Positions 1 to 64,000 of a stretch of 64,000 bases of DNA are shown piece by piece. The position numbers were made by a program, and so were the translations under genes. This DNA is from Podospora anserina (lineage: Eukaryota). The notes beneath the pieces are model-generated. The model was not told the origin of the DNA and did no database searches. It saw only the letters and a program-made list of their open reading frames with translations. Positions within the stretch are counted from its first letter, which is position 1; each line of letters opens with the position of its first letter. The DNA is taken from positions 2,418,001-2,482,000 of the forward strand of contig CM030332.1 of the NCBI GenBank assembly GCA_017654855.1, written 5' to 3'.

Positions 1-549
1 GAGCGCTCGGTTTCGACTTGTGGGCATCCCTGGTACGAAGTTAGGGTCAACGGGGTGAGGGTTACCTATGCCGCATGCGCTTGTCTTGGAGTAGGTGCGC
101 AGCCCTGGGAACATCGACCTGACATTTCAACTCCTGGCCTGCGGTTCTTCCCATAACCCAGGGCCCTTTCCTTCCCGGACTCCGTGCCTCCTTGGGGGAG
201 GGTGCTCACTTGTCGCAGCCTGCAATCTGCCTATTTTCCGCCTCTTTCGAGGCCTGGTACTGTAAGTTTCGGCCCAGCACCCGCTACTGTACCGTTGGGC
301 TGCTTGGCTGGCGCGTTGCTCGCAAGACCACGCTGCACTGCACTGCTTGTTGCTGCAACAGCTGCGACAAGTCGGGTGGTCTTCGTGTGCGGCAAAGTGC
401 TCGAGGTGCGAATCAGGAACAACCCAGGAAAAGCAGACGCCTGTTATATCCAGGCCCATCATTATTAGCTCCATCTGAGCGGGTGGCCCGGCGTCTTGCG
501 CAGCCTCTCTCATTTGGCGTTTGACACCTGGCAGCAGTCTGCTGGCAGC

Positions 550-3004
550 ATGGGCCGGAGCAAGCCTGTACCGCAGCCGCTTACGCTGCCGCCCAGCGAC
601 GACTCTCGTGGTGAAACTGTCCCCAATTCCGCTCGACTGACGACGGCTTCGCCCCGATCCCCGCGCTCCCCTTTCCGCTTCGGCCAAAAAAAGTCTGAGA
701 ACGCCGGAGAGCCTCTGCAGCTTGCCGACGTCTTGCACCAGCCTGAGAAGCAGAGTCCAATTCACAATCACCAACACGAACACCAGCTTCAGCAGCAACA
801 ACAACAACAACAGCAGCAGCAGCAGCACCAGCCGCGGCCCCAATACCAGCCCTCAGTCCAAGCCCAGAGCCAACCACACGTCAATTCACCAGGCCAAGCC
901 CCGCTCCCTACTGAGCAACTAGCTGAGAAACGCCCCCTTGACCACACTCCCACCTCCTCGCCGCCATTGCACTCACCAGGAGACCGGACTGCCGACCAAC
1001 AGAATCGACTGCCCAACCAGCCCCCGCCGCACCTTGGCCACAGAAACCCGCGGCACGACGACGACAAGGCTTCAAAGTCGAGTTTCTTCTTCAACTTTGG
1101 AAAGGCGGCCAGGCCGTCGGACCGTCCCTCCACACACCAACACTCAGACTCCCGCGCTGAAACTATGTCAAGAGATTCTGAACATTCCACGCCTTCGAAT
1201 CAGAGCACTAAGCATTCGGGTATGTCGATCCAAAGTTTATCTTGCTTAGCTTCCACGGCCCACCCTTTTTGACCTACGGCCTGTCCCTCGGCCTAGTGTT
1301 TTGTGCGCGCGCAGCAGCCAACTTGACTGTCTCGCCCGGCTTTGTTTCATGGTTTGACTAACACTCTCTGGTGTCCGAAATTGCAGAACCACCCCAGCAG
1401 GAGACCTCAGCGCAAAGATCCATTCCCCAGTTGCCGTCCAGATCTCAAGTGTCACTAGCCTCGTCTGCCGATCACGATAGCCAAAACAATTCCGCCAACG
1501 CCTCCGGCTCGAAAAAGCACAAACCAAAGCCCTTCAACCTACTGAGCCGAAACAGATCGTTCAAGGACAAGGAAAACAAGGAGACCAAGAGCAGTCCGAG
1601 CCCCAGGGAACAGACTCTGGCACCATTAAAAGCCGGCGACTCGGAGAGGCTTGCCCCTCTGAAAACTGCCCCGCTCCAGGCACACGACCGATCGTTCCGC
1701 GACATGATGTCCTCGGCGGTCCGCAACCATTCGGCGGAAAGGCCGCAGGCGAGAGAGATTGGCGGAGGAAAGGGAAGGGACCAAGATGGGGGACATCGAG
1801 GCTTGCCTTCCTCTCTAAGAGAGGCGGGCGGATCCGCATTTTTCAGTAATCTCAAGAACAGCAAAGCTGCCGGCATTATCAGCACCCGTTTGTTCGGCAA
1901 GGACAGCAAGAACGAGCCCCCAGTACCAAGAGAGCCATTGATAGATGACGAGAGTTATGTGCTCAAAGTCATCAACCTGCCTCTCGTGGAGCAGACACGG
2001 TTGACCAGGATATCAAAGCGGCTGGAGGATTCGCGAGACAAGACGGAGTTCTGGATGCCCGCCTTCCCATGGAGAGCGATTGACTACCTTAACTATAAAG
2101 GAAGTGACGTAGAAGGATTGTACCGGGTACCAGGCAGTGGACCGCAAATCAAGAAGTGGCAAAGGAAGTTCGACGAAGGTATGATGCCAAGACGCCAAGA
2201 GATATACTGGAAACCCCCTTTGTGACCATTCTTGCTGACAGTGCGTTTGTAGAACTCGATGTTGATCTGTTTGAGCAGCCGGATCTTTACGACATCAATA
2301 TTATTGGGTCGATGTTGAAGGCTTGGTTACGAGAGTTACCTGACGAGCTGTTTCCCAAATCAGCCCAAGACAGGATCGCCAGAGAATGCGCAGGCGCAGA
2401 GACGGTCCCCCAGCTGCTCATCGACGAACTTTCGAACCTTTCGCCTTTCAACTACTACCTCTTGTTTGCCATCACGTGCCATCTCAGTCTGTTGCTTGCC
2501 CACTCCGACAAGAACAAGATGGATTTCCGCAATCTCTGCATTTGCTTCCAGCCCTGCATGAAGATTGATGCCTTTTGCTTCAAGTTCTTGGTGTGCGACT
2601 GGCGCGAGTGCTGGAAGGGCTGCAAGAACGAGGCCAAGTACATCGAGGAGGAGTATGCGCTCTTTGATCAGCCACCACCTATGCGAGCTATCGGCGAGGC
2701 GAGGAGGAACGGAGCTCCCCTGAATGAGGAACACAAGCCAGAACCCCACAGGCCAGAGCCCCGGAATATTTCGTCATCGAACAGCAGCAAGAGCTCCATC
2801 AGAGGCGCGGCCGACAACCAACAGCCGCAGCAAAAGCAATCACGACCAAAGAAGAAGGCGCTGCCGGAGAGTGAGAGCATTGATACAGGCTCCACAATCT
2901 CGACAACACTGACCATCAACAGTGACATAGAGACACCACCAAGGCGATCAGGAGATTTGCGTCCCCTCTCGCCTATCAAGCCGCTCTCGCCTCTGAACTT
3001 TTAG
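550..3004 (+). CDS. RhoGAP-domain protein with long low-complexity N-terminus (3 exons)
   Basis: ORFs 496-1272, 1371-2225 and 2156-3004 are joined by introns at about 1220-1386 and 2179-2252. RhoGAP motifs: 'RAIDYL...EGLYRVPGSG' (arginine finger), 'GSMLKAWLRELPDELFP', 'NKMDFRNLCICFQP'. Confidence 0.88.
790..826 (+). repeat. CAG/CAA trinucleotide microsatellite encoding polyQ
   Basis: cagcagcaacaacaacaacaacagcagcagcagcag inside RhoGAP exon 1. Confidence 0.9.
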
Positions 3005-4109
3005 GTGGACGCTGTACAAAAGCCGCAAACTGGATTCTCATGTCGATGGGATTCGGTATTCCTATTCTCATCGTCGAACGATCGTCACGCCCGTCCACGA
3101 CTCTTTTCTTTACCCGTACCGCAGTGCGTATTTACCGGAACCACATCGTACCTACCTATTTCATTATCAACCCATCTAGCTGTTGGCAGCCATGAGAGAG
3201 GTTGCCAATCTTGCTTCGTTCGACCTTGATCAAATGGTCGATATCAAAACGTTGTCCACTACACAAGAGGACAATTACACACACACGGGGATACTGGAGA
3301 TCACAACACCTGAATTTTGCTTTGTCGTTTTTTTCCAAGTCAGAGGGGGTTTTAGCATGCGGGCCGTTCTTGTTTTGGTGCTTTGCGTTGATTTATCTGC
3401 CTTTGCTTTTCGTGTCAGTTTGGAATACCCCGTCCGGCCTCGTTTTCTTTTATTTTTGTGTTGAAATACCACCACGCGCAAGACGTGGGAAAGGGTATTG
3501 AAGTTTTCTTTTAATCACGAAATTGATTCACTTCTCGCTAGTTGTGGTGTAGTAGTGGCTGGGAGGGGGGCTGTTGTTTATAAGTGCTGAAGAGAAAAGT
3601 TTTTCCGGCCAGGCTACTCCGGGTGGGAGGTGGATAAAAAGATGACAAGCATCTTTTGTTCATGAGTGGCCTTGGTCTAAAACACTTTGTGTATGGGGGG
3701 GATGGGAAAGGGGAAGGGGGCATTCAAAAGCAGCAGCGGCAAGTGTACGATATTGACTTTTTTGGTTTCTGGAAGGCTGGTGCTTGTTTGGCTGGAGATG
3801 GGGTGGTCAAGAAAAGAGGGAGGGATTGTGGTTGCAGTTGTGTGTGTGTGAATAATGAAAAATACAGGATTGGATTGTCCAGGGACAGATCACGCTATTC
3901 TGTTTGCTTTGAAGAGACGTGAACAACCATTGCATATTGCATGACAAGAATTGTTTTATTTCCCCTTGTCCTCCACCAGAGAGTGGTGTCAAGTCCACCC
4001 CAAACCCATCAACGCCAAAGAAGCAAAGAAGATAACAACTGAATCCCCAGGAAATCTGATTTCTCCCAAACGCCCATTGATATCATGTGCCAACACCATT
4101 AACAGTTTT

Positions 4110-4709
4110 TTACTTCCTCTGCCCAGCGTGCCTCTCATTCCTCCTCATCCTCCTCTCATTCCTCTTGATATTCTCCCTAATCTCCCTCCTCTTGTCACCC
4201 CTGATACTCGTCCCCTCCTTCCTCTCCAGCTCCTTCTTGGAGTTGTGCTTAATCTCGATGATCGCCTCGTCCTGACCGGCCTTGTTGGCGCCCTTGTAAC
4301 CCCACTTGCGCTCGTGCTCGCCAGTCTCGGGGTTGAGCTGCAGGTTGCGGCGCTGCTCGCGAGTCTTGGGCTTGATGCCGCGGCGTCTGGCGAAGGCGGC
4401 CCATTTAGTCTCTGGCTTGGGGGTGGGGACGGGCTTCTCGCGGGGGAGGGGGGTGACGGGGCCGGGGAGGGAGAGCAGGACGCCGGCGGGGGTGGAGGAT
4501 ATGGGGAGGGTGGTGAGCAGTTGGTTGATTAGGGACTGGGTGCCGTCTCTGGCGATGTCGTAGAGGGAGGACTCGAGGGAGGGGCCGGTGCTGGCGGGGA
4601 GGGAGAGGGGGTTGGGGTCGTTGGCTAGGAGGAGGCCGAGGTCGAAGGTGTAAGGGGTGGGCTTGGAGACTGTGACGGGGAGTTTGGGGGGTTTGGTATC
4701 GGTGGACAT
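4110..4709 (-). CDS. RRS1: Ribosome biogenesis regulatory protein Rrs1
   Basis: 199 aa single exon with 'PYTFDLGLLLANDPNP', 'ARDGTQSLINQL', 'LPREKPVP..KPETKWAAFARRRGI' and 'KWGYKGANK'. Confidence 0.93.
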   Translation of the reverse strand: MSTDTKPPKLPVTVSKPTPYTFDLGLLLANDPNPLSLPASTGPSLESSLYDIARDGTQSLINQLLTTLPISSTPAGVLLSLPGPVTPLPREKPVPTPKPETKWAAFARRRGIKPKTREQRRNLQLNPETGEHERKWGYKGANKAGQDEAIIEIKHNSKKELERKEGTSIRGDKRREIRENIKRNERRMRRNERHAGQRK

Positions 4710-5231
4710 GGTGATGGTCTTGTGAGATTAAACCAGGAAAGTTGTGGTTTTGGTTTGGTTGAGAAGGAGGTTAAAGGTCGAATTGATGGTGTTAGCGGAC
4801 AGAGATTGGTGTTGCGATGTCCGACGCAGAAGTGAAGCTTGACTTGTTGCGATGCGATTAGAGTTGAATGGCAAGCAAAGAAACTGGAGGCGCTTCTGAA
4901 AATTTGGGCGGTCAAAAGCTGCAGAAACCCAACAGCTTGGAGATTGCGGGGCAGAAATGTGGAAGAACCCCGGCTTTATTGGCGTCGCTTTCCAAGCTTC
5001 GACCGAACGGCTGCTTGGCTTTGAACTGCCAATAAGTGGTCTGTGCTTCAAGAACCTCACAGCCGTCCGATTTTGAGTTCAGAGATTTTGGAGGCTGCTC
5101 GACAAGCGGGACCAGCTTCCGGGCCGTAAGTGCAATTGGCGACGCCGACGACCCCTGACACCGGCCCCCTACGATGCGATAGAGCGCCCTGCTACCGATA
5201 GACAGAAATTCACAAAATAAACCCCGCAAAA

Positions 5232-6739
5232 ATGTCGGCAAGCAACTGCCTGAGATGCCTTGGCCGGCCATCAGTGGCAGGAGCTTCGAGAGGTGTTGTT
5301 GTGCCCGTCTTTGCGCCCAGAACGGCGGCTCCCTTCTCGACGACTGCTGTCCAGAATGCTCTGCCGGCGAAGCCAAAGAGCGCCGAGCACCAGGACCGGT
5401 CGGTGAGGGTGTACCGTGCGGGCAGGAAGATGACGATCAAGAAGAAGAACACCCAGGACAGGGGCAAGCCCCCTCTCCCAGGCGAGCGCAAGGCCTTCCG
5501 CAAGAAGATTGTCCTCAGCAACGACAACGCCTTTCCCGTACCGTGGGTGACAGAGATGGAGGCAAGCAGCTTGTCGAACGAGAACAAGGTCGGCAGCATT
5601 GTGTCACTTCCCCCTGCGCTGCAGGATCAACTGCGCGCCACTGAGGCTTTCCAGCCTACACAGACTTGGGGCTTGTTCAGAAAGCCCTCGACATTAATCC
5701 GGAAGGAGACGGTCGGGTTGACGGGCAAGATGGAGAAGGCGGTTGAGAACAAGCAGACGGCTCGTATTGTCCTCGCGGGTGAGAAGATCTCGGGCAAGAG
5801 CACCATGCTCCTCCAGGCTCAGTCACACGCCTACCTCAACAACTGGATTGTGATTCACTTCCCAGATGGTATTTCCCCCTTTTTCCCTCCCCCTTTTTGT
5901 AACCCCCCAACTAACACGCTTCCTCAGCCCAAGAACTCACCAACGGCTCAACCGAATACGCCCCCATCCCCAACACCGAAAACCCAACTCTCTACATGCA
6001 GCAAAACTACTGCCTCAAGCTCCTCCAATCCATCAAAAAGGCCAACGAGAAGATCCTCGCCAAGCTGCTCTCCGTCTCCAACCACAACGAGCTCCCCCAA
6101 AACATCACCGTCAACCAGCCCCTCCTGTCCCTGATCAACGCCGCCAAAGAAGCCGAGGGCGCCTGGTCCGTCTTCCAGGCCCTCTGGTCCGAACTCAACG
6201 CCCAGGGCGTCAACCGGCCCCCCATCCTCCTCAGCATGGACAACCTCCCCCACATCATGAAGATGTCCGAGTACCGCTCTGCCTCGTTTGACAAGATTCA
6301 CTCTCACGACTTGTCTCTGGTCAGGCTCTTCACCGAGGCCCTGGCGGGCAACACCCGCTTCCCGTCCGGTGGTGCCGTCATCGCCGCGACAAACAGAAAC
6401 AACGGGCCGCGGATTCCGAGCATGGAGTTGGCGCTGAAGCAGAGGTTGGCGGAGCAGATCAAGGTTGTTGAGGGTGAGGAGGCGCCCGAGCCGCCGGTGA
6501 GGGATCCTTATTTCAAGGGGTATGATGATAGAGTGGAGAAGGTGCTCAAGACGGTGGAGGTGATAGAGGTGAACAAGATTGGGAAGAGGGAGGCGAGGAG
6601 TTTGATGGAGTATTGGGCTGCTAGTGGGTTGTTGAGGACGACAGTGGATGAGCAGGTTGTGAGTGAGAAGTGGACGTTGGGTGGGTGCGGTGTTTTGGGC
6701 GAGATGGAGAGGGCGGCGTTGTTGACGATGAAGATTTAG
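5232..6739 (+). CDS. RSM23: Mitochondrial small-subunit ribosomal protein mS29 (Rsm23/DAP3)
   Basis: Presequence-like N-terminus, 'PGERKAFRKKIVLSNDNA', P-loop 'GEKISGKST', C-terminal 'EARSLMEYWAASG...EKWTLGGCGVLGEMER'. One intron at about 5869-5927. Confidence 0.85.
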
Positions 6740-7126
6740 GGATGATTGGGGGTTCGAAAAATCAGGGGGGTGGGGAATAAAATGTATATTTGTGTATCAT
6801 CAGTGATAGATAGTATGGGCCTCATGATGAAAAATTGTATTGTAGAGTTTTTGAATGCTGTTTACGTTGGAAATGATATCTATTCCCAAAGAATTGTCTG
6901 CTTTTGATGCTGGATAAGTTGGCATGGCTTATTTGAGGGGCGTCAGAAGGGCACAGGTAGAATATTTTCCCATGTTTTTTGTTTTAGCTCATCCTACAAA
7001 CACTATACGGACAAAGCTAATGGTAAAATCTCTGGTATCCGTTTCCCAAACCCATCAAACCCAAACTAGTAGACAAGACATAAAACGCCACAAACGCAGT
7101 CAAAATCTCACCGCTTCCAAAGACTC

Positions 7127-9812
7127 TCACAGCTCCTGGCTACCTTCCCTATCATTCGCCACAATAAACACCAACCTCGACCCATTGCCAGTTGTTTGCC
7201 AGATCTATTCATTCTCTTGTTAGCATAGTGTCTCAAATCAAGGTCAGTCGGGGTATCAAAACTCACGTTCAAATCTGTGTACTCCTCCAAAGCAGTCATC
7301 CACTGGTTCTCCGTGAAACCCTTCGCAATCACTCTCTCCTTCACCTTCCTCAAGTTCAGCTCCACACCAAACTCGTTCTCGTTATCCTCATCATCCTCCA
7401 TCTCATCCGCCCGGCAAGCGCCACTGTCCGCAAGACCCTTGACAAGATTGAAGATCTTGCTGCTGGCGTTGAGGCCCCTTCTGCCGGTCCGGTTCCCATC
7501 GTCCATAGCGAGGGACTCCTTCGAGGCTTCGATCAAACGCAGCGCTTCATCTACATCTTCTTGCTTAACCGTGTTGCTGAACTGGAGACGGGCGAGAGCC
7601 TGCGCAAGACGGACGATGCCGAGAAGAGTACGGGGGGTGGTATGCCCAAAATTTTGAGACTTCTTCTCGTTGCGCTTGTGCTGGTTGCGGAGGCGGACGT
7701 AGGTCTTGACCATGTAGTCGGCGACGTTCGGAGGGAGGACAGGGCGGTAGGTGCGGGCCTTGGCAACATAGGCACGGACTTCGGCTGGGCTGAAGACGAA
7801 GCCGTCCGAGGTGTCGATGTCGGGGTGCTTGTTGTGCATGTGAACGTAGGCGACATGCTTGGCGAGTTGGGCGTCAGTTTCTCTTGTTGGGGTGTCGAGC
7901 AACAGGAACATGACGTCGAAACGGGAGAGGAGGGCGGCGGGGAGGTTAATGTTTTCGACGGCGGTGAGACGGGTGTTGTAACGGCCATAGAGAGGGTTGG
8001 CGGCGGCCAGAATTGACGTGCGGGCATTGAGAGAAGTGGAAATACCGGCCTTGGAGATGGAAATCGTCTGCTGCTCCATGACTTCGTGGATGGCAGTACG
8101 GTCGTTGTCGTCCATTTTGTCAAACTCATCGATACAGCAGATACCATTATCAGCAAGGACAAGGGCACCACCTTCAAGGACCATCTCATCTGTTACAGGG
8201 TCGCGCATGACGGCAGCAGTGAGACCGACACCGGATGAACCACGACCAGAGGTGTAAACACCGCGAGGAGCCACCTTCGAAATGTACTTCAACAACTGAG
8301 ATTTGGCCACACCTGGGTCACCCATGAGGCAGATATTGATATCACCACGGATACGCATACCGTCACCAACCTCCTTGGTAACGCCACCCACAAGCAGCAA
8401 CAGGAGTGCCTTCTTGACGTCGAGGTGACCGAAGATTTCAGGGGCGATGGACTTGGCAAGGTACTCATACTGGTTGCCGGACTGAAAGGACTTGGCGATT
8501 CTCCTTTCCATCAAGGGATCGATCTGCATATCCTCGTAGGCCTTCTTGTGCTGAATGACATCGTGTGCCTCGAGGTAAGTGTCGGTCAAGAGACCAGCGC
8601 GCATGGCCTGGAAACCGGTGTAAGGTGTTGGGAGGAAAATGCCGGAAATATCAACAGTATCACCAGGGTGCACTTTCCGCACAAGAGTGCCATAGCAAAG
8701 TACGGTAAGTGTCCTGGGAATCTGACCAATGGGCACCTGCTCGGCAAGTTCCTGAATCTTAACCTCCTGGAAGGGCAGGAACTTGGAAGCTCTTGATGAT
8801 GGGTACAGCTGACCCTTGGCCTGATTTTCCTTACAATCCTTCGACGGGCACAGTGTGAGGGGACCGTACTGCTTATCGGACACGGGCTGGAAAATTTCGC
8901 AACCGCAGCGATCGCAAGTATAGGCGCTGACCTGCACAATAGGCTTGACGTCTGATACTCTGGTGGCGATGCCGCGGATGGTGATGAGGTGTCCGAGGTG
9001 GTCGCCACGGACTTGTCTGACAGAGAGTGCCTTCAGGGGCTCGCCCGACATGGCGGTTCTGGGCTTGAAGACAAGGGTGTATCGGCGGGTGAGTTGCGCA
9101 GGGTATTGCTCGTTCAGCATAGCTGGGTCCGCAGTTCTCTCAGCGGCCTCAACCAGATCCGCGTTACGCTGGGCCCGGTTGGCCATTAATACGTCGAGCA
9201 CATCGTCCTTGAAAGTAAGTCCCTGAGTTGGTTGTGGCATCAACTTGTCGATGGCCCTCGAAAGAATCTCGACATAGTGCTTTGTGTTCTTCTCGATCGA
9301 CTCAACGAGCTTGAGCTCCAGGCCCAAGTCCTCTTCAAACTGCATCATGGGTCATTAGAAAATGTTCATGTCGAAAAGGGGCCGTAATAGGAGCAGAACA
9401 CACCGTATGGATGTCATCCAGCTCGATTGCCACCTCGTTTGTCTTTCTGTCGGCCAGTTCTTGGAGAATCAGCTTGTATTTGTGTACAGGCTCCTTGGCT
9501 CCTCTCCTTTGCTGGCGGCGCCGTTGCTGTCCCGCCTCGTCATCCTCATCCATAAAATCATAATCATCGCTCAGGTCGTCCTCGTTAATTGTGATGTTTC
9601 CCAGCGCAGTGGTGATGGTCTCCTGCGGCGACGTCTTGAAATCGGTAAGGAAATGCTCAAAGGCCTCTGCTCCACCGTCAGCGCACTGTTGATATTTTAC
9701 TGCCTTTGTTTTGTTTTGATTTGTTTTCCAAATTTTCTTCAGGGATGGTTGGGCCGCGCTCACCTTGCTGTTCGCCGTACTCGACGGGCGCTTTCATGTT
9801 AAAGAGAGCCAT
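7127..9812 (-). CDS. MCM7: DNA replication licensing factor MCM7
   Basis: Zinc finger 'CDRCGCE...CPSKDC', Walker A 'GDPGVAKSQLL', 'CCIDEFDKM', 'ALLSRFD', 'TPRTLLGIVRLAQALARL'. Introns near 9670-9762, 9340-9403 and 7205-7266. The last exon ends 'IWQTTGNGSRLVF...QEL*'. Confidence 0.95.
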
Positions 9813-10426
9813 GGTTGCGACGTTTGTTTACTTGCGCCCGGGATGCGCTGGGTCGCAGTGTTGATGTGGTTGTTGGGACGGGGATGGGAGCGTCGGGCTT
9901 TCAGTTGAAGATGATCAAGAAAACACCTGCTGCTGGTGCTAGGATGATGCGGGATGGAGGCCGGGCACTGCCAATCCAATGCCCCTGTCAATGTTCCTGA
10001 CAGGGGGCACGCGCTGGAACGCGGTCAGGCACGGAGCGAGACGTGTCGTGGGCCAAGAGGCAATTAAAAGTGTTCCACGTTCAGGCTCTCAGCTGTGGAG
10101 GGGCACTGTCGGACGGGTGCCAGCTGGGAGAGCCCAAGAAGGACCGGTGACCTTGATGGTCGGAGCTTGCCTCGGCACATGCCACCCGCTGATTGCCGGG
10201 AAACCTTCCCCGTCCGAGAGCTGCCCCGAGGTGAGCTGCATCCATCCGATGCGCTATCCCATGCGCTACGAAAGCGGACCCGATCAGCTGCATCTTCTTT
10301 AACGCCGGGGAGAACGGCGTCCCTCCGTGTGCAACACCATCTGTACATACTACAATTGTTTTTTCTGTTCTTGTTCCTCTCTTCGCGGTACCCCAGAAGC
10401 CCAGATTGAATTCAGTAACAGATACA

Positions 10427-13400
10427 ATGGCGCCGCGCAAGAACGCGCAGTCAACGGCTGCCGAAATATCACTGGTACATCTACAGAACTGTTTTGCAAA
10501 CCTGCCCCAGTCGCTGGCCTCTTTGCTCGCCAACGTCAACACTGTAAGCGCTTTCTTTTGTCTTTTCATAGTCTGTAGCTCTTATGTGACTAAATGATAT
10601 TAATTGTGTTCTTAGCCCGCTCAAAATGTCATTGTCGAACTCACCTACCGCGTCCCTACCCCTCCTGGCTCAGGGGCTGCAGCATCGTCCACCAAGTCCA
10701 TCTACCTAGGATGGACCGGCATGCCCAGCAAGCGCAGAGTCGCCCCGATCGTAGACAGAAACGGTATCAATGGGTCAAGAAGCGGCCGTGATCAGGAAGT
10801 TCCCCTCGTGGAAATCGACGCAACGCTGGCTGCAACCGTGGGGTTGAAGGATGGACAAAAGGTCACAGCGACGATACACTTCGACCCCCCTATGGCGACC
10901 ACCGTCAACATTGAGCCTCTGACGCCCGAGGACTGGGAGATGATTGAATTACATGGTAGCTTCCTGGAGGACAACTTGTTGTTCCAGATCCGCGCGGTAC
11001 CAAATCCCACTTATGCGCCTGGAGGCGTTCTTGCTGGTGCGCATCCATTGACGCTTCACCTCTCACAAACGTCGACCGCGAGCATTAAAGTACTTTCCCT
11101 CGACCCCCCACTGTCGGCAGATTCCCCCTTTGCCAAGATCGCCCCCGACGCCGAGGTTATCGTGGCCCCGAAGACCAGGCAAAAGCAACGAAGTAGCAAG
11201 GACAACAGAAGTGTGGGCGGTGCCTCGAGGAAGAGTGGAAAGAGCACAGGGAGTTCCAGGCGGAAAAGTGTCAAAGAAGAGAAAAGGCCAGTTCTGTTCT
11301 TCCGCAGCGTTGACAAGAAAAACTGCCTGGAGTGGTTTGACGAGGGAGTAGAGGTGGACGATCTCAGTGTGTGGGTCGATACGGATATGCTCTTTACCAA
11401 GGAGCTGAAAGGAGTGAACTATGTTGCGGTCAGTCTGGTGCGCCCAGCAGGACTCCAACAACCGCTCGATTCGCAGACACAACCTCAGGAGGCAGACCCA
11501 GCATCCAAAGCATCCACCAAAATCATTGCCCACCTGCGTTCTTGGGAAGAGCCGCCAGATGGACAGACCGCAGCACTCTCAACCAGTCTGTGTGCCGCTC
11601 TCGGCTGCCAGGGACTTGTGGGAGGGGTTGTGAAGATTGAGCCCGCCCCTACACCGTTGCCAAAGAAGACGCCAGATCAGGAGGGAATCAACCGCGATTC
11701 GGTTCAAAAAATCAAGGTTTTCCCCTTTCAAACAACAAAACCTACGATATCAGCAGGCCTCAAATTTGGTGGACAGTCGAAAGCCGAGCGCGAAGAGGGT
11801 GCCAATCAAGTCAAACATATCTATGGCACCGAGGGTAATTCATTGCTGGCTGGACCGTTGACGGATGGCCAGGTTCTCGGAGTTCACGATGGCATGACAT
11901 TCCCACGAGGTTGGGAAGGTGCTGTTGTCCGATTTGAACCTTCTCAGCCAACCTCTCAGAGTGGCAAGAAGCCCCTGAGCTGGATCTTGGGATCAGAGTG
12001 GAGGTTGCCCATCTCCATTCAACCACCAATTCCTAAGCCTGCTTGGCTTACTGAGTTTGAAGCTGAGCTAGCCACTGAACCGTCTGATTCTCTGCTCGTA
12101 GGCATCGACTCGTTGCTTGACAAGCTCAAGACTCATGTTATGCATATGTCTTCGGTTCTCTTGACAGGCGGTCAGGGTGCTGGCAAGACCTGTGTGGCAC
12201 AACACATTGCCCATGCTTTGCGGTCATCTCAACTGTTTCACACCACTTACTTTTCCTGCACAAAGCTCTTGGGTGATGAGAGCCGGGTCACCACTATCAA
12301 GGAGACCCTTAACCGTCTGTTTATGGCTGCCAGCTGGGGTGCCAGGCTTGGTGGCAAGGCGCTCGTGATCCTTGATGATTTGGACAAGCTCTGCCCAGCA
12401 GAGACAGAACTCCAAGTAGGCAACAACAATGCCCGTGCTCGGCAGATCAGCGAGGCGATTTGCTCCATGGTCAAACAATACTGCGGCCGGGACAGCAATG
12501 TTGTCTTGCTGGCCACCTGCCAGGGCAAAGAGTCTCTTCACAACGTCCTCGTAGGCGGTCACATCGTTCGTGAGATTGTCGACCTGGCCGCTCCCGACAA
12601 GGAAACCAGACGTCGTATCATGGAAGCTCTCACCAAACAAGGCTCCGTCTCTCCGGAAGATTCCTATGCCAACGACGATGACCCCGAAGACATCAGCCGC
12701 CCCACTACCGCAGATGGCAGCGCCACCGATGGTGACGGAGACGGCTGGATGGACGGTCCCAGCCGCCCTCCACGCCAAAACACTCGCGCCAAACCAAGTG
12801 GCTTCATCCTCGATGCCGATCTCGACTTCCTCGACATCGCCGGCCAGACAGACGGCTACATGCCCGGCGACCTCATCCTCCTCATCTCCCGCGCCCGCAA
12901 CGAGGCCCTTTCCCGCTCCGTCACCTCTTCTCTGTCCTCCAACGTTCCCAATCCAAACCTAACCACCATCCACCTCTCCCGCGCGGACTTCACCTCCGCC
13001 CTGAAAGGCTTTACCCCTGCTTCCCTCAGAAACGTAACCCTCCAATCCTCCACCACGACTTTTGCCTCGATCGGTGGTCTCCAGGAAACCCGCCAGGTCC
13101 TCCTGGAAACACTGCAGTATCCCACCAAATACGCCCCCATTTTCGCCCAGTGCCCCCTGCGGCTCCGTTCAGGGTTGTTGTTATACGGCTACCCAGGCTG
13201 CGGCAAAACCCTCCTCGCCTCTGCCGTCGCGGGCGAGTGCGGCCTGAATTTCATCTCGGTCAAGGGACCAGAGATTCTGAACAAGTACATTGGTGCCTCT
13301 GAAAAATCCGTCCGCGACCTCTTTGCCCGAGCCTCGGCCGCTAAGCCGTGCGTGTTGTTCTTTGACGAGTTTGACAGCATCGCCCCCAAGAGAGGCCACG

Positions 13401-14209
13401 ACTCGACTGGTGTGACAGACAGAGTAGTCAACCAGCTTTTGACGCAGATGGATGGTGCGGAAGGACTGTCTGGTGTTTACGTGCTCGCTGCTACCTCCCG
13501 GCCGGATTTGATCGACCCTGCGTTGCTACGACCGGGAAGATTGGACAAGAGTTTGCTCTGTGACTTTCCCAACGAGGAAGACAGATTGGATATCATCCGT
13601 GCGTTGGCCGGGAAAGTGAAGGTAGATGAAGAAGTTTGGGGGGATGAGGGGGTGCTGAGGGAGTTGGGGAGGAGGACGGACGGGTTCAGCGGGGCGGATT
13701 TGCAAGCGCTGGTTAGTAATGCGCAGTTGGAGGCTATTCATGATGTTTTGGGGGATAGGGAGACTTCTGCCACGGTTGTTACTAGGAGGGGGGAGAAGGG
13801 TAACAAGGGGACGGGAAGGACGAGGGATTTCTTGCAGTTCAAGTATGGGGAGGAGGAGGTGAATGGGGATGTGGGGGTGCCGAAGACGAGGCAGCAGATG
13901 CTGGCTGAGCAGGCGGCTATTGTGGGGAAGTTGGAGGGGATTAAAGCTGCGAGGAAGAGGAGCAAGGTTGCGCCAGCGGGGCAGAAGCAGCTGGAGGATA
14001 AGAAGGAGGTTGATGCTGGGGGGAACAAGGAGGTGGTGATTAAGTGGGCGCACTTGGAGAAGGCGTTGGAGGAGACGAGGGCTAGTATTTCTAGGACGGA
14101 GAGAGCGAGACTGGAGAGGATTTATAGGGAGTTTGTGGATGGGAGGAGTGGGGAGATGAAGGATGGGCAGGGGAGTATGGAGATTGGGGGGAGGAGTAGT
14201 TTGATGTAG
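10427..14209 (+). CDS. PEX1: Peroxisomal AAA+ ATPase Pex1
   Basis: N-terminus 'MAPRKN...LQNCFANLP', then an intron at about 10544-10615. PEX1-N motif 'IEPLTPEDWEMIELH'. Two AAA modules ('GGQGAGKT'; 'LRSGLLLYGYPGCGKT...FFDEFDSIAPKRGHDSTGVTDRVVNQ'). C-terminus 'IGGRSSLM'. Confidence 0.95.
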
Positions 14210-14414
14210 AGGGCGTGTGGGGGGTGTAATTAATGTGTATAAGTGTGTATAAGTGTGTGTAATCAAAATCATTAGAGATGTGCAAGTTTGGGTTATGTTC
14301 AAAAAGCTGCCAAAGAGGTTGGTTTGTGCGAGTCATCAATTGCGAGAAATCTTTTTGATGTATGGTGCAAAATGAACTTTTGTCTAGCCCCTTTCTGTTT
14401 TCTTTCCTGTCCTT

Positions 14415-17400
14415 TCATAGCCACTTGAACGGGTTAAAATCCCAAACCTCCATGCCAACACCACCCACCAGCACCTTCCCTGACTCGATAACCTCCACAT
14501 CCCCCACATCAGCTATCCCACTGTACCTATTATCCTGCAGCGATATCTTCATCCCCTGTCCGCCCTCTCCAGGTACCGCTCTCCAAAGCTTGATCCTCTG
14601 GTCATTGCTCACCGTCACCACCTCAATCATATCCGTATCATCCCTCACAATCTTCAGCCCCGTCACAGCCGCGCCGTGAGCAGAAGACACCCTGTACCGC
14701 CCACTCACCACATACTTCACATCATTCTCCTCCATCCTCAAATCAGTGATGACAAGAGCGTTATCGTCTCCACCCGTGGAGATAACATAGTGACAGTCTT
14801 CCAGATCAACTACATCAAGAGACTTGATACTACTCTGATGCACCTTCAACAACAACTTCAACCCCAGCGGCGAGTTATTCGCGTGCCCAACATCCGGGTC
14901 TATGTTCAGGTCTGGACGTGTCCAAATGGCGATGTGGCCGTCGGTATACGCCACCAGGATGTCTCCATTAGACAAGAATCGCAACTGCGTCGGACAAGCG
15001 CCCGTATATTTCGCCTCGCTGCCAAACTCGAATTCCTGAGTCCTTTCGCCATAGGCATACGTCTGGATGGTGGAGTTGGAAAGCGCAATCGCAAACTCGT
15101 TGTGGTACTCCCCGATGTAGTTGGTTGACCAGGAAAAGTCCATGATCCGCAGGTCTTTGTCCTTGCTTTGGAAGTTCCAGACAGCTTCGCATTTAACAGC
15201 GATGGTCTCATAGTCCGATTCGAGACGGGTGATGTCCCATATGAAGAGCTCCTCGCTTCCGCCGCAGCTAACGAGGGTGCTGTCACCCTTCCACTGGAGG
15301 GACTGGATGCCGGAGGAGTGCTTCTCTAGCGTGGCAAGACACTTGAAACCTTGTCCGGTTGGCGAGGGTGTCCAGATGCGGATCACGGTGTCTTCTGCTG
15401 CTGTGGCGATGTACTTGAACGAGGAGCTGCACGCTACAGCACGGATTTCTCTACCATGACCGCCTTCTTTGATGGTTCTGAGGAAGGTGGACGATTGTGA
15501 GTAGAAGCGGAGGTGAGAGGATTTGGTGAAAACCAGGCGAAGGGCGTTGGGGTTCGTCAAGGCGGAGATAATGGCGAATGAGCGGTGGGCGCCGCCGCAT
15601 TCAAGGGATGCTAGGACGGCGGATGTTGTAGCATTGTAGTAGATGAACTGTTTTCCTTTGAATCCATGGAGGATGAGTTCCGGGTTCTCGGCTGTGGTGA
15701 ACCAAGCACCCTCGATCATGCCCATTGGCGGTGAGATTTCATGTTGGAGACTAAAGGTACGATTGTCCGCCCTAAGGGTGTACATGCGGTATATTCCGTC
15801 CCGACATGTGGTAAGAAACTCGCGGGAACATCCAGGCAAAGGCACAATGGCGGTAATGGCGTCTTTGGTTTTGGGATCCCGGCAGGAGCACCCTGGGAAG
15901 AGGACATCGGTTTTGTCTCCCGAGTTGGGATAGGAGGTGACGAAACCCACGCGAGACCCCAGCATAATAACTGAACCAACTCGAGCTGCCGCTGTAGGGA
16001 TGTAGTTTTCCTTGAGAGAAAGAGTAACATTGCCAAAGCTTGGTTCGTTTGTTGAAGCGTTGAAACTGAGAATATAAGCGCGGTCGGCACCCAGCACCGT
16101 GACGACTGCCTGCCAGTTCTGAGCATCGGCGGCCACAAGCGGCAGAATATCCTGAATCTTTCCCGGCAATTGTCCAACAGAGCGGATTGGCTTTTCGCTT
16201 TGCAAGACATAGACATTTCCAGCTGCGCTGCCGAGAACAACTGTGTCCGCAGCCACGGTCTTCATAACATTGTAGGACCTCAAATCAGCCACAACCTCAG
16301 CAGGCAGCTGTACCTCCCTCCATTTTGGTTTTCCTTGGATATCAGCCATGAATATCCTCCCCGGAGATGTGGTTGAAACCACCCTGGAATCCGACAGGAA
16401 GGCGTACTTTTGAAAGGCTTGCCTGGGGTCTCCTTTCGGCAGAGGGCTCATTAAGGAAGTCTCTGGATTCTTTTGAATGTGTTCAAGAACGTCATCAAAA
16501 GAAAGATTGAGATCAAAATCCTCAAAGCCACCCTCGGAGGCTGAATTTGACAAACCCCCAGAAACGACAATCTTTCCATCCGCTCCGCCAGTGGCTATTA
16601 TGGAAGCCCGTCCCTCCCTATTCGAGACAGCAGCGGACCAAATATTCTTGCCATTATGGCAACCGTCAGTCGTGCGGTGCTTCAAAGCCCCCTTTGGCCC
16701 TTCCGACCCAGTCAAGTCAAGACTCAACTCCCATTTTTGTCTTGTAGTATCCTCGCCGAATGAGTACACATTAATGGGACCATTTGATCTCGATGTGTAT
16801 TCCCCAAACTTGACATGCCATATCCTTGACAAATGTCCCATGGCAACTGCCACACATCTTGTTGAGTCGTTTTTGTTCTCCTCCTTCACTTCCGAGTTAC
16901 CACCAAAACCGGTCTCTCTCGCTTCCCCAAGGGCTTTGGAATCTATTTCCATTCCATTTTCCCCGACAACGAGATGTCGATTAGTAATGTCCCATATCCT
17001 TATCGTCCTATCGTCACTGCAGCTTGCCAGTAGCCTGAACTTTGACCCAGGGCTAAATTCGAGCTCTGGTGATATAGTAACACCGAAAATCGACCCTTCG
17101 TGTCCACCAAACACGTATAGCACCTCCCATTGAGACGGCCTGCAAGAGTCCAGGTAGAATTTCCAGACAATAATCTCCCCGAATACTGTGCCGCCTGCTA
17201 CGAGGATGGTGTTGTCGCCCAGAAACGTGAGGTTCGCAGAATACAGGATGGGCCTCGATGGCGACACCACAGGCCCTAGCTCGAGGAGGTTTCCGTCTGA
17301 ACTGAGTTTGAGAGTGACAATTTCGTTATGAGCGGTGACTAGCGCGCCCAGAGTCTCGCCGTTGCAAGAGAAGAGGATGCCATCGTAGATCCAGTCTGGC

Positions 17401-17837
17401 GCTTGAAACTCGGTGGGTAACTCGGTAGGGGCGGTTCCTTGAATGAGGGATGCAACTGACGACGGTGGGAGAACCATGACAGATTGCCCACCCCAAATCA
17501 AGAATCCCCCTTCTGTTGTTGGGGTGCCATCCTCAGATTTCCAAGCATGAATTCCATGGATAGGCTGTGAGTTGAAAACTCTGAGTTGGCTGACGAGGCG
17601 AGAGGTGGCTACGTCATAAATTCTGAGCCAGGTGTCTTCACCTGCAAGGAGGTATGAAGAGTTGGACTCGGCATGATAGATCTCGAGGGCGGTGATGGGA
17701 CTGAGCACAAAGCTCTGTTGTAGTTGAGTTCGAGGATGAGGGGTGCTCTGAGATGTAAAGTTAGTGAGGGGGTTCGGGTTGTGTGTGAGTGACTCACGAG
17801 AGTTTGTAGGTTGAAGCCAACATACCGTTTGAGACAT
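14415..17837 (-). CDS. WD40-repeat protein, WDR6/Trm734(Rtt10)-like
   Basis: About 1100 aa with WD repeats: 'GTVFGEIIVW', 'GHEGSIFGV', 'LASCSDDRTIRIWD', 'CGGAHR', 'GHGREIRAV', 'HQSSIKSL'. A short intron probably follows MSQT (GTATG donor). Confidence 0.85.
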   Translation of the reverse strand: MSQTVCWLQPTNSRESLTHNPNPLTNFTSQSTPHPRTQLQQSFVLSPITALEIYHAESNSSYLLAGEDTWLRIYDVATSRLVSQLRVFNSQPIHGIHAWKSEDGTPTTEGGFLIWGGQSVMVLPPSSVASLIQGTAPTELPTEFQAPDWIYDGILFSCNGETLGALVTAHNEIVTLKLSSDGNLLELGPVVSPSRPILYSANLTFLGDNTILVAGGTVFGEIIVWKFYLDSCRPSQWEVLYVFGGHEGSIFGVTISPELEFSPGSKFRLLASCSDDRTIRIWDITNRHLVVGENGMEIDSKALGEARETGFGGNSEVKEENKNDSTRCVAVAMGHLSRIWHVKFGEYTSRSNGPINVYSFGEDTTRQKWELSLDLTGSEGPKGALKHRTTDGCHNGKNIWSAAVSNREGRASIIATGGADGKIVVSGGLSNSASEGGFEDFDLNLSFDDVLEHIQKNPETSLMSPLPKGDPRQAFQKYAFLSDSRVVSTTSPGRIFMADIQGKPKWREVQLPAEVVADLRSYNVMKTVAADTVVLGSAAGNVYVLQSEKPIRSVGQLPGKIQDILPLVAADAQNWQAVVTVLGADRAYILSFNASTNEPSFGNVTLSLKENYIPTAAARVGSVIMLGSRVGFVTSYPNSGDKTDVLFPGCSCRDPKTKDAITAIVPLPGCSREFLTTCRDGIYRMYTLRADNRTFSLQHEISPPMGMIEGAWFTTAENPELILHGFKGKQFIYYNATTSAVLASLECGGAHRSFAIISALTNPNALRLVFTKSSHLRFYSQSSTFLRTIKEGGHGREIRAVACSSSFKYIATAAEDTVIRIWTPSPTGQGFKCLATLEKHSSGIQSLQWKGDSTLVSCGGSEELFIWDITRLESDYETIAVKCEAVWNFQSKDKDLRIMDFSWSTNYIGEYHNEFAIALSNSTIQTYAYGERTQEFEFGSEAKYTGACPTQLRFLSNGDILVAYTDGHIAIWTRPDLNIDPDVGHANNSPLGLKLLLKVHQSSIKSLDVVDLEDCHYVISTGGDDNALVITDLRMEENDVKYVVSGRYRVSSAHGAAVTGLKIVRDDTDMIEVVTVSNDQRIKLWRAVPGEGGQGMKISLQDNRYSGIADVGDVEVIESGKVLVGGVGMEVWDFNPFKWL

Positions 17838-19208
17838 AATGATGACGTAAGAAATACCCGTTGATAATGTGATTCGTCTTCATAGGTGTCATAAAATCAT
17901 TTTCATGTGTGAGCGTTATTCGTGTGCCAGTGGTGTGGTTTTGAGTGTGAGGGAAGCAAAGGCTCAGGGTGTGAGAACTTTCGGCCAATAAGCACGCACC
18001 AATAGTGACCCACTCAGGCAGGCTGCCTGAGTGGGTCCATGGACCCCTTTCAACTTCAACTCGTGAACTTGAGGATGGCCAAGGCATCATTCCACATTTA
18101 TGCTTAGGGTTCAAGTTGATGTGAGGTGGGATGAATAAGTCTTCTTATTTCCAAACTAAAGGCCGTGTAACGCAAGACAAAATTGCCCAAGTGCGTGGGC
18201 AGCTAGCTAACATGGCAGACCAAATTCTTCATATTGATCAGGACTGTTGCCGTATAAAACAACTTCAAGTCCACTTGTTACTTCTTCGTTCCTCCAGACT
18301 CCTCTCCCTCTGAGCTACTACCGGTGACTACGCCGCATCATGGCCGTCCTTGATGGTGGCACCACATATTTTGCAGACGTTATGTCTCGGGACTCCCGGC
18401 ATTGTGTTTAAGAAAGCTTGTTGGTCGTAAGAATTTTGTGTTTTTATGTGCGTAGTGTTGGTTGTAGTTTGTGGGTGAGAGCTGTCGAGTGATGGTTAAT
18501 GGAAATGTCGATGACAGAAACGTTGTTAGGTAGAGAGACTCGGTGCGTTGCATTTTCTTATATACAACTTTTCCAATCTTTTTAAGCCGGCTTTTGCGCT
18601 CCATTGACGTGGCATCATTGGTAAATGTGAAGGTGTCATTACGGTATCTATCATGTGGCATCATGGTGTTCATGGTGGTCTCATTGAACTGGGTAATATG
18701 GCCTTTTAATGGTGTTCTGGTGACCCGAAACTCGGCCATATGCTGGGTTGATTGTGAGGTGAAAGATAGAGGGAGATCAGAGGTTGAGGAGTGAAACGAG
18801 AAGTTACAAGACACATATGTCACACCAAAAGCACAAACAGAAAGACTTAGCGTTGAAACAAGCACCATTCATCAGCGTCAATTTGCCCAGTCGCTTCCCG
18901 AGCGTATGTCACCCTGGCCTCTTCGTAATAACTGTGTTGTTGTTACGCGTATGCTGACTTGGCTTTTGCATTATAGGCTTCTACGTAAACATGGGTACGA
19001 TGAGCCAAACCGCATCTCGATCCTGAAGTAGCAATCATCTTTGCTAGAGGCTTGTCCCAAGTTTGAGTGATGTTGTGGTTGGAGAATGTGCTTGCTCACT
19101 GACTCCAGCCAACTGCTCGCTAGAAGGCGAGCACTATAAGATTCCCCATATAATCAAGATAGATCAGTTTCCGTTCATTGCACCAACTCACCCACGTTAT
19201 CGCAAATC

Positions 19209-20488
19209 ATGGCCACCTTTCATAACCCTAATGTAATACCCGACAACAGCCTCCTGAGCCAGATATTCGGCAAAAACGTGCTTTTAAGGCTGGCCACCGT
19301 ACGCCAGGACGGGGATCGCTGCGTCTCCAAAGCCTTAGTACTAAAAAAGCTTGACCATGGCCAGAATTCATGCTTTGTGCGCCTCCGCGCTCTGGACAAG
19401 CCGGCACCCTCGTTTTACACGGTTGCTGCTATGCAAAAAATAGCCGCATCTTGCATCAAACACCTTGTTCCAGCAACCATCAAAATCGGTGAGGCAACCA
19501 ATGACCAAGGAAGAAAGTTCCAGTTTTGGGTCATGGAACGTGGCAAAGGAATTGCCCTGGACAACATCTGGGAAAAGATGGACCATGAGAATCGGAAGTC
19601 TGTGGTCAAGAACCTGGTCGAGGTGCTCTTTTCACTTCAATCTTTGAAGATCTCAGACTACAAAGTCCAGAACACCCTCCAGGAATCACTCGGCGAGCAC
19701 AGAAAGGAAGAACTTACGGAGGCTGCCAAGGCTTCCTTCGGGGGCCCATTGTCGGGATTCCTGGAAACAGAGGCCTTTTTCATGGCCTTTCTCTTGCGAG
19801 TGTTCGGCTTTGACCAGCCATTCAAGAACATCTTCGTAAACCGATTTAACAGCATGAAGCCTGTGTCTGATCCGGCCGGCATTGTGTTGGAATGTACGGC
19901 AAAACATGTAGACTCGATAAGAATCAACGATGATGATATGCGGAAGTTGTAAGTGCATCGATCATATATACCACTGGGATGCCCTAGTAATTTGCCGAAA
20001 GGAGGCAAGGGGCTGTTTTCTGCCTCAACGACATTATGCCTCAGAACATCATGGTCCTAGGGGTTGAAACCGATGATGGACGAGTGAAATACGAGCTCAC
20101 TGGTCTCGTGGAGTGGGCATGGGCTGGTTTCTTTCCCCCCTCATTTCAGCTGAGCTTACAAGACTCATTGGTGGGTGTTACAAGCCGCCATCTTTCCTTC
20201 TACTTATTTTTGAAACAAGAACTCATTGGGTTTCTCCCTCGAACCCCGCCACATATGTCGTTGGCGAGGGCCATGTTCCACCTCTTGGAGGCCCAGCAAG
20301 TGAAGAAGTTGGCTGAGGCCGATATGGAAGCTCAAATTCGCAAACGGTACATGGCCGTGATGCGGTTATCCCGGGACAAGGATCCGTATGTTGGATGGAT
20401 ATATGACGTCGAAGGACCAATTCCGGAGGTGTCGGCTGAAGCTTATGACAGGATGGAGATCGATGCTGTTAATAGCATGTGGGACTAG
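19209..20488 (+). CDS. APH/choline-kinase-like phosphotransferase-fold protein with degenerate catalytic motifs
   Basis: ORFs 19209-19952 and 20036-20488 are joined by an intron starting GTAAGT at about 19949 (CTAAT-like branch TAGTAAT). Motifs 'WVMERGKGIALDNIW', 'CLNDIMPQNIMV' and 'LTGLVEWAWAGFFP' resemble fungal APH-like proteins. Confidence 0.65.
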
Positions 20489-20813
20489 CTATCTTGATGA
20501 ATAGTAAATTCTCTAAAGTAAATGAATTGAGATATCAAATCAGCCAACAACCCTAACCCATCAATGGCTGAAGTAGGGAACCGGTGGGGGGTGTGGGGGT
20601 CCTATGAGGTCAGTGCTTGTTGGGCCGTCACCGCGGGGTAGCTTACCCCTGCTCGAGGGACCCCTGGCAGCGGCAAGAGCGGAGACAGCGGGACATCGCC
20701 AGCATCATCACCGCCTTGAATCTCAGTCAGCTCCTTTTCAACTATTGGCAAGACAAAGATTATCCAGCCGTGCCAGCCTCATATCTTACCCAAACTCCAA
20801 TTACAACATCAAA

Positions 20814-23166
20814 ATGGTCGGTCTTGGTCCCAAGCGTCCTCCCTCCCGAAAAGGCACTGGTACGTAAACAGTTGGTTGCAATCTCCAAACCCCAGCTCGG
20901 GAATCTCCAACAGCTTTCCATGCCCAACATAACCCCTCTCGGCTTTATTCATTGCTGCCTATTGTTTTTGTTGAATACAAGATGCAGTCAGGCACAATTG
21001 CTCCTGCCATCCGTCTGATTGTACACTCGGAAGGGCCAAGTGGTTCTTCCCCCCAGCGCCTTGTGTGGTTTTGGTGCTGTGTCGCGTGCGTACCATCCGG
21101 GAAGAGGCGAAGCGGAAGTCACGTTGGAGTGAAGACCCTATCTGTGTACCGTCCGCGATAATCTTGGATGATGTGACATCACTCACTCTTCTGGTTTTCT
21201 GCATGCTCAGTCACCAACACACCACCAACCTATCCGATCAGGCTTCCCAGCATTTCTCCACCTTGTTCTGCCTTGGCATATTTCTTCCTAAAGTACCCTT
21301 TTTGCGAATCGCTATATTCGATCCCTACTCTGGCCTGCATTAGGTACCCAGCCTCCTACCTTGCCCTACAAATAAGTACCTGAGCCATGTCTTTCTTCGG
21401 CATGAGATCCCTGGTCAATCCCGACAACGTCAACCAACACCACCCAATTCCTCTGTCAAAGAGCCACGCCTACCGACACCACTCTATTTTCTCCAGCAAC
21501 AGTTCTCAGTCCAGCCGACAGGGCAAGGCCTGTGCGCTCTTGTCCCTTGCTTCTTAACTGACCATGTCATCAGGCTCGTTTGTCGAAGTCCCCAAGGACC
21601 TGCTCAAGGAGATTAAGCGCCTTGAGGAGCTGTTCACGGTTGATACGGCAAAGCTCAAACAGATTACCGACCACTTTGTCAATGAACTCGAAAAGGGTCT
21701 CAGCAAGGAGGGTGGGACCATCGTAAGTTTATCTTGAGCCAATGTTGGGTGTTACTCACGGCTAATGCGTCAAAGCCCATGAACCCAACATGGGTCATGT
21801 CCTTTCCCACTGGCTATGAGACCGGTACTTACCTGGCCCTTGACATGGGCGGCACCAACCTGCGTGTCTGCCAGATCACTTTAACGGAGCAAAAGTCAGA
21901 ATTCGACATTATCCAGTCAAAGTACCGCATGCCCGAGGAGCTCAAGACAGGTGTGGCTGAAGATCTGTGGGAATACATTGCCGAGTGCTTGTTGCAGTTC
22001 ATCCAGACTCACCACGGCGATGTCGCCAAGCTCGATAAGCTTCCTCTAGGCTTCACCTTCTCCTACCCTGCCACTCAAAATTACATTGATGAGGGCATCC
22101 TTCAGCGGTGGACCAAGGGCTTCGATATCGATGGTGTTGAGGGCCGCAATGTTGTTCCCATGTTTGAGAAGGCCCTTCAAGAGCGGGTATGTCTAGGAGG
22201 CTAAGGGATGAGCGATGATATGCTGACCATCCACAGGGCGTGCCAATCAAGCTGACTGCTCTTATCAACGATACCACCGGCACCCTCATTGCCTCTGCGT
22301 ACACCGACACTAAGATGAAGATTGGTTGTATCTTTGGCACCGGTTGCAATGCCGCTTACATGGAGGACTGTGGTTCTATCCCTAAGCTTGCGCACCTTAA
22401 CCTCCCACCCGATACCCCCATGGCTATCAACTGCGAGTGGGGAGCTTTCGACAATGAGCTTAAGGTGCTCCCTCGGACTCCCTACGATGAATCCATTGAT
22501 ACGGATTCACCTCGCCCCGGTCAACAGGCATTTGAGAAGATGATTGCAGGGTTATACCTGGGAGAGATCTTCCGCTTGATCATGGTAGACCTGCATGACA
22601 ACCATAATGTCAACATCTTTGCCGGACAGGATATCGGGAAGTTACGGAGGCCGTACACCCTTGACTCGTCATTCCTGTCGGCCATTGAGGAGTATGTTTA
22701 TTTACAGAAGTTGATTGATGTTGAATGCTAACCAGAATACAGTGACCCGTTCGAGAACCTGTCCGAGACCCGCGAGCTCTTCCAGAACCAACTTGGCATC
22801 GATCCCAACCCCTCAGAGCTCGAGCTTATCCGCCGTGCTGCGGAGCTGATTGGCACCCGTGCCGCCCGTCTCTCAGCCTGCGGCGTTGCTGCCATCAGCA
22901 AAAAGAAGGGCTACAAGGAATGCCACGTCGGCGCTGACGGGTCGGTATTCAACAAGTACCCTCACTTCAAGAAGCGTGGTGCGGCTGCCCTTCGTGAGAT
23001 TCTCGACTGGCCCGCAAAGGCGGATCCCAACGATGACGACCCCATCGAGATCTTGGCCGCCGAGGATGGAAGCGGCGTGGGCGCTGCATTGATTGCGGCT
23101 TTGACACTGGAGAGGGTGAAAAAGGGGAATATGCATGGAATTTTGCACCCGGAGAACTTCCACTAA
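20814..23166 (+). CDS. Hexokinase
   Basis: Exon 1 'MVGLGPKRPPSRKGT', then a 714-nt intron (20860-21573). Motifs 'YLALDMGGTNLRV', 'LGFTFSYP', 'WTKGF', 'INDTTGT', 'INCEWGAFD', 'FEKMIAGLYLGE', 'AEDGSGVGAA'. Stop at 23164-23166. Confidence 0.95.
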
Positions 23167-23330
23167 GCGGGTGTGTTTTGGAGTGTTTGTTGAGATTGGG
23201 TATAGGATTGCAGAGCATACGGATTACGAAGTTCAAGAGTAGCAGATGGTTTCAGTTCCGTTGATCACAGATTATAGTAGCTTAGAACGTTGAATTAAGG
23301 GGCTTCATTTTGTCATTGTATCTGCTGTTG

Positions 23331-25232
23331 TCAGTTTTGACTTGTCAGCCTCTTTTTTTCCCCCTTTGCCTTTTCCATGGCGTATTTGAAGGTATCGATC
23401 AGCTCCTCCTCACTCTCCAACCCAACCGATACCCGGACCTGCTCTGGGTTCGCCCCAAAAGTCTTGAGGTACTCCGCCGCCTCTGGCTCAACGCCCCAGA
23501 TTGCATCGTTGAAGGGGAAGGCAAGAGTGAGGTGGGCGCCGAGGTGAGGACCCTGGTATACGGACAGGTTATCGTAGAATGTCTTTGCCAGGTCGAGGGA
23601 TTCGAAATCGACGGCCAAAAGGCAGCCGTACCCCGGGTTAGGGAACTCGGGAGTTGGCGCGCGCATTACGGCGTCGTAGTTGGGCTTTGTGTCTAGGAAG
23701 GGGGGATAGAAAACTGCTTTTACGGGGGAGGAGGGGTCCTGGGCTTCCGAGTTGAGGTAGGTGGCTAGGGATAGGGCGTTGGAGTTTAGGGTTGCTGAGC
23801 GGGCGAGGTAGGATTGGGAGTTGGAGAGGAGGAGGGAGGCGTCGGGGTGGAAGTACTCGTTGCGGAAGGTGGTTGTGAGGAGGGGGGAGAGAGAGGGGGA
23901 GAGGGGGGTGGACGGGGGGAGGAGGAGGGAGCCGCCCATGCACTGTGGAAGATGTTAGTAAAGGGGGATAGGGATGGTGGAAAAGGGGGAGACGTACGTT
24001 GGCGTATCCGGAGAGGGACTTGGTTATGGAGGTTACAATGACGTCGGCGACGGGGAGGACGTCGATGTTGGCGAAGGAGCCGATTGTGTCGTCTATGATG
24101 ATAGGGAAGTCGTATTTATCGGCCTAGCACATATTTTGTCAGTTCAGTGTTTTTGCCCACAAGAAAATGGGGGTTGGATCTGTCTGGACGACTTACCAAT
24201 TTTCTCAACCTAACCAAATCAACCGAGACCAGAATCGGATTAGAAGGGAACTCGGCAAAGCAATACGCCGGCCTCCCCCCTTTTTGTTTCTCCCCCTCCA
24301 GATACTTTTCCAATTCGTCAAACAGATTCGACTTTGCGTCACAGCTCCCAAAGTGCTTCATCCCGTTGGGTGACTCCTCGAAGAGGTGGTAGCTGTTGTG
24401 GAACACACTCCCCAAAACGACGATCTCCCCTTCTGGACGAAGGGTGATAAGCGCGTTGTGCAACCTCCACACGGCGGCCATGCCAGTAGGGTAAAGGAAG
24501 ACATTCTCCGGTGACAACAAATTCGCTTTCTCCTTGTCGAGCGGAGAGCGTTGAGCTAGCTCGACGATGCGAGACTTGAGGCCGGTGTGGGCTTCGGTCA
24601 GGGGGAGATAGGTTGGTTCGGGGATGTTGGGGAGGGAGACATCGTCCGCGCCGGTGGCGGTAAATGGAAGGATGGCAAGGGAGTCAAGGTGGGCAAGGCA
24701 GGCGGCGGCTAGGCGGGAGGAGATGCCGCAGCCGTAGTTTTGCCATGTGCCTACTACCCCCGGGGCGTGCTTTTGGGGGAAGGCGGTGATATACAGCCTG
24801 ACTTTGTCCTCGGAAGAAATGGGGATTTCGACTACGCGGAACCAGAGGTCGGATGGGGGGACGAGGTGCTCCGGTTTGCGCCATTTGCCGTCGGAGGAGT
24901 AGCGTTGGGCGGTGGTGAAGGAGTCGGGGTGGACGAAGATGATGAGGCCGTAGGTTTCTGGGAGGGAGAGGGCTTTGTGGAGGGCGGTCGAGAGCTGGTG
25001 GTGAAGTTAGAATATGGGTGAGTGAACAAGGGGAAAGGGGAACGCTTACCTGGCGCACTTCACACCATGGGCCGAAACGGGGGTAGATGGAGCTGAGTTT
25101 AGACAAGAGGTTTGGGTCACCTCTGCGGAGGGCTTTGGCTGTCTCCCAGCCGGGAATGTGAAAGGTGATGTTGTGAGGCTGCTCGGGTGGGATAGAGTGC
25201 CCGAGTTCTGTGGTGATGACCTTGACGGGCAT
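23331..25232 (-). CDS. PLP-dependent cystathionine gamma-synthase-like protein (Str2/Met-7 family)
   Basis: 'LGHSIPP..PHNITFHIPGW', 'YPRF', 'VFLYPTGMAA', 'EFPSNPIL', 'SLTKSLSGYA', 'GYGCLL', 'GPHLGAHLTL', 'VRVSVGLE'. Three introns inferred. Confidence 0.85.
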
Positions 25233-26042
25233 TTTGCTGACTTAGGTAATTTGACTTTCTCTTCTGGCGTGAGACTCACTCAGGTGTAAGCGAGAGTGAG
25301 ATTACAGGTGAGTGTGAGCGATTATGAAATGTGCTTATTCACGCACCATATGCCGAAAAGAGCAACAGTCACCAGTGAAACTTCAAAGATGAGATGGAAT
25401 TCAAGACATCTCTAAATTTATAAGTCATGTCCGACTTCGCATACACCCCATAAAATACCCCAGATTCGGCAGACGACCCTGGCCCAAGGGGCTGGAACCG
25501 CCGCAACGGCTCGAGAACAGGTTAGTCACAAAGCACGACATCGGGGATGGCGGTTTTTGTTGTCTACAACTTGACGGAGTATCCCGCCCACGTTCTTTGA
25601 TACGATGGCTCAATATCCCGCGCCGACTTCAGCCCCGAAACCTCCCTTTCCCTCTTCTCGTTCGATGTTGAAACCAACTTCACCAATGAAAAATCATCTC
25701 TATTCCCCGAGAGCTGCAGTCCAACACAAGAGCAAAAAAGAGGGGCTCCGAAAGTGGAGGCCGAACCTCCCGCCCGAGTCACATCCGTTGATCCCCGATG
25801 CTGGCCGGTGGAGCAGGGACTCCCTCGGTGACCATGTTATTCAAAGTCTCATCGCCGACTCAGTTGTGACAAGTCTTGAATGTGTCATGCTGTGCTGTGT
25901 TTTGCTGGCTACATTCTATACCATTGAATCGCAAAAAATATGCATCGCTCTCCTATGCCCGCTGACAAAAACAGTTCTAACTTGTTGTACAAGAACACCC
26001 TCCTACATTCCATATCCAAATTGCACCCTATCTGATATGAGA

Positions 26043-28445
26043 TCACCACATTGACCTACTTGTCCCTTCGTATCCGAAATTCAACGCAACCGCAACAAAC
26101 AAAGCAGCGCATAGCACCGTAGGCCCCACCTTGTCGTAGTATTTCGCCGCCTGGCGGGTACGGATGGCTTTGCTGCGATAGAGATAGGTGGCCACGGCGT
26201 AGCAGAGCGACATTACTGCCAGGAACGTAAAGGCACCGGCAGCGATGAATGAGGCCTTGTCGCCGCGCTTGGTACTGAAGTTGAGCAAGGTCACGGCGAT
26301 GGTGCCAATGTAAATCGAGTATTCAAGCTGCTGATTGTTAGCAAATCATTACTGTCAGGGAGTAGAAGAGAGGCAACATACCCAACCCAGGAACGTTCTC
26401 TCTGCCGCAAAGTACACCTTGGGTTCTACGCGAACGGGCACATAGATCTTCTTCCCCTTGGGCGCCTTGAATCTCTTTTGTTGAATCTCGCCGGTACCCA
26501 AAAGCGACTCCAGTCTTGCGTTGCGAGGTACGGTAGTTGCCCGAGGGCGTGGGACAATAGCTTTCAGACCAGTCCACACTGCATGGCCGACAGTGTGTGC
26601 TGTGGTGGAAGCCAGAGTCTGGTAATATGTCCACCCACCAACCCTTCTCGCCTCCGCTAGTCTGTCTTCATCATCCTCGTCATCGGAGTCATAAAGATAG
26701 ACGTCATCATTGGTAGGACGGTCGACAGTTTGGTCTTCCACATCAGATGCTGCCAGAAGGGCCCTGCCGTTCCGAGCGGCAGCACCCTGTCTGATAGATT
26801 CCCCGTTTTGGGCTCCCAATACTCCACCCTCGTCATCAGAGTCCTCCTCGTCCTCGTCATCTGACGTCGATGTCGTGGCCGAGTGCTCTGTTCTTTTGAT
26901 GCCAAAGTCATGGCTTGCTGGCTTCCGAATGTCGACATCCATCTGGGGCATCCAGTATGGCAGCAGGTGTATCCTGTCAGGGAACAGGGTGGCAGTGCCG
27001 TGGATAAACTTGGAGAACTTGGGTACGGCTTCGACCAAGTGGCTGGAAATCAGCTGTCGTACCCAATCGGGGGGTTCTTGGCCGTGCTGTGTTTGAAGCT
27101 TGACCTCGAGGACTGCATAGGGAAACCGCACGATATCTCCGGGTGGGAGCTGTGAAAATGGGTAGTCAATACCAATGTCCATGCGTCTCCAGTTATCACC
27201 GGAGCGCGTGACACCATCCAAGTTGTCCTCTCTGATCATGGTAAGCTCGGTGTCAAGCGAGATACGGACTCGGGCGTCGGCAGGCAGCTGGAAGGCGGTA
27301 CGGTGGTAGAAGGATCGGCAGACTGGCTTGTAGCCCTTCTTCAGGACCGACCACTGTATCTCCTTGGCTAATCTTTCGTCTTCGGCAATGGCCTTTTCCG
27401 ACTTCTTGCCTTCCTTGCGAGCCTTTTCGAAAATAGCGGCAGGGAGCAGCTCGCCACGCATGTAGGCATTGACATTCTTCTCTTTGATGGCGAAACGGGC
27501 CTTGACTGATTTTTCACCCGTCCAGTCTTCTCTGTGTGTTTTGCGCTCAACGAAGATGGTCTCGTTCTGCATACCGCCATACCAACGCAATCGAATCGCC
27601 TCGGCTCCTTCCGTCTTCTTCAGACGACCCTCGTATAGCTCCCACGTGTCGGGGTTGTCATAGTAGATGGATGTGATGGCTGAATCGGCGGCTTCGAACT
27701 CTTTGCTGGCATTGAAAACCAGAACAGGCAAGTGCTTTAGAATGATCAATTTGAGTTCTGTGACATTGTCGGGATGCACCCAGTATTTGGTCGTGTTGCG
27801 AATGAAACTGGCCTGGCTTCCGCCGGCTGCGCTGTCACCCTTTACGGGGTTTCCTCTTGTTCGAACCAAGTCGTACAGCTTGGACAACTTGACAACCGAG
27901 GCATCATAGTTTTCTTTGTAGAATGGTTTCGCCTTGAGGCGGGTTTCGAAGACGGGCTTGAGGTGCCATCCAGTCATTTTGTCATGCTTCTTGATGATCT
28001 TGTAGAATCCCGTGTAATTGAGCTGCACGAACTTGGCGAGATCGTGGACGTCGGCAATGATGTCGCTCAGGTCCTCCTCGAGAAGCATGAACTCCTCCTC
28101 GCTGGGCCCATCTTGGCTCAATCCGCGCTCGTTGAGGCGGTTAACCACATCGCGGACCTCGCGCTCGCTGACGGCGATACGACGCGAGATCTCCATCGCC
28201 TTGACCTGCTGTTTTGTGTGCACTTTTTCGAGCTCGGCCTCGAGCTTGCTGATGAAGCGGCTTTCATCGTCTTCTGTCCATTCGCGGCGCGATTGCTGCC
28301 TGTTGTTGGGCTTTGTGCTGTTGTCGCCGACGGGCTGCACAGAGCCAGAGGGATGCTTGAGGTCGGCCTTGAGCCCGTCATAATCGATGTAGTACCATTG
28401 GTATTCGCGGATGGCGCTCGATCGGAGCTGTTCGCCGAACTTCAT
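26043..28445 (-). CDS. VTC4: Vacuolar polyphosphate polymerase Vtc4 (SPX + VTC + DUF202 TM)
   Basis: SPX start 'MKFGEQL...YIDYDGLK', '[15 protein letters not shown]', '[10 protein letters not shown]', 'IRLRWYG', '[14 protein letters not shown]'. Intron at about 26329-26381, then TM exon 26043-26328. Confidence 0.95.
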
Positions 28446-29492
28446 GACGACAACGCCGGGACGGACGCGGCAATTGGACTTGCTGAGCTTGCGGTTTCGG
28501 GCGTATTGTTTAGTGATTTGTCGAGTCTTGAGATCGTGGATAATCAGCATGGACCGGCGGGGCAGGTTCTAACGGCTGCCCATATAGTTAACAGTAGCCA
28601 AGCAACAGTTGCTGTAGAGTTGCCAGTTGCCACCGAAACTGAAGTGCAACGCAAGGTTTCTCTCTTCTCTCAGCGGTATCCTGGGATGCGAGCTCCACTG
28701 TTGCGGATCAGGAGCCCAGCTAAGCGCAGTGGGCTGTTTGGCTCGGGACCTGGAGTGTTTTTGCTTCGTCTCTTTCTCGTGGTGAAGCTATTCAAACTTT
28801 GAAGAGATGAAAACACAAAGAAGCGGAAAAAGCCAGTCCAGAGGCTGGCTCAGCAAGTGGTGCCAGACCAACAGGGGCTTCTGTAACCAGCGGAAGCCAC
28901 GATGGCCCAGGCACAGCAACTTGTGCCATCACCGACACACGTTTCACCAACATTGGTTGCCATTGGCGAATGGCTCGACTTCGCTTTCTCTTGGCGCCCG
29001 ACCGGGATTAGGTGGATCTTAGCTCGTCCTGAGCTTGCATCGGAATGACGTTTTGGTGAAGAACAACGCTAGGTTGGGCCTGGGCCCTTTGCCGTCCTCA
29101 ACGTTCAACAGGTGGCTTTCGTTCTCAAGAATGAAAAAGGATTAAGGGCTATCATTTATCTTGATACCTACTGTGTAAAGTCCTTGAGGTGCCAATCAAC
29201 CTGAACTTTGTAGAACGGCCATATTCCATCAGAATGACCCCCAGTCCTAAGTGCAAGCCCCTGTACCTGTCCCACATGTCGCGATAAAAGATAACGATAA
29301 CGGCCACAGACCCGCAAGAAAAATGTCGATGAGGGGGAGGGGCAACCGCTAAATCGCACAGGCTGTCCTAGGCTTGGATAGTGCCACAAAGTACGAAGTC
29401 GACTTCCAAACCAGAACCTGATCGCAGCAAGAGATTGGTTTCGTTTCCTGACTGAACGACTACCAAGCGACGGCCAGTTCAGCTAGACCATC

Positions 29493-30860
29493 ATGATCCT
29501 CCTCGACTCCGAGCGGGATGCCATCTCGGCCCGCATCTCTGAGGCCTGCCCACCCGAGATACAAAAAGTTCTTACCGCGGCTTGGGCGCACGATGTCGCA
29601 ACTGTGAAAAAGCTCCTCGACACCCCCGAGGCCGCCAGGGGCCAAGACCCCCTGACCGGGGAGACGCCGCTGCACGCCGCCATCCGATCGTGCGGTCCCC
29701 CTTCCGAAGACGACGATGAGGCCGATTTGGCGGCTGCGAGAGAGACAGTTCAAGAGCTCTTGCTTTGGGGAGGCATCTGGAACGATGTCGACGATCGCAA
29801 TGAGACTCCTGGTTGCGTCGCCCATCGTCTAGGCCGGACTGAGCTGTACAACCTCTGTGTTGACGCTGGTGTAAGAGCTGAGATGCTTTTCGGGGTGCTG
29901 GAGGGGTACGAGGAGCTGGAAAGTGACGACGAGGAAGAGGACGAGGAGGATGCTCATCAGGAGGCTGGCGAGTCGGAGATGGTGGTTGTGGGCGAGGATG
30001 GAGAGGAGGCCCCTGAACTGATCAATGTACCAACAAACGGAGCTGCGGAGGAAGCGTCACAAGGATTTGTCCCACCACAAGACGACGCGGTCGATGTCAA
30101 CTCGGAGCAATATCTGAGGTCGAAGCTGACATACTCTGACGGGAAGTTGGTAGACGACGAGGGTAATGGAGTGATGATGGCCTGGGAAACAGATATCATG
30201 CGCCAGAGCGTTGATGCTCTGCTGCCGAGCAAGGAACCAGGGAAGAGAATCCTCAATATCGGCTTTGGTATGGGCATCATTGACACAATGTTCGCTGAGA
30301 CTAAGCCAGCAAAGCATCACATTGTTGAGGCCCATCCCGGAGTCCTTGAACACATTTCTAGCCCCGACTCCAAGTTTGGCCCAAGCTGGGAGGCAAGCGC
30401 CCCTGAGCCTGGCGCCTACAAGATTCACCAAGGAAAGTGGCAAGAGGTGTGCGTCAAGCTTTTGCAAGAAGGCAATGTGTACGATGCTATTTACTTCGAC
30501 ACATTTGGTGAAGATTATTCGCAACTACGCATGTTTTTTACTGAACTTATCCCCGGCCTGCTGGACAGCAATGGCATCTTTGGTTTCTTCAACGGCCTTG
30601 GCGCGGATCGGATGATTTGCTACGACGTCTATACCAAGGTCTCGGAGCTTCATCTTGCCGATGCTGGGCTTGATGTCGAGTGGAAAGTGATTGATGTTGA
30701 CATGTCCCGACTGGCCGAGGAGGGCCAAGGCGAATGGGAGGGTGTTAGAAGGAGATATTGGACGTTGGACAGTGAGTACCCCCAAAGCAACCATGTTATG
30801 ACCAGAGATCTGATCCAATCAATAGAATACCGTCTGCCGATATGTACTTTCCTTGGTTGA
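29493..30860 (+). CDS. RMT2: Protein arginine N-methyltransferase Rmt2 (ankyrin + SAM domain)
   Basis: Ankyrin 'GETPLHAAI', 'VMMAWETDIM', 'ILNIGFGMGIID', 'IVEAHP', 'YFDTF.EDY', 'FFNGLGAD'. Probable 54-nt in-frame intron at 30772-30825. Confidence 0.92.
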   Translation: MILLDSERDAISARISEACPPEIQKVLTAAWAHDVATVKKLLDTPEAARGQDPLTGETPLHAAIRSCGPPSEDDDEADLAAARETVQELLLWGGIWNDVDDRNETPGCVAHRLGRTELYNLCVDAGVRAEMLFGVLEGYEELESDDEEEDEEDAHQEAGESEMVVVGEDGEEAPELINVPTNGAAEEASQGFVPPQDDAVDVNSEQYLRSKLTYSDGKLVDDEGNGVMMAWETDIMRQSVDALLPSKEPGKRILNIGFGMGIIDTMFAETKPAKHHIVEAHPGVLEHISSPDSKFGPSWEASAPEPGAYKIHQGKWQEVCVKLLQEGNVYDAIYFDTFGEDYSQLRMFFTELIPGLLDSNGIFGFFNGLGADRMICYDVYTKVSELHLADAGLDVEWKVIDVDMSRLAEEGQGEWEGVRRRYWTLDSEYPQSNHVMTRDLIQSIEYRLPICTFLG

Positions 30861-31210
30861 GCATAGCTTCTAGAACCCGCGCGAGAGTTTGGAGGTGATG
30901 GACCCCAATACAAATACGCCCCCCCACACACACACACGCATTTTTATTCTGTGTAACCACAACAAGGCTTTGAAGTTGTAGGCCTCACTGCATCTACCCC
31001 TCCCCCTACCATCTAGAGGACTCTCTGTGACTCAACAAAGCTGTCAGTAGCGGAAATGTGCAGAAGACAATTCCTCGATTCTTCAAATCCTCCCCACATG
31101 TTCTTCACCTCATCCATTGCGATGTTTTCTCGTATCTATGTCGAGGACTATTTGTGTTCTGTCCTTTGAGCATGCTAGTCCACCTCGGTCTTTGGCCCTG
31201 ATGAGCCATC

Positions 31211-33595
31211 ATGCTCTCCAAGAAGCAGCGCCAGCGAGAGCTTGCCTGTGCTGAAGATATATCACTTCTCTCCATTCTGAGCCCTCCTTCATACTCTCTG
31301 CTGGTGAACAAGCCACCATTCCTAAAGTCCCAACCTGACTCTTCGCGAGTTTTGCCGTTCGAAACCGAAGTCAGTCTGGCAAGCACTTTGGCTTTCCTCT
31401 CTGGTATCTCCGACGACCCCAGCCATGTGGTGGCAGCCTCTGTGGAAGAGTTGGGAAATGGAAACGGGATATGTGTCAGAGTGGCCATCAACAAAGACCA
31501 TGCCGGCGGCGGAGATGATGTGTTGGAAAGGATCCAGGATGGGTTGCAAAGGGTGCTGAAGTGTCTAGCCCCCAAACACACAGACTCAGACGATCACACC
31601 CACGATCAGACTTTGACGGCGATACTGGATATGTCCCAACCACGGCTGCTATCTCGTCTCGGAGTTCAGCGGGCTGGAATAAAGAAGGCCGCAAAGGACA
31701 GGTCCTTTTTCGGTTCACCCATTCAGCAAATCATCAATGCTGTCAGCCAATACAAATACACCAAGAAGGTGGAGGCAGAAGCTCGCAGATTTATTAAACT
31801 GGCTGGGGAGCTACTCACTCACCTCGAACAGCTCAAGACTTGCAAAGTAGTAGCTCTAACAGCCTGTTTCAAACGGGTCACTTACACGTCGTCCCAGCTT
31901 ATAGCAAGCATCAAGTTTGACAAGCTATTCTCAGCACTGAATATCGACCCATTGATGAAAACTGGGTTTGTCACTCGACTTGGAAAGATTGCCCGGTACT
32001 ACGAGAGTTCGCACTTTCTAGTCCAGCTGGCGAAGAGGAGCATACTTTTTGACCACACGGAGGTCACAACGATCAAATTAAACGAGGAAGCATTTTTGAG
32101 AGTTCCAAACTCTGAGACCATTCATCGACTATCAGAATGCCTCTCACGTTGCCATCCCGGCGCTCCATTGCCTCTCAATATCAACAAAATCTGCCAAAAG
32201 GTCAAGACGGACCCGACAACGGCCAACGCAGTGTTTGGGAAGGCAACCAGGAAGATACTGGCTGAGTCAAAGGTCCATGCGGAAGTGCAGATAGTGGCCT
32301 ACTATGGGCTTCATCCAGTGGCGCGCAAGCCCCGGGTAATATGCTCAAACAAGGACGCATGCTATATGTGCAACTTGTTCATTCAAGTTCACGGGATGTA
32401 CTATGTGCCCAAGAGCCATGGAAGATTGTATACTGGCTGGAGGGTCCCGCCTATATCTTCCCTCAACGACGCACATGCTCAGCTTGACAAAGCTTTGCAG
32501 AACAAGATCAGGGATGTTGTTCAGGAGTTCAAGGATTTTGGCGATCGAGAACGGGTATTGGATCTCAATCAGAATGAGAGCACCATCTTTCCATTCACGA
32601 CCCTTATGTCGTCGCTGGAAAGCATATCACTGCCCGTGGCAAAGCCTCCACAGGCCGGTCAGGTGCAGAAGCCTCCGCGACCACCCCAGAGACTACACGA
32701 GCCACCTCAGCGTCGATTACCCGAGCGACCACAATCAGAGCAACGACAGCCAGAGCAATCGCAAGAGCAACCACAAGAGCTATCGCCTGCAACTACACAA
32801 CTGTCCAAGCCTCACATAGTCAAAACAAGCACCCCGCGCATAGAACGTCGAGATGAGAGAATCACTGATCAACAGCCTACTATTGAACCAACTTCATCAA
32901 CCTCCAAGTCATCTTCAACACCTGTGTTCAGCCCAACACTTGTAGCGCCATCTCCAGAAGATCTTCCATCGCCTCCGAGACCAAAACCGCCAGTAAAACA
33001 AGACACGCCCATCCCCGTAAAAACCCTTCCAAAACCAACCCTCGCCAACCTCTCGCTCCTCGACCAACAATCTCCCGACCTATTGGAAAACCAAAAACCA
33101 ACACGACAAACGAGCCGAACTTCGTCAGAGCCAGCAGAGGTAACCCCTTCTCTGCCCACCAAAGCCCAAAACTCGCGAGGAAGCGAGGGTAAAAGGGTGG
33201 AGTCGTCTGAGCAAAAAGGAAAAGTCTTGCTCCAAAGGGGGAAAACCACTGGTATTTGGATGGACGAGGGGGTGCTGCCGCCTGTTTTTACGGCTGGGGG
33301 GCTGGATATCTTTTTGGAGAATGTGACTGAATGTAAAAGAGGGAGAAAAAGGGGAAGCACCGGGAAGGTGGTGAGGGTGGATTTAACTTGGTTGGGTGGG
33401 GAGGGTGAGAGAAGGCCAAGGATGAAGAGGGGGAGGAATTATCATTTCCTAGAGGGGCTGGAGAGGGGGATGGAGGTCGATGGGGGGAGCGGAGAGGTTG
33501 TGGTTTTGGAGGGGGGTGGGGAGGTGGTTGTTGTTGAGGTTGTTGGGGAGGGAAGGGGGAAGGGGGTGTCGGGGGGTAAGGCCGAATGGGCATGA
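31211..33595 (+). CDS. OTT_1508-like zinc-dependent nucleic-acid deaminase-domain protein
   Basis: 794 aa intronless ORF. 'E.SLASTLAFLS', 'KVHAEVQIV' (HxE), 'ICSNKDACYMCNLF' (CxxC), 'SHGRLYTGW'. P/Q/S-rich tail. Confidence 0.75.
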   Translation: MLSKKQRQRELACAEDISLLSILSPPSYSLLVNKPPFLKSQPDSSRVLPFETEVSLASTLAFLSGISDDPSHVVAASVEELGNGNGICVRVAINKDHAGGGDDVLERIQDGLQRVLKCLAPKHTDSDDHTHDQTLTAILDMSQPRLLSRLGVQRAGIKKAAKDRSFFGSPIQQIINAVSQYKYTKKVEAEARRFIKLAGELLTHLEQLKTCKVVALTACFKRVTYTSSQLIASIKFDKLFSALNIDPLMKTGFVTRLGKIARYYESSHFLVQLAKRSILFDHTEVTTIKLNEEAFLRVPNSETIHRLSECLSRCHPGAPLPLNINKICQKVKTDPTTANAVFGKATRKILAESKVHAEVQIVAYYGLHPVARKPRVICSNKDACYMCNLFIQVHGMYYVPKSHGRLYTGWRVPPISSLNDAHAQLDKALQNKIRDVVQEFKDFGDRERVLDLNQNESTIFPFTTLMSSLESISLPVAKPPQAGQVQKPPRPPQRLHEPPQRRLPERPQSEQRQPEQSQEQPQELSPATTQLSKPHIVKTSTPRIERRDERITDQQPTIEPTSSTSKSSSTPVFSPTLVAPSPEDLPSPPRPKPPVKQDTPIPVKTLPKPTLANLSLLDQQSPDLLENQKPTRQTSRTSSEPAEVTPSLPTKAQNSRGSEGKRVESSEQKGKVLLQRGKTTGIWMDEGVLPPVFTAGGLDIFLENVTECKRGRKRGSTGKVVRVDLTWLGGEGERRPRMKRGRNYHFLEGLERGMEVDGGSGEVVVLEGGGEVVVVEVVGEGRGKGVSGGKAEWA

Positions 33596-33906
33596 GCTCA
33601 GGGAATAATTTATAGAGAATGTTTGCGTGTATAGTCCCTGATGGAGTTAATTACAGAATGATTAAAAGATAACCGCGGATATCTCTTACTAACTAGACAC
33701 TGGAATTGACGATGTTGAAACACCTATCGTAATGCCCTTGTTCAGGTTCACATTTGCTATATTCCCCGGAACGCGATCCTAAATCCGGGAAGGGGCTCTT
33801 CTAGACCTCATAGACACGCCCGATTTGCCAAGTCAAGCATATTGATCATACCGTCGAATTACCGCCCATAAACTTATACTGTGCCATTACTGTTCCAAAA
33901 CCACTC

Positions 33907-34950
33907 TCACGCCTTCCCCTCAAGACCCATACCTTCCATCCTCGTCTCCCACACATCCTTCACACTCATAGCATAATCCCTAAACTTCTTCGGCGCCGTC
34001 CCCGTCACACTAAAAATCACATCATTCGTCCTATTCTCGGCCCCAAACTTGATTGCCGTGTCCATCGCACTCATCATCCTCGCGTACTCCTCCGGCATCC
34101 CAAACCGTGCGTGTCTCTTCTCAAGCTCAGCAGACGATAGGTCAACATGGACAATCTTCCTCCCCAGCACCTCGGTAAGTATTTTCGCAATCTGGTTTCC
34201 ACCTATTAGCAAACCCCCTTCCCCCTCGCATTTGTTCAGTTGCATATCACATACCTCATCATAACTCAACAGCTCCGGCCCCAACACCATCCACTCCGTA
34301 TTCGGCGCCTCCTCCCCCGTCAACGCCCTCACCGCCACGCTCGCAATATCATCCGCACTCACCCACGGAATCTTTCCATCCTCGGTCGCGCTGTAAATCT
34401 TGCTCTCACTCCTGATCGACTCCTTGTGACTAGGCTGCTCAGCAATATTCTGCTGAAACCAGGTCGGCCTCAACACCCCCCACTCCACATCCCCTCTTTG
34501 CCCCAACTCCCGGAGATAAGCGTGGACCTTGCCCATCAAGGGCCCACCGGCTTCGATGCTGGACGCAGACTGGAGGATGAACCTGTGCACACCTCGGGAA
34601 CGGGCAAATTCGATGAACTCAATCATGGGGCGGTCGCCTGAGAGGGATGGGGGGGCGACGAGGTAGATTGATTTGATTGGCTGGGGGGCGGGTTGGGGTT
34701 TGGAGGACTGTTGGGCTTGTTCAGGTTCGGTGGTGGTGCCTTCGGTGCTGTTTGTCTTGCTGAGGAAGATGGGCTCCCAGGTGTAGGGGTCGTCCCAGTC
34801 GAAGTTGACGTGAGAAAGGGAAGATGACGGAGGGGGGTTGCGGGAGGCGATGAGGGTGGGAATTCCTTGGGAGGCGAGCTGGGAGGCTATGCGGGAGCCG
34901 ACGGTGCCTGTGCCGCCTAGGATGAGAATGGGCGCTTCTATTGATGTCAT
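33907..34950 (-). CDS. NmrA-like NAD(P)-dependent reductase (EasG/agroclavine dehydrogenase-like)
   Basis: 'ILILGGTGTVGSRIA', 'FDWDDPYTW', 'VLRPTWFQQN', 'IYSATEDGKIPWVSADDIA', 'VLGPELLSYD'. One in-frame intron at about 34194-34256. Confidence 0.85.
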   Translation of the reverse strand: MTSIEAPILILGGTGTVGSRIASQLASQGIPTLIASRNPPPSSSLSHVNFDWDDPYTWEPIFLSKTNSTEGTTTEPEQAQQSSKPQPAPQPIKSIYLVAPPSLSGDRPMIEFIEFARSRGVHRFILQSASSIEAGGPLMGKVHAYLRELGQRGDVEWGVLRPTWFQQNIAEQPSHKESIRSESKIYSATEDGKIPWVSADDIASVAVRALTGEEAPNTEWMVLGPELLSYDEVCDMQLNKCEGEGGLLIGGNQIAKILTEVLGRKIVHVDLSSAELEKRHARFGMPEEYARMMSAMDTAIKFGAENRTNDVIFSVTGTAPKKFRDYAMSVKDVWETRMEGMGLEGKA

Positions 34951-35555
34951 TGTGTTTGAGTGCTGGTGATGTGGTGTCAATCTCAAGAAGAGGAGAAAAT
35001 ATATGAAGGAGAAAAGAAAAGGCGATGAACTGCAGTGGAAGAAGTGTGGTTGATGAGGTAAGGAGAGGGCTGATGGGCTGTTTATATGTTGCTTCAGATG
35101 AACGCCATGATGAGTTCATATGAGCTTGAGCACGTACCCCTTTGAGAGAGAGCCGCAGGGTTAATAAGCAAAAGTGCATGTCGGGGCCGTGTGAAGCTGT
35201 AGGAATTGCTCCAGGTGACAATTCAGCCAATCAGAGCGCTCAACTTACAGTGCGATTGCCCGATCTGGCGCTGCAATAATCCCCGGAGCAACTGTCCAAA
35301 ATCACCGGCGGGGTGACTTTTCTGCCGAATAGCCTCGACTTGCATGGCATCTCGGAGTTAAGTGGTTGACATCTCCATAAAGTGGTATCTGAAGAAACAT
35401 AAATATGACCAACTCAACTGCTCATGCCGAATATTTCTCATTGTATCGAAGTCATCTCACATTCAACTGTTAGCTATTCTACCACTTGGGCATTCCCAAG
35501 AAGCTTGCACACTTCAACATCCAGTCAGAAAGCTTCATAGCTTTGCTTGTCCACA

Positions 35556-36433
35556 ATGACTTACACCGTCACCCAATTTCTCCTCGATAAATCTAACATT
35601 GAGGAGGTGATTCTCAAAGTGGTATGTTCTCCCATGTCCCCCTCGCTCTTTCCCGCCACTGTACCTTCCTCCCTTCCACTCTCCTACTGCACCTTCTTAC
35701 CACTGCACCTTCCTACCACCACACCACCTTCCTACCACGCACCTTCCTGTCCTTGCACCTTCCCAAGAATCACGTCTGCACCTTCCCTGCATTGCACCTG
35801 CACCCATTGCTCCTTCCCAGGAACATTGCTCCTGCCAAAACACCCCTTCACTTTTCCCCCTTTACCACATTACCACATTCCCCCTTTTTCACCCTTTAAC
35901 CACCCCGACTCACGCTCCACTACTTACCCCCTTTCCCTCCGCTAACCACCCCTCCACCCTCTCAGCCCCTCTACTACGATCTAAAAACCCTCCCCCCACT
36001 CCTCAACGAAGTCTACGCCCCCAACCTCACCATAGATTACACCTCCCTCCTCGGCGGCACCCCCCTCACAATCTCCTCCCACGACTGGGTGCACAACCAT
36101 CTCGCCCCCCTCATCGAGGTCTACTCCTCCTCTCAGCACGTGACTACCGGTATTATCCTTCCCGACCTCCCCCAGCCTGGTCCCGATTCCTCCAGGCCGA
36201 CAACAGTAAAGGTGTATGCACAGGTGGCTGGGAATTTAGTCCCTAATGATGGGAAGGGGCCAAAACTAATCCAGAACGGGGGGTTGCTGGAGGCCGAGGT
36301 GGAGAGGTTTGAGAGTTTGGAACGGGAGGGGGGGGATGGCTGGCGGATTACGAGGTATAAAGTGACAAAGGGGTGGGATAATGGTGCTGGGGTGATGGAT
36401 GTTGTGAGGGGGGAGGAGGAGGGTGATAATTGA
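35556..36433 (+). CDS. SnoaL/NTF2-like small protein
   Basis: Exon 1 'MTYTVTQFLLDKSNIEEVILKV', a pyrimidine-rich intron at about 35622-35965 (GTATGT...GCTAAC...CAG), then 'PLYYD...IDYTSLLGG...SSQHVTT...NGG....GWRIT'. Confidence 0.7.
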
Positions 36434-36627
36434 GAGGGGGTGGTTTTATGTTTAGAGACAAAGTGGATTGATTGATTGCTATAGAATAATAAACAAGGCA
36501 AAACAATGGGAAAAATAAATAAAGAAATCGGGGTATTTCTATCGCTATTTTTCATGCATCTTTTCAACAAAACCCTTTTTTCCCCTTCCCATGCCAATCT
36601 CTACATTCTTCATGACCCCCCCAAAAC

Positions 36628-39600
36628 TCAAGCAGACGGCCCTCCGTCTCTCCCCTTATTCGCCATCCTCAAGCTCTCCTCCAACGCCCTCTTCAAATCT
36701 TCATCGTCCTCATCCGAATACTCATTCAACACCTCCCACGACTCGGAAACATCCTTCCCCTTCCCCTCCCGCGATCCGCTCTGCCGCGTCGCCCGCTTAA
36801 ACTCCTCCTCCTGCAAGCTCTGTTTCTTGACATACTCGAGCACAATCTCCTCTTCCGTCATCTGCCGTTGGAGCTTCTCCTTGTCTTTTCTAAACTCCTT
36901 CTCTGACTCCTCCAGAGCTCGGCGAAGTTGCTCCTCTTCGTCGTCACGGTCATTGCTGTTTCGCTGAGGAGGCGTGCCGCCACTGTTCCCCGGCAGCTCA
37001 AACGCTTCATCTCGGGGACTCGGCACAGGCTTCCTCTGCAGATTCCTCAAGGCCGCCTTCTCATCAGCATAATAGGGCTGATACGACTGCCCCTGCTGAT
37101 CAGCCTGCTCCTCCATCAAGCTCTGCCTCACCGCCTCTTCGATCAAAGCTTGGTATTCCTCATCCGTGATGTTGGTGAACTCCTCATCAGAGATATAATT
37201 CCCCTTGAAATCCACCGGCCACCCAGCATCGAACTGCGGCGGCCTCTCGGGGGGTGTATTCTGCCCAGAGGCTCCCCGATTGTCCACAGCCTGTTTCTCC
37301 GCAGCCGCCAACGCCCTCTCCGCCGCCTGCCTCCTCATCCCCATAACACTCGCCCTAACCAGTTGCTCAATCGCCGCATCCTCCTCCGGATTTCCATTCG
37401 AAGTCCTCTGCACCGACTCCCGAATCGCAGCCTCAATAGCCTCATGATCATCCAGCGCCATCAGCATATTGTTCGTGCTAGAGCTCGCACTCCCTCTGCT
37501 CATCCCCCTCTCCGGAGGCGTCACATCCCCAGGTGACATCGGCGACGCCGCTCCTCCCTGATGCGTCCTCCTCCACTCCTCCTTTTGTCTATGCAACTCC
37601 TTCCTCTTATCAATACTCAACCCCCTCGTCCTGAGCCATCCCGTCTTTGGCTCTTCCTCCTTGTTATTGCTATTGCCCTCGCCGCTCAACTCCCTATCCT
37701 CATTCTTGATATCCTTATACCGGGAGTACAACCCCTTCAAATCATGCCCATCCTGCCTCATCTCCCTCCATCTCGCCAAGATATCCCTCCTCTCCTCCTC
37801 GGTCGAGAACTCGAGGTCCTCCTCCCCTTGCTTGGCCCGACTGGCAATGATGTACCCCATCACCTCCGTCTTGGAGAAGTAACTCTTCCTCATCTGAACT
37901 TGCACCCCCTGGGAGAAATACGCCGGGATCGACCACAAGGCAGCCGAGTTCTTGAGGAAGAACCCGCCTACTCCCTTGCCAAAACCCTTGACCAGGCCAA
38001 CGGGGCCTTCCTTCTGTGCGCCTTTCCAGGGCTGGGTAAAGAGGCCAGAGACGCCATCATAGACACCCAGGCTGAACTCCTTGCCAGCTACGCGGACGCC
38101 AGAGCTGAAACCGGTGACCTTCTCCACTGGACGGACTGTCTCATCGTGGTAGAGCTTTGGTGCGTTGCGAAAGCCGCGGGCGACGCCCAGGCAGAAGTTG
38201 GTGTGGACTTTTGCGCCCACGCCTAGGATGCGCATGGCGCCTTTGCCTGCTCCTACCGCAAGGTCGAGGTTGAAGGGTTCGCGGGTGGGGGAGCTTGAGC
38301 CCGATGCTCGGGTTGGGGGAGGGGAGAGCTTGGAGGAGGTGTCGGTCCCGGTGCCGGTGTCGATTCTGGTGAAGGCGGTGGGAGTGGTAGAGTTGGAGCT
38401 GATGCTGGCTGCGTCGGCGGCGTGGGAGGTGGTTCGTTGATGAGAGGAGCTGGGTGAGATGGTGCTGGCTGAGATGGAGGCTGCATCATCAACAAGGACG
38501 CTGTTTCTGTCGCCGACGATTGTTGACCTGGAGCTCGAGGCTTCACTGTTGCTGCTCTTTTCCTTGGCCTTCTTGTTTTCTTTGGCACCTTTGAAGACTT
38601 CTCTGGGGAAATCGGCCACGGCCAAGGTCAAGGCACTGAAGTCTCCAACGAGTGCCGCGGTGGCTGCTGAGACAGGGTCCCAGGGCTGCTCGTCTGTGTC
38701 ATGTTCTACCGAGCGATGTCTGGTGAAATGTTAGCAAGATATCCTCAGTAACAGATGAAGGTGGAAGGAAGCTTACAGCTTGAGATCCGTATACTTCAGC
38801 CATCCCTCCCTAACCAACACCGCCGCCGCCAGCGCACTCAACCTGACATGCGTCCTCCTCACCCTCCAAACAGCAACCCGACTCGGCGCAAGCGAGCATC
38901 TCATGTTGTCAGTATTCAAGAACTGATGGAACGTCTTGCCACCCACATCAGCCCCCTTCTCCGCCCTGATCTTCTGTCCGAGCTCCTTCGCCTTGGTCTG
39001 TGTACCCGGCTCCAAGCACTTCTCAATAGCAGCGGCGAGGTTCTCGGCTGTCAAAGTCTTGAACGGAATTGGTGCTGGCCCAGCACCAGACCTAGCAATC
39101 ATGTTGCCCCAGAAGATCTGGTCTCCAAAGAAAGGCACAACGACGGTCGGCTTGCCAGCGTTGATGCCCGCTGCTGTGGTCCCCGCACCTCCGTGATGTA
39201 CCACGGCCGCCACCTTCTTGAACAGCCAGTCGTGAGGACAGTTCCCGAGCATGAAGACATTATCCGGAAGGCTCAGTGCATCTCCTCCGATGCCACCCCA
39301 TCCCTTTGATACCAAAGCCCTCACCCCAGTGCGCTTGACGGCATCAAAGATCGTCTTGGTCAGCGCATCAGGGTCATCGACGACAATCGACCCAAAACCG
39401 ATGTATACCGGCGGCGGTCCAGCATCCAGGAATGCTTTTAACGTCGGGTCAGGCTCGTACCCAGACTCAAGGTTCAGAAAGAAGAACCCCGACACTGACA
39501 CCTCCTCACCCCAATCCGCTGGCTTGGGAATGAGAGCTGGTGACCAGCAGTACGTAGTCGGTATCCTCATCCGCGAAATCAACCCCGGAGCCCAAAGCAA

Positions 39601-40919
39601 GCTCAAGCTCTCCAAGTCCAGGACGTTTGTCCTAAACCGGTTGATCACATCTCCCAGCCCCTGCCAAGTCATCATCTCAACCAGGGTATAGGAAACATAA
39701 TTGGTTAGGACATCATCCGCGTTGGTAGCAATGATATCCGCCAGCGGATGGGGAAACGCCCTTGTCGGTGTCCACGGCATCCTATTCCCACCTGTTAGCA
39801 AACCCCTCTCCCATTCAGTCCCAGTAAAGTACTCACGTAAACATGACATGCACCGGCACCCCCAACTTCTCCGCAATATGCACATGCGCAAAGCTCGGCG
39901 GGTTTGCAATGATCGCGTCCGCCACGAACGGCCTATCCCCCTCCCCGCCCTGCGTGATACAGCTCCTCCAGCACCCCTCCAGCATCTCCTCCACTCCCTT
40001 CCTCCTCCTCCTGATCTCCCCCTGCCTCAAGGCCTCGAAGCCAGGCATCAACCCCGGATGCTTCACCATAAACGCCATCAGCTCCGCCGGGTCCCCTCCA
40101 ATGTCAAAAAACTCGAGGCCATTCTCCTCGACGAACTTCTTAAACGTCCCATGTGTGGCGATCCGGACCCTGTGGCCATATGTATCCCTCAGGACCAAGC
40201 CCAGCGCAATAAAAGGCTGGACATCACCTCTTGACCCGACAATCTGAATAACAACGTTAAGCTTTGGGGGCGGCGTCTGTCCCGGCAGACCGCCAAGGTT
40301 AGGGGGGATATACGGCGGAGGAAGGGGACCAGAAGGCAAGGGGGGCAAAGGAGGGGGTTTTGACCTCTTGGCTATCGCAGGCGCAAGAAGCGTAGACAAG
40401 CGCCGGTTCTTCTCCAGCAAATGGATCGAGACGCGGCCAGTGGCTTCAACGGTCATTGTGTTAGTCGGCTGGCAAGAGATTACGTATATCCACGCGATGA
40501 CATAGGTAATATGGTACAGAGGTAGGTTAAGAAGGGATTCTGGGTAGCGGTCAAGAAGAAAGAGGATCGCAAAAGGGGTGTAAGTAGGAATGGAATCGGG
40601 CGGGCATGGGCGAGGGTAAATTGTGATACTCACAAGTTACAGCGGCGTCGGCAGCGAATCCGTTTTGCGAGAGCTGTAGCTGATCATGGTGCTCGCCTTC
40701 TCCGTAAGCCGGGGGGGCTACATCCAGGTTCTCGTCCTCGCCTGCCATAAGATCTTCATGGGTTGGGATTGCGTTTGTCCTACGCGGGCCGTCTGACGGT
40801 GGCTGCTGAGCTTCTGACTGTTGCGGCTGTGAAGACAACCGCTGTCTAGACAGTCTGGAAGGTGATCTAGGCGGTACTGGTGGTGGCCCGGAACGGCCGG
40901 GATTGTCGTTGCCTGTCAT
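36628..40919 (-). CDS. UDP-glucose:sterol glucosyltransferase-like (GT1/Glyco_transf_28) protein with C-terminal UIM-like repeats
   Basis: 'IQIVGSRGDVQPF', 'HRVRIATH', 'AIIANPPSFAH', 'MPWTPT..FPHPL', 'PPVYIGFGSI', 'PHDWLF...VHHGGAGTTAAG...PFFGDQ'. At least three introns. Confidence 0.9.
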
Positions 40920-42113
40920 GGTGTTGGCGATGATGAGTGTGAGAGTGACAGGTACAACTGTCTGCGGATAGCGAACTCGACCAGTTGTATTCCAAGTATC
41001 TTTGTCTTGGGGATTCGGCTTCAAAAACAGTAGGAAAGTGAGAAAGGAATGCTGACGACAGCAAGCTGGTATATGGGTCGTGGGCTATGTCTGTCTTGTG
41101 TAAGGTGTGGGAGGTTAGGTAAGACAGGCAGGGCGACGCCGAAAGGAAGAGGGAGAGGTGAACGTAGTGGTCCGGTCCGTCGGGTTCAAAAGTCCTTCCC
41201 GGGTGTGGTATTTGATTTGTCGCTCGTGAGGTGCTGACCAACGAGAGAGATGGTCGAGGGAAGGCAGATGTTGTAAGAAGGGGCAGGCTGAGAAGATGAT
41301 GCACAAGCAAGGTACTTTTTCCACGAAGAAAGCGAGCAGTGTCTTGATGAGACGGGACGGGATGAGGAAAAAAGTACATATACAGGGAAAGAGTTCACAT
41401 TTCTCGAGGTCCTACCTGACCGATGTCATGCCCAAACACCGGGCGCTACGGTCGGGTCTAGCCACAGCCATACAAAACCATCAAAGCTATACGCGGAGAC
41501 GGAGCCTACGCAGTTGAGCCCGTCTCCGCTCCACGGGCTATGCGTTGTTGCTTTGATGCAGTGTTCGTTGGATGACGCAGCGAGTGTAAGTGTGGCGGGG
41601 CATAGAGCGGGAGCGGGCCTATCACTCCTGCGCACAGTGCCGACCCATTCAGCGGCTTGTTCCGGAGCCCTGGAACGGTCGGTGGTGTGCCGTTGGGTGG
41701 CATGTTTCAGGGGCTACCACCTATAAAACCGCACTGTGTGCACTGTGAAGCCCTACGCGCGTAAGGGGGGACCATCTCAAGAACTCGTTCCCAGGCAGCC
41801 TACGAACCTATTACGCGTATCAAACACACCACCTCCACTCCTCAGCCTCACTTCTGAACATATATTTCGGCATAATCCGTCACTGGCTCTCGTCATGTTT
41901 TTGATGAAATGCGACATTAACACCGACTGGCTACCACATAAGAGCAGAATGAAACCGACTAACAGCAACCAATCCCTTTTCGATAAAACACCACGAACTA
42001 AAAACGAATACACGGAAAGCAACAAGGAACAGGCCTGCTACGTCGACTCCTTGCGTTGAAAACACCCAACCCGCTTAACTATACTACCGTCATCTTCCTC
42101 ATAATGCCATCAT

Positions 42114-43379
42114 TCAAGAGTGCTGGTCGTCCTCGGGGGGCGCAGCACCACCCGTCGTCGGCAAGCCCATGAAGATTTTGAAAGAGTCCTGAAAAAGGGG
42201 TCAGCAAGCACATTCACAGGTCCTCGACAGAAAGACGCAAAAACTCACATAAATCATCCACTGCAAACCAGTGAGGGTACCAATCATGACGATTCTGACT
42301 GGCAGACCGTTCCAAAGCCCCTTGAAGCCGATGTCCTTGTAAATTCTTGATGTCACAGCACCGAATCCCTCACCGGCCTTGCGGTAGGCATTCAGCTTGC
42401 TGACCATGACGTCGGCAGGATGAGACACGATGGCGCAAAGAATACCTGCCAGGTAACCACCAGCAAAGGCCACTCCCGTCTGCGCGCCCTTGCTGTAATC
42501 ACTCTTCTGGCCAGGGAGGCGAGCGTAGATCATTTCGACAATGGTCTCAAAGGAAGCGAACTTCATCATGGTATAGGGGATTTGTCTTCCCCACAACGGG
42601 TAGAGACCCTTGTACAGGCCACCGACGCCTTCAGCAGCTGTGATGGTGCTCAGGCCGTTGAGTGTACCCGAATACTGGGACGGGATAGTACCCTGCATCC
42701 GAACCTTGATGGCCTCAAAGGGGCAGAGCGCGATATCGGCCAGAAACTCGGCCGAAGCCGAGGCAGACAGGTACAACGCAGTCTTGTACTTGTGAGCCGC
42801 CTCGGGGCCAGCAATGTCGGCGTAGGTCTTCTTGAAGTATTCATACCAGCCGTACTTGAACGCACCCTGAGCCGAATAACCGACGAGGGTTGGACTCCAA
42901 CCGACAAAGATGCCCCGGAAGCCGTCGGTTCGGAGGATATGTCTCCAGGCCTGGAAATTTCCTGAATAGAGCTTGGAGTCAATCTGGCGCCGAGTCTTGA
43001 CAAGATCCAAGGGAGTGACTGCAGTATGGGTGAGACCCTATAATCATGGTGCTTGTCAGCTTGCGCTTCCAAATATTGCTCCCACCATGTTACTTACACA
43101 AGCCAGCAAGCCGCCGAATGTGCAGGCAGCGTAGTATTTCCCAGAGTAGAGCTCGATACTGCCGGTTTTAGACTGAGCCTTCTTGCTGGCGGCATTGAAT
43201 TCTCGGCTGGCTTCCTCGCTGAGCTTTTTCGCCTTGCTCTTCGCATCATCGGCAATGGAGTAGGCAGGATACAAATCGAGGCGAGCTTCGAGGGGAGTTC
43301 GTGAGTTGGTTGGGCTTGGTGTCGGACCGCTACCAAAGGTCTTTTGGAGCGTATCGAACGCAGGGAATAGGGGCGCCAT
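42114..43379 (-). CDS. Mitochondrial phosphate carrier (Pic2/Mir1, SLC25A3 family)
   Basis: 'IELYSGKYYAACTFGGLLAC', 'PLDLVKTRRQ', 'GYSAQGAFKYG.YE', 'CPFEAIKVRMQ', 'RQIPYTMMKF', 'SHPADVMVSK', 'MIGTLTGLQW'. Two introns. Confidence 0.93.
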
Positions 43380-44522
43380 CTTGAGGGTTCCTGGTGTCAA
43401 GAAAATAAGGTGTAAGTGACAAGTCCAAGCGCACAGGAGAAGCTGCTCCGATCCATGACATCCGCGCCCAAGCTGAATGGATGCAGTAACCAAACACACA
43501 AGGTCAAGCAAACGTACCGATTGCGATAATTAGATTGGCAATAGATTCTAGGAAAGAAAATGTAAACGAGGATATAATCTGATCGATCAACACGGTCGAA
43601 ATCGCTACCGAGTAGAAGCTCTCAATTGAGGGAATATTTAGATGCAGCAATCCGGAGTTAAGAAGATGAGACGGAATCCGGGAAGGATCAGACGGTAGGA
43701 TAATAACATGCCTATCAATAACAAGGAAGGCAAGGCTCAGTTACACAAAGTCCGAGCTGGCCGGCAAAGGTCGGGATCGGATGAAGGGTTACAAGATAGC
43801 TCAAACATGCTACAAGATGCCTGGCGATACGCTCAGTTTGAATTTATGATGCTTTATCCGGTTCTCCCGTTCGACCTTTCTGGATCACATCCTCCAATTC
43901 AGCCAGTAGCGTTCAACATTCACATCGCAAAGTGCCCGTCAAGTGACGACATTGCCCGGATTCTGACAGCCCAAAACCGGTGACGTCGTTTGGCGGGGCA
44001 GCTTCAAGAGCCAACCACTTTATCGCGGCTTATCGCGAAGCCATAACGGCTGACTATGCCTATGATTGCTTGGTATGATTGACACTTTCGACCCGCTGTC
44101 GCAATGCAGTTGAGGAAGCAAGTCATTGCTGAGACTTTCACCGGCGATATCCGCTTCTCCTCTAGCCATATAAAATCACGATATCTTCTCCCGTCGTTGT
44201 ACATGAGCACCTGTAGAAAGAGGAATAGCTCCTATTTAACCCCAGGAAGCACAAGCACTGGCCACTTGAAGTATCCCCCACACATTAGCTAATTACATGT
44301 GATTGGCCCGCAGGGAGCACCCGGGCCACTGTCAAAGACTCGTTCCAGTCTCTCTGACGCTCACCTCATCCACTTGACCGCCGGTGACCACGAACTGACA
44401 CAGATGTCGGAGTGACCTCAACCTTTCGATTAACATTTTTTTTTCTCGGCGCTACACTTGACTTTCACCGAAGCCTTTTTTCTCCCGGAAAATTTAGCAA
44501 CGATTCCTAAAAAAAACATAAA

Positions 44523-45085
44523 ATGGCCGACGTAATGTCTCAACCATCACAGCCATTCGTCTCCAAGTGGGCGTCCCGGTATCGCGGGGTAAAAATTCCT
44601 ATTTCCCTCCCCTCTCATGATCATCATCATCATCTCTAACCTTCCCCCTCCCCATCCCATAGGCAACAGTAGAAGACCTCGACCCACCCCCCGCCCTCTC
44701 CCTCACCCCCTCCGACCCCATCTCCCTCGCCCTCCTCTCCGCCTTTGAGCGCGACTACACCCACCTTACCATCGTCTCCTCCTCCAACCGGGCCCTTTTG
44801 GGGTACATCTCCATCCCTCACCTGCAATCCCTCCTCGAGTCAGGGAAATGCAAACCCGAAGATGAGATCAGATCGGCAATGATCAGGTTCCAGCGCAAGG
44901 GGGCACGGTACACAGTCATCACCATGAACACTCCTCTCGAGGAGTTGGAAGGGTTCTTTGAGGGCAAGGACAATGGCGGGCAGAAGCAGGATTTTGCCGT
45001 GATTACGGATAGCGGGAGGAGGTTTGTTTTGGGGGTGGCGACGAGGGAGGATTTGGAGGAGTTTGTCAAGAGAAGGCCTGCGTAG
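44523..45085 (+). CDS. Small CBS-domain protein
   Basis: 'SKWASRYRG' / intron about 44589-44661 / 'ATVEDLDPPPAL...AFERDYTHLTIV...LLGYISIP...FAVITD...FVLGVATREDLEEFVKRRPA'. Confidence 0.8.
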
Positions 45086-45571
45086 AATGGCTGAACAAGG
45101 GATGGTGTAGAGGAGGCGATATGTAAGAAAGGGGCAACGAAACAGAAGAGGGTTTTCATTACGGACTGGCGTTGAAGGTGGTCGCAAATTCAGGGGGGCA
45201 TTCAACATGGAAAATGGGCATTGGGATTAGGAATGGGAGGGGGGTTGATCTCACACAGAATACCCAAGCTATCATACACAGGGGGGCTCAGATTCCCCTC
45301 GGAGCTCGCGCATTTGGATTTATTCTCTTGCCCATAGGTGAAGGCAGTGATGTACATGGGCGCAATAGGCATCTGGACAACTTCACCAGACGCACAAAGG
45401 TACTGTAGTAGCTTTAACTTGGGATGATGATCTTTGGGCGTTCCAACTTGTAGCAAACAAAAACTAGCGATACAAAACTCCTGCAGTACAAAACTCGCGT
45501 GCAAGACTACCTGGTACTCAAAGCCGATCTACCACCCTTCTTCTCTTCTTTTACTTTCTGACACCCTTGAT

Positions 45572-46221
45572 TTACTCAAGGTAGTCATAGTAAAGCTGCA
45601 ACTCAACCCTCTCGCTCCCCTTGGCAATCACCACATTTCTCGCATACCTCCTCTTGCCATCGCTGCACTCCTTGAAACCCCAGATCTGAGTGGCGGTCCA
45701 CCCGGCATCGTAGCTCTCGACATAGCTGAGGAGGTGAGTCTCGCCGTTGGGACCGCCCTTTTCGGCGTCGGTCTCGATCCAGCCAGACTTGAGGAAGTCG
45801 TCGGTGATCTCGGCGGTGGAGATCCACTTGGACTGGCCCTTGACGTGGCCGAAGAGCCAGTCGGAGTGGTCGCGGAAGGTGTAGTCGAGGCAGCGCTTCT
45901 CGGTCGAGCCCTTCATGCCGCCGGTGCCGGTCTGCTCGATCTCGACGTGGGTGAACTGGGTGGCCGAGGGCTCGGCCGGGGGGGAGGCGGGGGCGGAGAA
46001 CTGCTTGATTTCGAGGGTCACGGTTGCGAGGCCGACCATCTTGCGGGTCATCCAGCCGACGCCTTGGAGGGCGAGGCCGGGCTCGATGGGGGTGGAAAGG
46101 GTTTTGTTCTAGTTTGAGGCGTTTAGTAAAAGTTTGAGGAAAAGGGAGGGGGAATAGAGGAGCATACCATAACCCACTTTCCATTGAGGTCACCAATGGT
46201 CTTGGAGGCGGGAGCGGCCAT
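45572..46221 (-). CDS. Conserved fungal protein ('GKWVMNKTLS...LQGVGW.TRK' family, lipocalin/FABP-like)
   Basis: Exon 1 'MAAPASKTIGDLNGKWVM', an intron, then 'NKTLSTPIEPGLALQGVGWMTRK...HSDWLFG...GWTATQIWGF...RRYARNV...LYYDY'. Confidence 0.75.
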
Positions 46222-47945
46222 TTTGAACGGTATGTATGTGTATGTTGTGGTGTGTAAGTGATGGGGGGGATTTGGAGTAGTTCAAGGCAAGCTTGCGTTC
46301 TTTAATGGGAGAAGCACAAGTGTGTGAGGGTATACGTAGTGTGGTGTAAGATGGAAAAGATGGAATGTGATGTGAGACAGGAAAAGGCCCAACAAAGACA
46401 GAGGGACTCGGTTCTTATTATATTCCTACCTTTCTCCAGCCCTCTCTCTCTCTGGTCTTTCCCCTTCTTTCGATCTCTACTAGCTAAAGGTCTTGGTACA
46501 TCTGCTAGTGGGGTAGAGTTGTAAGATATGGTACCTACCCAAGCTTGTCACAAGGCGGGGAGTCGCAGCAGAGCGCTCTCATGAAACTGGGGGCCTGCGT
46601 GTCTGGGCGGCCGAGGTTGTGACTTTGGCTTCTGCTCTAACATATTCACAAGCATGCGCAAGTAAAACGCAAGGACAAGGCTTGCACGCGGGAAGCATTG
46701 GCTTCGGATGGATCCCCTGTTTGGAGGATATCGGCCGCGGCGGGCGATCCTAAGTATGACGCAGCGTTGCATGGCGCGGGGATTGGGGGGGGAGGAAGGG
46801 ACTTCTGGCAGCTCGTTTTGTGATCGTGACCTCGTGGCCTCTATGGCTTGGTTTGTTTTGTGAGGCTTGCTGCTTGCTTTGGTTGGGTTGATGCTTTGCT
46901 GCTGCGGCCGGCAGACCGGGACAAGACTTGCATTGCATGTCCTCCGAGTCCGATTCAGCGAAATGCCAAACATTGAACCAACACTATCAGACTAGTTTCA
47001 CGCTCCGGAGAATGCCAGACAGACGGCCGCTGAAAACGGTGGCCAAAATCGTATGCGCGGTACATCCGCTAGACCGCGTGCCTCGACTCTTCCCGTCCAG
47101 ATAAACTTTCTGCTACTTTCAGGAACCCTCTCGGGAGTCCCCGTGCGGTTGTGCCTTTGCATGTAACCAATTATCTGGATCACTTCCCAACACATGTAGG
47201 TGTTGAAGCGTATCAACTTCATCTTCAAGAACAGGAAATCACCACGTCCCGGCCCCTAGTTCGTCAGGTCTCTGGTCAGGTTCATGCTTGATGATCAGGA
47301 CAGCTCGAAATGAAGCGGCCCCTCCTCCCCGCCTCCCTCCTGCCCACCAAGACCAAAGCCAAGAATCCCACCATGAATAGTGCGGGGTAAAAATAGTGCT
47401 ACCACCGAGGTTCCATTTTCCACGTGAAAGCGCTCTTGACAGTTGTTGAAAGACCAATGCTGGCTTCACCTTCAGTGGCTGACAACAGTGCAGTAATCCA
47501 AAGATGAAGTTCAGGTCCATTGTTTGAACTCTTTGATATGTTTTGAGTATTATTCCAATGTAGTAAGTAGTAGTATATGCTGTAACACCAGCTCATGCAG
47601 TATTAACCTAAACCGTTCCTTGCCTTGCCTTCCCTTCTCGATCCCCTACCGACCACAGCGCTAAACTAAAAAGAAAACAAAGATTATTCTGAGTCGGTAT
47701 ATCCTAGTATTACATTCGACGTGCCTCCCCCGAGCCTCCTAACTCCCAGGGGCAAGATGCGCCTCTCCCTCCCCATACATTAGCTCCGCATCGCAAACCC
47801 TCGCTCGGTGACGGCCTGGTCACATTTCCCAAGAACCCCATCCATCACACGCCTTGGGGTTGTATTTTCCCCCGTTTCTCTTAAACGAATCCTAGACTAT
47901 CCCTTCCCCAACTCCAGGACATCCACCAGGGTATATAAGAACTCC

Positions 47946-49190
47946 TCAAGGCCACCACTTCATCTTCTTATAACTCTCAATCACCTCCTCCACCAGCTCC
48001 TTCGAAATCTTGGGCTTCTCATACGTGAACCCAACCACCTCTTCTAACCTCGAGCCGTCCATGCTCAGGTCGGTATCTTTCAATAGCTCCTTCTCCATGA
48101 AAGGCGTCAGAGGTCCCGGCCTGGTGATCCCAGCTTCCGCAAGAAGATCAGCCCACGGTCCCAAAAGCTCATCGTTGACATCGTCCACCACACTGTCGAG
48201 GTTGAGCTTGGCGAATGTGCTGATCAACGATCCCTGGAAGCCCGTGCTGATGCCGAACACCTCCCCGATAATATCAGCCATGGTTCCCTGAGTTGTCACT
48301 CCCTTGTCGACCACGTTAAAAGTTGGCACCTTGCCCATCTTGCCGTCGTCCCACTTGGCCTTTCCAGCTGTGTACCAGCCCGTGATGGCCCACAGAGCCC
48401 TCGAGACATCGTCAATGTGCACTGTGTTTTGGCGGAGGTCCTTTGTCCAGAGCCACTTCATTTCTGACTCGAGGGCCTTGTACACCCTGGCCATGCAGAG
48501 AGCTGTAGCGACCCATTGAGACGCATATGGGCCGTAAACATGGGCAAGTCGCACAATGACGAGGTTCAAGCTGCAAACACGTTAGCCACTGTTCCAAAAC
48601 AAGACAAGATCATAAAGCAACAAAACATACCCCTCAATCTTGGCCAACTCCTCCTCAGCCTGCAGCTTGAAAACCGCAATCTTGCTCCAGGGCTTCAGCT
48701 TGTCCTGCTCCTTACTCGGTGACGAATCGGGCTTGTACACCATCCCCGTGCTCAACTCGACAAAGCACTTGACACCTCTCTTCGCCGCTTCCCTTCCTAC
48801 ATTCAGCGACAAATCAAACGACCGCAGCTTGTACACCTCATCCTCCTGTGAATAGCGAGTCTCTCCACCGCAGTTGAACACATAGTCAAATTGTTTCCCG
48901 TCCGCGCGGTCGAATATTCTAGGGAGCGATTCTGTTTGAACTGGTCAATATATGCGAGAAAGCTTGGTAGGTTTAGAGAGAGACATACGCTCTCTGCTCG
49001 CATCTGCCTGCACGAACTTGGCGCCGGCACACGCTTCCTCAAACTCTGAAGGCAACCACGCGAGCTGCGGGAGCACCTTGTCGACGATGCGCACGTCGGA
49101 CGCGAGATTACTTTTGTGAATGTGCTGGGCGAGGAACCGGCCAATGTAGCCAAGACCGCCGATGATCAACACCGACGGTTTTTCCGCCAT
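47946..49190 (-). CDS. NAD-dependent epimerase/dehydratase family protein
   Basis: 'VLIIGGLGYIGRFL', 'VFNCGGETRYSQ', 'IVRLAHVYGPY', 'TVHIDDV'. Two introns (about 48932-48990 and 48572-48630). Confidence 0.88.
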
Positions 49191-52100
49191 GATGTCTCGT
49201 TTTTGGGGGGTTTTCGGTCTGTCGCTGCCGAAGTCTCGGAAAGGAAGGGGGGACGCAAGGGCGGGATCGCGCGGAGTTTACTTATTTGTATATGTCTCTG
49301 GTAAAACCGGTGGCGTATGTGGTAGGTATTAAGTAGCTGTCTTTTGAAGCAAAATCGAGATACTATATGTGCCGTCTTTCGTTCGCGAAAATGGAGAGCA
49401 ACCTGGACAACCTGGAAAGTCTGAGTGCGCTGTTGAAAAATTTCGTGCGTGTTTGGGTCGGAGCTCCCGAATGACGCAGAGAACAGGGAGTTGGTGTGTT
49501 CGAGAAATTCGGGAGAAGGCAAACAGTCAGGGGTTTGTGTGGGAGGAAGGATTATTGGTGGTCAAGTGAACACCCAGAGAAAGCAAATGGGAGAAGAGAG
49601 AGGGGGGGGGGGTGTTTGAGGGGGTTGAGGGGATGATGCCCAGGATATCAACCTCTACTTGTCGTTCGTTTCGCTCCACTGTTGCCGCGAAAACCGAAAA
49701 AGGAATGCAAGCACCTGCACGACGGCGTGTGTGTTGCTGTGAGCCCAAGACTTTCTCCTTTGAGGTGCAGTTGATAGACTGGGTCCCGGGGTTGGTTCTC
49801 TCCACTGTTTCTTCCTGGTGACGGCTTTTCTGGGGCTTCAGGGCGTTTGAAGCAGGTTTTGAGTAAATATCGACCCCGTTTCCCTATTGCAGGCTTATTA
49901 ATAGCTCGAGGTTGACAACAAAATGTGTGAAGGGAGAGCCGCCGATTCGAACGGATTGCCAAGCAGGGAAGCCCACTGTTGGATTTGATTGACTGGGGCT
50001 GCGGTGGGTGGAGTTCTTATGCAAACCGCAGATGGTCAGGAGACTGATATTACTTCGTAGGTATTGCCCGAATTATAGCGGAAGGGAAGAAGGATAGCTG
50101 CGGTGTGGGTGATGGGGATCTGATATTGCGACCTTCTTCAAGTCACCAAGCATGGATGGATGGTACCCGTACGACCTGTCAAGAATTGGGTCGTCTTGTC
50201 TCGTCTTGTTCATCCGAGCTCTGACCTGCTGTCAGTCTGCAGGCCCGGGACGGTGTCTCTCCTTTCGGCCGCACGGGGTCCCCGGTGGACCTAGCTTGGC
50301 TTCAGCTGCTCCCGCCTCCTTCCCATCCCATCATCAACTCTCTGTTGAATCTTATTATTATTGCCTCGCTCGGTCCCAACGATTCTGCAAAAAAAAAGTT
50401 GCAACGCTGTGTTCAGAAACAGATGCCATCAGGGGTCGCACAGCATCAACAAGAGACACGCCGGCACCGCCAACCCGAAACATAGGGCACACTACGTCCC
50501 ACAGCCAACGCCCTGCCCCGCTTGATCATGGATGAGTCTCTCAGAAACTATCAGTCCTCACACGCAGCATCACGCACGAGACACAGCGTATCGCGCGGTT
50601 ACCACGTCCGGCAAAAGGATCACCCAGAGAATGCAGCTTTGGGAGGTCTGTGCGGTTGCAGTTTTCGATTCCTGTCTATTTCTGCACCTCTGCATCTCTG
50701 GGTTAAAGATCGGCTTGGCCCTCCCAACCATCCCCCTTTTCGAGCCACACTGCTGGCCCCTTTACGATAAAAGCTGTCATGACTTTCTTCTTTCCAGCAG
50801 GTCACAAATCCATGATCGGTTGGGTCGCTGCACCGCGCCGTACACGGTATATCAATCGTCTCGCCGCCTCGGGCCGTCGGGGTTCATCCTAGAGGTCAGA
50901 TGTTGCTGGAATATCCCGCTGAAATCTCAGCGGCAGCAGCCAGGAACAAGGTGGTGACGGCACACTCCGCCAAGGAGAATCCCTTCCCGCTCAGGGGCAA
51001 ACACCTCCCAGTGATCCCACCTCCTGCATTAGGCGCTACTGATTCCTTCTGGAAGCCTTCCTCTATGGGCCAGCTTTGGGTTGCATGGCGTCTCCCATTG
51101 AAACAGAGTCTGAGTCAAGGTGCACTTTGGCAAAAAAGACACAACAACGGTTCGAGGTTTTACGAGCATCATGAAGTCGTGGGTGCTGACAATCACCAAA
51201 ACTGCCATCTGATACTCTTTGCAATTCTGGGTTCCGTGATTCAGGGGCATCCCGAGCAAGGCTCTCGGTCTTGCTGCCAAAATTCCCAAGCCCGAGCTGA
51301 TACAACAACAGATTACCGACCCGATATCCCGTGTACATCACGAGGCTTGTCAACCCAAAAAACACGACTGGCATTTTCACTAAACAGGGGACTTGAGCAA
51401 ACTCCTGGTCAGTGCGTTTGATGATTTGCCAGGCATGTCAGGCCAAGGTGCAACCCTCCGGCCGAGGCGACGGATACACCGGGATATTCTCATCAGCAGC
51501 AGCAGTGTACTGTGTCACGCTGGCGGGTGTCTTACTCAGTCACCTTACCTCGCTGATGATTACTATAGAGTTGCCTCACCGCAATTGTGGCCAATCTCTT
51601 AAAAGCCAGATTGGGACATGCTCGTCCCATTGTCATCAAGTCTAGAACTTTGAAAATGTCAGCTTTCGGAGATACTAAAGCTCAAGATAATGGCCCCCAA
51701 AGTCTTCTAGAGTTGGTATTTGCCGTCATAAGCGAGGAAAGCTGTGGTGTCACACTTCGCCTGCCGGCACTCGTTCCTCCGAGTAAAAAGCAATAGACGG
51801 GGAGCAGACAACCAACGTTCATCATGGTGGCATCATGTTTCGTTAGTCAGTTGTTCATGACAAAGTCGGTGAGGATTACTAGTCCTGACAACCTCAAGAA
51901 AGGACTGCTCCTTCGGCGTTCGGGGAATCTCAAAATACATGCTACAGAGTAGAGCCGACGACGACAACTTCAGCTCACCGGAAGGACCCCCGATGTGGCA
52001 TGCAAAGCGCGGCTGCTTCCGTTCAGTCGGTTCCCACCAACCTGGAACGAGTCCTGCAGATGTCGGTACCAGAGTCCAGATCGTCCTGGACCACCTGAAA

Positions 52101-52278
52101 AAAGCGTCGAGATCTTGAAAGTCCCTGGAGAGTCCCAGCCTCCCACCTCGTGCAGTTGAAGAAAAAACCAGGGCCGCCGATCCGTGTCATATGCAGGTAC
52201 CTTCCACGTGCGGTTAAAAACGTTCGGTCCTCGCCTTCGCTTGGATATCGTTGTTGAGTAAAAAGTGTCAAAAGTGAT

Positions 52279-52377
52279 TGCAGACAGTGGGGTTCGAACC
52301 CACGCATCTCTCGATAATGGTGATAAAAGTTATATGTAACTTAAAACCATCGCCTTAGACCACTCGGCCATGTCTGC
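52279..52377 (-). tRNA. tRNA-Leu(UAA), intron-containing
   Basis: Reverse complement folds as GCAGACA-TG-GCCGAGTGGTCTAAGGC-G-ATGGT-TT-TAA-G-[about 17-nt intron TTACATATAACTTTTAT]-C-ACCAT-long variable arm-GTGGG-TTCGAAC-CCCAC-TGTCTGC-A. T-runs follow. Confidence 0.93.
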
Positions 52378-53013
52378 TTTCATGACAGGTTTGCATACTG
52401 ATGTTGCTTTTGGGTCCATATCAAACCTCCTGGAAGGAGTGTTGTTGTTGCGAAGTCCAAGTAGAGCTAATCCCATACCGGCAATGACGGGGTGGCCAGA
52501 CCCAAAGGGATTCCAATACCGGGGTAAGGGAAGGCCTGAAATAGGAACAGCTAATCTCCCCCACAGGGTCTCTTTGACCTTACCAGGTGACGCAATACTA
52601 GATCTCTTCGGCATACCCAAAACGGTTAACGGTAACGGCAGCGAGGTTCTCGGCCTTGGTGTCGGCGGCCCGCCTGCTGCTGCTCCTCCTCCAGCTCGGC
52701 GCCATGTGAAATCATCACGGCCCTTTTTATTTTCCCAGCTGAAGCATCATTGTCTCGGGCCACCCGGAAACTAAACTGACACCTGCCCAAGACACCGGTT
52801 CAGCCTCTCCCACTATGGGGAAATGGCTTCAAGACCCCCGGGGTAATAAAACGATATATGATGTCAACAGCTTTGTCTTTGTTTTTTAAAAATGAATAAA
52901 AAAAAGATGTCAAACCTCGATGTCGCTAATTCAAAGACAACGAACCAAATCTACATGAGCGCCCGCCTCCTCATTACCACTTCATCGCATCACGACACAT
53001 CTTCCCCCTGGTT

Positions 53014-53990
53014 CTATCTCCGCATACTCCCAATCAGCTCCCTCTGTGTCTCCCTGTCCTTCTGCCCTTGGCTCAAGCTGCCAATGCTTCTCAGATCACC
53101 CACCACATCCTTCGCCTTGCCAAAGTAGACCTCCTGCAGCAGGTTCCTCATCTTGAGCTCCATGTCCTCGACAAGGCGGCCAATGTTGGCAATGTGGCTC
53201 TCGTCGCTGTCAACTGGGAGGTCCTGCTCCACCTGGCGCGTCATGTTGCCGGACAAGTCAACTTCGCCGAGGGAGGCGCCCTTGGTAGCAAGGGTAAGGA
53301 TGACGGTGGAGGTGAGGCGGTAGTTGGAGGTGCGACCGCGCTCAGAGGCTTCAAAGACGTGGATCGAGTCCCAGACACCCGAGGTGGTAGCGTCGCCTTG
53401 TGGGGAGGCTGTTTATCACCTATTAGCACATGTTTTGTATTACACACTCCATTGTAGAAAAAGAATCGCATACCCTTCTTCAACAACACCACACCAGCAA
53501 ACCCATCATCCAAGTTCCAGAAATAAACCGAGCTCACCCCCCCCTCGTAGTACAGCTCTCTGTAGACATCAAACGCCTCGTTGGCCTTGATTTCCATTTT
53601 TCTTACACGCTCGCCTGGAACGGCACCCTCGCCGGCGCCTTCATTGCTGCCTCCTGCGCCAACGCCGCCAGCGCCGGCTTCGTCGAGGGGGGGGTCGAAC
53701 TGGTTGGACCAGGGGGAGCGGTAAGAGTCGCCGTCACGGTTGTAATCGCAGAGGAGGTAGTCACGGCCGGTTTGCTTGCAGCGCTGGACGGTGAGCGGCT
53801 GGTCGACAGAGGAGAGGAGCTCTTCGGCGAGGTCGGGGTGGAGGGAGATGATGTTGGAGAGGTGGTCACCGGTGTGTTTTGGGTTGAGGCGGCGGAGGAG
53901 GTCCCTGTTTGTTGCTGTTCAGTATCGGGATGAGCTAGGTGGGAGGGGGCAAACCTACAGTGCACAGTCGAAGGGGTCTTGGGAAGCCAT
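53014..53990 (-). CDS. CAP2: F-actin capping protein beta subunit
   Basis: '[11 protein letters not shown]' / intron / 'DLLRRLNPK...[19 protein letters not shown]', '[12 protein letters not shown]', 'WDSIHVFE', '[14 protein letters not shown]...EVYFGK'. Confidence 0.95.
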
Positions 53991-54409
53991 TGTGACGAAT
54001 GGTTTTCTTTGGTTTGATTATCAGCTGTAGCTTGTAGGTGACCTTTGGGTAGTTCAACGTCCAGCGGGGTCGGGTCGGAGGTGAGCTCTCCCCAGACACA
54101 CGGCGGCGGCGGCCTGAAAGCCGTTGTGGAGAAACCGATGGCGGGGTTTGGGCTGTCAAGGGTGGGCTCGTGCGCTGCTCCAGCGTTTCGGACAAGGGTC
54201 CCCTAATGGCCTGCCGGGCTGCACGTCAACGTCAACAATCTTGGGTTCTTGAACATTCTTATCAAAATCAAGGGATGGTCTTGATGCTCAGGAATTGGCA
54301 TCATGGCTTCTCAAAATCTGCCCTCAGAGGGTGCAGTGGTGAGGAAAAATGAGAAGGCATCAGGTCCCGGCCTTGATTCTAACGGTCCAGGTTTGAAGTT
54401 GCTGGGTGA

Positions 54410-56149
54410 GTGAATGAGTTCAGGTCAACTAACAAGATCATAGACACCATCCTCTCAGCTTCCATACCAGCCCTCATTCTCGTCCATCTCATAATGGCTC
54501 CTTACACCAAAGTTGAGGAATCATTCAACATTCAAGCCACACACGATGTGCTTGTCTACGGAACCCCCAGTTCAAACATCCACAGCAGGCTGTCCCACAC
54601 CTACGATCACTTCACATTCCCTGGTGCTGTTCCACGAACCTTTGTCGGCTCAGTGTTGTTGGCCGGTATATCACAACCCATCATTCTCATTCTAGGCTTC
54701 CAGCATGCACAGATCATCATTCGTGCCTTGCTTGGTCTATTCAATGCCTTCAGCTTACACATCTTCACCCGCAACCTTCGCCAAGCCTACGGCCCTGCTG
54801 CAGCAAGATGGTATCTCCTCCTCCAAGCCAGCCAGTTCCACGTCTTATTCTATGCCTCACGCACTCTCCCGAATATGTTCGCCTTTGGCCTCACCACCCT
54901 GGCCAGTTCTTACCTGTTACCAAACCCCAAGAACATCAAATCGACACCCCGTCGCCAACGTCTAGCGATAACAATGTTCGTCTTCGCGGCAGTCATCTTC
55001 CGCTCTGAAGTTGCCCTGCTCCTTGCTACCAACCTCCTTTACCTCGTCTTGCTGCCTGCCATCTCCATCGAACAAATCATCTTCCCCTTTGCGGCATCGT
55101 TCGCCATTGCTTTGGCAAGCTCAGTCCCAATCGACAGCTATTTTTGGCAAAAGCCCATATGGCCGGAACTATGGGGCTTTTACTACAACGTCGTCGGGGG
55201 CAACTCCTCAAACTGGGGGACGTCACCATGGTATTACTACTTTGTCTCGGCTCTACCAAGACTACTCGTCAACCCACTTTCTTGCACAGTTCTCATCCCT
55301 TATTCGCTATATCACCCTGCCTTGGCGCCCGCAGCGAAGAAACTTGTCATTCCGTCATTACTCTTCGTCGCCATTTACTCGCTCCAGCCCCACAAAGAAG
55401 CGAGGTTCATCTTCTACGTCGTCCCCTCCCTCACAGCAGCCGCTGCCCTCGGCGCTGCTACTCTCTCCCGGAAATCGCAAGTCCTCACCCTTATTCTCTT
55501 CGCCTCAGTGCTCGCATCATTCGCCATCTCAACTGGGATGTTGCTCATCTCATCACTCAACTACCCCGGCGGCGAAGCCCTTTCGTACCTCGCCACCTCC
55601 CTGGCTGAATCACCATCCACCAGCTCAGGGGAGGTAGTCCCCATTCACGCAGATGTCCTCTCCTGCATGACGGGTGTCACCCTCTTCGGGTCTTCCTCCG
55701 CGGCGGGATCGGCGTTTCCAAAGCTGGAGCCGGATGGGGGGTTGATCTTTCATGAGAAGGGCAGCCGGGGTAAGGGGGTTGTTATCAAGGTTGATAAGAC
55801 GGAGGATGAAGGCGATCTAGTGCAGGAGGAGTTTTGGAGGGGGTTTAGGTATGTTTTGACGGAGGATCCTGACAAGGTGAAGGAGAGGAGTAAGGGGGTT
55901 GAGTGGGAGACTGTTGGGGTTGTGAGGGGGTTCGGGGGGGTGGAGGTGTTGAGGCCGGGTCAGGAGGGGCAAAGGGGGAATGTAGGAGAGGTGGTAGGGA
56001 AGGGGAGGGTGGTGGAGGCGGTGAGGGATAAGGTGAGAGGGTTGACGGGCGGTTGGTGGGTTGGGCCGGGGATGGTGGATAGGATTTGGATTTTGAGACG
56101 GGGGAGGGGTGGGAAGGCGGGGTGGAAGGTACGGGAGGAGAGTTCATAA
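54410..56149 (+). CDS. ALG12: Dol-P-Man alpha-1,6-mannosyltransferase Alg12 (GT22)
   Basis: 'APYTKVEESFNIQA.HD', 'YDHFTFPGAVPRTFVG', 'FYASRTLPN', 'FRSE', 'QPHKE.RFI.Y', 'SSLNYPGGEAL'. The true start is probably in a short upstream exon (about 54303-54350) spliced to the acceptor near 54442. Confidence 0.9.
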   Translation: MNEFRSTNKIIDTILSASIPALILVHLIMAPYTKVEESFNIQATHDVLVYGTPSSNIHSRLSHTYDHFTFPGAVPRTFVGSVLLAGISQPIILILGFQHAQIIIRALLGLFNAFSLHIFTRNLRQAYGPAAARWYLLLQASQFHVLFYASRTLPNMFAFGLTTLASSYLLPNPKNIKSTPRRQRLAITMFVFAAVIFRSEVALLLATNLLYLVLLPAISIEQIIFPFAASFAIALASSVPIDSYFWQKPIWPELWGFYYNVVGGNSSNWGTSPWYYYFVSALPRLLVNPLSCTVLIPYSLYHPALAPAAKKLVIPSLLFVAIYSLQPHKEARFIFYVVPSLTAAAALGAATLSRKSQVLTLILFASVLASFAISTGMLLISSLNYPGGEALSYLATSLAESPSTSSGEVVPIHADVLSCMTGVTLFGSSSAAGSAFPKLEPDGGLIFHEKGSRGKGVVIKVDKTEDEGDLVQEEFWRGFRYVLTEDPDKVKERSKGVEWETVGVVRGFGGVEVLRPGQEGQRGNVGEVVGKGRVVEAVRDKVRGLTGGWWVGPGMVDRIWILRRGRGGKAGWKVREESS

Positions 56150-56465
56150 GTTAGGGGGTGTATGTTGTCTGATAAATGATGGTTTCGTCTATCAAAGGTA
56201 CTCGAATACAAGACGTCTGTTTTTTAACTTTTGCTGGCCCCTAACCAGCAGTACCAGCCCTCGAAAGAGGCGCTATTTACTTCGCCGACAACAAGTAATT
56301 GAAGTCAAGGTTATTACACCAAGTCCCCGGCTGCTCTGACTCTCTTTCCGACGCGGCTTTGAGTTTGTACGCGTTGGCTTCAAGCTAAGCAAGCCACTAG
56401 ATTACCTTGTTCCTGCTTGGGGCTGTGCAGCTGGCTTATAAGGTTCGATTTCAGACTGGGCTTTT

Positions 56466-56531
56466 GGCGAAGTAGTGGACTCAATGAAGCTCGTTGGATG
56501 AACTCACCTTGCCCATGTATGGGCCTTCGCT
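56466..56531 (+). ncRNA. Putative terminal-stem small RNA, unit 1 (66 nt, degenerate)
   Basis: GGCGAAG-TAGT ... hairpin GCCCA/TGGGC (56511-56524) - CTTCGCT, then TCTAATTTT. Confidence 0.45.
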
Positions 56532-56979
56532 TCTAATTTTGTCGATCCTGAGGAGAGGATCTCCGAAGAGAACATTCCATATTTTTTTCCTTCATTCTCA
56601 CTCAACACTGAATTGGCCATGCCTGGATGCAGTGAAAGAGAAGAGAGGGTGTGACCTTTGTAGGCGGGTGGTGCAGTTAGAAGCCTGTAAGTCAAGCTGT
56701 GGAAGGCATATGTTCAATCCTGCGGAATGGGAAAAGAATGTTCTTTTTGCATCTTTTTGAAACAGATATCATCTGTGATATAGGAACTCGAGAAAGAGGC
56801 CCATGCTAATCAAAAAAGCTTGACTGGGGAAATAATAGCCAAACAACTCGGCCTTTGATAGATCAACTTCGAGATGTGACACGTGATTAGTTTTGACAGC
56901 TGTGACCAGGCCCGATGGGGCTACTTTAACTTTTGGCAGGCTAGAGGGTATATAAGATCCTTTTCCGAGAGTTTCTTTC

Positions 56980-57080
56980 AGCGAAGTAGCTGGTATTACA
57001 ACTTCGAGCTCACCACTCGACCCAGCAAACCGGCCCTGGCAACAGAGCCACCCACGCACTTGGATAATTGTGCCTTCGCT
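56980..57080 (+). ncRNA. Putative terminal-stem small RNA, unit 2 (101 nt)
   Basis: AGCGAAG-TAGCTGG ... GCAC/GTGC hairpin (57056-57073) - CTTCGCT-TTT. Upstream GGGTATATAA-N6-TTTCCG-N11. Confidence 0.6.
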
Positions 57081-57441
57081 TTTGCATTTTTCATCACGAC
57101 ATCCCCAAAGGTCTCTCGGACTGCACGGCATGGGTGGGGGCGAGGCAGTTAAGGGGTTGGATAGCTAGTACTTTTCTGTAACTTTGGCGTGAATGGCTGC
57201 GTGGCAGGCAATACCTAAATCGGGAGCAATTTGAACGTTGTGCTTTCGAATCCAGGAGCGGCGGCCTTGCGGATCGCCTCAGCCCGAACCTCGTACAGAC
57301 CTACAGAGCCGATTCTCCAGGGCCCCTTTTTCCATATTTTTGGCATGTGCAGAAGATGGGAGACAGGTGCGAAGGGCTGCTTAAAACTGCCTTACGTCTA
57401 TCTGGCTTGGATAATTGACACATAGTTTCAGGAAAGTTGTC

Positions 57442-57664
57442 AGCGAAGTAAGGTAGCTAATTCACTTGATTATTTGACAATTAACTTTCTTGCCCGGATA
57501 TGGGTCTGCTCTTTTATTTTTGGAGACATATATGACTTCCCTTTTCTTCCAGTTTTGGATTATCCAAACACCGTCAATGCACTCGTTTGTTCGGGAAGAT
57601 GTCTGTCGGTAATATTGGCTGGTAGGTGGTGTAAGCTCCTGCGCATCCGAACTTCACTCTCGCT
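57442..57664 (+). ncRNA. Putative terminal-stem small RNA, unit 3 (long/degenerate, about 223 nt)
   Basis: AGCGAAG-TAAGGTAGC. The best 3' partner is CTCGCTTTT at 57659, preceded by a GTTCGG/CCGAAC stem. Confidence 0.35.
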
Positions 57665-58004
57665 TTTGCTTCCTAGCTTACCTCTAACCCTCTCTTTTTT
57701 TGCCCTCTTGCACAACGTGGAGAGTGGAGACCGGGAACAGCACACCTCACCACAACCATCTTCATGTAAACAAGATGTCCAGTGCATACATCTGTATTTG
57801 AAGCAAACTTTCGAAACGGCTCGAGTTCAAATGTCTCTTTTTGCCTGTTTTCTCTTTTTTCATTGGCTGTGAATCCCAAACCTTTGGAGCACAAGAGCCG
57901 CTAGGGAATCCGTCCTCATTTTCACAGGAGGGACACTTACTGCACCACCACAACAGGCTGCAATTGAGTCGGCTATATCATCTTATTTTCTGTTGAGGCT
58001 AAAC

Positions 58005-58127
58005 AGCGAAGTAGCTGGTATCAAATTGAGTATATCATACTGCAACATATATATCCTCGGATCACCACTGAGGGCTTCGGTTCTCGCCAGACATCTACCT
58101 GTTTGCAAGTAGATGATCTCCTTCGCT
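58005..58127 (+). ncRNA. Putative terminal-stem small RNA, unit 4 (123 nt)
   Basis: AGCGAAG-TAGCTGG ... AGACATCTAC/GTAGATGATCT hairpin (58089-58119) - C-CTTCGCT-TTT. Confidence 0.6.
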
Positions 58128-58340
58128 TTTGCCATGGCAACCGAGCCAAGGGGAGAACTTCGCATCTTTTTGGATGTCAACTCTCATCGTCCTGCGTCTT
58201 TTCCCTTTTTTGTCCTTTGAGGTTGCGTGGGAGGGCTAACATGAGGAGAGAGATGTCCTCAATTTCATACCAAGACCCCACCACCACCACCACCACTTGG
58301 GGACTTTGGGCTATGAACTTTGTTTCCGTCAGAGGCTTTC

Positions 58341-58432
58341 AGCGAAGTAGCGTCCAAATACTATCATTCGAGTTTTCGAACAATCTGTGAGGTCTGGGGG
58401 TTCAAGAATACCTCGAGGTATTCGCCTTCGCT
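58341..58432 (+). ncRNA. Putative terminal-stem small RNA, unit 5 (92 nt)
   Basis: AGCGAAG-TAGC ... GAATACC-TCGA-GGTATTC (58406-58423) - GC-CTTCGCT-TTTATTTT. Confidence 0.6.
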
Positions 58433-58749
58433 TTTATTTTGTCTTGCCCACAAATCCAGAGGCTGGCCACCTCAAGGGCTAGCAGGGGCAGTAATCGATA
58501 CTTAGATCAAAACACTATTTTTGACCTCTTAACGCAAGTGGATGTGTGCATACTTTATTTTGAAACGTCGTGTGTTCGAATCTCTGTCTTCTCAGTTGCA
58601 TTTTTCTTCTTGTCCAGGGTGTGACCAAGTAATCGTTTTTAGTGTTGAAAGATGTCCTCAATCTGTGCCGAGACCAACAGCTATTTACACCACCTACCTA
58701 GGCACACACCAGCACTAGGGATATCATCAGTGTTTCCGACACAATCATC

Positions 58750-58866
58750 AGCGAAGTAGCCTAAACATGCCATCTTATGATGAGTACTTGATTGCAACGG
58801 ATAACCACTGGGCCAGGTCACGGTCACTCTTAGACATCTACTTGTAGATATTCTAGGTCCTTCGCT
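58750..58866 (+). ncRNA. Putative terminal-stem small RNA, unit 6 (117 nt)
   Basis: AGCGAAG-TAGC ... TAGACATCTAC/GTAGATATTCTA hairpin (58831-58855) ... CTTCGCT-TTTT. Confidence 0.6.
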
Positions 58867-59142
58867 TTTTCGCAGTGTGCTCTCATTGTCGCTAGTGGCG
58901 AATGCTCGCAACTTTCCACTGCTTTTTAGCAACATATTTCCAGGCACCCTAACGCAGATGTCTGTATGCAAACTTGAAAATAAGACGTCCTGCGTTCGAG
59001 TCTTTCTTTTGCTTCTGCATTGTCTTTTGTGTGTTTAGGGGGGAAGATGTCCTCACTTTCTGCCAAGACCCCGCCACTTACACCCACTGGAAGAGCTATA
59101 TAGTGACCTAGGGATATCATCTTTGTTTCCGGAAGAGATATC

Positions 59143-59255
59143 AGCGAAGTAGCTGGAATAAACCACCTTTGGATGATCTACCATTATATCTACGGATAAC
59201 ACTGCGGGCCTGGGGGCATTAAAGGGACGTCTACGAGTAGACGTTCTCCTTTGCT
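59143..59255 (+). ncRNA. Putative terminal-stem small RNA, unit 7 (113 nt)
   Basis: AGCGAAG-TAGCTGG ... GGGACGTCTA-CGAG-TAGACGTTCT (59224-59247) - C-CTTTGCT (G-U wobble keeps pairing) - TTTT. Confidence 0.6.
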
Positions 59256-59559
59256 TTTTGCTTTGGGCTGAGATAACTCCCAGCAAGCCGGGATGACTAC
59301 TACTCTTGCCCTCACCCCTGGCTATGTAGGGATTCCGGTTAATTTAGCATACATGTATGCGTCTCGGTGAGAATATAAGACGTCTCTGTTCGAATGTCTG
59401 TTGCTGCGATTGTTTTTTCTTTTTTCCATACTAGAACTGCTTTTGGGGCTAAGAAAAGATGTCCTCAATCCTCGGTCTGGCTAGGTAGCCAAGGCCTGTG
59501 GAGTCTGAGAGCTGGGCAGGTAGGAAGGGATATCATCGACTTTTCCGGGCATGTCTTTC

Positions 59560-59644
59560 AGCGAAGTAGCTGGTATCAAACAAACTTATCAAGAACGTGA
59601 TGACAGTCTGGGTGGCTTAATGCCCCTAGGATGTCACCATCGCT
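59560..59644 (+). ncRNA. Putative terminal-stem small RNA, unit 8 (85 nt)
   Basis: AGCGAAG-TAGCTGG ... hairpin TGACA-GTCTGGG-TGGC/GCC-CCTAGGA-TGTCA (59601-59636) - C-CATCGCT-TTT. Confidence 0.6.
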
Positions 59645-59976
59645 TTTGCTTTTTATGTAGTTACTTTACAGGTAGACAGGATTACGCAAATCAGGGCTTC
59701 CGAGACGGACAGCTTCAAGTCAAACTTATCACAGAGGGTTCTTTTAAGTGGTTTAACCTAGTGGGCTGCGTCTGGATGTAAAGTTAGAGACGTTCTAGTT
59801 CGAGTGTGTCATGTTTCATCGATTTTCTCTTTTCATGATCAAGGTGTGCCTGGGGCGAACAAAAAGATGTCCTCAAGTCCACCTTTGGCTTAGCGGAGAT
59901 AAGGGGCATCAGATGGGTGGAAGTGAAGGGGGAAGAAGAAGAGGGTATATCACCTTGTTTTCTGAACTCAATTATC

Positions 59977-60073
59977 AGCGAAGTTAGCTGAATCCATACA
60001 TACCTTACCTGAAAAAGCGGCCTTGGGGGATTTTGACATCTTTAATGATGTGATTGCAGGTGTCACCTTCGCT
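59977..60073 (+). ncRNA. Putative terminal-stem small RNA, unit 9 (97 nt)
   Basis: AGCGAAG-TTAGCTG ... TGACATCT/AGGTGTCA stem (60034-60065) - C-CTTCGCT-TTCTTTTT. Confidence 0.6.
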
Positions 60074-60414
60074 TTCTTTTTCTTCTTGTCATCAGATGTT
60101 GGAAACAGGACAGGGAGTGGTCCCCCATCTTCCAGCAAGGCCATCTTGTGGACGAAGATTCAATACGAGGGTTGGCGCAAACATATGCATTTCCATCTAT
60201 TTTCAAGACGCCGTGAGTTCGAGTTTGCAATTTTCTTTTTTGATTCGCTATCATCAGATCTGGAGAAGGGTGTATGCGGTGGTGGAAAAAGCCGTCCTCA
60301 ATTCTTGGCTACCTGTAAAATCTTCTCGGACTGGACTAGCCTGGGGCTTTCACATGGAATATCGAGGGCGATAATATCTGCTTGAGATATGCAAATCTTC
60401 CATCATTATCCTCA

Positions 60415-61516
60415 CTACTCATTTTCCTCCTGTCCTCCTCGAATTCTGTGCGCTGCCACCCGCTCTTTGAGACTGCCTTTGAGAGCATCCCACAAACTGA
60501 ACACCAAGGTAACATGGCCTAAAATTAAGCAAACTGCCTGGTCAAGCTCATCAATTTTGTAAGAGCTTTTCGGAAAAGCCATAGATAGCCTGAGAGCCAA
60601 GCTTTGATTGCTCGACATGTACTTGGTTTCGGTCGCTCCGCCCAGAATAATGATGGCCACTTGGATGACGAGAAAGGGAATAGATATGACAGGCCATATA
60701 GCATCAAACCAACCCTTAACTGTGAGGGTTAATTTGGCTCTTGCAAGATCGAGCCGTTTTTGTATTGTGTGTAAGGGAATGCGTTCCTGCGTGGCATTTG
60801 ACGAGGCGTTGAACAAAATGTCGCACTGATGGGACGCAAGTGAAGTAATTTGACTCAAGACTGCCAGCGCAACAGCAACGATTAAAGTCGTCATAATACC
60901 GGTAATGACCGGTGCGTCAAAGTTATGACAGAAGGGCCTCACCATGTTGCTCTCGTCGATTGGTACATTCCATCCGGTTTTGATTACTATGGCCTGTGGG
61001 CAATATTCAGCTCCTGTCTCAAGATTTCTCTCCTTACTCCAACGGAAAGAAAGAAGTTACTACACTTACCCACTCTGGCGACCAAGTAAAAGCAGTCACC
61101 ACCAGCACTATCAACGCCCTTTTCATCTGGCCCTTCCAAGTTGCCAACCCAAAAAGTGCGAGGCCGAAGCCAGAGAATGTCTCGCACACCGTCAATGGCG
61201 CTTCAAGGGCGGATGAAAATTGTTGAGAAGATATGTCGGAGCTTGTCAACAGAGTCTTGAGACTCGAGGTTGATGAAGATGGTGCTTGAAAGAAGATCAA
61301 ATTGTACACATGGCCAGCTGCCACCGCTGGGATGGTGAGTGCTATGATGAAGTCAGGCGAGATGGTGTTGGAGCGGGAGTATTTGGGGTTGAACGTCCAT
61401 GTAACAAAGAGGGAGAGGAGGATGCAGAGCCAGCCGCCCATGTTCCCTGGACCATAGAGGGAAGACACATTGCTGAATCTGTCGAGGGGGTGGTGGCTTT
61501 CACCGGAAACATTCAT
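60415..61516 (-). CDS. Hypothetical multi-pass membrane protein (2 exons), embedded antisense within the array
   Basis: ORFs 61034-61516 and 60415-60945 can be joined by an intron at about 60994-61069 (GTAAGT...GCTGAAT...CAG on the minus strand). Several hydrophobic segments; motifs 'SSLYGPGNMGGW' and 'IDELDQAVCL'. Confidence 0.65.
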
Positions 61517-61994
61517 TGTGCCCGGAAAACAATAAAGACCAAGACTTTTTCGCTTGTTGTCATAGGAGAATGGATTTAGTCAAATGCCTGTCAATGTATG
61601 GAACTCCCACATCCTCGTTAGCCAATAGCCATATCACGATATACAACAGGTAACTTCACCTATTTTCACTGTGCCTCACTCGAGATGATGCTACAGCTTT
61701 GAACCGGGGCAGTGCCTCGAAGAAGGTTGCATCGAGCGGGAAATCGGCGTTGGCCAGACTCTGAAGCCCGACATGCCTTGCGGCTGGCTCCAGGTACCAA
61801 ACATGCATTGGCAGATGGGAAACATGGCCGTGTCTGAGTCTCGTCGTTCGATTATGAGAACTTTGTTTCATGCTTGTTGCAAACCTAGGTAGGAGCCAAG
61901 AGATACACAAGATCTCAAAACTGCAATCAAGTGGTTTGGCACGTGAGTGGCGTTCTCTCTAGCCTTATCAACTACTTTTCCGACCTTCAATGTC

Positions 61995-62054
61995 AGCGAA
62001 GTAGCGAACTACATTCTCAGACGACTTGAAATTGTATCTTCGGATACCTTCGCT
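61995..62054 (+). ncRNA. Putative terminal-stem small RNA, unit 10 (60 nt)
   Basis: AGCGAAG-TAGC ... GTATC-TTCG-GATAC (cUUCGg tetraloop, 62034-62047) directly abutting CTTCGCT-TTTTTTT. Confidence 0.65.
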
Positions 62055-62451
62055 TTTTTTTGCACTTTCCAGACATATCCAAGCTCAATATCAACATGCC
62101 CCCTTCTTTTTGACATCCCTATCGCGCTCTCGTGGACAGAACAAGCCCAAGCAACCGCCATTTCTCTTTTTACTGGGTCGCTGACATGGTTGGACGTGTC
62201 TCACCTCAAACTAGAGACGTCAGAGTTCGAATCAGACATGTCCCCAACTTCATGTCTTTTTCACAATCTCTCTTTTGCAGTCTGCAACTTTCACAAGATG
62301 ATATAAGACTGCAGTTAATGTGGTGTCATTGCTAAAATGCCTTAACCAACTTTATTCTTACCTAAGTGCTCTTTCTCTCTTGTTCACATGTCAGCACGTG
62401 CCGCCAGCCTGTGTCTGGGGTATACAGCCTCCCTTTCCACACCTTACCTCC

Positions 62452-62515
62452 AGCGACGTAGCGGAAAATTAAATAGGAATTTACCCTGTCCCCCTTCGGG
62501 GGAAACACCTTCGCT
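62452..62515 (+). ncRNA. Putative terminal-stem small RNA, unit 11 (64 nt)
   Basis: AGCGACG-TAGC ... TGT-C-CCCC-TTCG-GGGG-AA-ACA (cUUCGg, core 62491-62502) - C-CTTCGCT-TTT. Confidence 0.6.
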
Positions 62516-63690
62516 TTTGTTCACTTTTTTTTAGAAGATCAACAAACAGATCTTCTCACCTCACGATCTTCAACACCTAACTACGCCAGCAAAGCTAGCA
62601 GAGGCCACGCTGGGGCACCTCAACCCCTGGTCTCTGAGGACAGGTGTTGTGGCGCAGACAGCTGGATGCCAGCACAATGAAAATGTTTTTGAGCTTGGAC
62701 GTCGCTGTTCGAATTCAATGACTTGATTATCTTTGCATGCTTTTGTTGAGTCAAGTTCGCTTTTAATGAATGCTTGAATGCACTGGGAGTTGATGTGTAT
62801 TTTCTTGCGAGCGACAGAGGGTTGTTTTCTTCAGCGGTATGTACATATGATTGATCAACTGGCATGTTATTTGTAAGCTGGGTTTGCTTATCACATATTT
62901 GATAATGGAAATCTTTATTTCCCTTGGAGCGGGGGAGATGTTGGGTAGAGCTGTCATACAGGAGATTGTGATGAACTTGTCGTGATGTCGACTGTGGAGT
63001 AATCTGTCAGTGACTGCTGGCTGGGTTATCCCCGGTGTAAGATGCTTAACTCCGGGGCTGGGTCTTGGCAGCTCTGATGGTGCTGGTTTGGAGTTGGCTT
63101 TATTGATCTTGAAGAGTCTGTAAAACCAAAAGGCTTGGTTTATAGAATGTTGTTTTTTTTGGTAACTTTTCGTTTCACCTCGCGAAGGCCATCATATTTA
63201 AGAGCAATATGTGTGTTGTGAATTGATTACAGTAAAAGTCCAGTTGTTCAGGGGTAAGGCAAGCTTTCATTGCTCCATGACATCATCAGCCGTGTTGTTC
63301 CTGAATGGCAGGCTCAACATCAGATTGGTGATCGGAGCATTTGGGAAGACATCCGCATCTTGCACGTGATGACTTTTCAACTTCTAGCGAGAAGAGACTC
63401 TTTCTTCACTGTAATATTTGATCTCTTTTACACACTTATAACACCGGACAAACATCGCTCTTATGCATCTACCAACCAGAAAAAGAACATACCGAGTTCC
63501 CAGCGCAGCCTCTCCTGACCCGCCTCCCTCCTTCTTGCAACCTCCTTCATACCCTCCTTAATGACACAGCAAGGCAGTATCAGCAGTATCAGCAGTATCA
63601 ACTTCTCCGAAGACTTCCAAATTCGATATTCCTGAATGTCTACACCTTACTCTTAATACCTACCCCCTACCTTCACCCCGTCTCTCAACA

Positions 63691-64000
63691 ATGCCCTCAA
63701 GACCTGTATCCCGAGCCTCCCGAACTTCCCGCTCAAAATTACGTCCCTCCCTCGACCCCCACGCCTCCCGCCCTCCCCCATCAGCACCTCACCCACCCCG
63801 CTCCTTCCGCGAACACTTCTTCCACTCCCTAACCCCTTACTCAGGCCCCTACCAAGTCGCCTTCCTCGAAATTGAAGTTACCGTCCGATCACCCCGTCAT
63901 TTCAGCCGCATCAAGCGCAATGGGTCCTACGCCCTCAAGCTCGACACCGTCCTCTTCGCCGTCTACTACCCCACCGACAACTCTGACCTCCCACGCAGCG
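63691..64000 (+). CDS. Platelet-activating-factor acetylhydrolase-like protein, 5' part (runs off the window)
   Basis: Open frame from ATG 63691 to the window end: '...SLTPYSGPYQVAFLEIEVTVRSPRHFSRIKRNGSYALKLDTVLFAVYYPTD', which resembles fungal PAF-AH N-termini. Confidence 0.7.
   Translation, partial: MPSRPVSRASRTSRSKLRPSLDPHASRPPPSAPHPPRSFREHFFHSLTPYSGPYQVAFLEIEVTVRSPRHFSRIKRNGSYALKLDTVLFAVYYPTDNSDLPRS

Follow-up and report, generated by a model that had tools for sequence, protein, structure and literature searches.

Arranged head to tail on the plus strand, eleven small-RNA-like units occupy 6.3 kb of the window (the whole 64-kb stretch of DNA analysed here). We consider it reasonably probable (about 60%) that they are old paralogues from a filamentous-ascomycete family of small RNAs made by self-contained Pol III-type genes, undescribed as judged against Rfam 15 and the papers searched. 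Taken as the A of AGCGAAG, the unit starts fall at 56466, 56980, 57442, 58005, 58341 and 58750 (U1–U6) and at 59143, 59560, 59977, 61995 and 62452 (U7–U11), with spacings of 514, 462, 563, 336, 409, 393, 417, 417, 2018 and 457 bp. These recomputed positions match exactly the number, orientation and spacing of units in the original prediction.

All 11 units share a common plan, and the constant motif order that had been predicted is borne out in each: a TATA-like box (−33 to −24), TTTCCG (−17), TC directly before the start at AGCGAAGTAGC, a variable interior of 40–105 nt between the stem strands, CCTTCGCT, and a run of four to eight T (T4–T8). Outside these motifs the units have diverged to a mean column identity of 33–46%, and Tandem Repeats Finder does not see a ∼410-bp tandem array, both in line with the expectation of conserved islands in otherwise diverged sequence. 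These motifs occur far more often than chance would predict, and only in the array. Exact copies of AGCGAAGTAGC number seven, all on the plus strand from 56980 to 61995, with none elsewhere in the 64 kb; allowing up to two mismatches raises the count to 24, where 11.4 would be expected and none of 100 shuffles gets as high. The array holds six exact copies of CCTTCGCTTTT and four with one mismatch, all on the plus strand (39 matches versus 20.4 expected in the window), and three exact copies of AAGATGTCCTCAA, plus two with one mismatch and one with two. ACGTC-N3/4-GTTCGA has seven good copies, and the window has 21 GTTCGA sites on the plus strand, nine of which fall within the array.

Individual units, all on the plus strand, vary around this plan. 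U1 (56431–56540) combines a promoter at 56431–56465 (CTTATAAGG) with a predicted RNA at 56466–56540 (GGCGAAGTAGT...CCTTCGCTTCTAATTTT), carries a G1-U wobble variant in its stem and has GTCGATCC directly 3′ of T4. U2 (56945–57091; promoter 56945–56979, GTATATAAGATCC..TTTTCCG; RNA 56980–57083) is backed up by a T5 at 57087–57091 and has a cloverleaf-like fold (z −3.43). U3 (57407–57522; promoter 57407–57441, GGATAATTGAC; RNA ∼57442–57522, AGCGAAGTAAG...GGGTCTGCTCTTTTATTTTT) is degenerate, with a decayed 3′ stem strand and a fold that lacks the stem. U4 (57970–58130) has its promoter at 57970–58004 (GCTATATCATC) and RNA at 58005–58130, the next T5 lying at 58170–58174; U5 (58306–58440) has them at 58306–58340 (GGCTATGAAC..TTTCCG) and 58341–58440, ending in CCTTCGCTTTTATTTT. 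The promoters of U6 (58715–58870; promoter 58715–58749, GGGATATCATC-N4-TTTCCG; RNA 58750–58870, T5), U7 (59108–59259; promoter 59108–59142, GGGATATCATC..TTTCCG; RNA 59143–59259, CCTTTGCTTTTT, with a G-U stem variant) and U8 (59525–59654; promoter 59525–59559, GGGATATCATC..TTTTCCG; RNA 59560–59647, CCATCGCTTTT) share one box; U8 also has a back-up T5 at 59650–59654, one stem mismatch and a minimum-energy fold lacking the stem. U9 (59942–60081; promoter 59942–59976, GGTATATCACC; RNA 59977–60081, AGCGAAGTTAGC...CCTTCGCTTTCTTTTT) carries a 1-nt insertion in the AGCGAAGTAGC motif. U10 (61960–62061; promoter 61960–61994, GCCTTATCAAC..TTTTCCG; RNA 61995–62061) ends in T8, and U11 (62417–62534; promoter 62417–62451, GGTATACAGCC; RNA 62452–62518, AGCGACGTAGC...CCTTCGCTTTT) is followed by T8 at 62527–62534. 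As read by eye only, a twelfth unit may be represented by a 3′ fragment at 62719–62764 on the same strand: TCGCTTTT is preceded there by an ACTTGA...TCAAGT hairpin, and the 5′ half is absent. The tRNA-Leu gene of the window, a real one, likewise ends in T4 and then T5.

The 2018-bp gap is occupied by a spliced protein-coding gene on the minus strand (60277–61867; exons 61867–61659, 61586–61069 and 60992–60277), as the original prediction of an inserted gene had it. Its CT..AC joints appear in RNA contigs from 4/4 runs (60992/61069) and 3/4 runs (61586/61659); it has no Pfam family match and stands outside the small-RNA family.

Between the units, also on the plus strand, recur modules resembling the A and B boxes of Pol III genes. 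A half module, AAGACGTCTG with T6 (56209–56226), sits just 3′ of the ALG12-like ORF, 255 bp before U1. A B-box-like site follows U1 (56703–56720, GGCATATGTTCAATCC), and modules follow U2 (57235–57253, ACGTT-N-TTTCGAATCC), U5 (58546–58582, A-box-like TAACGCAAGTGG and ACGTCGTGTGTTCGAATC), U6 (58966–59002, TAACGCAGATG ... ACGTCCTGCGTTCGAGTC), U7 (59378–59396, AGACGTCTCTGTTCGAATG), U8 (59788–59806, AGACGTTCTAGTTCGAGTG), U9 (60206–60225, AGACGCCGTGAGTTCGAGTT), U10 (62215–62233, AGACGTCAGAGTTCGAATC) and the last unit, U11 (62697–62715, GGACGTCGCTGTTCGAATT); a weak one (61836–61854, GTCTCGTCGTTCGATTA) lies 150 bp before U10. The predicted recurrence per unit stands; the predicted upstream placement is one of two readings, as by periodicity a module may equally well be placed downstream of the preceding unit. 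The B-box-like site is 127–191 nt past the stem in the window and 6–15 nt after T4 in the other lineages described below, a difference that counts against the gene model proposed here; the site could belong to the preceding or the following unit. A further upstream motif occurs 91 bp before U5 (58250–58262, GAGATGTCCTCAA), 101 bp before U6 (58649–58661, AAGATGTCCTCAA), 99 bp before U7 (59044–59056, AAGATGTCCTCAC), 104 bp before U8 (59456–59468, AAGATGTCCTCAA) and 113 bp before U9 (59864–59876, AAGATGTCCTCAA), with an orphan copy (60289–60301, AAGCCGTCCTCAA) bordering the inserted gene.

Other ascomycete DNA carries this gene type as well. A metagenome scan with the pattern AGCGAAGTAGC-N74-104-CCTTCGCTTTT gave six matches, four of them fungal contigs representing two further lineages (L003/L004 and L005/L006). 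On L004, a gene for a DUF3818 PX protein has its nearest clusters in Ascomycota. The contigs hold eight copies in total, up to three each, the third copy per contig falling outside the gap range of the pattern. All eight have a TATA box at about −30, and CC precedes the A; T4 is followed 6–15 nt on by G[AT]TCGATTC in six and by GGTCGATTC in the remaining two, and a second T run, T5, lies at +33 to +43. None of the TATA box, T4, B-box-like site or second T run was demanded by the search pattern, and when run as a control on 596 Gb of prokaryote genomes it returned only two single matches, which lack these features. In both further lineages the gene type thus comes with a TATA box and a terminator of its own. 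The three lineages differ in interiors, promoters and flanks and keep the 7-nt word together with its exact complement. That the other lineages number two only counts against the family reading. The L003/L004 copies contain ATGGTGTAGCGGT, 13 nt identical to a published Neurospora tRNA-Glu primer, and their 5′ 31 nt fold into a stem, UA and a D-like arm whose loop contains GG. By eye, the helix beside the 3′ stem strand varies on both sides across three sequence types (GGUGUAG/CUACACC, GGUGCAG/CUGCACC and GGUGGU/ACCACC).

Across the 19 copies, the 7-bp terminal stem predicted for each unit is paired in 97.7% of 132 cells (two G-U variants and three unpaired cells), but the proposed covariation check found 0 compensatory changes; support for the stem consists in the complementarity of two invariant words. 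It forms in eight of 11 minimum-energy folds of array units and then opens into a junction, with no long bulged helix. Fold energies are ordinary, with z < −2 in 4/11 array units, a level that no fungal metagenome copy reaches. The predicted hairpin adjoining CTTCGCT appears in most minimum-energy folds, usually with 4–10 bp, but exceeds shuffles in only two of the 11 units and in 0/7 metagenome copies; that of U7 has 10 bp and is matched by 0/500 shuffles, that of U9 has 8 bp and is matched by 21/500. Modelled folding gives weak evidence for it.

Part of the array is transcribed. Runs X1, X2, X3 and X8 were taken as RNA because their contigs carry spliced joints; contigs cover 56989–57441, 57724–58147, 58160–58449 and 62027 to beyond 62800, overlapping U2–U5 and U10–U11. 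Contigs from three studies end at the U4 terminator (58135, 58145 and 58147), contigs from two studies end at that of U5 (58447 and 58449), and one contig begins at 56989, 9 nt inside U2, which together give a weak hint of discrete units. Contigs also reach ∼280 nt (U4) and 50–180 nt (U5) 5′ of the predicted starts and read past T4 and T5 of U2; therefore longer transcripts exist. One contig has an extra T within the T run of U10.

From this anatomy we infer the following gene model. A TATA-like box ∼30 bp upstream would set a start at an A after a pyrimidine, and the 5′ part of the RNA would lie in tRNA-like register, the 7-nt stem strand being followed by an A-box-like U8 A9 G10 C11. Beyond this 5′ module would come the freely varying interior, the complementary stem strand and the T run, and the distal B-box-like GTTCGA site might be a binding site for TFIIIC, an arrangement known from the yeast U6 gene. 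The predicted product is an RNA of 63–126 nt, its ends closed by the invariant 7-bp stem and its 3′ end carrying U's; La usually binds Pol III transcripts at such an end. The invariant end module may be the recognised part, at the level of promoter DNA and also through a protein common to the units, and the variable interior would tell the paralogues apart. The undescribed Pol III-like family originally proposed is partly supported and gains from its recurrence with TATA box and terminator and from the absence of an Rfam match, but not from stem covariation.

Small RNAs might instead be cut from longer transcripts crossing the array, with tRNA-mimic ends drawing RNase P and RNase Z, or from milRNA-like hairpin precursors; we regard this as unlikely. 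The tRNA-like top half of mascRNA attracts RNase P and RNase Z, and contigs that begin 5′ of the U4 and U5 starts and cross the T runs of U2 would suit such processing, as would the adjoining terminal stem and next hairpin in most folds. Neurospora milRNAs directly precede a T cluster, and for one of them RNase Z has to act on a tRNA transcribed along with it. Processing alone, however, requires neither a TATA-like box at a fixed 30 bp nor a stem-adjacent T run, and these are kept in 11/11 units and 8/8 other-lineage copies; Pol III would terminate at the T5–T8 runs that separate the units, and there is no mark of a Pol II unit. For milRNA precursors, most hairpins are short for Dicer, and the published milR-1 to milR-4 primers match nothing in the window, a weak test across species.

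We give slightly less credence still to a decaying tandem duplication of a tRNA-derived element, a pseudogene or SINE-like, that has no function as RNA and keeps its TBP/TFIIIB and TFIIIC DNA sites, maybe as extra-TFIIIC-type chromatin or boundary elements between ALG12 and the next gene. An A-box-like/B-box-like pair once per unit with no recognisable tRNA, the visible decay of U3, ordinary fold energies and a stem free of covariation all agree with it, but it leaves unexplained why three lineages retain a 7-nt word along with its exact complement, the two 40–105 nt apart and directly before a T run, and why parts of the array are transcribed; SINE copies, moreover, share a body and differ in their flanks, whereas these units show the reverse. 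A known family (a snoRNA, snRNA variant, Y- or vault-like RNA or catalogued repeat) lying outside the coverage of Rfam 15 and the literature seems very improbable. Rfam holds curated families only and covers fungal small RNAs thinly, but Rfam 15 gave no match at gathering scores; neither the array nor single units yielded a meaningful one at E ≤ 10, nor did the metagenome loci at E ≤ 1, in agreement with the original view that the array is not recognisable as a fungal tRNA, 5S, snRNA or similar locus. The predicted RNA ends show no C and D boxes and no ACA; in the papers searched, the motif strings matched only one unrelated primer, and topic searches found no description of such a small-RNA family.

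Among known systems, the yeast U6 gene (SNR6) has a TATA box at about −30, an internal A-box-like element, a T-run terminator and a B-box beyond it. The array units share the TATA position, the A-box-like element inside the RNA, the T run and the distal B-box-like site, but their RNA is unrelated (no U6 match even at E ≤ 10), there are eleven diverged copies rather than one conserved gene, and the B-box-like distance varies from 6 to 191 nt within the family. Dictyostelium Class I RNAs are multi-gene, with a short terminal stem, a conserved motif beside its 5′ strand, a variable interior and a shared upstream promoter element. The array has the same layout but no Rfam match to them, its RNAs are longer, and its T-run end and A/B-box-like elements suggest that it is of tRNA-type origin. 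Y RNAs and nematode stem-bulge RNAs resemble the family in being ∼100 nt long, with paired conserved ends, a variable interior, a U-rich 3′ end and clustered paralogues; the array units, however, match neither Y_RNA nor sbRNA in Rfam, and their ends form 7 bp and then a junction rather than a long bulged helix. According to a review, no such RNAs had been found in fungi. In PMC3547838, Pol III-transcribed Neurospora milRNA genes depend on TATA-like elements and terminate in a T cluster immediately behind the functional RNA, as filamentous-fungal units of comparable build, but milR-1 is described as having no A or B box. They show no sequence link to the array, whose units are closed by an end stem and have mostly short hairpins.

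No unit is recognised as a tRNA by the Rfam tRNA models or ARAGORN, and because of this "tRNA-related" refers here to layout and short identities only. The family RNAs differ from tRNAs in lacking a cloverleaf by either method and an internal T loop, in their external B-box-like site and in their lengths of 63–131 nt. They resemble tRNAs in the 7-bp stem of both ends followed by U8 A9 G10 C11, in the D-like arm with GG in the loop of the L004 copies, in the helix adjoining the 3′ stem strand, in the T-run trailer and in the 13-nt tRNA-Glu primer identity, and a tRNA-related, Pol III-type family would be the best reading of these sequences.

The eleven units of the array (U1–U11, each numbered from the A of AGCGAAG) lie head to tail on the + strand, 3' of the ALG12-like gene, and start at 56466, 56980, 57442, 58005, 58341, 58750, 59143, 59560, 59977, 61995, and 62452; the spacings given in the original prediction were reproduced exactly from these starts. 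AGCGAAGTAGC has seven exact copies in the window, all within the array and on the + strand, and with ≤2 mismatches allowed it gives 24 matches against 11.4 expected, a count reached by no shuffle. Within the array, CCTTCGCTTTT occurs in six exact copies and four with one mismatch, AAGATGTCCTCAA and ACGTC-N3/4-GTTCGA each occur once per unit in most units, and the array's 6.3 kb contain 9 of the 21 GTTCGA sites that the window has on its + strand.

Between these motifs, sequence is almost unalignable among units (mean column identity 33–46%), and Tandem Repeats Finder detected no array of about 410 bp, which bears out the earlier exclusion of a recent tandem repeat or satellite. The GC content of the array (0.45–0.48) is ordinary for local intergenic DNA. 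Compared in sense and antisense with the rest of the 64 kb, unit interiors gave matches of at most 12–13 nt, except for a palindrome within U5.

The ALG12-like ORF (54410–56149; Pfam Glyco_transf_22, E 3e-47) has a G-rich, low-complexity 3' end with GGGGTGG-type repeats (55900–56140), in which Tandem Repeats Finder reports a period of 12 at 56106–56129. A three-exon gene on the - strand (60277–61867; introns 60993–61068 and 61587–61658) is inserted in the 2018-bp gap of the array. It has no Pfam family and is expressed, with spliced RNA contigs supporting one exon joint in all four sequencing runs and the other in three of four; it seems to have taken the place of several units, judging from an orphan AAGCCGTCCTCAA motif directly beside its 3' end. 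The name PAF-AH, given to the downstream gene in the original prediction, was not confirmed, the first 103 aa having no Pfam match.

Aligned at their starts, all eleven units show the same four features in constant order: a TATA-like core at -33 to -24 (GGGATATCATC, GTATATAAG, GCTATATCATC, and similar), TTTCCG near -17 (usual, not universal), a pyrimidine preceding the start A, and AGCGAAG-UA-GC as the start of the predicted RNA. The predicted RNAs are 63–126 nt long and end in C-CUUCGCU, followed at once by T4–T8; where the first T run is only T4, a T5 or longer run lies close behind. Across the 19 copies considered here (the eleven units and eight fungal metagenome copies described below), T4 or more lies ≤5 nt from the stem in 11/11 units and 8/8 fungal copies, and T5 or more within 50 nt in 17. 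The T-run terminator of the Pol III-transcribed gene class is present.

AGCGAAG and CUUCGCU are exact complements, with pairing in 97.7% of 132 cells over the 19 copies, and the terminal stem is present in 8 of 11 minimum-energy folds. The same pair count contains no compensatory changes, leaving the helix without covariation support, a result that fits a 5' strand under additional constraint as a promoter element or protein-binding site, with the 3' strand then following. When 3' hairpins were anchored and tested against shuffles, only U7 and U9 stood out, seven metagenome rows in this test having been run on sequence one base short.

About 130–190 nt 3' of each stem lies a module that runs from an A-box-like TAACGCAAGTGG (and variants) through ACGTC and GTTCGA(A/G)T to a T-rich stretch; past it come AAGATGTCCTCAA and then the TATA-like box of the next unit. 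The module flanks both ends of the array, as a half copy before U1 and a copy after U11. Since the array is periodic and has modules at both ends, the window by itself allows the module to be attributed to either neighboring unit.

We scanned metagenome contigs with the pattern AGCGAAGTAGC-N74-104-CCTTCGCTTTT and obtained six loci, four of them fungal and forming two pairs of near-identical contigs. One pair (L003/L004) has three copies per contig, all within 2 kb, and the other (L005/L006) a single copy each; L004 also carries a fungal PX/DUF3818 gene, the clusters closest to it being from Ascomycota. The third copy on each contig of the first pair has an interior of 109 nt, beyond the scanned range. 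A control scan of 596 Gb of prokaryote genomes with the same pattern yielded only two isolated matches, neither with any of the features that follow. L001 and L002, which complete the six loci, were set aside together with L007 and L008 as chance or bacterial matches. L001 (1151–1258) and the prokaryote-genome locus L008 (696–803) are the same conserved GC-rich region of Bryobacteraceae-type bacteria, matching the pattern by chance, and this region recurs in one metagenome contig and one genome bin.

The fungal copies share features beyond what the scan pattern demanded. A TATA box lies at about -30 in all eight (CATATAGCC, TACATAACC, TATATAACC, GGTATATAGGG), CC precedes the start A, and the extension AGCGAAGUAGCU is present. 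After the T4, a B-box-like G[AT]TCGATTC follows 6–15 nt on in 6/8 copies and GGTCGATTC takes its place in the other two, with a T5 at +33 to +43, 3' of the B-box-like site; U1 likewise has GTCGATCC immediately past its T4. Because the interiors and promoters of these copies are unlike those of the window, at least three lineages have kept both end words, the spacing of the TATA box, and the terminator while all else changed.

In the fungal copies, the B-box-like site between T4 and T5 lies within the loop of a short hairpin, the stem of which varies from copy to copy (GUUGC/GCAAC, CUCC/GGAG, UGCC/GGCA), at L004 4911–4957, 6286–6330, and 6843–6885 and at L005 980–1029; z-scores of these trailer hairpins are mostly ordinary, and if the T4 were leaky the trailer would belong to the primary transcript. 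Two L004 paralogues (4806–4910 and 6180–6285) are identical over a stretch of their interiors in which the orthologous L003 copy (1833–1939) differs from them, a pattern suggesting gene conversion between neighboring copies. The RNA genes of L003 and L004 are 96–97% identical and most surrounding sequence is equally so, a pair too close to show selection.

We further compared the units with tRNA. The predicted RNAs have an acceptor-type arrangement, a 7-bp end stem followed by U8 R9 G10, with T8, A9, and G10 invariant in the 19 copies, and with U8 A9 G10 C11 directly behind the 7-nt stem strand they follow the register of tRNA and its A box. The first 31 nt of the L003/L004 copies fold into a stem, UA, and a D-like arm whose loop contains GG, and ATGGTGTAGCGGT in these copies is identical over 13 nt to a tRNA-Glu primer published for Neurospora. 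The helix abutting the 3' stem strand varies on both sides among the sequence types of the metagenome copies in the folds (GGUGUAG/CUACACC, GGUGCAG/CUGCACC, GGUGGU/ACCACC), changes that were read by eye, MAFFT having placed the 5' strands in different columns for the pair count.

A B box or T loop inside the RNA, ahead of the 3' acceptor strand, was looked for and rejected: GTTCGA-type sites lie 6–191 nt 3' of the stem, outside the RNA. The Rfam tRNA model (RF00005) found no cloverleaf in the array at E ≤ 10 and none in L002–L006, and ARAGORN reported no tRNA in the array or the metagenome loci. As neither tRNA models nor ARAGORN recognize any unit, the relation to tRNA is one of layout and fragments rather than membership. 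The window's only tRNA is a tRNA-Leu(UAA) gene on the - strand (52279–52377) with a 17-nt intron, detected by Rfam and by intron-permitting ARAGORN and missed by the default tRNA search; it terminates in T4, then T5.

Known families were searched with Rfam 15 at gathering scores and at lax E-values, using the array, the loci, and single units, and no family matched. U6 snRNA (no match to the model at E ≤ 10) and 5S rRNA descent (no 5S match at E ≤ 10) were rejected, as were Y RNA and sbRNA, whose Rfam models had no match and whose long bulged stem with the Ro site contrasts with the end stem of the units, which gives way to a junction after 7 bp. C/D box snoRNAs were dismissed because the alignment of the 19 copies has no C box immediately 3' of the 5' stem strand and no D box immediately 5' of the 3' stem strand; there were only chance-level partial matches to UGAUGA inside the array unit U6 (E 2.7 and 6.5). 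A SINE or tRNA-derived retroposon, whose copies would be dispersed, alike in the body but not in the flanks, and tailed at the 3' end, was likewise rejected: the copies are tandem, the interior is least conserved, and the promoter and spacer motifs are shared. A MITE was dropped as well, since its 7-bp terminal inverted repeats would leave the conserved TATA box and T run outside, and the interiors vary.

Assembled contigs from four sequencing runs of four studies (X1, X2, X3, and X8), whose RNA nature is shown by the spliced contigs of the inserted gene, overlap the array, which is not silent. Contigs 56989–57318 and 56989–57441 start 9 nt inside U2; contigs from three studies, with starts at 57724, 57729, and 57734 and ends at 58135, 58145, and 58147, stop at the U4 terminator region, and those of two studies (58160–58449 and 58291–58447) just past the U5 terminator. 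Another covers 62027–62494, and the contig coverage of the four runs excludes 58450–60276 (U6–U9). The common ends at the U4 and U5 terminators are a weak hint only. The contigs are of low depth, and strand, level, and exact ends are not readable from them. In three studies, contigs run from 62238, in the U10–U11 spacer, to beyond 62800, past the array and towards the next ORF (from 63691), and could stem from a transcript not yet annotated or from an extended 5' UTR. In one X1 contig the T8 run closing U10 (62054–62061) is longer by one T, for which slippage of the polymerase or a polymorphism in length could account.

Taken together, there is good evidence for a real gene family of predicted small RNAs. 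We favor the reading that each member is a self-contained gene of Pol III type, with a probability of roughly 0.6. Under this reading the TATA box would direct initiation to the A, an A-box-like element would lie at +8, the T run would terminate transcription, and the outlying B-box-like site would act as the TFIIIC site. An outlying B-box TFIIIC site is known from the yeast U6 gene. In Neurospora, TATA-dependent Pol III genes with a T-cluster end are documented (PMC3547838).

The RNA contigs also reach 50–280 nt 5' of predicted starts and pass through the T4 and T5 of U2, and longer transcripts therefore exist. The RNAs might then be processed from such transcripts or derive from milRNA-type precursors, an origin we consider unlikely; the qPCR primers for Neurospora milR-1 to milR-4, a cross-species comparison, matched nothing in the window even when as many as 4 mismatches were tolerated. 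A slightly smaller chance goes to a decaying tRNA-derived repeat, in which the conserved parts would be DNA sites only. That the array belongs to a known family absent from the resources searched is very improbable: in the papers searched, motif strings were unmatched save for one unrelated primer, and no description of such a small-RNA family was found.

What is known of Pol III transcription in filamentous fungi comes largely by analogy with yeasts. The family, with invariant ends and free interiors, is kept in at least three ascomycete lineages and is locally clustered in at least two. If confirmed, self-contained Pol III-type genes of this kind would add a multi-copy family to the eukaryotic Pol III RNAs and show how a tRNA-gene promoter can be put to new use in nature while the B box lies outside the RNA, and the short TATA-plus-leader promoters could drive guide-RNA expression in these fungi.

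More speculatively, and with a low probability in our judgment, the units may represent the first fungal Y-RNA/sbRNA-like class: conserved Pol III RNAs descended from tRNA, whose invariant acceptor-like end module would recruit one common protein (La, a tRNA-processing/export factor, or a Ro-like protein) and whose fast-evolving interior would provide every paralogue with a separate partner or target. The arrays would in that case be a diversifying repertoire and not redundant copies. According to one review, fungi had yielded no Y-RNA-like or stem-bulge-like RNAs. With the end module constant and the interior free to vary, the array most resembles the Y RNAs, the stem-bulge RNAs, and the Dictyostelium Class I RNAs.

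Follow-up and report, generated by a model that had tools for sequence, protein, structure and literature searches.

A tandem array of probable polymerase III-type small non-coding RNA genes in a fungus

What is encoded by eleven short units that share their two ends and little else? These + strand units, 60-123 nt in length, lie between 56466 and 62515 of the window (the whole 64-kb stretch of DNA that was analysed), and carry AGCGAAG at the 5' end and the complementary CTTCGCT at the 3' end; their interiors mostly have no sequence similarity to one another. The initial annotation had proposed that structure is kept here without sequence, in agreement with the constant terminal stem and the stable 3' hairpin of varying sequence found in the present analysis. 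All exact matches of AGCGAAGTAGC (seven) and CCTTCGCTTTT (six) in the window fall inside the array, and the joint 5'/3' pattern with a gap of 72-102 nt was matched three times in the window versus none in 100 shuffles. Judged from the sequence, the annotated units are each part of a larger module of ~400 bp (Table 1). The array is probably a tandem family of polymerase III-type small non-coding RNA genes in a fungus, and such a family is best read as new. Sequence anatomy, fold statistics, a spacing constraint, relatives and covariation were computed; the polymerase, the RNA ends and every aspect of the function are inferred. A polymerase II gene at 60277-61867 is flanked and enclosed by the array.

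Table 1. Positions, in the window, of the predicted RNA units and of the motifs around them
Feature	Position	Strand	Description
Unit 1	56466..56531	+	Predicted small RNA, 66 nt, GGCGAAG...CTTCGCT; one stem G-U; hairpin GCCCA/TGGGC adjoins closing strand; first T4 6 nt past stem
Unit 2	56980..57080	+	Predicted small RNA, 101 nt; perfect stem; T4 then T5
Unit 3	57442..57510	+	Degenerate copy; 5' motif retained, 3' strand decayed
Unit 4	58005..58127	+	Predicted small RNA, 123 nt; perfect stem; internal cUUCGg hairpin and long 3' hairpin; no B-box-like site downstream
Unit 5	58341..58432	+	Predicted small RNA, 92 nt; 3' hairpin GAATACC/GGTATTC
Unit 6	58750..58866	+	Predicted small RNA, 117 nt; interior partly homologous to units 4 and 7
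Unit 7	59143..59255	+	Predicted small RNA, 113 nt; closing strand CTTTGCT (G-U); 10-bp 3' hairpin with A-U to G-C swap
Unit 8	59560..59644	+	Predicted small RNA, 85 nt; one stem mismatch
Unit 9	59977..60073	+	Predicted small RNA, 97 nt; TTAGC past stem; T3 then T5
Unit 10	61995..62054	+	Predicted small RNA, 60 nt; T8 run; GTATC-TTCG-GATAC hairpin adjoins closing strand
Unit 11	62452..62515	+	Predicted small RNA, 64 nt; AGCGACG (one mismatch); CCCCC-TTCG-GGGG hairpin 5-6 nt ahead of closing strand
Upstream block, unit 1	56435..56453	+	Weak TATA-like CTTATAAGG, T-stretch; TTTCAG at -17
Upstream block, unit 2	56949..56967	+	TATATAA at -31, TTTCCG at -18
Upstream block, unit 3	57411..57429	+	No TATA-like match; TTTCAG at -16
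Upstream block, unit 4	57974..57992	+	TATATCA at -31, TTTCTG at -18
Upstream block, unit 5	58310..58328	+	Weak GCTATGAAC, TTTCCG at -18
Upstream block, unit 6	58719..58737	+	GATATCA at -30, TTTCCG at -17
Upstream block, unit 7	59112..59130	+	GATATCA at -30, TTTCCG at -17
Upstream block, unit 8	59529..59547	+	GATATCA at -31, TTTCCG at -18
Upstream block, unit 9	59946..59964	+	TATATCA at -31, TTTCTG at -18
Upstream block, unit 10	61964..61982	+	Weak CTTATCAAC, TTTCCG at -18
Upstream block, unit 11	62421..62439	+	TATACAG at -31, TTTCCA at -18
B-box-like site, unit 2	57243..57251	+	CTTTCGAAT, +256 from unit position 8
B-box-like site, unit 5	58573..58581	+	TGTTCGAAT, +225
B-box-like site, unit 6	58993..59001	+	CGTTCGAGT, +236
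B-box-like site, unit 7	59387..59395	+	TGTTCGAAT, +237
B-box-like site, unit 8	59797..59805	+	AGTTCGAGT, +230
B-box-like site, unit 9	60216..60224	+	AGTTCGAGT, +232; retained with no following unit
B-box-like site, unit 10	62224..62232	+	AGTTCGAAT, +222
B-box-like site, unit 11	62706..62714	+	TGTTCGAAT, +247; retained with no following unit
Distal conserved motif, module 4	58252..58262	+	GATGTCCTCAA
Distal conserved motif, module 5	58651..58661	+	GATGTCCTCAA
Distal conserved motif, module 6	59046..59056	+	GATGTCCTCAC
Distal conserved motif, module 7	59458..59468	+	GATGTCCTCAA
Distal conserved motif, module 8	59866..59876	+	GATGTCCTCAA
Distal conserved motif, module 9	60291..60301	+	GCCGTCCTCAA

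The terminal stem is a perfect 7-bp Watson-Crick helix in six of the eleven units (2, 4, 5, 6, 9, and 10). Its annotated variants were recovered as described, with one G-U pair each in units 1 and 7 and one mismatch each in units 8 and 11, so that the deviations of all units amount to two G-U pairs, two mismatches, and one decayed strand. The last belongs to unit 3 (fold z +1.01), which is probably a pseudogene; its degenerate 3' strand is absent from the initial annotation. The TTAGC of unit 9 is a 1-nt insertion. The stem is present in the unconstrained minimum-energy fold of 8/11 units, and unit 2 (fold z -3.48) folds better than all of its shuffles (0/200 fold equally well). Because the stem sequence is invariant, it gives no covariation.

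The 3' tail is strongly structured according to the fold statistics, and the 5' segment is not. Over the 32 nt ahead of the closing strand, fold energy averages -7.97 kcal/mol, versus -4.11 for genomic 32-mers and -3.74 for the array spacers (Mann-Whitney p 6.5e-4 and 2e-4, respectively); compared with interior shuffles, the tail energy reaches p<=0.013 in five of the eleven units (among them unit 5, 0.013; unit 7, 0.003; units 8 and 9, 0.01 each), with a Fisher's combined p of 2e-6. Every hairpin listed in the initial annotation is present; the hairpin stems have 3-10 uninterrupted pairs. The gap between a helix end and the closing strand is at most 2 nt in 10/11 units versus 6.9 expected from shuffles, so this abutment, taken alone, is not above chance, and the uninterrupted-stack test gave a combined p of just 0.034. 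Two cUUCGg loops had been counted; the loops are real, but there are three of them (units 4, 10, and 11), and CTTCGG occurs three times in the 987 nt of the units versus 17 times on the 64-kb + strand. Units 4/6 and unit 7 do differ by an A-U to G-C swap, and a C-A mismatch is found in the same helix of unit 6; this one compensatory swap in the window is thin evidence, and compensatory change is better supported by the relatives described below. Fold energy did not discriminate the strands, the + strand folding no better than its complement; the proposed + strand sense is borne out by T-runs, upstream TATA boxes, G-U pairs, and UUCG loops.

Around the units, motifs resembling those of polymerase III genes are arranged at regular positions. 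A TATA-like heptamer at -31/-30 precedes seven units, and in three more the same columns of the alignment contain weaker, A/T-rich matches; TTTCCG with at most one mismatch stands at -18 to -16 in 11/11. Positions 8-11 read TAGC in 8/11 units, which is the A-box position in the tRNA gene that the window itself contains (A box, 8-18; B box, GGTTCGAACC; first T-run, T4). The A-box match comprises four letters only. A T-run of 4-8 begins at the last stem base in eight units, and the remaining three have a run of T4 or longer at most 6 nt away; T4 is short for a terminator. The T-runs of units 2 (X16, X18, and X20) and 11 (X15 and X16) are spanned by contigs, strand not distinguished, from runs that were guessed to be RNA, thus some transcripts cross these T-runs. 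A spliced minus-strand transcript is present near unit 11.

Downstream of 8/11 units, a B-box-like GTTCGA is found at +222 to +256 from position 8; none is at the expected place for units 1, 3, and 4. Longer RNAs are followed by shorter spacers (RNAs 60-117 nt, spacers 127-191 nt; r -0.86, p 0.0065; permutation p 0.005), hence the A-to-B distance is held at 236 +/- 11 bp. The site was assigned to the preceding unit because units 9 and 11, at array ends, keep one, and units 5 and 10 have none upstream. No consensus fold of the B-box region was found, which is why this region is read as behaving as a DNA element.

Relatives were found as eight units on four fungal-like metagenome contigs, which are otherwise without similarity to the window. 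Contigs L003 and L004 form one near-identical pair and L005 and L006 another, so the relatives represent four distinct genes; L003 and L004 carry three clustered copies each, within about 2 kb. The search pattern fixed the 5' and 3' motifs, whose conservation is therefore by construction. Independent of this pattern, 8/8 relatives possess a T4 run, a TATA between -31 and -29, and, 6-15 nt past the stem, a B-box-like TCGATTC. As a control for chance, prokaryote genomes totalling 596 billion bases were searched with the relatives' search pattern and gave two single matches only. A 6-7-bp helix adjoins the closing strand of the relatives, with a gap of 0 nt in 6/8. A covariation check, as proposed in the initial annotation, yielded among the relatives changes on both sides in 2/7 helix pairs (UA/CG/GC, AU/UA); 95.9% of cells in this helix are paired and its covariation score, which comes from three independent sequence types only, was reached by 0/500 shuffles.

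The likeness to tRNA raises another explanation, in which the RNA imitates the acceptor/T-arm half and is handled by RNase P, RNase Z, the CCA-adding enzyme, or tRNA export or elongation factors. The 7-bp stem followed by U-A-G-C (compare tRNA positions 8-11), the U-rich trailer at the 3' end, and the gap of 0-2 nt between helix and stem 3' strand in 10/11 units (0 nt in most relatives) are consistent with it, although shuffles lead one to expect such abutment in 6.9/11. However, neither Rfam at E<=10 nor ARAGORN detected a tRNA in the units, tetraloops or long irregular loops replace the 7-nt T-loop in the 3' hairpins, no D-arm-like helix is consistently predicted, and the B box lies outside the RNA. 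Were transcription to start at the A of AGCGAAG, there would also be no 5' leader for RNase P. Mimicry of this kind is thus unlikely. The tRNA echo noted in the initial annotation persists as a link (TAGC at 8-11, downstream GTTCGA) but not as RNA mimicry, and it is best read, from these motifs, as polymerase III promoter architecture: TATA, A box, terminator, and extragenic B box. Rfam, ARAGORN, and literature searches for this gene type returned no match.

It was also considered that the array functions as DNA: its presumed sites for TFIIIC, TFIIIB, and polymerase III would mark a chromatin boundary or organise the genome, and the RNA would be a by-product. The promoter-like motifs with their fixed spacing are the best-conserved parts, the unit interiors are free to evolve, and the array surrounds a polymerase II gene. 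Nevertheless, the closing strand, its 5' complementarity, the stable 3' hairpin, and the covarying helix of the relatives are not promoter parts and point to selection on RNA, which makes a purely DNA-level role very unlikely.

Similarly improbable is that the units no longer function and are decaying repeats left over from a duplicated element, tRNA-derived or SINE-like. In favour of this, unit 3 has decayed, the B-box-like site is missing from three units (1, 3, and 4), the interiors have no sequence similarity, and an A-box-like GCGCA precedes each B box, giving a stretch that resembles a tRNA-gene relic. Against this, the short motifs and their spacing are conserved where the intervening sequence is saturated, the same gene type occurs on otherwise dissimilar fungal-like contigs, and no RIP signature that would account for fast decay was found; retroposition is argued against because the duplicated unit contains its upstream promoter. 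Least probable are polymerase III-made microRNA-like precursors that release a small RNA from the 3' hairpin beside the T-run, as at the Neurospora milR loci, where, as an excerpt of PMC3547838 describes, polymerase III requires TATA-like elements and the small-RNA sequence is directly followed by a T cluster: the array hairpin does stand directly ahead of the T-run, but its stem is short, and the terminal stem rather than a hairpin arm is kept across units and lineages.

For a family of polymerase III small-RNA genes, the following working model is proposed. The promoter of each module would consist of the TATA-like box at -31/-30 with a T-stretch, TAGC at 8-11, and GTTCGA ~236 bp from the A-box site and outside the gene; the T-run directly past the 3' strand of the terminal stem would be the terminator. 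TFIIIC may bridge the A and B sites and place TFIIIB on the TATA box; polymerase III would then start at the A of AGCGAAG or an adjacent base and stop in the T-run. The predicted RNA, 60-125 nt long, would have its 5' end paired in a 7-bp stem of fixed sequence, an A/U-rich, quickly evolving 5' segment with little structure, and a 3' part with a stable hairpin adjoining the stem and an oligo-U overhang. By analogy, the fixed stem and U-tail may be a handle for common proteins (a La-type protein, a stem binder), perhaps for export, and the variable part might provide each paralogue with a separate partner.

The layout of the units matches the promoter of the budding-yeast U6 gene. In excerpts of PMC5356446, PMC5855946, and PMC1796607, the U6 gene is described with a TATA box followed by a T-stretch, an A block within the gene, and a B block ~120 nt beyond the terminator, and its A-B spacing of ~200 bp matters in vivo. 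A precedent in filamentous fungi is offered by the Neurospora milR genes: according to the excerpted source (PMC3547838), polymerase III makes small RNAs from them in a TATA-dependent manner, and T clusters serve as their terminators.

The array (56466-62515) holds eleven predicted small-RNA genes on the + strand (units 1 to 11), each 60-123 nt long. AGCGAAG, in some units with one letter changed, opens every unit, and its complement CTTCGCT closes it; the two ends pair to form a terminal stem. Exact AGCGAAGTAGC occurs seven times and exact CCTTCGCTTTT six times in the 64-kb window, in both cases only inside the array, and the two motifs separated by a gap of 72-102 nt gave three matches in the window versus none in 100 shuffles. 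The terminal duplex is a perfect 7-bp helix in 6/11 units and contains a bulge in 0/11. Of the remaining five, units 1 and 7 each have a single G-U pair, units 8 and 11 each a single mismatch, and unit 3, on which the initial annotation was silent, a decayed stem. The stem may also resemble the 5' stem-loop of budding-yeast U6, a likeness that was given no weight.

The interiors are unrelated between units, apart from units 4, 6 and 7. All of the hairpins listed in the initial annotation were recovered, including the A-U to G-C swap that distinguishes unit 7 from units 4 and 6. The cUUCGg loops described there are present as well, although in three units (4, 10 and 11) and not in two; CTTCGG occurs three times in the 987 nt of units versus 17 times on the + strand of the whole window. 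Four or five units also share a G-rich box, CTGGGGG or a sequence one letter away from it, located 37-52 nt upstream of the 3' end. It is either a remnant of homology or an additional element of the RNA. RIP was rejected as the source of the divergence, as the indices are ordinary (TpA/ApT 0.70-0.78, (CpA+TpG)/(ApC+GpT) 1.30-1.31).

The terminal stem appeared in the unconstrained minimum-energy fold of eight of the eleven units, with z-scores of the unit folds ranging from -3.48 to +1.01. When the stem was enforced, the remainder of the RNA as a whole was not unusually stable (mean z -0.69). The last 32 nt before the closing 3' strand of the stem are unusually stable, with a mean of -7.97 kcal/mol versus -4.11 for genomic 32-mers (p 6.5e-4) and -3.74 for array spacers (p 2e-4); compared with interior shuffles, the tail energy gave p<=0.013 in 5/11 units and a Fisher's combined p of 2e-6. 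The first 32 nt past the 5' strand are the opposite of the tail (mean -2.3 kcal/mol, GC 0.37). A hairpin abutting the closing strand had been proposed for each unit, and it does exist, with a gap of at most 2 nt in 10/11 units, but it is a weak feature, as shuffles give 6.9/11 and the plain stack test reached a p of 0.034 only. The + strand was correctly assigned as the sense strand, and it is set by the T-runs, TATA boxes, G-U pairs and UUCG loops, not by fold energy, in which the + strand was no better than its complement.

Alignment of whole periods (336-563 bp) placed conserved blocks outside the RNA, at fixed positions. Upstream, a TATA-like heptamer lies at -31/-30 in 7/11 units, with weaker A/T-rich matches in three others, and TTTCCG with at most one mismatch is found at -18 to -16 in all eleven. 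Inside the RNA, TAGC occupies positions 8-11 in 8/11 units and in 8/8 of the relatives on metagenome contigs. Downstream, a T-run of 4-8 starts at the last stem base in 8/11 units, and the other three have a run of T4 or longer no more than 6 nt away. The A-box match of only four letters, and T4 as a short terminator, both weaken the polymerase III reading. In 8/11 units, a B-box-like GTTCGA follows outside the RNA, at +222 to +256 counted from position 8, with another conserved motif, GATGTCCTCAA, 52-77 bp further on; the other three units have no B box, which also weakens the polymerase III reading. The B-box-like site belongs to its upstream unit: units 9 and 11 at the ends of the array keep the site, and units 5 and 10 have none upstream.

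In the window, GTTCGA follows the end of the RNA by 127-191 nt, and this spacer is anticorrelated with RNA length (60-117 nt; r -0.86, p 0.0065). Therefore, the distance from A-box-like to B-box-like site stays at 236 +/- 11 bp, against an expected scatter of ~30 bp (permutation p 0.005). No consensus fold was found in the stretch around the B-box-like site. A second RNA gene in this region was rejected, given the missing consensus fold and the internal T4-T5 runs in several copies, and we interpret the region as a DNA element, perhaps left over from a tRNA gene. Each B-box-like site is preceded, at about 55 nt, by an A-box-like T/GGCGCA with a small CGTCT/AGACG inverted repeat; judged by sequence, these elements, the B box and the following T-run look like such a remnant. 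Left of unit 1, there is a TCGAAT...AGACGTC...T6 stretch, and GGTTCGATTTC follows the TATA-like box of unit 1, ahead of the unit itself. These may be what is left of another module, or additional B-box-like sites.

Coordinates of features in and around the array and in loci found by motif scans
Feature	Position	Strand	Remarks
794-aa ORF	31211-33595	+	OTT_1508-like deaminase domain, Pfam E 1e-18
tRNA gene	52279-52377	-	Rfam 52.2 bits; intron-bearing; not reported by ARAGORN
Stretch left of unit 1	56201-56225		TCGAAT...AGACGTC...T6
Possible B-box-like or relic site at unit 1	56442-56452		
G-rich box, units 5, 7, 8, 9	58394-58400, 59210-59216, 59608-59614, 59023+		
A-box-like/inverted-repeat examples before B box	60174-60183, 62657-62666		
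Spliced gene inside array	60277-61867	-	between units 9 and 10; introns 60993-61068, 61587-61658
Contig cover over unit 11	62238-63200		
Stretch skipped by contig joint	62859-62959		CT..AC ends
Bacterial match, L001	1151-1258	-	
Bacterial match, L008	696-803	-	
Truncated 5' motif, L005	990-1001	-	

Metagenome contigs were scanned for the two motifs at a spacing of 72-102 nt, which led to six loci. Four of them, the fungal-like contigs L003-L006, carry eight units. L003 is nearly identical to L004, and L005 to L006, so that the eight amount to four distinct genes. L003 and L004 each hold three copies within about 2 kb of AT/CT-rich non-coding DNA, and L004 additionally bears an ORF for a DUF3818 PX protein. 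Because the search pattern prescribed the terminal motifs, their conservation in these relatives is built in. Features outside the pattern recur in them as well: a TATA box at -31 to -29 (8/8), TAGCT directly following the stem, a T4 run and, 6-15 nt beyond the stem, a B-box-like TCGATTC. In addition, a 6-7-bp helix leads directly into the closing strand, in the form of GGTGTAG/CTACACC, GGTGCAG/CTGCACC or GGTGGT/ACCACC. With the relatives aligned from this abutting helix onwards, both sides have changed in two of seven pairs and 95.9% of cells pair, and the covariation score, which is based on three independent sequence types, was reached by 0/500 shuffles; slid controls showed none. No synteny was found between the window and L001-L006, and L003-L006 have no other similarity to the window. 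In L005, a truncated 5' motif, AGCGAAGCTAAC, followed directly by T5, lies about 32 nt after the unit, beyond the B-box-like site.

The loci L001, L002, L007 and L008 were rejected as chance matches in bacterial DNA, without TATA box, B box or clustering; L001 and L002 are single matches in bacterial-looking sequence. Applied as a chance control to prokaryote genomes totalling 596 billion bases, the motif pattern gave two single matches, likewise treated as chance; one is homologous to L001. L001 and L008 are homologous bacterial contigs, one labelled Bryobacteraceae, and share a conserved 105-nt stretch just past a stop codon, with both motifs at its ends by coincidence. This stretch is unrelated to the fungal family and may be a bacterial structured element.

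Among public sequencing runs, 20 entries contain the stretch or part of it, with none listed as RNA and X15-X20 guessed to be so. Of these, X15, X16, X18 and X20 were compared as contigs only, in which strand and ends are unreadable. Low-depth contigs lie over units 2, 4, 5 and 11, and no contig cover was found over 58517-60245 (units 6-9). Within these guessed-RNA runs, the only ones compared, some contigs stop 8-20 nt past the T-runs of units 4 and 5. Contigs of these runs also continue across the T-runs in units 2 and 11, which weakens the polymerase III reading. The contigs neither show nor exclude small RNAs. Both introns of the spliced gene inside the array are seen as joints in contigs from 3-4 runs, and its two large exons had no Pfam match. 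Contigs of the guessed-RNA runs also cover unit 11 and continue rightwards, and one joint skips a stretch there, pointing to a spliced transcript on the minus strand that is antisense to unit 11.

Beside the observed sequence anatomy, fold statistics, spacing constraint, relatives and covariation, we propose a mechanism in which TFIIIC would bind the A-box-like and B-box-like sites and place TFIIIB on the TATA box. Polymerase III would then start at or beside the A of AGCGAAG and stop in the T-run. According to the cited excerpt on the A-box rule, the start lies 10-12 nt upstream of the A box (PMC5356446), which would shift it a few bases upstream of this A. The product would have a paired 5' end, a 7-bp stem lengthened by the adjoining hairpin and a 3' U overhang, a predicted shape that recalls the mini-helix export substrates mentioned in part of one source (PMC4726728). 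By analogy, the constant end could serve as a handle for shared proteins, and the single-stranded 5' part, which varies, could provide each paralogue with its specific partner. One extension of this model makes the units guide-like RNAs, in which a constant handle (7-bp stem, 3' hairpin and U-tail) and a fast-diversifying single-stranded 5' segment of 25-50 nt would let the paralogues direct one shared fungal protein to different nucleic-acid targets; we consider this improbable. If true, it would represent a polymerase III-driven, array-encoded fungal targeting system, unrelated to snoRNAs or RNAi. A search for antisense targets of the variable parts within the window gave 12-13-mers at chance level only.

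Several rival readings of the array have to be weighed. In the first, the units would be true tRNA mimics. tRNA genes share several traits with the units: the terminal stem spans 7 bp, positions 8-11 read T-purine-G-C (TAGC in 8/11 units, TGGC in the window tRNA), the B box is GTTCGA and a T-run serves as terminator. The tRNA gene of the window, with its A box at positions 8-18 and B box GGTTCGAACC, is followed first by a T-run of only T4. In contrast to tRNA genes, the units have no cloverleaf, T-loop or anticodon arm and carry the B box outside the transcript. Their 3' hairpins end in tetraloops or long loops; none has the 7-nt T-loop that in a tRNA places the B box within the transcript. 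ARAGORN found no tRNA in the array, but as run here it did not report the window's intron-bearing tRNA gene either.

Alternatively, the array could be a row of TFIIIC sites acting at the DNA level. As for milRNA precursors, the milR genes of Neurospora crassa, as far as the cited excerpt describes them, resemble the units in coming from a filamentous fungus and in having a TATA-like element, which is needed for polymerase III, and a T cluster after the RNA (PMC3547838). Such precursors would have a long hairpin giving rise to discrete 19-25-nt RNAs; in the units, no long Dicer-type hairpin is predicted, and the hairpin stems contain only 3-10 uninterrupted pairs. The units also differ in their conserved terminal stem, tandem array and downstream B box. 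Finally, decaying relics would suit the lost stem of unit 3 and the three units without a B box, whereas the conserved motifs and their spacing speak against them.

Rfam 15 gave nothing at gathering scores or E<=10 on the array (55800-63200) and nothing at E<=5 on the relatives; therefore, the models of tRNA (RF00005), U6, Y RNA, vault RNA, 5S and snoRNA are excluded. No defining motifs of box C/D or H/ACA snoRNA, hammerhead or MITE were found in register, according to alignment by eye and Rfam. A MITE or SINE origin was also rejected, as the interiors are dissimilar apart from units 4, 6 and 7 and the repeat extends over the TATA block upstream and the motifs downstream. The family is absent from Rfam, and no description was found by keyword searches of the articles themselves; searching 8.4 million papers by sequence string returned an unrelated primer only. 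From their sequence, we rate the units as a new, predicted small-RNA family with an already known polymerase III gene design.

To our knowledge, filamentous fungi have few known polymerase III products, namely tRNA, 5S, U6, the RNase P/MRP and SRP RNAs and some milRNA precursors. If expressed, the units would add a new polymerase III small-RNA family in these fungi. The compensation between RNA and spacer length across eleven paralogues would offer a natural experiment on why the A-B spacing matters, and the array promoters could serve guide-RNA expression in fungi.

Vault RNAs are small polymerase III RNAs with tandem paralogue clusters, conserved paired ends and a variable centre, and their genes have both A and B boxes inside the RNA. 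The units differ from vault RNA (RF00006) in their extragenic B box and had no Rfam match to it at E<=10. Y RNAs and nematode stem-bulge RNAs are described as ~100-nt polymerase III RNAs with several genes per genome, and they share with the units conserved paired ends, an oligo-U tail and a variable interior (PMC4726728). The 7-bp helix of the Ro60 site carries a bulged C on one strand and a 3-nt bulge on the other (PMC4726728), whereas the 7-bp terminal helix of the units is bulge-free and no Rfam Y RNA match was found. By analogy, the parallel of a fixed stem and variable interior with Y, stem-bulge and vault RNAs suggests a fungal RNA-protein particle so far not known.

In gene design, the units recall SNR6, the U6 gene of Saccharomyces cerevisiae. 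According to the cited excerpts, the yeast gene has a TATA box followed by a T-stretch, an in-gene A block and a B block ~120 nt beyond the terminator, and its ~200 bp A-B spacing is important in vivo (PMC5356446, PMC1796607, PMC5855946). However, the unit RNA is not U6 (no Rfam RF00026 match, E<=10), the A-box-like site of the units lies at +8 in the fashion of tRNA genes, and the units are eleven diverged tandem paralogues; in the relatives, unlike SNR6, the B box follows just 6-15 nt past the stem. The upstream TATA and T-stretch, the in-gene A block and the T-run terminator are common to SNR6 and the units, as are the B block past the terminator and the unusually long A-B spacing (~200 bp in yeast, 236 +/- 11 bp here). 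A split promoter of TATA box, A box and B box past the terminator would then be a reusable design and not a peculiarity of one yeast gene.

Follow-up and report, generated by a model that had tools for sequence, protein, structure and literature searches.

In yeast SNR6 a TATA box stands at -30, the A box is intragenic, and past the oligo-T terminator comes an extragenic B box, 202 bp away from the A box (PMC9136082). The same source places a positioned nucleosome across the A-to-B distance and extragenic 'pseudoA boxes' between the terminator and the B box, and according to PMC5356446 this B box sits in the 3' trailer. According to the latter, yeast RPR1 and SNR52 also have their A and B boxes outside the mature RNA. 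ZOD1, the YGR033C locus and the ETC sites are described there as remnants of tRNA genes or isolated B boxes; they continue to bind TFIIIC alone or the polymerase III machinery, and ZOD1 is weakly transcribed (PMC5356446).

The array considered here lies in a 64,000-nt stretch of Podospora anserina DNA (the window). Like SNR6, its modules combine a TATA-like word at -30 to -32 and TAGC at +8 with a B core that falls between +230 and +255, itself preceded at 43-44 nt by an A-like word. Unlike SNR6, which is a single gene, the array encodes an RNA other than U6 and does so in at least 11 diverged tandem copies; what lies downstream is an entire tRNA-shaped cassette that includes T runs of its own, and the A-like word at +8 is a poor match to the consensus. 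The cassettes resemble ZOD1, the YGR033C locus and the ETC sites in retaining box-like words without a cloverleaf. However, the yeast sites are single, scattered and of traced tRNA ancestry, whereas the cassettes recur at a fixed distance past one gene family. Like RPR1 and SNR52, the cassettes place their A- and B-like words beyond the mature RNA. In those two genes, however, the 5' leader that contains the boxes is transcribed and runs on into the RNA, whereas here T runs intervene and the cassette is tied to the upstream unit. The polymerase III-transcribed milRNA loci of Neurospora crassa differ as well, the units here having invariant ends and short hairpins and no long miRNA-like arms.

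Units and cassettes of the array

The array comprises 11 diverged small-RNA units (0-10) in tandem on the + strand (56466-62518), with unit starts recurring at a period of about 393-417 bp. Each has the form AGCGAAGTAGC...CCTTCGC plus a T run, is 62-125 nt long and ends in an oligo-T terminator. TAGC is invariant at +8, the position where the A box of a tRNA gene begins, and the A-like word there scores 4-5 of 7 against the consensus in eight of the 11 units. An Rfam search with the unit RNA gave no match. With the TATA-like word at -30, TAGC at +8 and the oligo-T end, the units look like polymerase III genes. The TATA-like words take the forms GATATCATC (three times), TATATCATC, TATATCACC, GTATATAAG and TTATAAGG, plus weaker forms, and TTT(T)CCG comes after most of them. 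The word G(A/C)(T/C)GTCCTCA recurs 89-111 nt ahead of unit starts and 52-77 nt past B cores, and is an upstream element of the units outside the cassette. The features are as follows.

56176..56248, +, cassette relic at the 5' array edge; retains TGAT..TGG, CGTCT and AAGACGTC; B core now GTTTTTTA
56436..62428, +, TATA-like words 30-32 nt 5' of 10 of 11 unit starts
56466..56540, +, small-RNA unit 0; GGCGAAGTAGTG...CCTTCGCT; T4 at about 56537; TTATAAGG at -30
56661..56748, +, variant cassette; B-like GTTCAATCC at 56712; T5 at 56744; 245 nt past the unit 0 start
56980..57082, +, small-RNA unit 1; AGCGAAGTAGCT...CCTTCGCTTTT
57185..57253, +, variant cassette; A-like TGGCGTGAATGG at 57185; B-like TTTCGAATCC at 57244; spacing 59; 264 nt past the unit 1 start
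57442..57521, +, unit 2, degenerate; AGCGAAGTAAGG; 3' strand without conservation
57781..57860, +, variant cassette; B-like GTTCAAAT at 57825; T5, T4 and T6 at 57838-57860
58005..58130, +, small-RNA unit 3; intact; sole unit without a downstream cassette
58252..60300, +, six copies of G(A/C)(T/C)GTCCTCA, at 58252, 58651, 59046, 59458, 59866 and 60291
58341..58439, +, small-RNA unit 4; upstream cassette absent; canonical cassette downstream at +233
58530..58605, +, canonical cassette; A-like word at 58530; AAACGTC; B core 58574-58581; T5 at 58601
58750..58869, +, small-RNA unit 5
58950..59028, +, canonical cassette; A-like word at 58950; AAGACGTC; B core 58994-59001; T4 at 59007 and 59025
59143..59258, +, small-RNA unit 6
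59345..59425, +, canonical cassette; A-like word at 59345; AAGACGTC; B core 59388-59395; T6 at 59413 and 59420
59560..59647, +, small-RNA unit 7
59754..59833, +, canonical cassette; A-like word at 59754; GAGACGTT; B core 59798-59805; T4 at 59823 and 59830
59977..60084, +, small-RNA unit 8
60173..60241, +, canonical cassette; A-like word at 60173; AAGACGCC; B core 60217-60224; T4 and T6 at 60231-60241
61846..61853, +, weak variant word GTTCGATT inside the 5' exon of a minus-strand gene
61995..62060, +, small-RNA unit 9; 62 nt; T8
62182..62261, +, canonical cassette; A-like word at 62182; GAGACGTC; B core 62225-62232; T5 at 62257
62452..62518, +, small-RNA unit 10, final unit of the array
62650..62744, +, last cassette; A-like word at 62650; GGACGTC; B core 62707-62714; spacing 57; T4 at 62741

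The relic at about 56176-56226 aligns with four canonical cassettes with invariant AAGACGT columns; it is the only cassette without an upstream unit, and it has lost the B core while retaining AAGACGTC. The word at 61846 lacks an A-like partner at -43/-44, where the score is 2 of 7, and is probably a chance occurrence. The cassette at 62182 is the only copy with a D-arm-like ACAT/GTGT pairing, as read by eye.

Conservation of the cassettes

GTTCGA(A/G)T occurs on the + strand at 58574, 58994, 59388, 59798, 60217, 62225 and 62707, with variants TTTCGAATC at 57244, GTTCAAAT at 57825 and GTTCGATT at 61846, and a further one, GTTCAATCC, at 56712. All coordinates of B-like, variant and A-like words in the original prediction are correct. 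Over both strands of the whole window GTTCGART is found eight times, compared with 3.57 +/- 1.63 in shuffles, and seven of the eight fall on one strand within 4.1 kb (58574-62714), where about 0.1 is expected by arithmetic from the shuffle rate. The A-to-B spacing is 44, 44, 43, 44, 44 and 43 nt, then 57 (62650) and 59 (57185), so that the A-like word stands 43-44 nt upstream of the B core in six of the seven canonical copies.

Against the A-box consensus, TRGCNNANNGG, the seven canonical copies score 5, 5, 6, 6, 5, 4 and 4 of 7 at -43/-44; a score of at least 5 is reached at 4.3% of random positions. The full 11-nt B-box consensus is GGTTCGANNCC, on which the copies score 6-7 of 9, a value equalled by 30% of random 330-nt stretches. 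G52 is absent from all seven and C61 is present in three. With such scores a high affinity for TFIIIC is not assured. Between copies, which are paralogues and not independent samples, pairwise identity is 0.925 for the 8-nt B core, 0.35 for the A-like block (0.25 by chance; P = 0.005 against random anchors) and 0.27-0.29 for the cassette flanks, again with 0.25 by chance. RRACGYC-N3/4 precedes the B core in 8 of 8 cassettes. The claim that A and B boxes had both been kept is thus borne out for the B core and overstated for the A-like block. Retention of the core and of RRACGYC between flanks at chance identity points to selection on a DNA site shaped like a TFIIIC site. The prediction of TFIIIC sites under selection agrees with this as regards selection; that the factor is TFIIIC we infer throughout.

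The cassettes were also predicted not to be working tRNAs, and this was upheld. ARAGORN and the Rfam tRNA model found nothing in the cassettes, and a 131-nt search with the tRNA model again gave no match. T-stems pair at 1-2 of 5 positions in 11 of 11 copies (1.9 by chance), whereas the genuine tRNA at 52279-52377(-) pairs at all five; acceptor positions pair at 2-6 of 7 (2.6 by chance). The consensus fold of eight cassettes has only -0.86 kcal/mol, with no common fold. Given this fold and T-stem pairing at chance, we see no constraint at the RNA level, and the identity as working tRNAs was rejected. Descent of the cassettes from a tRNA is plausible, though tRNA model searches did not demonstrate it, unlike for the ZOD1 and YGR033C relics.

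As shared motifs can be inherited in a tandem family, and as cloverleaf pairing is gone and the tRNA model finds no match, each cassette might be a tRNA pseudogene in decay, or the leading part of a tRNA-derived repeat, without a function of its own and co-copied from an ancestral module. We think this very doubtful: spacer identity is at chance beside a nearly constant core and RRACGYC in every cassette, unit length and spacer length compensate for each other, and unrelated-looking relatives (see below) also have a B word past the unit. ACGT-core words bind bZIP proteins, and (A/G)(A/G)ACG(T/C/G)C, found in all eight cassettes, lies outside the classical B box. That a different factor, such as a bZIP-type protein on palindromic GACGTC, binds the conserved words in place of TFIIIC, the B-box likeness being incidental, nevertheless appears highly improbable. 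GTTCGA(A/G)T is the best-kept word, rather than GACGTC; the B-like word of the relatives occurs without GACGTC; and the bases just upstream of the B box are read by yeast tauB itself (PMC11724288).

Position relative to the neighbouring units

Measured from the unit start, the B cores of the seven canonical modules lie at 233, 244, 245, 238, 240, 230 and 255 nt (mean 240.7, sd 7.7), although the units themselves are anywhere from 62 to 119 nt long. The longer the unit, the shorter the gap between its end and B (r = -0.93). A start-to-B spread this small arose in nine of 5040 permutations, and an equally small one in 267 of 200000 shuffles when two 5' variant modules were added, statistics that rest on seven to nine non-independent cases because the modules are paralogues. 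The coefficient of variation is 0.04 from start to B but 0.19 from B to the next unit start. For the canonical copies, the B core lies 126-190 nt past a unit end and 149-227 nt before the next unit start, as had been predicted. Cassettes 60217 and 62707 have no downstream unit: the first is followed by the 3' end of a minus-strand gene from about 60277, the second by no unit in the remaining 1.3 kb. Unit 58341 lacks an upstream cassette, yet has a canonical one at +233, and unit 61995 has only a weak word upstream, yet a canonical cassette at +230. The cassette is linked to its upstream unit.

These distances bear on whether the cassette instead serves the downstream unit, as an upstream TFIIIC-dependent enhancer or as an RPR1/SNR52-like promoter leader that is cut off. 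A canonical cassette does lie 149-227 nt upstream of five of the 11 units, and the order cassette, GATGTCCTCA word, TATA-like word, unit is constant in five modules. RNA-derived contigs from three studies, running from 57724/57729/57734 to 58018/58135/58147, contain cassette 57825 together with unit 58005; they start about 45-55 nt before the A-like word, however, and their strand, ends and polymerase are not readable from them. At least two T runs of four or more, which should stop polymerase III, lie in 8 of 8 intervals between a cassette and the next unit, and this speaks against the leader proposed in the original prediction. Considering also the more variable distance to the next start, the two canonical cassettes with no unit to serve and the lack of a cassette before unit 58341, we regard service to the downstream unit as quite unlikely.

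The gene layout is common to relatives in metagenomes. Unit end words were found in 54 metagenome loci, nine of which were judged to be family by eye, from GTAGCT, a fourth T, a TATA-like word and a fungal-looking context; they represent seven non-redundant loci with 10 non-redundant units. Within 60 nt past the T run, 7 of the 10 units have a B-like word, exact GTTC(G/A)A in four and G(A/G)TCGATTC in three. In one locus, L003, our own reading places a B-like word about 165 nt past the unit end, and an A-like word precedes it by 56 nt. Among the 45 non-family pattern matches, none has the near-B word and three have GTTCRA. In five of the 10 units the RNA contains an A box that scores 7/7, in one case at +8. 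The B word of the relatives adjoins the upstream unit and is 322 to about 1100 nt from the next, which again argues against service to the downstream unit. In most relatives it stands 2-13 nt past the T run, as opposed to 126-190 nt past the unit end in this array, so that the distant cassette may be a separate element of later origin.

A putative downstream TFIIIC site

Each cassette might also be a self-contained tRNA-relic polymerase III locus or extra-TFIIIC site, its A-like and B words bound by TFIIIC just as in a tRNA gene. In that case polymerase III may make a short, unstructured and unstable RNA ending at the T run, and the cassette would act in chromatin organisation, through nucleosome phasing or as a boundary between units, and not as a promoter for one unit. 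The 43-44 nt spacing in six of seven copies is that of a short tRNA gene, a T run of at least four follows within 13-34 nt in 9 of the 10 B words examined (83 nt at 57244, the exception), the module period would fit, and ZOD1, the YGR033C locus and the TFIIIC-only ETC sites are precedents (PMC5356446). We consider this unlikely on balance, as it leaves unexplained both the fixed distance of the B core from the upstream unit start despite varying unit length and the B word directly past the terminator in relatives, and as the A-like block is weakly conserved. A second short transcript from the cassette, another option of the original prediction, is possible.

Among its three options the evidence clearly favours a downstream B box as in SNR6: the start-to-B distance is fixed, cassettes 60217 and 62707 lack a downstream unit, and the B box of the relatives is in the 3' trailer. 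Some observations count against it: unit 58005 is intact without a downstream cassette, the A-like word at +8 is weak in most units, and the 43-44 nt A-to-B spacing would be superfluous and better suits a self-contained tRNA-type promoter. With middling confidence, we read the cassette as a putative extragenic downstream TFIIIC site of the SNR6 type, a B box plus pseudo-A box, for an unclassified putative polymerase III small-RNA family. The tauB part of TFIIIC would anchor on the B core and, over a distance of about one nucleosome, help to position TFIIIB, or to keep it stable, around the TATA and +8 of the upstream unit, as happens in yeast SNR6. The A-like word within the cassette would be the counterpart of the SNR6 extragenic 'pseudoA boxes', and the T runs past the cassette may stop any transcript started in it ahead of the promoter of the next unit.

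Small-RNA units of the array

The plus-strand array consists of small-RNA genes (units, named by start coordinate) and of tRNA-like relics in the spacers between them. Each relic (cassette) combines an A-box-like word, RRACGYC followed by 3 or 4 nt, the B core GTTCGA(A/G)T and T runs. A unit and the cassette 3' of it form a module. Beyond the cassettes predicted originally, we added a variant and a cassette at the 5' edge of the array.

Features of the array
56466, 56980, 57442, 58005, 58341, 58750, 59143, 59560, 59977, 61995, 62452 (starts), + strand, 11 small-RNA units in the array ~56170-62745
58574, 58994, 59388, 59798, 60217, 62225, 62707, + strand, B cores of the seven canonical cassettes
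56712, + strand, added variant cassette, GTTCAATCC
~56176-56226, + strand, added 5'-edge cassette; AAGACGTC and the upstream words are kept and the B core reads GTTTTTTA
58252, 58651, 59046, 59458, 59866, 60291, + strand, six copies of the word G(A/C)(T/C)GTCCTCA(A/C)T

The unit ends are invariant: units begin with AGCGAAGTAGC and close with CCTTCGC, which a T run follows. The cores are hypervariable and unalignable, and unit length ranges from 62 to 125 nt. Pairing of the two ends gives a 7-bp terminal stem in eight of ten minimum-energy folds, with a hairpin usually adjoining its 3' strand; this stem may resemble the 5' stem-loop of yeast U6. TATA-like words are found 30-32 nt 5' of 10 of the 11 unit starts. 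TAGC is at +8 in eight units and at +7, +9 or +13 in the others. As an A-like word it scores 4-5 out of 7 in 8 of the 11 units against a general A-box consensus, one not taken from the host's own tRNAs. The word G(A/C)(T/C)GTCCTCA precedes five unit starts by 89-111 nt and may be a distal promoter element; the sixth copy (60291) has no unit after it. Often CCAAGACC follows the longer form ending in (A/C)T.

Motifs common to the cores of units 58005, 58750 and 59143, and partly 58341, 59560 and 59977, include a CGGAT(A/C)ACCACTG(A/G)GGGC-like stretch and CTGGGGG. A 3' hairpin, (A/G)GAC(A/G)TCTAC...GTAGA(T/C)G, is found in the same cores, again partly in the last three. Together these motifs suggest that the array contains subfamilies.

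Neither the units nor the spacers with their cassettes matched an Rfam family. The rows returned for units and cassettes (ceN113, STnc350, DAOA-AS1_2, XIST repeat, sR39, CAESAR, mcrA and sR28) were at chance level, far below the gathering scores. Searches of open-access literature text by topic and by end words found no description of the unit RNA family. The only fungal paper matching the end words as printed letters did so through an unrelated primer. The family is unclassified, and may be a more interesting object than the cassettes. Elsewhere in the window, AGCGAAGT/CTTCGCTTT at 28978-28987 is not a unit, being without a matching partner strand or promoter words, and GTTCGAAT at 49945 on the minus strand is a chance word.

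An Alg9-like mannosyltransferase gene lies upstream of the array, and a spliced minus-strand gene (60277-61867) interrupts it. Contig joints place the introns of the latter at 60993-61068 (76 nt) and 61587-61658 (72 nt), with ends CT..AC on the plus strand. Its product has hydrophobic stretches and matched no Pfam family above cut-off. The gene takes the place of the unit that should follow cassette 60217 and the 60291 copy of GCCGTCCTCA.

Conservation of the cassettes

The cassettes had been described as 'ghost tRNAs' that no longer work as tRNA genes, and this was borne out by the lack of an ARAGORN or Rfam tRNA match and of cloverleaf pairing. ARAGORN found no genes in the window. The Rfam tRNA model matched the window at 52279-52377 on the minus strand alone and, with E up to 10, returned no row for any cassette in searches of 7 kb, 951 nt or 131 nt. 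The T-stem pairs at 1-2 of five positions in all 11 cassette copies (1.9 by chance) and at five of five in the real tRNA at 52279-52377. Acceptor positions pair at 2-6 of seven in the eight copies tested (2.6 by chance), and RNAalifold on eight cassettes gave -0.86 kcal/mol and no common fold. The cassettes are neither tRNAs nor structured RNAs, so whatever is conserved in them is conserved as DNA. The real tRNA gene contains an intron, scores 52.2 bits with Rfam and was missed by ARAGORN.

All the A-like and B-like words are at the positions originally predicted. GTTCGA(A/G)T occurs eight times on the two strands of the window, compared with 3.57 +/- 1.63 for shuffled sequence. Seven of these occurrences fall on the plus strand within 58574-62714, where arithmetic from the shuffle rate gives about 0.1. 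The A-like word precedes the B core by 44, 44, 43, 44, 44 and 43 nt in six canonical cassettes, confirming the proposed 43-44 nt spacing in 6/7. About 32 bp then lie between the boxes, for which the range in tRNA genes is 31-93 bp (PMC11724288). The spacing is 57 nt for 62650/62707 and 59 nt for 57185/57244. Against the A-box consensus, which is not host-derived, the A-like words at -43/-44 score 4-6 out of 7, and only three of the seven have its third-position G. By the same non-host consensus, five of the seven canonical copies reach at least 5/7, as do 4.3% of random positions.

The 8-nt B core is exact in seven copies. On the full 11-nt B consensus, likewise not derived from the host, copies score 6-7 out of 9, a level that 30% of random 330-nt stretches also attain. 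None of the seven has the G that precedes the core, and three have the C that follows it. This 11-nt score is by itself not remarkable. That the cassettes are sites for another factor is highly improbable in our estimate.

Mean pairwise identity between the six cassettes with 43-44 nt spacing, aligned on the B core without gaps
8-nt core: 0.925
Block -14 to -1 from the B core: 0.38, blurred by a 1-nt register shift
Block -33 to -14 from the B core: 0.34 (P = 0.003 relative to random anchors)
A-like block: 0.35 (P = 0.005; mean for random anchors, 0.25)
T-rich block +16 to +36: 0.41
Cassette flanks: 0.27-0.29

Directly 5' of the core, (A/G)(A/G)ACG(T/C/G)C followed by 3 or 4 nt is present in 8/8 cassettes. 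With the block identities, this indicates that the core is strongly, its 5' neighbour clearly and the A-like word weakly kept. The idea that both boxes had been kept therefore holds for the B core (0.925) and only weakly for the A-like word (0.35 against 0.25). TFIIIC binds the B box at nanomolar affinity and the A box, mainly via the backbone, at micromolar affinity; tauB further contacts bases immediately 5' of the B box, and changes at +44 to +47 alter transcription (PMC11724288). That region is the position at which the window cassettes keep RRACGYC. Taking the cassettes as putative TFIIIC sites under selection is reasonable but indirect. That they are neutral relics seems very unlikely.

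Association of cassettes with upstream units

Distance, incomplete modules and relatives are three lines tying a cassette to its upstream unit. In the seven canonical modules the unit starts 233, 244, 245, 238, 240, 230 and 255 nt before the B core (sd 7.7), while the units themselves are 62-119 nt long. The gap from unit end to B core compensates for unit length (r = -0.93), with the core 126-190 nt past the T run. A spread this small was found in 9 of 5040 permutations and, once the 5' variant modules at 245 and 264 nt were included, in 267 of 200000 shuffles; these statistics come from few modules that are not independent of one another. The next unit starts 149-268 nt past the B core; the coefficient of variation for this distance is 0.19, compared with 0.04 from unit start to B core.

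No unit follows cassette 60217 or cassette 62707. Unit 58341 lacks a preceding cassette and has a canonical one at +233; unit 61995 is preceded by a weak word without an A-like partner and has a canonical cassette at +230. The sole cassette without an upstream unit (~56176-56226) is the one without a B core. Unit 58005, with no cassette behind it, is the exception.

To find relatives, we scanned metagenome contigs with the unit end words, giving 56 pattern matches on 54 loci. Nine loci (L003, L007, L020, L022, L039, L040, L046, L047 and L049), all on fungal-looking contigs, were picked by eye as family members on the criteria of GTAGCT, a fourth T, further units close by and, in most, a TATA-like word near -30. 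Without the near-duplicates L022 (of L020) and L047 (of L040), 10 non-redundant units remain. The other 45 matches, on 45 loci, were set aside as non-family and used as a negative control; they are mostly GC-rich or AT-rich bacterial-looking sequence, several of them duplicates. L033 has GTAGCT without the fourth T or a TATA word and was not counted.

A B-like word lies within 60 nt past the T run in seven of the ten relatives' units. It is an exact GTTC(G/A)A behind L020 unit 3, L039 units 1 and 2, and L046, and G(A/G)TCGATTC behind L020 units 1 and 2 and L040. The contigs of L007 and L049 end 31 and 46 nt past the unit. Among the 45 control matches, no near-B word and three GTTCRA were found. 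On multi-unit contigs the B word adjoins the upstream unit and is 322 to ~1100 nt from the next one. Relatives exist with the B box 2-13 nt past the terminator, against 126-190 nt in the window. By our own reading, GTTCGATCC in L003 lies ~165 nt past the unit end and ~280 nt from the unit start, and an A-like word precedes it by 56 nt; judged from sequence, this layout is the window's own. An A box scoring 7/7 is inside the RNA in five of the ten units (at +8 in L040, at +26 to +34 in L020 and L039), and a TATA-like word (TATA or ATAT(A/T)) stands 20-40 nt before 7 of the 11 pattern-matched units. The relatives have plain TATA words, and G(A/C)(T/C)GTCCTCA(A/C)T was not seen in them. L020 (units at 1190, 2435 and 2957 in reverse-complement coordinates) and L022 each carry three units 500-1250 nt apart; their cores hold the consensus A box TGGTG(T/C)AGCGG, and two of the units are near-identical paralogues.

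Service to the downstream unit is a quite improbable alternative. We mapped contigs from four sequencing runs whose type was guessed; spliced joints in the neighbouring gene (skips of 76 and 72 nt, CT..AC ends) indicate that they derive from RNA. Low-depth contigs from up to three studies cover the irregular modules: those of three studies run from 57724/57729/57734 to 58018/58135/58147, the stretch of cassette 57825 and unit 58005, and others cover 57018-57441, 58160-58449 and 62027-62957. Such spanning contigs keep a leader precursor alive for the irregular modules. Against it, each of the eight intervals between a B word and the next unit contains two or more runs of at least four Ts. For this reason the spanning contigs are not read as polymerase III leader precursors, and the originally suggested promoter-bearing 5' leader of the RPR1/SNR52 type found no support. 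The contigs reveal neither strand, ends nor polymerase. The most regular part of the array (58612-60116) is uncovered in the four runs, which is uninformative as short RNAs are lost from such libraries. Several contigs end 5-18 nt past a unit T run (58135/58147, 58447/58449), at most a weak hint; precursors that extend further, or read-through, might account for these ends. At 62053 the T8 terminator run of unit 61995 is one T longer in one of the contigs (X3), owing either to polymorphism in length or to a slip in assembly.

A proposed split promoter of the SNR6 type

Yeast SNR6 has a TATA box at -30, an intragenic A box and, past the terminator, an extragenic B box 202 bp from the A box, the two brought together by a positioned nucleosome. 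Extragenic 'pseudoA boxes' between terminator and B box may sequester or guide TFIIIC, and this organisation is described as unusual (PMC9136082). In layout the window modules parallel SNR6 point for point: the TATA-like word is at -30, a weakly A-like TAGC is mostly at +8, and past the terminator come a pseudo-A word and the B core, the latter ~233 bp from +8 compared with the 202 bp between the SNR6 boxes (PMC9136082). The downstream B box, another of the original options, agrees with the seven canonical modules, whose B core is extragenic, past the terminator and 230-255 nt from the unit start. The best-supported mechanism, to which we give about an even chance, would be a TFIIIC cassette of the SNR6 type that lies downstream of a unit and serves it.

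According to a review, the B box of SNR6 belongs to the 3' trailer, whereas RPR1 and SNR52 have their boxes in 5' leaders; the same review treats ZOD1 and the YGR033C locus as ancient tRNA genes with machinery still bound, and ETC sites as bound by TFIIIC only (PMC5356446). By analogy, the cassettes could be autonomous tRNA relics or ETC-like sites with a role in chromatin. Their decayed stems and kept B cores suit this, and their near-constant distance from upstream unit starts speaks for the SNR6-type reading; we consider autonomous sites rather unlikely.

A wider proposal, possible rather than probable in our view, is that filamentous fungi have an undescribed polymerase III small-RNA family with paired invariant ends (AGCGAAGUAGC...CCUUCGC-UUUU), hypervariable cores and SNR6-like split promoters. 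In this lineage a captured, decaying tRNA gene would have taken the place of the proximal trailer B box and would now serve TFIIIC as a remote anchor at a distance of one nucleosome.

The SNR6 layout is generally regarded as peculiar to a single yeast gene. Its presence in a second, unrelated RNA family would show it to be a general solution. If the wider proposal is right, the array offers at least 11 natural variants that illustrate the origin of extragenic B boxes and the reach of TFIIIC, and it may show conversion from a tRNA-type to an upstream promoter (TATA plus distal element). For annotation, B-box words behind small-RNA genes are not necessarily tRNA pseudogenes. The unit family offers many natural variants in one array, which would be material for studying the effects of distance and pseudo-A boxes on TFIIIC action, the origin of extragenic B boxes and the role of an unclassified fungal small-RNA family.
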